This document shows, in pieces, positions 1 through 64,000 of a stretch of 64,000 nt of DNA (positions are counted from its first letter, which is position 1; each line of letters starts with the position of its first letter). Source of the DNA: Octopus bimaculoides (taxonomy: Eukaryota); contig NC_068995.1 in assembly GCF_001194135.2 (NCBI RefSeq), positions 50,030,852 to 50,094,851 on the forward strand. Direction: 5' to 3'. Under the pieces are notes generated by a model. It was not told the DNA's origin, did no database searches, and saw nothing but the letters and a program-made list of their open reading frames with translations. The translations under genes and the position numbers were made by a program.

Positions 1-13204: not shown

Positions 13205-13285
13205 CAGGCTCCAATCTAATTTGGCTGAGTTTCTACAGCTGGATGCCCTTCCTAACGCCAACCACTCAGAGAGTGTAGTGGGTGC

Positions 13286-13333
<48 letters not shown>

Positions 13334-13545
13334 GTATATGTTTGTGTCTGTGTTTGTGTCCCCCAACATCGCTTGACAACCGATGGTGGTGTGTTTACGT
13401 CCCCGTAACTTAGCAGTTCGGCAAAAGAAACCGATAGAATAAGTACTAGGCATCCAAAGAATAAGTCCTGGGGTCGATTTGCTCGACTAAAGGCGGTGCT
13501 CCAGCATGGCCACAGTCAAATGACTGAAACAAGTAAAAGAGTAGA
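13205..13545. mobile_element. RTE-like 3' fragment (-) followed by SINE family B 3' half (+)
   Basis: caggctccaatctaatttggctgagtttctacagctggatgccc, then ccccaacatcgcttgacaaccg...gactgaaacaagtaaaagag. Confidence 0.8.
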
Positions 13546-13849
13546 AGAGATGTTTGAATGTTTACACTATACTATATATTATGTTGACATGTATGCCGAA
13601 ATTAAGGTACCAATTATAGAGAATTCTTGATTCTTGAGATAATCTCACCTTCTCATTTGGAGTGGAATACAAATTGCTGCCAAACAATTGGTCTCTGCTG
13701 GTACTGAAATCCCACTGTCTCACTACTCTAAGTTTCCATCTCGCTTTAATCCAGATTAATTTATGTTTTCGGTGATAAGGTACCAGATTTTATTGTTGTT
13801 AGTCTATTGCATTGGAGTAGTCTTTTTGTAACAAAGAAACCAATAACAC

Positions 13850-14380
13850 TGTCATCATCATCGTCATCATCACCATCATCAACTTCACTGCAATCATAAT
13901 CATCATCATCATCTTCACCATCATCATCATCATCATCATCATAACCATCATCATCGTAATCATCATCATCATCATTGTCATCATGATCGTCATCACCATC
14001 AGTACCACTACCGCCGTCACTGTCATCATTGTAACAACCAACATCATCATCGTCATTGACACTAACCATTATCATCATCATCATAGCAACACCAACATCA
14101 TTCTCATCATCATCATCATCATCATCATCATCACTGTCATCGACATTCTTATTGTAATTGTCATCGTTATCATTATCATCATCGTTATCATCATTATCAT
14201 GTCGTCATCATCATCATCACCATCGCTACAATTGTCATTGTTGTCATTAGCTGTTGCCACTAGCACCACACTTGCCCTCACCCTAGCCACCAAGACCACC
14301 ACCACCACTACCAGTACCACTGCTATTCCTACCATCATCGTCATCATCGTCATCATCACCGTCATCATCATCAACAAACT
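13850..14380. repeat. Imperfect (ATC)n / (ACC)n array
   Basis: Direct reading. Confidence 0.95.
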
Positions 14381-14502
14381 CCAGTACTATCTTAAAAATC
14401 CATAAAAATTCTTTCATTGCAGGTAATTCTTATCAGAGTTGCTTATAAAGTTCTGATGGCAAAAAAAAAAAAAAATTAGAAGACAAGCAGAAGGGAGAAT
14501 TA

Positions 14503-14546
<44 letters not shown>

Positions 14547-14968
14547 AGAGCAGAAGATGAAGAAATGGGAATCAGCTTGCGGTGATGGTGACTTTGAGAA
14601 GAATGAGAAAATTAAGTGGGAAGACGAAACTAATAAATAAACAAACAAAGCAAAGAATATAAAATGATATAAAAACAAACACAAACGCACACAAAAAAAC
14701 AAAACAAAAAGAATAACCTACATTCTGCGCTTAATTTGTCATCTGTTATCAGAAGGCGAATAGAATTAACAAATGTAGCAAAAACAATGGAATAAATAAA
14801 TGAATAAAATTGAGAGACTTGACAGAAACAAACAGTCATACCAACAAATACATTACAACAATAACAAAAATACATTAAAAAAAAAACTTTAAGAAAACTA
14901 TATGACAAATGTAGAACTGACATCCTCATTAAAACATCATATATAAATGTGTGTGGGTGTGTGTATAT

Positions 14969-15096
<128 letters not shown>

Positions 15097-15373
15097 GTAT
15101 GTTTGCAAATATATATACACACAATTTATATGTACACTCAGACACACACACACATACGTGCACACATCGCTTGTTTCCATAACCAAAATTTGTATTCAAT
15201 TATTTGAATTATTGGGAATATATAAAAATAAATAAAATCATATGTTTGCGTATGTGCATGTGTGTATATGTGTGTGCACATGTGTATGTATACAGATATA
15301 TGTATATAAATATATGTACATATATATATTCACACAAACACATATCTATGTATGAATGAATATACGTGTACAT

Positions 15374-15404
<31 letters not shown>

Positions 15405-15790
15405 NNNNNNNNNNNNNNNNNNNNATATATATAACAAGGTAACAAAAATTAATTAGTTGAGAGATTGAATCCCGAGAAAACAACATATAGATAAACTCAT
15501 TAAAAAAGAGCAAAAATTAAGATATAATTTAAAATATGAGTAGGCATATGTGTTGGTATGTATGTGTGGTTTTGTGAAGGTGTCTGTGAAACAATATATA
15601 TATGTATTTAGTCGCTCATGGACAGTAATATAGTCATACATACATACACATAGATACACACAAACACACACACATATATATATATTCACATACATACTTA
15701 TAAATACATATATATATGTTTAATTAACCATATGTATATAATATATGTATGTATGTAAGTACATATGTATGCATATATACATACATATAT

Positions 15791-16182
15791 ACTCTTTTAC
15801 TCTTTACTTGTTTCATTCATTTGACTGCGGCCATGCTGGAGCACCGGCTTTAGTAGAGAAAATCAACCCCAGGACTTATTCTTTGTAAGCTTAGTACTTA
15901 TTCTATTGGTCTCTTTTTGCCGAACTGCTAAGTTACGGGGACATAAACACACCAGTATCGATTGTCAAGCGATGGTGGGGGGACAAACAGACACACAAAC
16001 ATATATTGATATTCATATATACGACGGGCTTCTTTCAGTTTCCGTCTACCAAATCCACTCAGGCTTTAGTCGGCCCGAGGCTATAGTAGAAGACACTTGC
16101 CCAAGGTGCCACACAGTGGGACTGAACCCGGAACCATGTGGTTGGTAAGCAAGCTACTTTACCACACAGCCACTCCTGCGCC
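15791..16182 (-). mobile_element. tRNA-derived SINE family B, near full length
   Basis: Ends ...accacacagccactcctgcgcc, the reverse complement of the head at 43445; tail gagtaaagagtaaaagag. Confidence 0.9.
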
Positions 16183-16849
16183 TCTTTGTATATATNNNNN
16201 NNNNNNNNNNNNNNNNNNNNNNNNNNNNNNNNNNNNNNNNNNNNNNNNNNNNNNNNNNNNNNNNNNNNNNNNNNNNNNNNNNNNNNNNNNNNNNNNNNNN
16301 NNNNNNNNNNNNNNNNNNNNNNNNNNNNNNNNNNNNNNNNNNNNNNNNNNNNNNNNNNNNNNNNNNNNNNNNNNNNNNNNNNNNNNNNNNNNNNNNNNNN
16401 NNNNNNNNNNNNNNNNNNNNNNNNNNNNNNNNNNNNNNNNNNNNNNNNNNNNNNNNNNNNNNNNNNNNNNNNNNNNNNNNNNNNNNNNNNNNNNNNNNNN
16501 NNNNNNNNNNNNNNNNNNNNNNNNNNNNNNNNNNNNNNNNNNNNNNNNNNNNNNNNNNNNNNNNNNNNNNNNNNNNNNNNNNATATATATATATATATAC
16601 ATAGTTGTACACTCACACATACACACATGCACAAATATACATATACATACTTAAATGCACACACACACACAATAAAAGTCATTAGTGCAGTAGTGTGGAA
16701 AATATGATTATAGCATGGATTTGGAAAAAAAAAAAAACTGTTTGCAGAAAAATAAAATAAAACAAAAAACTAAACAAATAAACAAAAAGTTAATAATAAC
16801 AATAAAACAAAGAATTATTTCAAAAAATTAATAATAGCAAGTTCTGCAA

Positions 16850-17100
16850 AAATATAATTAAGCTAGATTTATGAATAGCGAAATTAACAAGAAGCTTTCG
16901 AAAGAACTTTTGCCAGAAAGATTTGCAAGAAAATAATTGGAAAATAAATACTAAATACACTGAATTACTTTAATTCTATTTAAAATACATATTTAGATGT
17001 AATAAACTTTAAAAACAAATATGGAAAGATCAATTTAATATGTAGAAGATGCAGGAATGAAGTCAGAGCAGTTACATAATCTGAAGAATACATAAAATTA
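16850..17100 (+). mobile_element. Degraded LINE C-terminal zinc-knuckle fragment
   Basis: Frame TYLDVINFKNKYGKINLICRRCRNE resembles the N-F-x-N-K-Y...C-x2-C tail of non-LTR retrotransposon RTs; stops present. Confidence 0.4.
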
Positions 17101-17190
17101 TATTTATAATAATAAAAAAGAAAACAAAACAGAGCAAAAGTATTATGAACTGTGGCAAAGCTTCAATTAATTAGGACTCTGTGTGTTATT

Positions 17191-17235
<45 letters not shown>

Positions 17236-17612
17236 TATTATTATTTTTTTTTTGATTTCTTGTGTAGTTTGATTCTAATCATGCATATAGAAACATGTCC
17301 GCACAGACAGATAGATACACACACACATATGAATACATCATCATCATCATCATCATCATTGCCATCATCATCGCCACTGTCGTCGTCGTCGTCATCGTCA
17401 TCGTTTTAACATTCATAATGCTGATAGGAATGTTTATGATGTATTAGTATGCGTGTGAGATTATACACAAACCATATTATAAATTAAAATATTACACAGT
17501 TCATACATACATACATATATACATACATACATACATACATACACACACACACATATATATATACACACACACACACACACATATATAATCTCTCTCAATA
17601 TATATATATATA

Positions 17613-17659
<47 letters not shown>

Positions 17660-18638
17660 TATATATATATTATCTCTCTCTCTCTCTCTATATATATATA
17701 CATATATATATACACACACAGACACATGTATGCATGCACACCTATCCATATATTTCTCTCTCTTTCTCTCTCTCTCTCTCTACACACACACACATACACG
17801 CACAAGAGCACAGTTGCACACACTGGTATATATGAATATACATATACACACACGCCTATATACATATGCATACGGGTATATTTATTTTGCTGTTTGCATA
17901 TTTAATTTCATGCATGTATTATAATCAAACTAATTTTCTTCATTTTAAAACACCTGAAGCTAATCTTTACTTTTCTAATTATAATAATCAGAAATATGAA
18001 TTATTTAATTATCAACTCTAACCGATATGCCGTATGCATGCTTAATTATATTCATAATGCATCAATAGGCAAGTGATTAAAAATTTCAGTTGATTTCAAT
18101 AAATACCAACAGATTTGATTTTAAAAGTCCTGCCAATGGCAATGCTTATAACCAATTAACACGTGAAGATGAGTTGCATAATAACATCTGCTTATGAAAG
18201 TTGGAGATGCAGTAAATGATGCGTTGCCTTTTCNNNNNNNNNNNNNNNNNNNNNNNNNNNNNNNNNNNNNNNNNNNNNNNNNNNNNNNNNNNNNNNNNNN
18301 NNNNNNNNNNNNNNNNNNNNNNNNNNNNNNNNNNNNNNNNNNNNNNNNNNNNNNNNNNNNNNNNNNNNNNNNNNNNNNNNNNNNNNNNNNNNNNNNNNNN
18401 NNNNNNNNNNNNNTAAATAAAATAGTTCAAATTGTGATAAATGCTTAGGAAAAAAAATGTTTTTCGAAAATAGTTTTTTTAAGATTGGAAGAAAATTTAG
18501 CAATAATTAAAAGCAGCATGGAAAAGAAAGTGCTACGAAAGCTTAAAAGAAAAAAAGAAAAGAGAAAGAAAGCTGTTCGTTTATGCTGCCAGTTGCATGT
18601 GGAGTCATCGTCGTCAATGCCGTTGATGGCTCGGCTGT

Positions 18639-18726
18639 CACTGCTGACTGTGTCGCGGCACTGCTGACTGTGTCGCGGCACTGCTGACTGTGTCGCGGCA
18701 CTGCTGACTGTGTCGCGGCACTGCTG
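18639..18726. repeat. Perfect 20 bp tandem repeat x4.4 (cactgctgactgtgtcgcgg)
   Basis: Identical units at 18639, 18659, 18679 and 18699. Confidence 0.95.
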
Positions 18727-18869
18727 CCACCACCATTATTATCATTTTGATGTTCACTTCCACTGATGGCATGGATTAGTGTTTAGTGTTTTCTGAGATG
18801 GATTAGGGTGGATTTATGAATGGATCTCATAGATAAAAACTAAAAGAAGTTTGTTACATATATATATGT

Positions 18870-19175
18870 ATACGCTACGAACCACATGATTTCAGGTTCA
18901 GTCTCACTGCGTGGCACCTTGGGCAAATGTGTCTTCTACTATAGCCTCGAGCCGACCAAAGCATTGTGAGTGGATTTGGTAGATGGAAACTGAAAGAAGC
19001 CCATCGTATATATGTATATATATATATGTATGTGTGTGTGTATATATGTTTGTGTGTCTGTGTTTATCCCCCCAACATCGCTTGACAACTGATGCTGGTG
19101 TGTTTACGTCCCCGTAACTTAGCGGTTCAGCAAAAGAGACTAATACAATAAGTACCAGGCTTCCAAAGAATAAGT
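18870..19175 (+). mobile_element. tRNA-derived SINE family B, 5' and 3' truncated
   Basis: aaccacatgatttcaggttcagtctcactgcgtggcaccttgggc... Confidence 0.85.
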
Positions 19176-19379
19176 ATGCATGCATGTATGTATGTATGTA
19201 TGTATGCATGCAGGCATGCGTGTATATATACCAGAAGAGGAACACCAGATTCTAGGTGTTCCCCTTCAGATCATATAGCAGTGACACCAAGAACAATGTA
19301 TTCCATCATGACTCATCACCATCGGCTCAGCTAAGAAAAAAAATAAGAACAAACAAACCAAAAAACTAACAAAGATATA

Positions 19380-19411
<32 letters not shown>

Positions 19412-19708
19412 NNNNNNNNNNTAGTATCTTGACAATTTTTTAAGCTGATCACACAGAGGAATAGTGTTCGTTTCCATTTCAGAAAAAATATATATATATA
19501 AATGCAAATGTTGAATGATGAAAATGAGTGCTTAACACTGCATTGGTGGAGAGAATTTCTTTATTTGTATATTAAGGCTACCATTGGTTTCATGTACAGA
19601 AAAATAGAAAAAATATCTTAGTATCTTGACAATTTTTTAAGCTGATCACACAGAGGAATAGTGTTCGTTTCCATTTCAGAAAAAATATATATATATAAAA
19701 CTACTTAC

Positions 19709-19785
19709 AGATCTGTTATTTCCATGGAATGAGATTTGAGTAAGTTGAGAAGTGATGATTCCACCAGATCTTTTTTGGTGTCCAT
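19709..19785 (-). CDS. CUEDC2: CUE domain-containing protein 2, first coding exon (MDTKKDLVESSLLNLLKSHSMEITD-L)
   Basis: Acceptor ttttattagtccttgcAG at 19787-19788, then A-ATG. Donor CT|GTAAGT at 19707-19708. The phase-2 end joins the next exon (CT|G = Leu). The peptide aligns by eye to the CUEDC2 N-terminus (human [25 protein letters not shown]). Confidence 0.88.
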
Positions 19786-20554
19786 TCTGCAAGGACTAAT
19801 AAAAGAAATGAAAACATATTAACACAGAGTAAAAATGATTTCTTATATAGGTATGTAGGTATAAGGGTTACATTTAAAAAATGTGTACACTCTATTGCAA
19901 TAATACCCAGTATTTGAGTTAACTTCAGTACGTTTTGAACTTGGAATTTGAAAAGCTGTAATTAAATCCTGCAAGGAATTTTGTCTAGTGCTCAAATGAT
20001 GCTACCATAGACTGTCCTATATATATATATGTATGTATACACACACACACCTGCACACACGCATATATACATATATATGAGCATACCTATCTATATATAT
20101 ATTCTTTTCTACTCTAGGCACAAGGCCTTAAATTTTTGGGGAAGGGGGCCAGTCGATTTGATCGACCCCAGTATATACACACATAAACATACACACACAC
20201 ACACACATATATATCCACTCACATACATACACATATATCTATATGTATGGATGTATACATATATACACACACAGACACATACATACGCATGTACATATAT
20301 AGATGTTAGACTTCATAGGGTTTCCTTCAACCAAATTCACTTGCAATGCATTGGTTGGCCTGTGGTTGCAGTGGAAGATGTAGGAGCCGTGCAGTGGGAC
20401 TGAACTTGCAACCTCATGGTTGCTAAGCATACTTCTGAGCCACATAACATGATGCACACAGACAGAAAGTGAGAACGTCTTAATCCGTGAATCTGTACAA
20501 GCAAAAATGTATAAAGAGTATATCACAATTACATATGTGTGCGTGTGTGTGTAT

Positions 20555-20600
<46 letters not shown>

Positions 20601-21093
20601 GTGTGTGTGTGTGTCTACCAGTGTGTAGATATTTAAATAGAGATCAGGTTCTGATTCTCATTTCCGTTTGCAACACCCTAAGGGGCTTTAAGACACAAAA
20701 CAATGGAATTGGATCAAAATCTATGAAGAAGCAAAAATAAAAGACCCCTAGCAGAAACAAAATCACCACCAACAACAACAACAACAACAACAACTACAGT
20801 AACATACACACTTATGCATTATGCACACACTTACATACACATGTACAATATTGAATAATGGAAGATAATATATTGATTGCTGGATTTTGTTTCTCTTCTT
20901 CTTTGTTATCTGTGGTAAGCATTGAACAATGTGTGAGTATATGTGTCTAGGTGTGCGAGAGAGAGAGAAAGTCTGTGTGTGTATATGTGTGTTATATGCT
21001 TGTATTTTTATATGCAGATACATAGATTAAAATAACCACACACACACACTCTCTCTTTCTCTCTCACTCACACATACACACACAATATATATA

Positions 21094-21300
21094 CAGGGTG
21101 GCTGCTAACTTACAATCAAGTATGACCACCTTTTATGCAACATTCAGATTTCTTCTCAAGATGCAGTACTTTCCTATCATGATCCAAAATCAAAAAAAAC
21201 TGCACAGCGCCCATGACTTTTGGAAACATTCTTTCATGCTCCTCTTGACACAGCATCCTTCAAACTCCCAGCTGTCAAGACACTATGTCCTATCCTATCC
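21094..21300 (+). mobile_element. Tc1/mariner-like end fragment
   Basis: TA-CAGGGTG terminal motif after (TA)n; other end not found. Confidence 0.45.
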
Positions 21301-22202
21301 TTCAAAATTTCTATGCTTCTCGAAACTCACCAACACTAGCTCTGGCTTGTCTACGTACCCTTTCCTCTTTCCTTATAGCTCTTTTACTCTTCACCTTTCA
21401 TTGTTGTCTTGCTTTACTTGACTTATATATCTACTTTCTAATGAGTTATAAACCACTTGAGTACTGTATACATTCATCATCATCATTGTCGCCATTTAAC
21501 AAATGAACCCGCAAACATTCTGGGACCTCAGACAGTATATCTTGTGTATTATGGCAATGAAATACCACTCCTTCCAAAATTTATACATACACATACATAC
21601 ATATATATGTACACACGCACACACATATCCATATATGCATATGGAAAATATGACCATGTTTCAGTTTAATCTTATATATTAAGATTTTTTTTTTCTGTAT
21701 AAAACCCTTGCAGTCTGTTTAGAACAATAAAGTTCCTAAATTGATTGTTATCAAATTTTCTAGTTTATCTCAGGCACATCATCAGGCTGTAAATGAAGAA
21801 TTGTTAACTTCTGTACAGACTCTTTTGTAGTGGAGGACTTTTATTTATGCAGGCTTTACCACTAGAGTTTGACCACGAGACTTCCAGGTCATCAGGCTGC
21901 AACTAAGAGATATCGGGCACATCTGCAACAAAGAAATATGCCTACTTCTCTCATTTCCTCGTTTGTGAGTGCAAATGGAATGCAGAGTATATGCAGGGTA
22001 GTCACAATCCTCTGATATTCCATGTGGCTGTTTCTGCTGTTGAAGTGTTGTTGTTTTATAAGAAGTGGAGTGTTGATCTTGCCATATTAGTGCATGGTTT
22101 TTTTCATTGTGAAACCCCATTATAGGGAAGTATTACATCTTAAAAGGACAGAGGAAGGAAACACAAAATATGGACATACTTGATAGCAGGTCAACAGCCA
22201 CC

Positions 22203-22233
<31 letters not shown>

Positions 22234-22308
22234 TGTATGTATGTATGTATGTATGTATGCATGCATGCATGTATGTATGTATGCATGCATGTATGTATGT
22301 ATGTGTGC

Positions 22309-22343
<35 letters not shown>

Positions 22344-23278
22344 ACTCTGTCTGTCTGGTTATCCTATCTCTTCTTTCTCTCTCTCTCTCTCTTCCTCTCT
22401 CCTATCTATCATTCTCTTGACTCTCTCTCTCTGTCAGTCTTCTATCTATCTATCTANNNNNNNNNNNNNNNNNNNNNNNNNNNNNNNNNNNNNNNNNNNN
22501 NNNNNNNNNNNNNNNNNNNNNNNNNNNNNNNNNNNNNNNNNNNNNNNNNNNNNNNNNNNNNNNNNNNNNNNNNNNNNNNNNNNNNNNNNNNNNNNNNNNN
22601 NNNNNNNNNNNNNNTCTCTCTCTCCCTCTCTCTCTCTACTATCTATCCATCTCTTGACTCTTTCTCTCCATGTTAGTCAGTCTCCATATATCTATGCATC
22701 AATCTGTCTATCTAGCTATAAATATGAGCGTGTATGCATGTATACATTCATACACACATACACAGACAAGTACATAATGTAACCTTTATATGACTGCATA
22801 TACGCACACATATACAAACACACACACACACATATACACACACACTCATATGACATATACACATACACATATGATTATATGTATCTCTATTACATACGTG
22901 CATATCTATCTGTGAGACAGTATGTGAGGTGGGTGTGTATGTGTGTGTGTGTGTGCGTGTGCGTGTGTGTGTGTAGACATATAATTACAATTCGATTGAT
23001 TTTTCCATGGCATACAGTCAGGAACTATTGCTGCCTTCACTTGGAAAGACTACAAAAAGTGAAAGTAAATAAAAACCACCCCCACCCCACCGTCTCCCTT
23101 ACAAGACTTTATTTTAGTTATCCTTTCAACTTGGACAAGACACAAAACTAATCAAATAGACTGTAAACACAAGTAATATAGATGTGTAAATATATGTATA
23201 TGCATGTATGTGTGTATACACACACACACACACATTATATATATATATGTGTGTGTATGTATATAATAAATGTATGCA

Positions 23279-23346
<68 letters not shown>

Positions 23347-23639
23347 CATACACACACATATAAGATATATACATATATACACATATATACATACACATAT
23401 ACACACACACATATACATTTATTTTGTAACATTATTAAATGGTTCACCTATCTAGACCTATTCTTCAGACTTAATCTTGATATATTCCTCTTAACCAATT
23501 AAAAAGATAAAGCTACCTGCACATGGGTATTTAAAACAGGATAAAAACATTTCAAGTAGGTACTCCTCTTCTGGAAAGTATAGTAAACAGACAGTGATTA
23601 CTGGAGCTTTGCAACATAGTGGATTAATGTGGTTTTGTC

Positions 23640-23786
23640 ATTATTTACATTATTTACATTTGATGGATATTTGTTCTCATCTTGTTTGTTGTTAACACAA
23701 CGTTTCGGCTGATATACCCTACAACCTTCAGCGGGTGTCTTGGGGAAATTTCGAACCTGGGTTCTCATTCCTAAGGTATTTTTTAA

Positions 23787-23831
<45 letters not shown>

Positions 23832-23835
23832 TATT

Positions 23836-23870
<35 letters not shown>

Positions 23871-23917
23871 TCAGGTCACTGCCTGGAATCGAACTCGGAA
23901 TCTTAACCACTATGCCC
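23640..23917 (-). mobile_element. tRNA-headed SINE family E with (TAA)n spacer and Penelope-like/hammerhead-like tail
   Basis: The head is the reverse complement of 23924-24000 with two small deletions. The tail folds as a type I hammerhead (see findings). Confidence 0.8.
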
Positions 23918-23923
23918 AAGCAA

Positions 23924-24036
23924 GGGCATATGGCGTAGTGGTTAAGAGCGCGAGCTACTAACCCCAAGATTCCGAGTTCGATTCCAGTCAGGAACCTGAA
24001 TAATAATAAAAATAATAAAAATGATAATAATAATAA

Positions 24037-24086
<50 letters not shown>

Positions 24087-24103
24087 TAATAATAATAATA
24101 ATA
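23924..24103 (+). mobile_element. SINE family E head plus (TAA)n, 3' truncated by a family B insertion
   Basis: gggcatatggcgtagtggttaag (A box) ... ccgagttcgattcc (B box). Confidence 0.8.
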
Positions 24104-24345
24104 ACTGCTAAGTTACAGGGAAATAAACACACCAACACCAGTTGTCAAGCGTTGGTGGGGGACAAATACACATAAATACTGACACAGACACACACGCACC
24201 TACAAACAACAGGCTTCTTTCAGTTTTTATCTACCAAATCTACTCACAAGTCTTTGGTCAGCCTGGGGCTATAGTAGGAGACACTTTCCCAAAGTGCCAC
24301 ACATGGGACTGAACCCAGAACTGTGTAGCTGGGAAGCAACTTGTG
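24104..24345 (-). mobile_element. SINE family B
   Basis: ctgctaagttacaggg...gggactgaacccagaactgtgtagctgggaagc. Confidence 0.8.
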
Positions 24346-24889
24346 CCTACTTTTTCATACCACTAGATAACAAGGTGAATGTCCAGATATGGGTATATTA
24401 CTGGTATTTACCAATCTAAGAGAGAAAGAAAGAGAGAAGGAGAATGCAGAAGAGAGGGGGAAAGTGAGAGATGAAAGGTAGAGTTGAAACAGAGAAGCAA
24501 AATGCTATAGCATACATCAATGCAAACCATAGCATACATCAAAAGAAGCATCTGTTACGTCTGTAAGAACTTTCATGTGAAAAGAGATATATTACAGAGG
24601 AAAATCCTGACAATGATTTACAGTGTGTGTCAGAAACCATTGCCCCATGTTGGCACAGAAGTTCAAAAATAAAAGATGGACAATTGAAATGGAATGGCAT
24701 GGAAATTTTTAGTTGGTGTGAGTTGGTGAAATAGAGAAAAATGTTTAGAAATGCACCAGTTCGTGATGGAAGAACAATACATTCATTCATTCAAAAGGTT
24801 TACAACACCAAGAATTTTGCTGAGCAAGTAAAGCAGAGCAAGTAATTTCTTTGTATATGTATAAGCATACATATAAGTTTATACATACA

Positions 24890-25270
24890 CACATCGCTTG
24901 ACAACTGATGCTGGTGTGTTTGCATCACCATAACTTAGTGGTTCAGCAAAAGACCAACAGAATAAGTACCAGGGTTACAAAGAATAAGTCCTAGGGTCGA
25001 TTTACTTGACTAAAGGTGGTGCTCCAGCATGGCCACAGTCAAAATGACTGAAAGAAGTAAAAGAATAAAAGAATATATATATATATATATATATATATTC
25101 GCATACACACGCACATTCATAAACACACACATATCAAAGGCTTCTTTCAGTTTCCATTTTCCAAATAGACTCACGCGGATTTGGTTGGCTTGAGGCTATA
25201 GTAGAAGACACCAGGTTGTCACACAGTGGGACAGAACCTAAAACCATGTGGTTGGGAAGCAATTTTCCCA
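24890..25270. mobile_element. Two SINE family B fragments (3' half +, 5' half -)
   Basis: Homology to the 43445 copy. Confidence 0.75.
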
Positions 25271-25353
25271 ATTACAGAGTCAAATCTGCACCATTATAAA
25301 TGCAAATTGGTCTATCCAAGTTGCTTTAGCTGTGTGTGTGTGTGTGTGTATGT

Positions 25354-25415
<62 letters not shown>

Positions 25416-26204
25416 GAGAGAGAGAACAAAGTTGGAAATAGGAGGGGAAGAGGTTAAGAATAGAATGAATTAAATGCAATGTATTGTATATAATAATAAT
25501 ACAACATAATTAAGCTGAATAAAGAATATTCTCCAATATTGTTTGTGTTGTTTTATATTTAACTTAAGTAAAAGAAAAAACATAAAAACTCCACACAAAA
25601 CTCAGAACCAAAACCATGACATATTAAATAGATATGAGAAGAATCGATGGAGAATTTCCATTCTACACTTTGTAAATAAAGCATATTGAATAAATAATGT
25701 AAGGGTTCCTTTATTTATTTGTTTACCTATTATTATTGCTATTGTTGTTGTTCTTTTTTTTTGTCTTATTTTGTTTTTTGTTCTATGTTTCTAAATTTTA
25801 AAATAATATTGGGATTTATTAAACAGGTAATTATTTTTTACTGAATATTTTGATTGGAATAACAATTAGACATCTGCTAACAATGAGTTTGAACATCAAA
25901 CATTATCAATGGTTTTACAATAACACTGATTTGTGTGTATGGGTGGTGGGGGGAGGAGAAGGATGTATTGAAGGACCATACAGTCATTGAATATTTATAA
26001 AAAAAAAAGCCCAACTTATTTTGGTTATAGAGTATCAATATCTCTCATAGGGTGTTGAATTGAATATCGGCTGTTAAAAGGTCAGTGTTTCAAAAACATG
26101 CAATCAAATACAATATTGATTTGTTTTTTTCATCAAATTTCTACTTCCCAAACATTTTATTTCATTCTTCATTATTTTTTTACCTTTCTTTTTTTTCTAT
26201 CATC

Positions 26205-26460
26205 ATCATTATCATCGTCGTTTAATGTCCGATTTCCATGCTAGCATGGGTTGGACGATTTGACTGAGGACTGGTGAAACCAGATGGCTACACCAGGCTC
26301 CAGTCTGATCTGGCAGAGTTTCTACAGCTGGATGCCCTTCCTAACGCCAACCACTCAGAGAGTGTAGCGAGTGCTTTTACGTGCCACTGGCACGAAGGCC
26401 AGTCAGGCGGTACTGGCAACGGCCACGCTCAAAATGGTGTATTTTATGTGCCACACGCAC
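26205..26460 (-). mobile_element. RTE-like LINE 3' end / derived SINE
   Basis: catcatcgtcgtttaatgtccgatttccatgctagcatgggttggacg...; (GAT)n tail on the minus strand. Confidence 0.75.
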
Positions 26461-26619
26461 AATTATGTGCCACCACAAAGTTTTGGTTTTATAGAAGAGA
26501 TGGAGTGCGATATATGAGATGGTGGAACAGTCTTCTCTTTTCCGTAAGGGTATTCGTGACATAGCTGAATTGACACAGGCTTAACTGAAGCGAAACCTTA
26601 TCACAGACGTAGTTTCATC

Positions 26620-40601: not shown

Positions 40602-41016
40602 NNNNNNNNNNNNNNNNNNNNNNNNNNNNNNNNNNNNNNNNNNNNNNNNNNNNNNNNNNNNNNNNNNNNNNNNNNNNNNNNNNNNNNNNNNNNNNNNNNN
40701 NNNNNNNNNNNNNNNNNNNNNNNNNNNNNNNNNNNNNNNNNNNNNNNNNNNNNNNNNNNNNNNNNNNNNNNNNNNNNNNNNNNNNNNNNNNNNNNNNNNN
40801 NNNNNNNNNNNNNNNNNNNNNNNNNNNNNNNNNNNNNNNNNNNNNNNNNNNNNNNNNNNNNNNNNNNNNNNNNNNNNNNNNNNNNNNNNNNNNNNNNNNN
40901 NNNNNNNNNNNNNNNNNNNNNNNNNNNNNNNNNNNNNNNNNNNNNNNNNNNNNNNNNNNNNCTATATATATAATATGCATATATATATTATATAAATGAT
41001 ATACATATGTGTGTGC

Positions 41017-41068
<52 letters not shown>

Positions 41069-41769
41069 ACATAATATATATATATATACACACACACACA
41101 CATATGTATATCATATATATAATAAATATATATATGCATATATACATGCATATTATATATATAAGTATATAATAGGCATATCATATGCATATTATATATA
41201 TATGAATATATATGTGTGTATATATCTGTATATACATATATACATACATATGCACAATCTATATCTATATGTATGGATAAAGATGTGTGTGTGTGTGTGT
41301 GTGTGTGTTTGGAGATGTAAAACGTAATTATCCCTCGGTTCAGCAGAGCTGCTGAAACAACCAACTAACCAACCAATCAGCGAACTGCAACATGCACGCA
41401 TGCATGCTAAGTGAAACAAGCATTAACAAAAAAAAAAGAAGAAAAAAAAGAAGAAGGAAAAAAAACAGAAAAAGAAAAGAAAAGAAACTAAATGAGTGTA
41501 ACAGTAAAAATTAGTTACCGAAGCTTCCAATTGTTACTGACATTTTAGCTGGATAACAATCACTTATCGAAGATTCCCATTTATTTATAGAAACAAGCTC
41601 GCTTCCCCATTGCGCTACATACATCACCCCCCTCCCTCCTCTTTCTCCATCAAAGTCAGTCAGTTGAATTATAAATATACATGCAAGGATGTGTGTAAGT
41701 GTGTGAACACCTACATGCATACATATACATATGTGTGTGTTTGAGAAAGTGTGTGTGTGGTGTGTGTGT

Positions 41770-42065
41770 GACCTGGTGATTAAGGTGTTGCATTCAACTC
41801 ACAATTGAAAGATCATGGTTTCAACTCCCAGACTGGCCGTGTGTTGTGTTCTGTTCTTGAGTAAGATGCTTCGTTTCACATTCCTCCAGTCCATTCAGCA
41901 GCTGTAAGTGTTTAACACTGTGATGGAATGGCATTCAATCCAGGGGCAATGTTGGCCAGCCCACCTGACCAGTGGGGTGGCACCATTCAAATGCTATAAT
42001 AATGCAAGGAAGAGCATTGTGACCAGCGATATATAACATTGTTGATAGTCTAATCAATACAGTGA
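41770..42065 (+). mobile_element. SINE family F
   Basis: gtgattaaggtgttgcattc...catggtttcaactcccagactggccgtgtgttgtgttc. Confidence 0.7.
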
Positions 42066-42599
42066 TATATATATATATATGTATATCACCATCATCATTG
42101 TTGTAGAAAAATGGTACACTCCTTCCTATGTGACAAAGTGGTATGACCCAGCCACTATAAAGTCAGACAGTCAATTGTTGTAGGAAGTCAGTAGTAGTAG
42201 AGTCGTTGCATGAGTTCTCAGTTGGAGTCAGTGTCAGTTATGTGATATATACGAGTTTGAGTTTACTGCCAAGGTAGACATTTCAAAGTCGTTGTCTTGC
42301 GGAGCTATCAACAATAGCATGATAAACAAGTCAAAGATAATAAGATGTGGAATACCGCCACAACATAATAGTGGTGACAATAATATTACAGTGCCGACAA
42401 CAACATACATGTGGATGAGGATCTCACATTATAACAATCATCATCATCATCCAACATACATCTTCCATGCTGGCATGGACGGGATGGTTTGACAGGAACT
42501 GGCAAGGCCAGGAACCACACCAGATTCCATTATCTATTTTGGCATGGTTTCTACAGTTCGATACCCCTCTTAACGTCAACCACTATGTGTATATATTTT

Positions 42600-42813
42600 A
42601 AATGATTGATACAGAAGACAGAGTGTAACGAGAAGCTTTATGTAGCACAACAATCATTTCGGCTGTCTTCTGCACTGCTCAGTGGGGAATGATGTAATCG
42701 CATCAGATAGATTGCTGAAATGAAGGTAGCTGAAATGATTTTTGAGCAAAATAAAGCTTCTAGTTGCACTCCAAGTTATTTACTTCATGTACCCAGACAT
42801 TGTGGACACCCTG
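42600..42813 (+). mobile_element. Mariner-like right-end fragment
   Basis: Ends ...ggacaccctg-TA. Confidence 0.5.
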
Positions 42814-42868
<55 letters not shown>

Positions 42869-42899
42869 GAAAAATAGAAGTTGAAAACCATGTTGGCCT

Positions 42900-43270
42900 T
42901 CTTTTTAAGCGCAAAATATACCATCACGTGACACTAACGCACAGACGTAACAGGAAATGTACAAAAGGTTATAAGCTTAATCATGTGTTCATTCTCTACA
43001 AACACTTGACAGAAATACATTCAGAGCATTGATTGTTTGGACTTGTTCAGTCAACTGTGTCAGCCTTAACTTACGACGCCAAACATTGTCACTTGATACT
43101 AACACACGGACGAATGGACGTAGCGAGGAAACTACAAAAATTTCTAAGACCAGTGATGTGACTATACTCTACCAATCAAATCCTATTCAAAACTTATACT
43201 AATTTGAGCCGTGAACTCCCTATAAAAATAGGGCAAACTTCAAACACTAGTCAGGAGCAAGACAGCTGCG
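42900..43270. promoter_or_regulatory. CpG-enriched promoter-like island: E-box TCACGTGA (~42925), CCAAT (43172), TATAAAA (43221), minus-strand donor at 43074
   Basis: Motifs read directly; non-repetitive and visibly richer in CG than its flanks. Confidence 0.5.
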
Positions 43271-43444
43271 ACATAAGCCACGTCTTTCTATTTGAACTGT
43301 TTGAAAATCCGTATAAATTGTGAAACTGGTTTAAGCTTTGAATATATTAATAATAAATATTTTAACTATTCTCAGTGCATTTTCAACTTTTATTTTTCCT
43401 ATATTTCTACCTGTGTGGAATAAAATAACTTTGTTTTATATACA

Positions 43445-43777
43445 GGCGCAGGAGTGGTTGTGTGGTAAGTAGCTTGCTTACCAACTACATGGTTCGAGGT
43501 TCAGTCCCACTGCGTGGCACCTTGGGCAAGTGTCTTCTACTATAGCCTCGGGCCAACCAAAGCCTTGTCAGTGGATTTGGTAGAAGGAAACTGAAAGAAG
43601 CCCGTCGTATATATGTATATATATATATATATATGTATGTGTGTTTGTGTGTCCCCCCACCATCGCTTGACAACCGATGTTGGTGTNNNNNNNNNNTGAC
43701 TAAAGGCAGTGCTCCAGCATGGCCGCAGTCAAATGACTGAAACAAGTAAAAGAGTAAAAGAGTAAAAGAGTAAAGAG
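43445..43777 (+). mobile_element. SINE family B, near full length (internal gap)
   Basis: ggcgcaggagtggttgtgtggtaag...ggttcgaggttcagtccc head; (gagtaaaa)n tail. Confidence 0.9.
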
Positions 43778-43796
43778 TATATATATATATATATCA

Positions 43797-43966
43797 TCAT
43801 CATCATCATCGTTTAACATCCATTTTCCATGCTGGCAAGCCAGAAGGCTGTACCAGGCTCCAATCGGATCTGGCAAAGTTTCTACAGCTGGATGCCCTTC
43901 CTAACACCAGCCACTCCGAGAGTGTAGTAGGTGCTTTTACGTGCCACCGGCACGAGGGCCAGTCAG
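43797..43966 (-). mobile_element. RTE-like LINE 3' end / derived SINE
   Basis: Homologous to 26205-26460. Confidence 0.75.
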
Positions 43967-45019
43967 CCACACTTGCCATCGAGAAAGCAGGAAACCTGGC
44001 TAGTCTGCCACTGGGTATAAGGATAGCCTAACAAAACAACAAACAGATGAATGAGCAAAACAAACAAAGAGTAGTGGTTAAGCCACAACATTAGTTAAAT
44101 CTCCTTCAAATCATTCCCAGTTGTGATACAAAAAGAAAGGTCACACTGGATCGAGTAGTCCTAGATACACTATGTCTGAATATAAGGTAGAATAGTTGTG
44201 ATTGACTAGCGTTTGATCAAAGCTGTCCTGGTGTTAAAAATAGCCCCATCAATAGCTGCCAGGGTGGTGGTGGTGGTGGTGGGGGTTCTCTAAGTGGTTG
44301 CTTAAATTACTAGAAATAGCAGTTGTATCTTCTTTAGATTACCTCATACCATCTTGGAAAACGCATTGTTGTCTTGGATTATGATTGAATACCTCTCTCT
44401 GGTCATGGGTTTGTTTGTTCAGAGCTGACAGAGCCAAACAAAAACAACAATAACAGCAGCAGGAGCAGCAGCAGCAGCAGTAACAACAACAACAACAACA
44501 ATAGCACCATCTAACTAAAAGGTTCTGCTGAAGGAGAGCAAATAAAATAATAGCTGGCAAAGCTAACGAGTTCTTCTCATCGTTCTTCATTCTGAATGGA
44601 GGGAATGTTCGTTAAGTTGTATATTTCATGATGAATACAAGAGGATAAATTGATTAATACAAGTGAATTGTCAACAATAAAAGTGATAAGCTTGAAAGCT
44701 TTCATCAGATGAGATTAAACAAGCACATGAAATTACAGGCAATGTATATGCATGTGTGTGGATGTGTGCATGTTGGTACTTATATTATAAACACACACAC
44801 ACACACACACATTCACACATTCGTAAACATACATGTTGCAGATGTTACACACATAAAACAATGAACGGATTCTGTAGCACATTGAAGTACTATCAAAGAG
44901 ATCACATATACACTGATTTCTTCACATACATGTATGTGTATACATACCTTCAGGCATTTAGACACACACACACACACATCCTCTTATTTTAGTGTCCTTT
45001 GTATGAAATCTTTCATCAT

Positions 45020-45158
45020 ACATCCTGTGACCTCTTCAACGACTCTCCATCCCATGTGTCTCCTCCTGTTCTGTTCCATCCATTCTGACTTTCTGTGTAT
45101 CCTTATTATCTACACATATGTTTGCATCTGTATGTGTGTGTGTATGTATGTCTCTGTT

Positions 45159-45197
<39 letters not shown>

Positions 45198-45420
45198 ACG
45201 TGTGCACCCACATGTGTCTGTATTTTGTGTGTTTTCTGTAAGCAAACCCACATACATGCATGCACGCATACACACACACACACTCACACACACACACACA
45301 CACACACAGATACAGATGCAAACACTGTGCAGATAAGGATACACAGAAAAGCAGAATGGACTAAACAGAATGGGAAGAGAAACATGGGATGGAGAGTTGC
45401 TGAAGAGGTCACAGGATGTG
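45020..45420. repeat. Foldback (long inverted repeat) with a (TG)n/(CA)n core
   Basis: 45020-45113 is the reverse complement of 45326-45420 at roughly 80% identity; inner arms are also complementary. Confidence 0.9.
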
Positions 45421-45879
45421 TTTATTGTAAAGTATTTGCTTATGGACAATTTTATTTGCCCTACAATTCCTTGTATTGAGTCCTTTTTTTGCATCTTAGT
45501 CTTCTTGAATGTGACACATGATCTACTTACATACCTCACACACACACACGATTATATGGATAGATAGATAGATTAGACAGGGAGATTGATAGGTGTGCAT
45601 ATGTATGTATGAATACACACACACACACATGCACATACACATATATGCATGTATATATATATATATACATGCATGTATCTGAGATATATATGTATATGTG
45701 TGTGAGTGTAAATATATATATTTGCAGAGGGAGCATCACCAAATTATATATATACACACACACACACACACATATATACACTGAGTGTCTGATAATACAA
45801 TACTTGTACCATGTCCTCATGTTGTTGTTTTTTCATGTTTGTTCTTTGTTTGGAGTCACTATATATATATATACATACA

Positions 45880-45915
<36 letters not shown>

Positions 45916-46309
45916 TGTGTATATATAGTTGGAACTTACAAAAAAACAAACAAAACAAAAGACAAAGATGGATGTGTAAACAACAAACNNNNNNNNNNAC
46001 ACATATATGCATGTATATATATATATATACATGCATGTATCTGAGATATATATGTATATGTGTGTGAGTGTAAATATATATATTTGCAGAGGGAGCATCA
46101 CCAAATTATATATATACACACACACATACATACACATACATACATACGTACACATATACATATGCATATATATAACCACACACATACAAACATACACATA
46201 AACACACCACACCACACTCTTTTTCTTGAAATATCGAGTACTTTATTTCGTTTCTATAAGCCTTATTCTTACAATCAAAATATGCAGAAGAAACTGAAAT
46301 ATGTGTGGG

Positions 46310-46351
<42 letters not shown>

Positions 46352-47183
46352 TGCAATGGCTGTATGTATAACTTAACTCACAACGTAAGATTTTCTGGAG
46401 ACAGTTAGGTGGCTTCATTTTTTTTTTTTTTGTTTACCTCCTGAAACAGAAATACTTTTATGCAGTTTTCATTGTTGTTCTTGCAGTTGTTTTTCTGAAG
46501 TAAAATTGCAGAGATAGCATGTGCAAATATCCCATTGGCATCAACCATTAAGTAGCTGCTCTTCTCTCTATTCTTTCCAATCAATAATATTTTTCTGCAA
46601 CATATCACCTTATTCGTATAAATTTTCCAATATTCTTCTATTCAGAAACAGCAATTTTATTTAAATTTTATTTAAATATTTACTTAAACATCTTTTCTTT
46701 ATTTTACTTGTTTTTAATTGTTTTCCTTACAGTTCTTTTTTTTCTTTCTCTTACAGACTGGGAAATTTTAAAATTCTTAAAACCAAAATAATTTCATTGA
46801 ACAAAGTTTTGTTATTAAACCGACAATTTGAAACAAACAATATCTGAAAGGGCTATTAGGTTAGGTTATGGCACAGGGTTACTGACTGCATGGTTTTAAG
46901 TTCAAATCTTGAACTGTGCATTGTATTTTGCCCCTACCTAGAGCATCTAACTTCACTTGATCTAGTTTGCCTGACTGAAGTAAAACAAGCTTCCAGTCAC
47001 AAGAGAGCCAACAGACAATCACTCAGTTTGTTAGATTTTGAAGACAAATCTTCCTATTACAAACTGTTTTAACCATTTCACTTCAGAAATTAAATATGTC
47101 CACTCAAAATTTCATTACTGTTAACTTCTTTCAGTCATTTGACTGTGGCCATTCTGGAACACTGCTTTAAAGGGTTTTAGTCG

Positions 47184-47265
<82 letters not shown>

Positions 47266-47333
47266 ACATATATATGTATATATGTATATATATGTATGTA
47301 TATATATAAATACATATAGAAACATTTATATAC

Positions 47334-47374
<41 letters not shown>

Positions 47375-47384
47375 CATAAATATT

Positions 47385-47580
47385 GATTTCAAATTTTGGC
47401 ACCAGGCCAGCAATTTTGGGGGAGGTGATAAGTCGATTACTTTCACCCCAGTGTTCAACTGGTACTTATTTTATCGACACCAAAAGGATGAAAGGCAAAG
47501 TCAACCTCAGTGGAATTTAAACTCAGAAAGTAAAGACAGACAAAATGTCACAACGATTCTGCTAACTTGCCACCTTCAAC
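47385..47580 (-). mobile_element. SINE family A
   Basis: caaattttggcaccaggccagc...aaaggcaaagtcaacctcagtgg. Confidence 0.75.
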
Positions 47581-47609
47581 AGAATAACAAGAGCACGCAG
47601 AGAATGCAA

Positions 47610-47935
47610 ACCTCCGCCAAGGCAACACCAACGTTCTCTCAACGATTAGCCAGAGACGATTTTTAAAATGAGAATATCTGAAGTAAACTCGACTACTCTC
47701 ACAAATGAGAACACTAAAAATGAACCCAACTGCTCTCAAAAATTAAGTCAAAAAACAAGAAAAATAATCCAGAATCCTTGTCTGGTACCAGATTGATTCC
47801 AAAATCCAATCAGTTTGTGCCAGTCATGAGGTCAAACATCCCTGAAAGTTTCATCTGAATCCATCCAGTGGTTCTTGAGATATCTTGTCCACAGACAAAC
47901 AAACAAATACAACTTAAAACAATACTCAAAGGTAA
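47610..47935 (+). mobile_element. Helentron-associated (HINE/DINE-1-like) non-autonomous element
   Basis: 5' acctccgccaagg and 3' block gaatccatccagtggttcttgagatatcttgtccacagacaaacaaac; the terminal hairpin is largely deleted. Confidence 0.55.
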
Positions 47936-47947
47936 TAATCCTCTCTA

Positions 47948-48100
47948 CTATAGGCACAAGGCCTGAAATGTTGGGAAAGGGGCTAGTCAATTAAATTGAC
48001 TCTAGTGCTCAACTGGTACTTATTTTATCAACACCAGAAGGATGAAAAACAAAGTCGACTTTGGCCGAATTTGAGCTCAGAACATAAAAAGCTGGAAGAA
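47948..48100 (-). mobile_element. SINE family A
   Basis: ggcacaaggcctgaaatg...aaagtcgactttggccgaatttgagctcagaac. Confidence 0.75.
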
Positions 48101-48105
48101 ATACT

Positions 48106-48172
<67 letters not shown>

Positions 48173-48535
48173 CAGCAGCAGCAGCAGCAGCAGCAGTAGC
48201 AGTAGCAGCAGCAGGTGGACAGGTGGGGGAAAGGGAAATTTGGAAGAGAATTTTTACTACTCCTGAATGATTCTTCGCCTCTTTTGCCCTGAAGGCTTGT
48301 CTCCATTTGAGATTTATTTCCTATTTCTAGTTTCTGATTTGGCTAACCTATCTATCACACAGTGATACCAACAATCACCCTCTGGAATTTGGCAGTCTTG
48401 CTGTCCTTTTCATTGGCAGCATCTTCTTTCTTGGTCTTCGCTAACATCAGTAAAGTTATTTTTGTTTCAGTAATAATCATATATTTTTCAAGATTATTGA
48501 TAAAATTTGTTATCTTTTATTGGTTTGGGAGGAAG

Positions 48536-48675
48536 GGGTTTAAATTGTTCCATCAGCTTTGGGTTAAACTATTCTATCAGATTTTGGCTTAAACGGTTCT
48601 ATTATTAGCAGGCATTCAAACTATTCCGATAGCTTCGATTTAAACTGTTGTATTAGCTTTCGTTTAAACTGATAT
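48536..48675. repeat. Degenerate ~24 bp minisatellite (agctttggtttaaactattctatt) x5-6
   Basis: Units begin at ~48555, 48579, 48607, 48631 and 48655. Confidence 0.7.
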
Positions 48676-49507
48676 ATATATTGCACTCAATCATCTTTGA
48701 AAAGGAAGAATGCATCGAATAATGTAATACCTAAAAATAAAGATGGGCTGCTTACAATTGGAATGGGGCTTTTTGCTGTTCTTTTTTTATATTTGTAATA
48801 GGTCTGTTTAGTCAGGACTGAGCTAAATTCAATAACAAAAACAACAACAGCAGCAGTAGTAGTAGTAGTAACAGCAGTGTTGATGCTGATGGCAGTCCAA
48901 GATCTCATACTGGTTACTAGATACATCCATTACAACAAAGACACTAAAACAAAAACATACAAACAAAAAAAGAAAGCGGGGGGGGGAGGCGGATTGATCC
49001 TAAATGTAGGTTCCATGAACAAAGTGACGAAAACAGTCAACCGCATAGTATCTCTGGCTGTCCTATCGCTTATATCTTGTATCTTGTACTTGCTTCAGTC
49101 ACAAGATTGTGGGCACCACTTTGAAGGGTTCGGTCAAACAAAACGACCCCAATACTTATAGATGGTAGGTATATTCTCATGAATATGTGTAAAGCGAGAG
49201 GAGTTGCTGTTGGCACTCCGTATATATGTATGTGCATATATATGGAGCGGGGTGGAAGAGGTGTATAGATTCTAAAACACCCAAGAGGCCATACAAGTTA
49301 AACGAACTGTAAATAAAATGGATATAGTAAATGCTAACAATGATTGCCCCCATTACAATGGGATTATTGACCAATGTTGGCAAAGAAACAAGAGCAGATA
49401 TTAGAATAGTCTCTTCACTGTCCTGCTAACAGGAGATACAGAATACAACATCATACAAGACACTGTATTAATAAATATAATAAATAAATAAATAAATAAA
49501 TAAATAA

Positions 49508-49539
<32 letters not shown>

Positions 49540-49713
49540 GTATATATATATATGTATGCATGCATATACACTCACATGCATATAGGTCTATATTATAATT
49601 GGAACACTGATCAATATTGGCAAAGAAACAAGATCAGATATTCGGATAGCATTTACATTGTCATGCGGACATGGAATACTAAAGACAACATAACTAGACA
49701 TTGTATATTCAAG

Positions 49714-49756
<43 letters not shown>

Positions 49757-50638
49757 ATGCATACATATACTTGTATATCTATAACTATATCTATATATCC
49801 ATCTATATAATATATAATATATATATATATATTTTGGGTAGTAGACTTAATCTGTGGCCTGGGTTAACACTGCTGCCCAACCCCTTGGGTACTATTTGTT
49901 GGGTCCATCCACACTGATGGATCCAATTGAGCCAGACTTCTGGTTTGCGGATATCTTCCTCTTTTCCCTCCTTCCCATCATTCTTTTGACGTCTTGTAAA
50001 GGGGTGACAGGCACAGCCTCCCACTCCAGATTAAAAGATTTAAAAAAAGGGAGAAAATACATCAATTAATAACAATTTCTTCCTTAAGCCTGGAACTTGA
50101 CATTTTCTAGTAGAAAGTAAACGGAAGCTGTGGCACTCATGCATTTTTTTCCTTAGGGAAAATTTGAGACAAGTGTGCAGCTGAATATTTTACATGAATG
50201 GCAGATTTGGCTTGGGACTAAGAATAACAATAGCAACAACAATGATAGTTATGATGATGATGATGATGACGACGACGACGATGATGGTGATGATGATAGT
50301 GATGATGATGATGATGATGATGATGACTTATGATAATAGTAACAGATATATTGTAATTTGTTTCTATTCAGGTGAAACTAGAGAAGAAGAAGAACAACGT
50401 CAACATCAATAAAAATGACAACAACTAAAATAAAACAAACAAGACGATGACAGACAAAGATGACAAGCAAAGCGATTGACAGAAAAGGATGAGAAGAAAA
50501 AGAAAAAAAGACAGATACAAAAATAGATGAGAAAAAAACAGAGAAGACAGAATATAGAAACGACGACGGAAGAAAGTAGAAAATTGATGTGAGAATAGAA
50601 AACAAATGACACAGGGAGGGGGAGAGATAGATAGAGAG

Positions 50639-50685
<47 letters not shown>

Positions 50686-51061
50686 AAGAGAGAGAGAGAA
50701 GAAACATGAGAATGATAATGTTGAAAGACAGGTATTTACTATTGATGTTTAAAATATGATCGGAAGCAGGTTTTCGAAAAATCGGAATTGGACTAATTCA
50801 CCTTTAATCTGCTTATGCACTCCTCTCTGCCACAACCACACAGCGAAATAATATAAAGGTATTCCAGTTTCATCAGATTTTTCCTGTGACACAGCATCAC
50901 AACAAGGTGTCAATATATAACCAAACGATAATATTTCTGTATTTCTAAGGAGAATGCGTCACCCCCGACCTATCTAAACCATCATTTTAGGGAAGAAAGA
51001 GATTGGTGAATTTCCTAATTTAGTCTCTGATTGAAAAAAAAAAAAAAAAAAACTTCAGAAA

Positions 51062-51236
51062 CTTAGTGGTTCGGCAAAAAGAGACCGATAGAATAAGTAC
51101 TAGGCTTACAAAGAATAAGTACTAGGCTTACAAAGAATAAGTCCTGGGGTCGATTTGCTTGACTAAAGGCGTTGCTCCAGCATGGCCGCAGTCAAATGAC
51201 TGAAACAAGTAAAAGAGTAAAAGAGTAAAAGAGTAA
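51062..51236 (+). mobile_element. SINE family B 3' half with internal 22 bp duplication
   Basis: agaataagtactaggcttacaa occurs twice. Confidence 0.85.
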
Positions 51237-51624
51237 ACTGAAAATACATTTCAGGAAGCAGAGTAGCAAATTCTTGAATATGCAGACTTACCACACTTCC
51301 TAAAGTTTGGCACATGTTCTCTCAATTTCAGAAGCTGCTATTACTGTGAAAATTATACTAATCACAGCACCATTTCATTCAAATCAAGTGGAATAACCTT
51401 AAAAGCATCCAGCTTCTGCACCAATGGCTTTTGAACCAAGAAGCCATCTTGTGTAGCTTCATGTACATTTTCCAGAGTAATGGCTTACATATCTGGGATG
51501 GTGCTTCTGATACAAACACACACGCACATTGTAGATGAGATCCGTAGCAGGCTTTTAGGCTTGCATTTGATGTCATCTAACTGGCAAAGCTTCCCACAAC
51601 AACACACTACAAGCACCTGAGCTA

Positions 51625-51679
51625 ACAATGATGAATCCCCTACAATGATGAATCCCCTACAATGATGAATCCCCTACAA
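51625..51679. repeat. Perfect 17 bp tandem repeat x3 (acaatgatgaatcccct)
   Basis: Direct reading. Confidence 0.95.
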
Positions 51680-51784
51680 GGTCACTTGGCAACCTAGAAA
51701 TATCAACAGCTACTCTACGAATCATGCAATGCCATTTAAAAGAAAAAAAGGATGAAGGACACATAAGATAATTTTGTTATAGTT

Positions 51785-51940
51785 CTCTTACTTGTTTCAG
51801 TCGTTTGATTGCAGCCATGCTGGAGCACCACCTTAGCTGAACAAATTGACCCCAGGACTTATTTCTTAAGCCTAGTATTTTTTCTATTGGTCACTTTTGC
51901 CAAACTGCCAGGTTATGAGGATGTAAACACACCAACACTG
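51785..51940 (-). mobile_element. SINE family B 3' half
   Basis: ttacttgtttcagtcgtttgattgcagccatgctggagcacc. Confidence 0.75.
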
Positions 51941-52049
51941 ACTACTTTGGCACAAGTGATGAAGGTGGTAGTAGTGTTGGTGGTTGTTGTTTTTAGGCTT
52001 GAGAAATGTTGTGTAGTAACAACACTTTGTCTTTGGTTGAGCCATCTCA

Positions 52050-52570
52050 CATAACTTGCTTCCTGTCAGCAGCTGGACAAAGCACATCTCTAAAATGGTC
52101 AAGAAAGCCGGGGGTGTCTTGGCATCACTCAGCAAGACCTTTGTCAGCCACTCTCCAGCTATCTATTTATTATGGCTATGGTGTGGCCACACACTTGGAA
52201 TTTGCATCACCAGCCTGGAACCTCTGTCTTGTTCAGGACATTGACCTCCTGGAAACTGTCCAGAGACATGCAACCAAGTGAATACCCTCCATCAGGCATC
52301 TTCCATACTCTGAACGCCTTGTTTCGCTGGGCATAGATACACTGAAGCTCCGACGTCTGGCAACTGACTTGGTAAACACCCACAAAATTATTAACCATCG
52401 TGCCAACAACTACCTTGAGCACCTTTTTGAGCTCCATGTGTCTAACACATGTGGCCATGCCTACAAAGTCAGAAAACAGCACAGCTCCCATGGCTCTTGG
52501 AAACATTTTTTCACACTCAGAGTTGCTGAAGCATGGAACAAACTACCTGCATCAGTTGTTAGCTGTTGAG
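52050..52570 (+). mobile_element. CR1-like LINE reverse transcriptase C-terminal fragment, frameshifted
   Basis: HLEFASPAWN...DIDLLETVQRHATK and KHFFTLRVAEAWNKLPASVV are typical CR1-clade RT C-terminal motifs. Confidence 0.9.
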
Positions 52571-52574
52571 ACAG

Positions 52575-52855
52575 TTTGGTACTTATTCTATTGGTCTCTT
52601 TGCTGAATTTCTAAGTTACATGGATGTAAACACACAAACACTGGTTGTCAAGCAGTAGTGGAGGAGAAACACACACACACGCATGTATATACACGATGGA
52701 CTTCTTTCAGTTTCTGTCTACCAAATCCATTCACAAGGCTTTGGTCAGCTCAAGGTTATAATAAAAGACAGTTTGCTCAAGGTGCCACACAGTGGGACTG
52801 AACCTGGAACCATGCGGTAGGGAAGCAATCTTCTTACTACCACACAACCTGTGCC
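52575..52855 (-). mobile_element. SINE family B inserted at the end of the CR1 fragment
   Basis: Homology to 15791-16182. Confidence 0.8.
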
Positions 52856-54697
52856 TTATTCTTTAGCCGGGGGTCAGCCTTGACTGGGCAGATGTATGAT
52901 CAAAAGTGTTCCAACAGTGACCAAACTTTCTCTACTTGAAGATGGTAGGGAACTATTTCAGGACCATTTAGCTGCCATTTCTAACAGGTTAAGCTATAGT
53001 ATTGAGCCCCACACATTGGCTTATGAAGTCTGGGGGTTCCTTCATAGCAGACCTAAAATCAAAGTCATTCCAGCCATGATCATCTTGTTTTTCAGTATAT
53101 CTATAATTACATTGTCTCATGTCTTCTTCCATTTTTTTTTTCGGACAGCATGATGCATTTGAGAGAGATTTGCTACTTTTAGATTAAACAGTTGAGTAGC
53201 AGCAACCTTTTTTGCTTGTGTCCTTGTAATCCATGTAAATAATTCAGGCACAAGAAACGAAAGTGAAGCGATACCATGCCAATCAGGAATCTAAACTGCA
53301 TCACAGGGGTTAGGTTCAGTGGATAAGGAAATTAGATCAACACGATGCTCCTCGTCAATAGTTAGAAGAATGAATAGGATGTTGTGGTTGTCATGGTTTT
53401 CATAAAGGCCTTTGTGACGTAAGTGAAATGAAATATTTCCTAGTGGGATTTGAAATCGAGTCACAGATTCTGCTATACTAAGATACACATCTCCAGCAGC
53501 CGTAGCAGTAGAGCCGTAGCAGCAGCAGCAGTAGTAGTAGTTGCTGATGTTTAGTTGGTCCGGGTCAAGCTTGATTGAGCAGACCTAATTTAAAAGCATT
53601 TCCGTGTGGACCACCCTGCATTTATTTAGGGTATGAAGGACTGTTATCTAATGTCTGTCCTTCTGCGCTCTCAGACGATGAAAGGCTATTTGAAAGAGAT
53701 GCAGCTGCTGTTTCCACCTGGTCGAGCGACAATGTTAAGATTTCCTAGTTGACTCGTTGCAGAAGTTGAAGGCCGATCTTGATTAAGTAGAAGTGTAATT
53801 AAAATCACTTCAATTATAACCACCACTCTATCGTTTAACCAGGCATTGTGTACCAAGAACTACATTATATTATGTCCTGTTTTTCTTAAAACGGCAAGTT
53901 ATGATTTGAGGGAGATTTGACAGCTATTTCTAGTAGATCGAATGACCGTATAGAGACACCATAAAGGAGAGAATGTTAATATTTTCCAATACTTTAGTGT
54001 TGTTGTTAATGTCAATGGGACAGGAATGAACTCCACAACCCAGTTTTCTCATAACTCCAGTAAAGCCACCGATTTTCTCATAAGTGAAAGACAAACAGAA
54101 CGAATACACACACGCACACACACACACACACACGTTCGTCTGACAAAGGCGAGTACGCAGAAACTTCGAAGTTATTGCCAACATATTCCTTGAAAAAGTT
54201 TAATAAACGTACTCGTCAAAAAAGTATTGAGCAATCTAGTTTAATGTTTAGAAATGTTTCTGTTTTATATATAACTTGATATGTAAAAAAACAAACATAC
54301 TTGTGCGTGCATGAGTGCGTGCGCGAGCGTGTGCGTGTGCGCAAGCGAGTGTGCGTGCGTACGAGTTCTTGTAGCGGTACCTGGCCTTGTCCGAGTTTAT
54401 TAACAGCACCACTACCCCGTCAACGCAATCTTATGATTAACCCCACCCCCTATTTTAGATAAATTGTTCTGAAAAGATGCTGGCAGTCTTGGGTTAGTTC
54501 GAGAATAATCATTGCAACGGAGCAATCCTTTTTCTAGAAAGCTTAAGCAAAAACCATACACAAGCCTACGTATGACCTTCTTTCTAGAAAGATGTGCTCC
54601 TATGTGAAATTCCAGTCACTTAGGTGCAAAACTGTGACCTATAATTTAGAACTATACATACTTCTTTCATGTATGTATGTGTCTATCTGTCTATCTG

Positions 54698-54735
<38 letters not shown>

Positions 54736-54736
54736 C

Positions 54737-54773
<37 letters not shown>

Positions 54774-55206
54774 CCTATCTATCTGTCTGTCTGTCAATCT
54801 GTCTCTGTCTGTCTGTCTCTCTCTCTCTATATATATATATATAGAGAGAGAGAGAGATACACATCTACAAACATGTATATATATATATATACACACACAT
54901 ATGTATGTATGTATGTATATATGTACGTACTATGTATGTATGCATATACTTGTGTGTGTGTGTGTGTGTGTGTGAAGGGTACAGCATTTATGTATGTGTC
55001 TATATGTTTCAGTGTATATATGAATGGAAGTCGAGCATGTCCCCAACCGAATCACTCCATGGGTCTATTATTTAGAGAAGATAGGATGCATGGACGCCTA
55101 TATGTTAGGCTTTATGCCCGAATGAATGAGGTTACGAGAGGGAGAGAGAAGAAAGAAAAGAAGAAGAAAAAACCCAGTTCTACGTCGAGCTGCACCGCTG
55201 ATTTAC

Positions 55207-55335
55207 CGCGAATCGATGACTGATGCAGACTGATCGAAGTATATGGACGGTGATGTATACTGCAATTAGTAGTGGTGAAGCCGAGCAGGGAGAAGAAAGG
55301 GAGAGAAACGGGAAGTGTGGAATTAAGGTTAGGAG
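55207..55335 (-). other. Candidate exon (129 nt) in a CpG-enriched segment
   Basis: Acceptor gatattttacAG, donor CGCG|GTAAAT; two frames open. Confidence 0.35.
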
Positions 55336-55449
55336 CTGTAAAATATCACGAGAAAGAAAGAAAAAAGACACAAAGGGAAGAGAGAGAGAGAGAGAGAGAA
55401 TAAAGAAGAGAAAGAGGGAGAACGGAAATCGAAAGAGAGAGGGAGAGTA

Positions 55450-55650
55450 GAGACATAGAAAGAGGAAGGGGCAGAGAAAGAGAGAAAGCAGGACTATAGA
55501 GAGAACGAGAGAATAAAGACAGAAAGCAGAGAGAGAGAGTAGACATAGAAAAAGGGAGGGGGCAGAGAAAGAGAGAAGGAAGGAATATAGAGAGAACGAG
55601 AGAATAAAGACAGAAAGCAGAGAGAACGAGAGAATAAAGACAGAAAGCAG
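55450..55650. repeat. GA-rich compound tandem repeat (~90 bp x2 plus 30 bp subunit)
   Basis: agagaacgagagaataaagacagaaagcag occurs three times. Confidence 0.8.
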
Positions 55651-56878
55651 AGAGAGAGAGAGAGAGAGAGAGAAAGAGCAAAGACGTTTGTGTGTTATGG
55701 CGGAGGTGGCGGAAACCCTAAAACTTGCTCGATAAGAAACGAAGAATGAAGCAAGCAATTTTATGTTATGTTAATAACAATTAATAATTAGTAGAGGTGA
55801 AACACTTGCTTTCCCCCCAACAATTGCACGATATTGTTAGACATATGCATATGAAATCGGTGTAAGAGACAGACATATTTATGGAAGAAATAGAAGCAAA
55901 TGAGTTAATTTAGGAACATACACAGCATGTAGTAGCATTTTCTAGTCTTTTCCGCCACACACAGGCACACACTTTTGTACACAAAATATATTAATCAAGC
56001 ACTCACACACACACACACACACTCTTTCTCTCTCTCTCCCTCTCTCTGTCGATATATATATAACACATATATATAATGTGTATGAGTGAGTGCTTGTTGT
56101 CCGTTTGTGTAAATGTGTGTATACACACTAACATCCACATTATACACACCTATACATTATACACTCACGTGCACAAAGGCTGCAGGGGTGTTTCACCGTG
56201 TATTTTTTTTATTATTATTAAAGAACAGAAAACCCGTCCCCAAATATTAACGTGTTGCATTCATTTAATCATTTAATATCCCTCCTGCCCTTATATATAC
56301 ACACACACACATACATATGTATATTGGAAGAAGCTTGAATAAACATCATTATTATTATTGTCTTTGTTTGAATTTTGTTTTAAATTCAGTAAATATATTA
56401 TTCTAAAAAAAAACCATCTGAAGTCCATAACAAACGGTATATGAATAAGTAAATAACAAAAGAAAATCCAACCGCCTTAAATTGCGTAAATCTCACCACT
56501 ACCCAGACATTAGTCGGTTTATCTTTCGCTTCTTCCATCCCTTAATTCGAATACCAACACAGTATTTCGACAAAATATCAGTTTTCTTTTAGTAACTGTG
56601 AAGGGTAAAGATTTTTTTTTCTTTTCTTAGGGGAGAGGGGGATATGGTCTGCAGAAAATTGATACGTTCATGGCTTATTTTAACCCCCCCCCCCAAGGGC
56701 GTCAGAGACGTTAATATGGACAGGAATCAAAAGGGGTTTTTTTTCCCCCCAGAAGGGGTAATAAAATTGAATTGCGGAAACACACGGATCTCCGACAGTT
56801 TAACCTCTTCCACACGACAGCGAGCAACTAGGTGAAATAATGACGATTATATAATAATTATAATAATGATATAAATGG

Positions 56879-56913
<35 letters not shown>

Positions 56914-57539
56914 GTGGTGGCAGTGACGAGGAAGATGATAATAAAAGTGATAGTGATGATAATGATGGTGGTGGTGGTTGTGGTGGAGGTGATGATAATT
57001 ATTATTTCTAGCATCAAGTTTTATGGTCTGGTGATTTCTTACAGACACAGAGATTCGGTGTTTCTATAGTGGAGTCAAGGATGATGTTATGAGATTTCAT
57101 AACGTTCATGCCTTTCTCAAGGGCATTAGTGACATTAAAGCGAAACGAAATGAAATGGCTACAAGCCGGGAGCTGAGAATCCGTTGATTATGATGTATTA
57201 TCGAAATCAACAGGCATTGATCACCACTGTTCATGGTGATTGAACATTCGGAGACAGGGAGTGAAAGGAAATATTTCCATGAACCACCCCTATCTTCTCC
57301 CTTCCCAAAAACAAAAAAAGAAAGTAAATAAAGACATAATAATTCCTTGAAAACGATGAGAATATTAATAATTAGAAATGAATTATCCTCTTTCAAAATG
57401 GAACATTAGAAAAGGTAATAATGAACAAATCAGACGAAACTGACATATATACACTTACAGAGCAGATACGTATTACAGCAATTATCAACAAAGTTACACG
57501 TAGCTATTGATCATACATGCATACGCATGTTTTACAAAT

Positions 57540-57584
<45 letters not shown>

Positions 57585-58136
57585 TGCATGTATGTACATG
57601 TATGTATGCGTATGTGTATACATACATATATGTGTATGTATGTATGTATGTATATGTATGTATATGCATACTTATACACAGAATTTCTTGTAGTTTGGTT
57701 AATACTTTAACACACACACTATCTATTCGAATTACACTGTAACATCACCTTTCCCCATCATCCATCCTACGATACTACAATAATTGTGTTTAAGCACATG
57801 ATTTTTTTTCTCTTTCTAAATTTCTTGTCTCTCTTTTTTAAGTGAAATCATTTCTTGAAAAAAATATATATGTGTATATAAGAAAAGGTTTGTTTGTGCA
57901 TATAAACATGCATGTTTTAAATACATACACATGTATATGTAAATAGAACGAAGGTTCCAGCCCTCCAAAACACATAGAGAGGGAAAGGGAGGTAGGAAAA
58001 AAAGAGAGAAAGACTTGGAATTTTGTATGGTAATGTATTGCACGTTATTCCTTCTTTTTTTCTTCTTTTTTTTTTCATTCATTCATTCTTAACGTGAAAA
58101 CATAAAGGAGTAGAAAAAAATGAAGAAATAAATTAC

Positions 58137-58390
58137 CTATTCGCAGAAGCATACAGCTAAATGAAACAGGACGGACAATCAGCAGCGACCGTAAGAGTAA
58201 AAAGTCTCGCAAGGTACTTGGCCAATAAACATTCAATTTGACGTAAACAACTCGCTCGTGTTGCGGCCGATTTCAAAACATCCGCATGCGCACTCAATCA
58301 GCAATTAATGGCGAAAAGGACGTTAAGTGCCAATCGAAGTCGGGGTGGGTAGTGCACTCGGGGTTATCTCCCTTGGAAGTTGACGCAGCT
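58137..58390 (-). promoter_or_regulatory. CpG-enriched promoter-like island with two CCAAT boxes, an NRF1-like GCATGCGCA and a minus-strand donor
   Basis: CCAAT at ~58222 and ~58330; ccgcatgcgcac at ~58282; TAG|GTAATT at 58135-58136. Confidence 0.5.
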
Positions 58391-58440
58391 CCTCTGCCTG
58401 CCTGTCTCTATCTATCTATCTGTCTGTCTGTTTCTCCCCC

Positions 58441-58473
<33 letters not shown>

Positions 58474-58667
58474 GGAAGGCCATACATACATATATATGCA
58501 TGAATGTATTAATATATCTATCAATAACATATCAATTAATACATGTGTATACATACATGTGTCTGTGTGTGTATGTATGTGTGTATATGTATGCATGCAT
58601 GTATGTATGTATCTATCTATCTATTTACACATCTTTCCAGCTATCAGCCAATCTACCTGTTTGTGTG

Positions 58668-58703
<36 letters not shown>

Positions 58704-59489
58704 CTCTATATATCTATCTGTCTATCTATCTACTTGTTATGCATATATCGGTTTGTCTTCCCCCATTCCCTCTCTCATACACACACACACACACAAACAC
58801 ACACTGATCTAATTCCTTGCTCTTCAGATTCCTTCTGTTTCTCTTTCTTTATTCCTCCCCCTTTCCTTTCCTTTTGCTTCTTTCTTAGTTTCTATATTTC
58901 TCTCATTCTTCTAGACTCTTTTCCTTCTTTTGCCTCTTATTTCTCATTTTCGATTCCAGTGTCCCACCTCCTTCTCTCTCTCCCCCTCTCTCTTTCTCAT
59001 TTTCTTTGTGAGTGTGTGTATATGTGTCTCTTTTGAACTCCTTTTCTCTCCCTCACTGACTTCAGCCTTTTTCTTCCAATCTTTCTCACCACTTCTCTCT
59101 CTCTTTGACTCTTTTTTTCACATGTCTCTAAGTCTTTCAGATTTTCCCCTTTTCTCACTCTGTTGATAACATCTTCTCTTCCCCTTAGTTTTCTCTCTCT
59201 CTTCCTCAATATACTCTGATTCTCTCAATATTCTCTCTATCTATCATATCCTGTCTTTCTCTTTGTCAATGTCTCCCCGTCTGTCTGTCTCATTCCTCTT
59301 CCGTTCATCTCATCCTTTTTCTCTCCCTCAACATCTCTATAATTTATATCATTGTCTATTCTTTTATCTTGTCTCTCAATCAATAAATAAATCAATCGAT
59401 TAGTCATTTAATCAATTACTCAATCAATCAAGGTTTCTGTCCGCCTGTCTGATTGTCTGCCTGTCTGTCCATCTCTCTGAGTGTGCGTC

Positions 59490-59812
59490 ATGCATGGCTG
59501 TGTGGTAAAATATTTGCTTCTCAATCACATGGTGCCATGTTCAGTCCCACTGTGTAACACTTTAGGGAAGTGTCTTGTACAATATTCCCAGTCTGACCAA
59601 TGCCTTGTGTGTGAATTTGGTTGATGGAATCTGAAAGAAGCTCATCATGTATGTATGTATGTATGTATGTATGCATGTGTGTGTGTGTTTGTCTTTGGTC
59701 CCCAACACCACTTGACAACCAATAGTATAAATACTGTGGTCAATTTTTTTACTAAACCCTTCAAGGTGGTGTTCCAGCCAGCATGGCCACAGTCCAATGA
59801 CTAAACAAAGTG
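59490..59812 (+). mobile_element. Diverged SINE family B
   Basis: catggctgtgtggtaaaatatttgcttctcaatcacatgg...gttcagtcccactgtg. Confidence 0.75.
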
Positions 59813-59816
59813 AATA

Positions 59817-59876
<60 letters not shown>

Positions 59877-59891
59877 GATCGATCGATCGAT

Positions 59892-60000
59892 CGATCAACT
59901 GTCCGCAATCGCAAATTCGATCAATTGTCCAATAGTACAAATCCGATCAACTGTCCAATAGCACACATTCGATCAACTGTCCACTAGCGCAAATTCGAGT
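59892..60000. repeat. 26 bp minisatellite x4 (cgatcaactgtccaatagcacaaatt)
   Basis: Units at 59892, 59918, 59944 and 59970. Confidence 0.9.
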
Positions 60001-60221
60001 AACTAAGTGAAACTGCAACTAAATGAAAGCTCTAACTTTCTCTTTCATTTAAAAAATGTACGCCCGGTCTGAGAATCGAAACCGCGATCCTATGACCACG
60101 AGTCCGCTGTGTGTGCGCGCACGCGTATGTATGTATGTATGTATGTATGTATATATATATNNNNNNNNNNNNNNNNNNNNNNNNNNNNNNNNNNNNNNNN
60201 NNNNNNNNNNNNNNNNATATA

Positions 60222-60436
60222 CAGGGATGGCCAAAAGTCACTCGGCAGTAAATCAAAATTCCATAACTACTTAATATTCAATTTTATTTATTCATTCCAA
60301 TTATAAATGTTTACAAGAAGGACTTCAGTTTGAACAGTTTTCATGATGTTTCATATTTAGATGCTTTTATTAAATTCATTCAGTTGTTAAACAGAGATAA
60401 ATCTTGGAATTAAATGGTTTTGATTTACTAACCCTG
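60222..60436. mobile_element. Tc1/mariner MITE with TA target duplication
   Basis: TA-CAGGG ... CCCTG-TA; subterminal cagtaaatcaaaa / ttttgatttact. Confidence 0.8.
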
Positions 60437-60479
60437 TATATATTTGTATACACACACATAACTATATATATATATAGAC

Positions 60480-60862
60480 TCGTTAGGGAGTCGAATATAA
60501 TGCTTAGCGGCATTTTTTCTGGCTTTTTACTTTCTGAGTTCAAATTCTACCTAAGTTGACTTTATCGTTCTTTCGGGGTCGACAAAATAAGCACCAGTGG
60601 AGCGCTGAGGTCGGTATAATTGGCTATCCTCTTCCCCACAAAATGTCATGTTTATGCCTACAGAAGAAAGAATTTATATAAAGCGAGTTGGCAGAATCGC
60701 TAGTGAGTCGGACAAAATGCTTCCAGCTCATTACGTTTTGGGTTCAAATTCTGCCGAGGGCAACTTTACCTTTCATCCTTCCGGCATTGATAAAATAAAT
60801 AGCAGTTGAATACTGAGGTCGATGCCCTTAAAATTGCCGTCCTTTCGCCCAAGTTTAAAACT
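60480..60862 (+). mobile_element. Two tandem diverged SINE family A copies
   Basis: aatgcttagcggc...ctgagttcaaattc; gagttggcagaatcgctag...gggttcaaattctgccgagg. Confidence 0.75.
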
Positions 60863-60879
60863 TTAATTTAAATGAAGAG

Positions 60880-60965
60880 TTATCTGCTCTTACATTCCTA
60901 GCTCCTGAGTTAATTTCTGTAATTCATTTTTCGACAAAACACATCGTATTGTACAACAGGTGAGT
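60880..60965 (+). promoter_or_regulatory. Initiator/first-exon module 1 ending CAG|GTGAGT
   Basis: ttatctgctcttacattcct at 60880; donor GT at 60960. Confidence 0.5.
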
Positions 60966-61116
60966 AGAAATTCCTTTACGTTTGATCAGAGACGTTGCAA
61001 AAGGATAAAAACATATTCTGGTAGACAAAATTTTCTTTAGTCTATCTACCTGTTGATTGAATTGATCGCCCCCAAAATGTTTTTATTCCTAGCCACACCG
61101 AGCCATCTGTTTAAAC

Positions 61117-61278
61117 CAAGCATGGGCAAACTTTTTAGAGAACCGGTCTGCCCGAGTCATGACTCGTCATCGGGTGGACCACACTATAAAAAAAAATTTT
61201 TTTTTAAATGATTCAAGGTAATTTTTCGTGAGGTGTGTCTTTCAGAAAGTCTCACGGACTACAGATTGCCCATTACCG
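61117..61278. mobile_element. hAT MITE with 8 bp TSD GTTTAAAC
   Basis: TSD at 61109-61116 and 61279-61286. TIRs caagcatgggcaaact / agattgcccattaccg pair at 11 of 16 positions. Confidence 0.8.
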
Positions 61279-61675
61279 GTTTAAACTTTCATTTGAAATT
61301 TACAGCTAATTTATAATTATGATTTGCAAGTTATGCTCTACGTTTGTTTCCCTAATATCATTTAATAGGACTTTAATGTGTAAGATACATGGGTATATAT
61401 TTGTTGGTTAACTACGATTGATTTTTCTTTGATATCTAGTCATTTGTATTTCAGTATCAAGATTCAACTTTAATTTTTAAAATTTATATGAAAATTTGTC
61501 TTCAATGGATTATAACCAATTATTTATTCTTCAATAATTAGTAGTGATTTTATGTTTAGATATGACTATTTTTTATTCGTGCAATGTTAATGCAACGTCA
61601 AGATTTCCTTGTCCGAAATTAAAAAATCTGGAACAGTCGCTTATCATTTATCTCAATATGATGTTTTAAAATTTA

Positions 61676-61850
61676 AGGCGGCGAGCTGGCAGAAATGTTG
61701 ATTTGCCGCACAAATTCCGCCGAGGTCGACTTTCCCTTTCATCCTCTCGGGGTCGATAAATAGAATACCAGTTGAGTACTGGGATCAATGTAATAGACTT
61801 ACCCCATCCCCGAAATTGCTAGCTTTGCCCCAAAATTGAAACCAATATGC
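61676..61850 (+). mobile_element. SINE family A, internally deleted
   Basis: aaggcggcgagctggcagaaa...caaattccgccgaggtcgactttccc. Confidence 0.8.
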
Positions 61851-62178
61851 TGTTTAAAATCTGATGAGGAACCGGTGTGTATTCCTCATAAGTTTTTCTG
61901 TGGGGAAACAGAGTGTTGTGTTCAGCCGTTTGTTTTTTCATAGAAAAAAAATTTCCTATCCTGAAAAATACCTCTTACTAAAACAAGTTATTGTTATTTC
62001 TTTACAAATAAAAAAAAAATTCAGATGTAAAGTATGTTTGGCATTTTTCTCATATCAGTTAACAAAGACATGTAGTACTTTCGTTTTTCTATACGAGGCG
62101 GTACCATGGCTAGTGAGGTAATTTTGAGGCGTGGCTATTGTTTATTGAAAGCTATATATCTTTTAATAGCACTTTCGA

Positions 62179-62274
62179 TTATCTGCTCTTACATTCCTCA
62201 CTCGATTTGTAAACATTTATTCGAAATTTGCGCCAGAACACACACATACGCAAAAATATATATTGCAGGTGAGT
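62179..62274 (+). promoter_or_regulatory. Initiator/first-exon module 2 ending CAG|GTGAGT
   Basis: ttatctgctcttacattcct at 62179; donor GT at 62269. Confidence 0.5.
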
Positions 62275-63039
62275 AGAGATTCAGTCACTTCTATTTAAGC
62301 CTTGATCTCAAATTTGCTCGTAAATTCATAATAAACATAACTTTTGATGCAGTTTTCTGTGTCCATATTCAACTAATTGGATTTTTTGTCTCTTAAAATG
62401 TATATACAGTATGTTATCTGCATACTGCAGATAACATGTCTTTAGATATTTAGGTGATTCGAGATTCACTGAGTCAATCAAACTAAACCACTTTGTATAA
62501 TCTGTAGGAAAGAAGCGTATTACGAATTATTATCTGTAATATATTTCTTCCAAAAAGCTGGTATTGATCAAATATTTAGGTGTTTCACATTGAGAGATGA
62601 CATTTTATAAGTGCAATTTTGATATAAATCTCACTTTCCTTCGCGTTTTAATTGGTTATACTATTTTATGCACTTGAGATACAGAAGACCTGGTATCGAT
62701 GTTAAAACAGGTGAGTGATGATGACTAGATCATGGTTTAAAAATATTAAAAAAACATTCAAGTTGAGTTTATGATTACATATAACATGTTCTCTACTTTT
62801 ACGTATCTGTTTGCATCTACCTAACAGGGCATTTTCTTTCTACTATTTAATTCTTAGTTCGGTTTATATACTGTTTATGCGGCTGTGTGAGTGTACTCGT
62901 TTTGATAAACTACAGAATACAATTTCTCTGCTATTTTTGACTTTTAGAGTCGATTTAACTTCAATTCATAAAATTTGCTGGCAAAGTGAATTCTAGATGC
63001 AAACTGCATGCGAATATATAAAATTATAACTATTTTCAG

Positions 63040-63300
63040 TCGACTCTAGTGTCCCACAACGTTCACTTTCTATCTCCCGTCCTCTTCCTTCTAAACACAA
63101 AGGACTTGTTGCCATATTCAACAGCGCCTGTGCTTATGCAAATGACACGGTCCTTTACTCATCTTTAACCTTCCTTAACTGTGCATCATCCACGCGCCAA
63201 ATTTGCATTGAACGTAAGCGAAGACCCTAAAGGCATCCTGCTGTAGGATCGTGGCCAACATTTTCGTTTTTAACAGTAAAATCTCAAGTGTTACTCATAT
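63040..63300 (+). mobile_element. Old LINE RT fragment
   Basis: IFNSACAYANDTVLYSS is a degenerate YADD motif; stops and frameshifts follow. Confidence 0.55.
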
Positions 63301-63946
63301 AAAGAAAACACTAGCACACAGCAACACTCAGCTGGAGCCTTCATAGTCGCTCCAAATTTTGGACCTCAATATCATTGAAATTCTCTCCTGGTGAAAGAAT
63401 GTCTTTAGCATAGCTAGGACATACATCCCAAAGATTGTACTTTGGTCTTCAAGGCCAGAAAATATTTCACTTCCCGACAACTATTGACATTCTGTCTACA
63501 ATGCTCCTCTGAAATGGATGAAGTCACATGTATAAAGCTTGTATATATGTGGCCATGTAATTTTTGAAGTTATTTGTGTTTTACGAATTAAACAAGACAA
63601 AAATGTTCTGCATATAGTTCGCAAACTTTTCTATATAGTGGTTGTTTTCCAGTTGATAAGGCAGCTCCCCATCGGATAACAGTGGGGATTGAATTAACAC
63701 CCACTGTGAAATTTAGACTGGGAGTTTGCGACTGTAAATCTACTATAGGAAGTTAATATCTGAGAGGAGCAGTTCACAAGGGTGGCGTGTCAGGATTAAT
63801 ATCGATTGAATCATACAATTATACGATTAATAAAAGTTATCTCATATCAAAGTCAATTATTGAGAGTTATTGACGCATCACAAACTATTGATTTGTGAAG
63901 CGAGAATGGAATGCGGAAATCAAATAGCTTAGCAACAGTCTACAAG

Positions 63947-64000
63947 TTACCTGCTCTTACATTCCTAACTTGTTTTGTAATCACTTATTCTAAATCGGCA
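63947..64000 (+). promoter_or_regulatory. Module 3 (truncated by window edge)
   Basis: ttacctgctcttacattcct, followed by 34 nt clearly homologous to module 2. Confidence 0.45.

What the first reader, a model, noticed from the sequence alone, without database searches (positions are those of the whole stretch)
60880..64000. Tandem array of paralogous initiator-short exon-donor modules (candidate alternative first-exon system)
Seen: TTA(T/C)CTGCTCTTACATTCCT occurs at 60880, 62179 and 63947. Modules 1 and 2 end 80-90 nt later in CAG|GTGAGTAG (60960, 62269). Modules 2 and 3 stay homologous for another 34 nt. A fourth, more diverged unit (TCTCACTTTCCT at 62629, CAG|GTGAGT at 62711) is followed by a possible 59 nt exon 62828-62886. 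TTACATT and TCACTTT fit the YYANWYY initiator, TTATCT is a GATA site, and GC-box-like motifs (gaggcgtggc, gggtggcgtg) lie upstream of modules 2 and 3. Spacers are filled by unrelated TEs and no coding exon lies between modules. Knowledge: arrays of duplicated promoters/first exons spliced to common exons exist (vertebrate clustered protocadherins, UGT1). Inference: a duplicated-promoter array feeding a plus-strand gene beyond the window.
Basis: partly seen in the sequence, partly recalled or inferred. Interest (0 to 1): 0.72.

Follow-up and report, generated by a model that had tools for sequence, protein, structure and literature searches.

The report
Tandem exon-like repeats in octopus DNA
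Four old copies of a ~100-base unit (a perfectly kept 20-base block, then a perfect splice-donor site 60-70 bases later) sit in a row at the edge of a gene-poor octopus region; they look like alternative non-coding leader exons of a gene beyond the window, but no transcript data could be consulted, so this is unproven.

Summary
TTAYCTGCTCTTACATTCCT occurs three times on the + strand (60880, 62179, 63947), against 0 expected. CAGGTGAGT occurs three times in 64 kb, against 0.47 expected. All three lie on the + strand inside this array, each 69-79 nt after a module core. A fourth, decayed unit (62621-62716) is probably genuine.

The window is octopus DNA: SINE-rich, full of gaps, with no recognisable gene.

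New findings:
- The flanks and exon bodies have decayed to the random level of identity. The 20-mer (20/20, 19/20) and the donor (16/18) are islands, which points to purifying selection.
- The units are non-coding and free of ATG.
- The "GC box" and TATA-like motif upstream of module 2 belong to a 3'-truncated U4 snRNA retropseudogene (62084-62166, 11-nt target-site duplication) inserted 1 nt upstream of the 20-mer.
- The TATA-like motif upstream of module 1 lies inside a SINE. No promoter sequence upstream of the 20-mer is conserved.

Best reading (about 0.4): alternative non-coding leader (first) exons of a + strand transcript that continues beyond 64000. Rivals: a short repeat family with conserved ends, internal alternative exons, or a repeated regulatory element. 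Interest is modest.

The parts
60880..60974 (+). Module M1. The 20-mer is at 60880-60899, the exon-like body runs to 60959 (80 nt, no ATG), and the donor is CAG|GTGAGTAGAAATTCC with GT at 60960.
62179..62283 (+). Module M2. The 20-mer is at 62179-62198, the exon-like body runs to 62268 (90 nt, no ATG), and the donor is CAG|GTGAGTAGAGATTCA with GT at 62269.
62621..62716 (+). Module M2b, a diverged fourth unit. The core TCTCACTTTCCT is at 62629-62640 (10/12 match). CAG|GTGAGT is at 62708-62716, 79 nt after the core as in M2. It contains 2 ATGs and is probably decaying.
   Evidence: (E 0.27); spacing argument is my own calculation
63947..64000 (+). Module M3, cut by the window end. The 20-mer carries one T>C change, and the next 34 nt are 74% identical to M2. 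Its donor, if present, lies beyond 64000.
62084..62166 (+). U4 snRNA-like, 3'-truncated retropseudogene inserted 1 nt upstream of the M2 20-mer. It is flanked by TAGTACTTTCG (62073-62083) and TAGCACTTTCG (62167-62177).
   Evidence: (RF00015, 30.3 bits, E 3e-4, 5' ~85 nt at high posterior probability); absent at M1 and M3
60680..60864 (+). SINE copy immediately upstream of M1, with target-site duplication AATTTATAT (60671) / AATTTAAAT (60865). Only about 15 nt of non-SINE sequence separates it from the 20-mer. A second copy (60476-~60665) lies just upstream.
61678..61830 (+). Third SINE copy, in the M1-M2 spacer.
61884..62083 (+). Ancestral upstream flank of M2. Once the U4 insert is excised, it aligns collinearly but barely above noise with 63746-63945 upstream of M3.

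Best explanation
An ancient local duplication produced at least four copies, in one orientation, of a segment containing a short non-coding exon. The neutral parts have since decayed to saturation and been broken up by retroposons (two SINEs next to M1, a U4 pseudogene next to M2).

Selection has kept two elements in M1, M2 and M3. One is the first 20-26 nt. The other is a consensus 5' splice site 57-67 nt further on.

The most likely function is a set of alternative untranslated leader (first) exons of a + strand transcript. Each would start in or near the 20-mer, whose TTACATT fits an initiator, and each would splice from its own donor to a common acceptor to the right of the window. Downstream modules would be skipped because they lack acceptors. 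M2b would be a decaying member, as expected under birth-and-death evolution.

Shown: paralogy, the conserved islands, the donors, non-coding status, and the retroposon insertions. Inferred: transcription, start site, splicing, and a shared acceptor.
For: - The 20-mer occurs 3 times against 0 expected.
- CAGGTGAGT occurs 3 times against 0.47 expected, all on the + strand within the array and at a constant 69-79 nt from the core.
- Island pattern: the 20-mer is 20/20 and 19/20 and the donor 16/18. The M1-M2 body is 33/55 = 60%, the same as unrelated 200-mers under the same aligner (61 +/- 5%).
- The M2-M3 module is 44/54 against 116/187 for the upstream flank, Fisher p = 0.009.
- The flanks are still weakly collinear, so the copies arose by segmental duplication rather than by insertion of a sharp-ended element. 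With the U4 insert excised, M2 upstream versus M3 upstream scores 15.5 against 11.1 +/- 1.8 locally, on the same diagonal. The global 200-nt score is 12 against 4.5 +/- 2.4, p = 0.007-0.024.
- The introns after the M1 and M2 donors score 14.5 against 11.1 +/- 1.5, p = 0.037.
- There is no ATG in 224 nt of M1+M2+M3, against 3.6-5.1 expected (p = 0.006-0.06 by the different nulls), while CAT occurs 7 times. This fits a + strand 5'UTR.
- The units are not coding. Lengths are 80 and 90 nt, and the M2/M3 differences are 5 non-synonymous to 2 synonymous in the only shared open frame (and inspection).
- There is no convincing acceptor at the module starts. M2 has no AG there, and M1 and M3 have an AG behind a tract that is only 50% pyrimidine (inspection).
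Against: - No transcript evidence of any kind could be obtained.
- Nothing upstream of the 20-mer is conserved.
- Retroposons sit 1 nt (M2) and about 15 nt (M1) from the 20-mer, so any promoter would have to be confined to the 20-mer or be retroposon-derived.
- There is no CpG or GC enrichment (34% GC).
- ATG depletion is only marginally significant, and the copies are not independent.
- Genome-wide copy number of the unit is unknown.
- No acceptor or coding exon is in view.
Confidence: 0.4

Rival explanations
1. The unit is a short non-autonomous repeat (MITE- or SINE-like, or a fragment of a larger element). Its two ends are conserved because the source elements needed them for mobility. The donor-like end would then be fortuitous, and the cluster a local accident.
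For: - The variable interior with conserved ends is also what TE subfamilies show.
- M1-M2 homology outside the two islands is at noise level.
- The region is packed with retroposons.
- Genome-wide copy number could not be measured.
Against: - There are four copies in one orientation within 3.1 kb and none in the other 61 kb of the window.
- There are none in about 62 kb of O. sinensis and O. vulgaris DNA.
- Flanking sequence beyond the unit is weakly but collinearly homologous.
- No target-site duplication or terminal inverted repeat was found, and 5'-end/donor complementarity is no better than chance.
- The conserved 3' end is exactly the 9/9 U1-complementary consensus.
Confidence: 0.2
2. 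The modules are internal alternative exons (cassette, poison or mutually exclusive) of the 5'UTR or of a non-coding RNA, inside a very long + strand intron. The 20-mer would serve as branch point (CTTAC) plus polypyrimidine tract, or as an exonic enhancer, rather than as a start site.
For: - The 20-mer is 75% pyrimidine, contains CTTAC (yUnAy), and is followed at once by AG in M1 (TTCCTAG).
- M1 and M3 have AG at -2/-1.
- Lack of upstream conservation matters less for this model.
- The window looks like a giant intron or a gene desert.
Against: - The AG after the 20-mer is not conserved (TAG, TCA and TAA in the three copies), and in M2 the next AG is 44 nt from the putative branch A.
- M2 has no AG at its 5' edge.
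- Pyrimidine content upstream of the M1 and M3 edges is about 50%.
- Lengths of 80 and 90 nt do not keep phase.
- No complementary docking copy of the 20-mer lies on the + strand of the window.
Confidence: 0.15
3. The 20-mer is a repeated DNA-level regulatory element, for example a composite GATA (TTATCT) plus TEAD/M-CAT (CATTCCT) site acting as an enhancer or insulator unit. The donors would act only as U1 sites or be incidental.
For: - The sharply bounded, perfectly conserved 20-26 nt block is the size of a composite factor site.
- It tolerated insertions 1 and 15 nt away.
- The motif matches are recalled from memory, not tested.
Against: - This does not explain the conserved consensus donor at constant distance and on a constant strand, or the ATG depletion.
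- M2b keeps the Inr-like core but has lost both the GATA and the M-CAT matches.
- Any 20-mer matches some factor motifs.
Confidence: 0.12
4. The modules are non-functional relics of partial duplications of some gene's 5' end, and the conserved blocks are chance or short gene-conversion patches.
For: M2b shows that copies can decay. No function has been demonstrated.
Against: With the flanks saturated, 39/40 identical positions across three copies of the 20-mer is not credible under neutrality. Conversion tracts of only 20 nt with no flanking homology are implausible.
Confidence: 0.1
5. The modules are spliced-leader RNA genes, which would imply SL trans-splicing in a mollusc.
For: - There are tandem short units with a conserved 5' block and a donor.
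- A conserved TGTAA lies 30-38 nt in.
- A U4 pseudogene and a weak SmY-like hit lie nearby.
Against: - The sequence between the conserved block and either candidate donor varies between copies.
- There is no Sm site, no SL RNA family hit, and no stable fold (z = 0.25, -0.89 and -0.53 for the three + strand folds).
- The units are not homogenised and their spacing is irregular (1299, 442 and 1326 nt).
- This model does not explain the second, perfect donor.
- A literature search found nothing relevant on SL trans-splicing in cephalopods.
Confidence: 0.03

Closest known systems
[quoted passage not shown]
   Same: - Both are tandem arrays of paralogous 5' exons in one orientation.
- Each exon has its own donor.
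- Both show birth-and-death decay of members.
- Pcdh has a short conserved sequence element (CSE) at a fixed position before each variable exon, which parallels the 20-mer.
   Different: - Those variable exons are long and coding, whereas these are 80-90 nt and non-coding.
- The Pcdh CSE lies upstream of the exon in a conserved promoter and binds CTCF (CGCT box). Here nothing upstream is conserved and there is no CGCT box.
- The constant exons and promoter use are unknown here.
Genes with several untranslated alternative first exons spliced to a common coding exon 2 (e.g. NR3C1, BDNF, NOS1, plectin; from general knowledge and Zhang, Haws & Wu 2004, cited in PMC1885805)
   Same: Both have short non-coding leader exons, donor-only architecture, no ATG, and a coding part elsewhere.
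   Different: In those genes the leader exons are mostly unrelated in sequence. Here they are paralogues with a shared 20-nt start.
Tandem exon duplication giving mutually exclusive exons (e.g. Dscam, PMC1397879)
   Same: The origin is local exon duplication, and selection acts on splice signals.
   Different: Those exons are internal, coding, equal in phase, and have acceptors. None of this holds here.
3'-truncated snRNA retropseudogenes flanked by short direct repeats (classic U1/U2/U3/U4 pseudogenes; from general knowledge)
   Same: The element at 62084-62166 covers U4 positions 1 to about 83, is diverged, lacks the 3' stem-loop and Sm site, and is flanked by an 11-nt repeat.
   Different: It is incidental to the modules. 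It matters only because it accounts for the 'GC box' and resets the upstream flank of M2.

Membership tests
Multiple-variable-first-exon array (Pcdh/UGT1A type) | Tandem paralogous 5' exons in one orientation | tested here: met
Multiple-variable-first-exon array (Pcdh/UGT1A type) | Each unit ends in its own 5' splice site | tested here: met
   CAG|GTGAGT is present at M1, M2 and M2b. The M3 donor lies beyond the window.
Multiple-variable-first-exon array (Pcdh/UGT1A type) | Units lack a 3' splice site | tested here: inconclusive
   Inspection only. M2 has no AG at its edge, and M1 and M3 have an AG behind a tract of about 50% pyrimidine. No splice-site model was available.
Multiple-variable-first-exon array (Pcdh/UGT1A type) | Each unit has its own promoter or start site | not testable with these tools
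   No CAGE or RNA data were available. Upstream flanks are not conserved and are retroposon-derived at M1 and M2.
Multiple-variable-first-exon array (Pcdh/UGT1A type) | Splicing to shared downstream constant exons | not testable with these tools
   The window ends at 64000. Attempts to extend it failed.
Multiple-variable-first-exon array (Pcdh/UGT1A type) | Variable exons encode protein | tested here: not met
   There is no ATG, lengths are 80 and 90 nt, substitutions are 5 non-synonymous to 2 synonymous, and there is no protein hit.
Untranslated alternative first exons with a common coding exon | Short non-coding leader exons with donors and no uATG | tested here: met
Untranslated alternative first exons with a common coding exon | Transcripts start at each leader and join one acceptor | not testable with these tools
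Spliced-leader RNA genes | Leader exon conserved through to the donor, followed by an Sm site and stem-loops | tested here: not met
   The interior varies between copies. There is no SL family hit. The + strand fold z-scores are 0.25, -0.89 and -0.53, none significant.
Spliced-leader RNA genes | Homogenised tandem gene units | tested here: not met
   Spacing is 1299, 442 and 1326 nt and the spacers are unrelated.
Dispersed transposable element | Many unlinked copies in the genome | tested here: inconclusive
   There are no copies in the other 61 kb of the window or in about 62 kb of O. sinensis/O. vulgaris DNA. This excludes only a very abundant family, roughly more than 6e4 copies.
Dispersed transposable element | Sharp ends with target-site duplications or terminal repeats | tested here: not met
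   The flanks are weakly collinear between copies. End complementarity is at chance level.
miRNA cluster | The conserved ~21-mer lies in a stable hairpin arm | tested here: not met
   The upstream partners would be a SINE and a U4 insert.
Mutually exclusive exon cluster with docking/selector pairing | Equal-phase internal exons, and a docking site complementary to the repeated element | tested here: not met
   Lengths are 80 and 90 nt. No complementary copy lies on the + strand of the window, although a docking site outside the window cannot be excluded.
U4 snRNA gene (for 62087-62238 only) | Reaches the Rfam gathering score with an intact 3' stem-loop and Sm site | tested here: not met
   The score is 30.3 bits against a threshold of 46. 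The 3' half aligns at low posterior probability. This makes it a pseudogene.

The most novel reading that the evidence does not exclude
The modules are the visible start of a larger octopus array of paralogous non-coding leader exons. Each would be marked by a 20-nt element playing the role of the protocadherin CSE, so that promoter choice alone, rather than coding diversity, would give cell-specific expression of one downstream gene. This would be an invertebrate, non-coding counterpart of vertebrate variable-first-exon clusters.
Probability: 0.1. Interest if true: 0.65.

Novelty: new member of a known kind. Interest (0 to 1): 0.3.

Why it matters
If transcripts do start at these units, the locus would be a clear invertebrate example of a birth-and-death array of paralogous untranslated first exons. 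It would also supply a 20-nt candidate core-promoter or leader element in cephalopods, where promoter architecture is essentially undescribed. In addition it would show that such an element keeps working after retroposons replace everything upstream of it. If the unit turns out to be a dispersed repeat, the finding is ordinary. In either case the supposed GC-box and TATA promoter evidence is explained away by a U4 pseudogene and a SINE.

Tried and rejected
- Extending the window or finding orthologues:
  - Exact look-ups of two ORFs overlapping M2 found nothing on record.
  - A 1751-aa pseudo-protein made of all six-frame open pieces near the modules had no hit among 5.8e9 proteins.
  - Loci fetched through LINE-derived Octopus proteins share only repeats with the window. 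This was checked by BLAST for L002 and L003. L005 overlaps L003. L004 was checked only by motif and profile search.
- A metagenome scan of the 20-mer gave one match in an unrelated contig, taken as chance.
- Rfam found nothing at gathering thresholds. Permissive scans gave only the U4-like hit and noise.
- Coding exon: rejected. There is no ATG, the lengths are out of phase, the substitution pattern is non-synonymous, and there is no Pfam hit.
- RNA structure or miRNA: rejected. Fold z-scores are about 0.
- Pairing of the 20-mer with its own donor: not better than shuffles for M1 and M2.
- Docking-site complement in the window: none.
- Derivation of the 20-mer from U4: rejected. It lies outside the target-site duplication, and M1 and M3 have no U4 match.
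- Literature: there was no hit for the motif string, and nothing on octopus alternative first exons or cephalopod spliced leaders.
- A two-module 1.75-kb duplication (M1 to M2b = 1741 nt, M2 to M3 = 1768 nt) is suggested by a weak collinear chain but is not established.
Full report
**Context.** The window has no tRNA, no Rfam family at gathering score, and no long ORF that is not microsatellite or gap. A LINE reverse-transcriptase tail at about 52.0-52.6 kb has its best matches (77-82% amino-acid identity) in annotated proteins of Octopus sinensis and O. vulgaris. The abundant SINE has about 9 copies in the window. The DNA is therefore an octopus genome, in a gene desert or a very long intron.

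**Check of the observation.** TTAYCTGCTCTTACATTCCT is at 60880, 62179 and 63947 on the + strand. Nothing else matches within 3 mismatches on either strand, and 0 were expected.
- CAGGTGAGTAG follows at 60957 and 62266, so the GT is at 60960 and 62269.
- CAGGTGAGT occurs only three times in 64 kb (the third at 62708) against 0.47 expected. All three are on the + strand.
- The exon-like stretches are 80 nt (M1) and 90 nt (M2).
- M2 and M3 are 44/54 identical up to the window end.
- The fourth unit (M2b, 62621-62716) reaches only E = 0.27 with a profile of the other three. Its core matches 10/12 and lies 79 nt from its donor, exactly as in M2. By my own estimate this is about a 1e-3 coincidence, so I accept it as a decayed paralogue.
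- Self-comparison finds only the modules and SINEs in common.
- ORFs between the modules are short and have no Pfam match.

**What lies upstream of the modules.** A permissive Rfam scan found a U4 snRNA match at 62087-62238 (30.3 bits, gathering score 46, E = 3e-4).
- The first ~85 U4 positions (5' stem-loop/K-turn and the U6-pairing region) align at high posterior probability. The 3' half aligns poorly.
- The good part, 62084-62166, is flanked by TAGTACTTTCG and TAGCACTTTCG. Chance is about 0.06 by sampling this microsatellite-rich window and about 0.003 by simple calculation.
- This is a 3'-truncated U4 retropseudogene inserted 1 nt upstream of the M2 20-mer.
- M1 and M3 have no U4 match.
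- Upstream of M1, a SINE copy (60680-60864) with target-site duplication AATTTATAT/AATTTAAAT ends 15 nt from the 20-mer, and another SINE precedes it. M1's TATA-like TTTAAAA lies inside that SINE.

The motifs that looked like promoter elements are therefore retroposon sequence that the modules do not share.

**Duplication and selection.** When the U4 insert and one repeat copy are removed, the M2 upstream flank aligns with the M3 upstream flank on the same diagonal.
- Local score: 15.5 against 11.1 +/- 1.8 (p = 0.03 by shuffles, 0.011 against genomic 150-mers). With the insert left in, p = 0.20.
- Global score over 200 nt: 12 against 4.5 +/- 2.4 (p = 0.007 and 0.024).
- The introns after the M1 and M2 donors are also weakly collinear (p = 0.037).

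The copies therefore arose by segmental duplication of more than the module. The flanks have decayed to saturation: their 62% identity equals the 61 +/- 5% that unrelated sequences give with the same aligner. The M1-M2 exon body is also at that level (33/55). Against this background the 20-mer is 20/20 and 19/20, the donor block is 16/18, and the M2-M3 module is better kept than its flank (Fisher p = 0.009). A 20-nt island is too short for gene conversion, so purifying selection on two short elements is the simplest account. A weak chain of matches at an offset of about 1750 nt, together with the spacings M1 to M2b = 1741 nt and M2 to M3 = 1768 nt, hints at a two-module unit that was duplicated once more. 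This is tentative.

**What the unit is not.**
- It is not coding.
  - M1-M3 have no ATG.
  - The one frame open in all three copies has stop codons just upstream.
  - Lengths of 80 and 90 nt break phase.
  - M2/M3 differences are 5 non-synonymous to 2 synonymous.
- It is not a structured RNA or a miRNA (z = 0.25, -0.89, -0.53).
- The complementarity between the pyrimidine-rich 20-mer and the purine-rich donor is no better than chance for M1 and M2.
- It is not an SL RNA gene. The interior varies, there is no Sm site, the units are not homogenised, and a second perfect donor would be left unexplained.
- It does not derive from U4.

**What it most likely is.** The modules combine several features:
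- donor-only architecture;
- a constant strand;
- a constant distance between a conserved 5' block and a 9/9 consensus donor;
- non-coding status;
- absence of ATG (0 against 3.6-5.1 expected, p = 0.006-0.06, with 7 CAT).

Together these fit alternative untranslated leader exons of a + strand transcript whose acceptor and coding part lie beyond 64000. However, its promoter half rests only on the Inr-like TTACATT inside the 20-mer, which M2b retains as TCACTTT. The element has stayed intact with foreign DNA 1 and 15 nt upstream. This argues either for a start site defined by the 20-mer itself or for a function at the RNA level.

**Rivals that I cannot exclude:**
- a short repeat family with conserved ends. 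There are no extra copies in 61 kb of the window or in about 62 kb of two other Octopus genomes, which bounds only very abundant families;
- internal alternative exons, with the 20-mer acting as branch point plus pyrimidine tract. The AG positions are not conserved;
- a repeated factor-binding element.

**Comparison with known systems.** The arrangement works like the variable-first-exon clusters of vertebrates (UGT1A, GCNT2, protocadherins; PMC1885805). The 20-mer recalls the protocadherin CSE found at a fixed distance before each variable exon (PMC7811963). Membership fails on one defining feature, because the variable exons are not coding. It cannot be tested on two others, namely own promoters and shared constant exons. 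It is closer to genes with several untranslated first exons, except that here the leaders are paralogues.

**Limits.**
- No sequencing runs could be consulted.
- Attempts to reach the right flank or orthologous loci failed.
- A metagenome scan gave one chance match.
- The literature searches found nothing on such arrays in octopus.

**Verdict.** This is a real, probably selected, tandem set of exon-like units. The alternative-leader-exon reading is plausible (about 0.4) but unproven, and its promoter evidence is largely explained away. Novelty is modest.

Noticed in passing
62084-62166 (+), direct repeats at 62073-62083 and 62167-62177: A 3'-truncated U4 snRNA retropseudogene (Rfam RF00015, 30.3 bits, below the gathering score) with an 11-nt target-site duplication (10/11). 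It was inserted 1 nt upstream of the module-2 20-mer.
   Followed up: yes
60476-~60665, 60680-60864, 61678-~61830, and about 6 further copies (28840, 31274, 35203, 38768, 47445, 48009): An abundant octopus SINE, with 6 plus-strand and 3 minus-strand BLAST matches in the window. The copy next to M1 has a 9-nt target-site duplication (8/9). Its head (GGCAGAATCGCTAGTGAG) loosely resembles the U4 5' region, which is probably coincidence.
   Followed up: partly
62411-62437, within 62372-62474: A perfect 12-bp palindrome (ATGTTATCTGCA tac TGCAGATAACAT) inside a 103-nt imperfect inverted repeat. It contains TTATCTGC, the first 8 nt of the 20-mer, as two inverted GATA-type sites. It could be a MITE remnant or a regulatory palindrome.
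   Followed up: no
~52006-52560 (+): A LINE reverse-transcriptase C-terminal fragment with stops. It is 77-82% identical at the protein level to annotated Octopus sinensis and O. vulgaris 'proteins', which identifies the genus. The copies fetched were paralogous, not orthologous.
   Followed up: yes
59892-60021: Four to five tandem copies of a 26-nt unit (CGATCAACTGTCCAATAGCACAAATT), just after a long (TATC)n/(GATC)n microsatellite.
   Followed up: no
60060-60110: A sequence resembling a tRNA T-arm and acceptor (ggtctgagaatcgaaaccgcgatcc), probably the remnant of a tRNA-derived SINE. ARAGORN calls no tRNA.
   Followed up: no
63406-63477 (-): A weak SmY-like Rfam hit (21.5 bits, E = 0.14), taken as chance.
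   Followed up: no
63040-63071 and 58950-58981: A shared 32-nt repeat (78%) at the start of a more GC-rich block at 63040-63480, which looks like another TE fragment in the M2b-M3 spacer.
   Followed up: no
L001 10279-10301 (metagenome contig SDBT01018301.1): A 23-nt exact match to the M2 20-mer plus CAC in an unrelated contig. About as many such matches are expected by chance in a collection of that size.
   Followed up: partly
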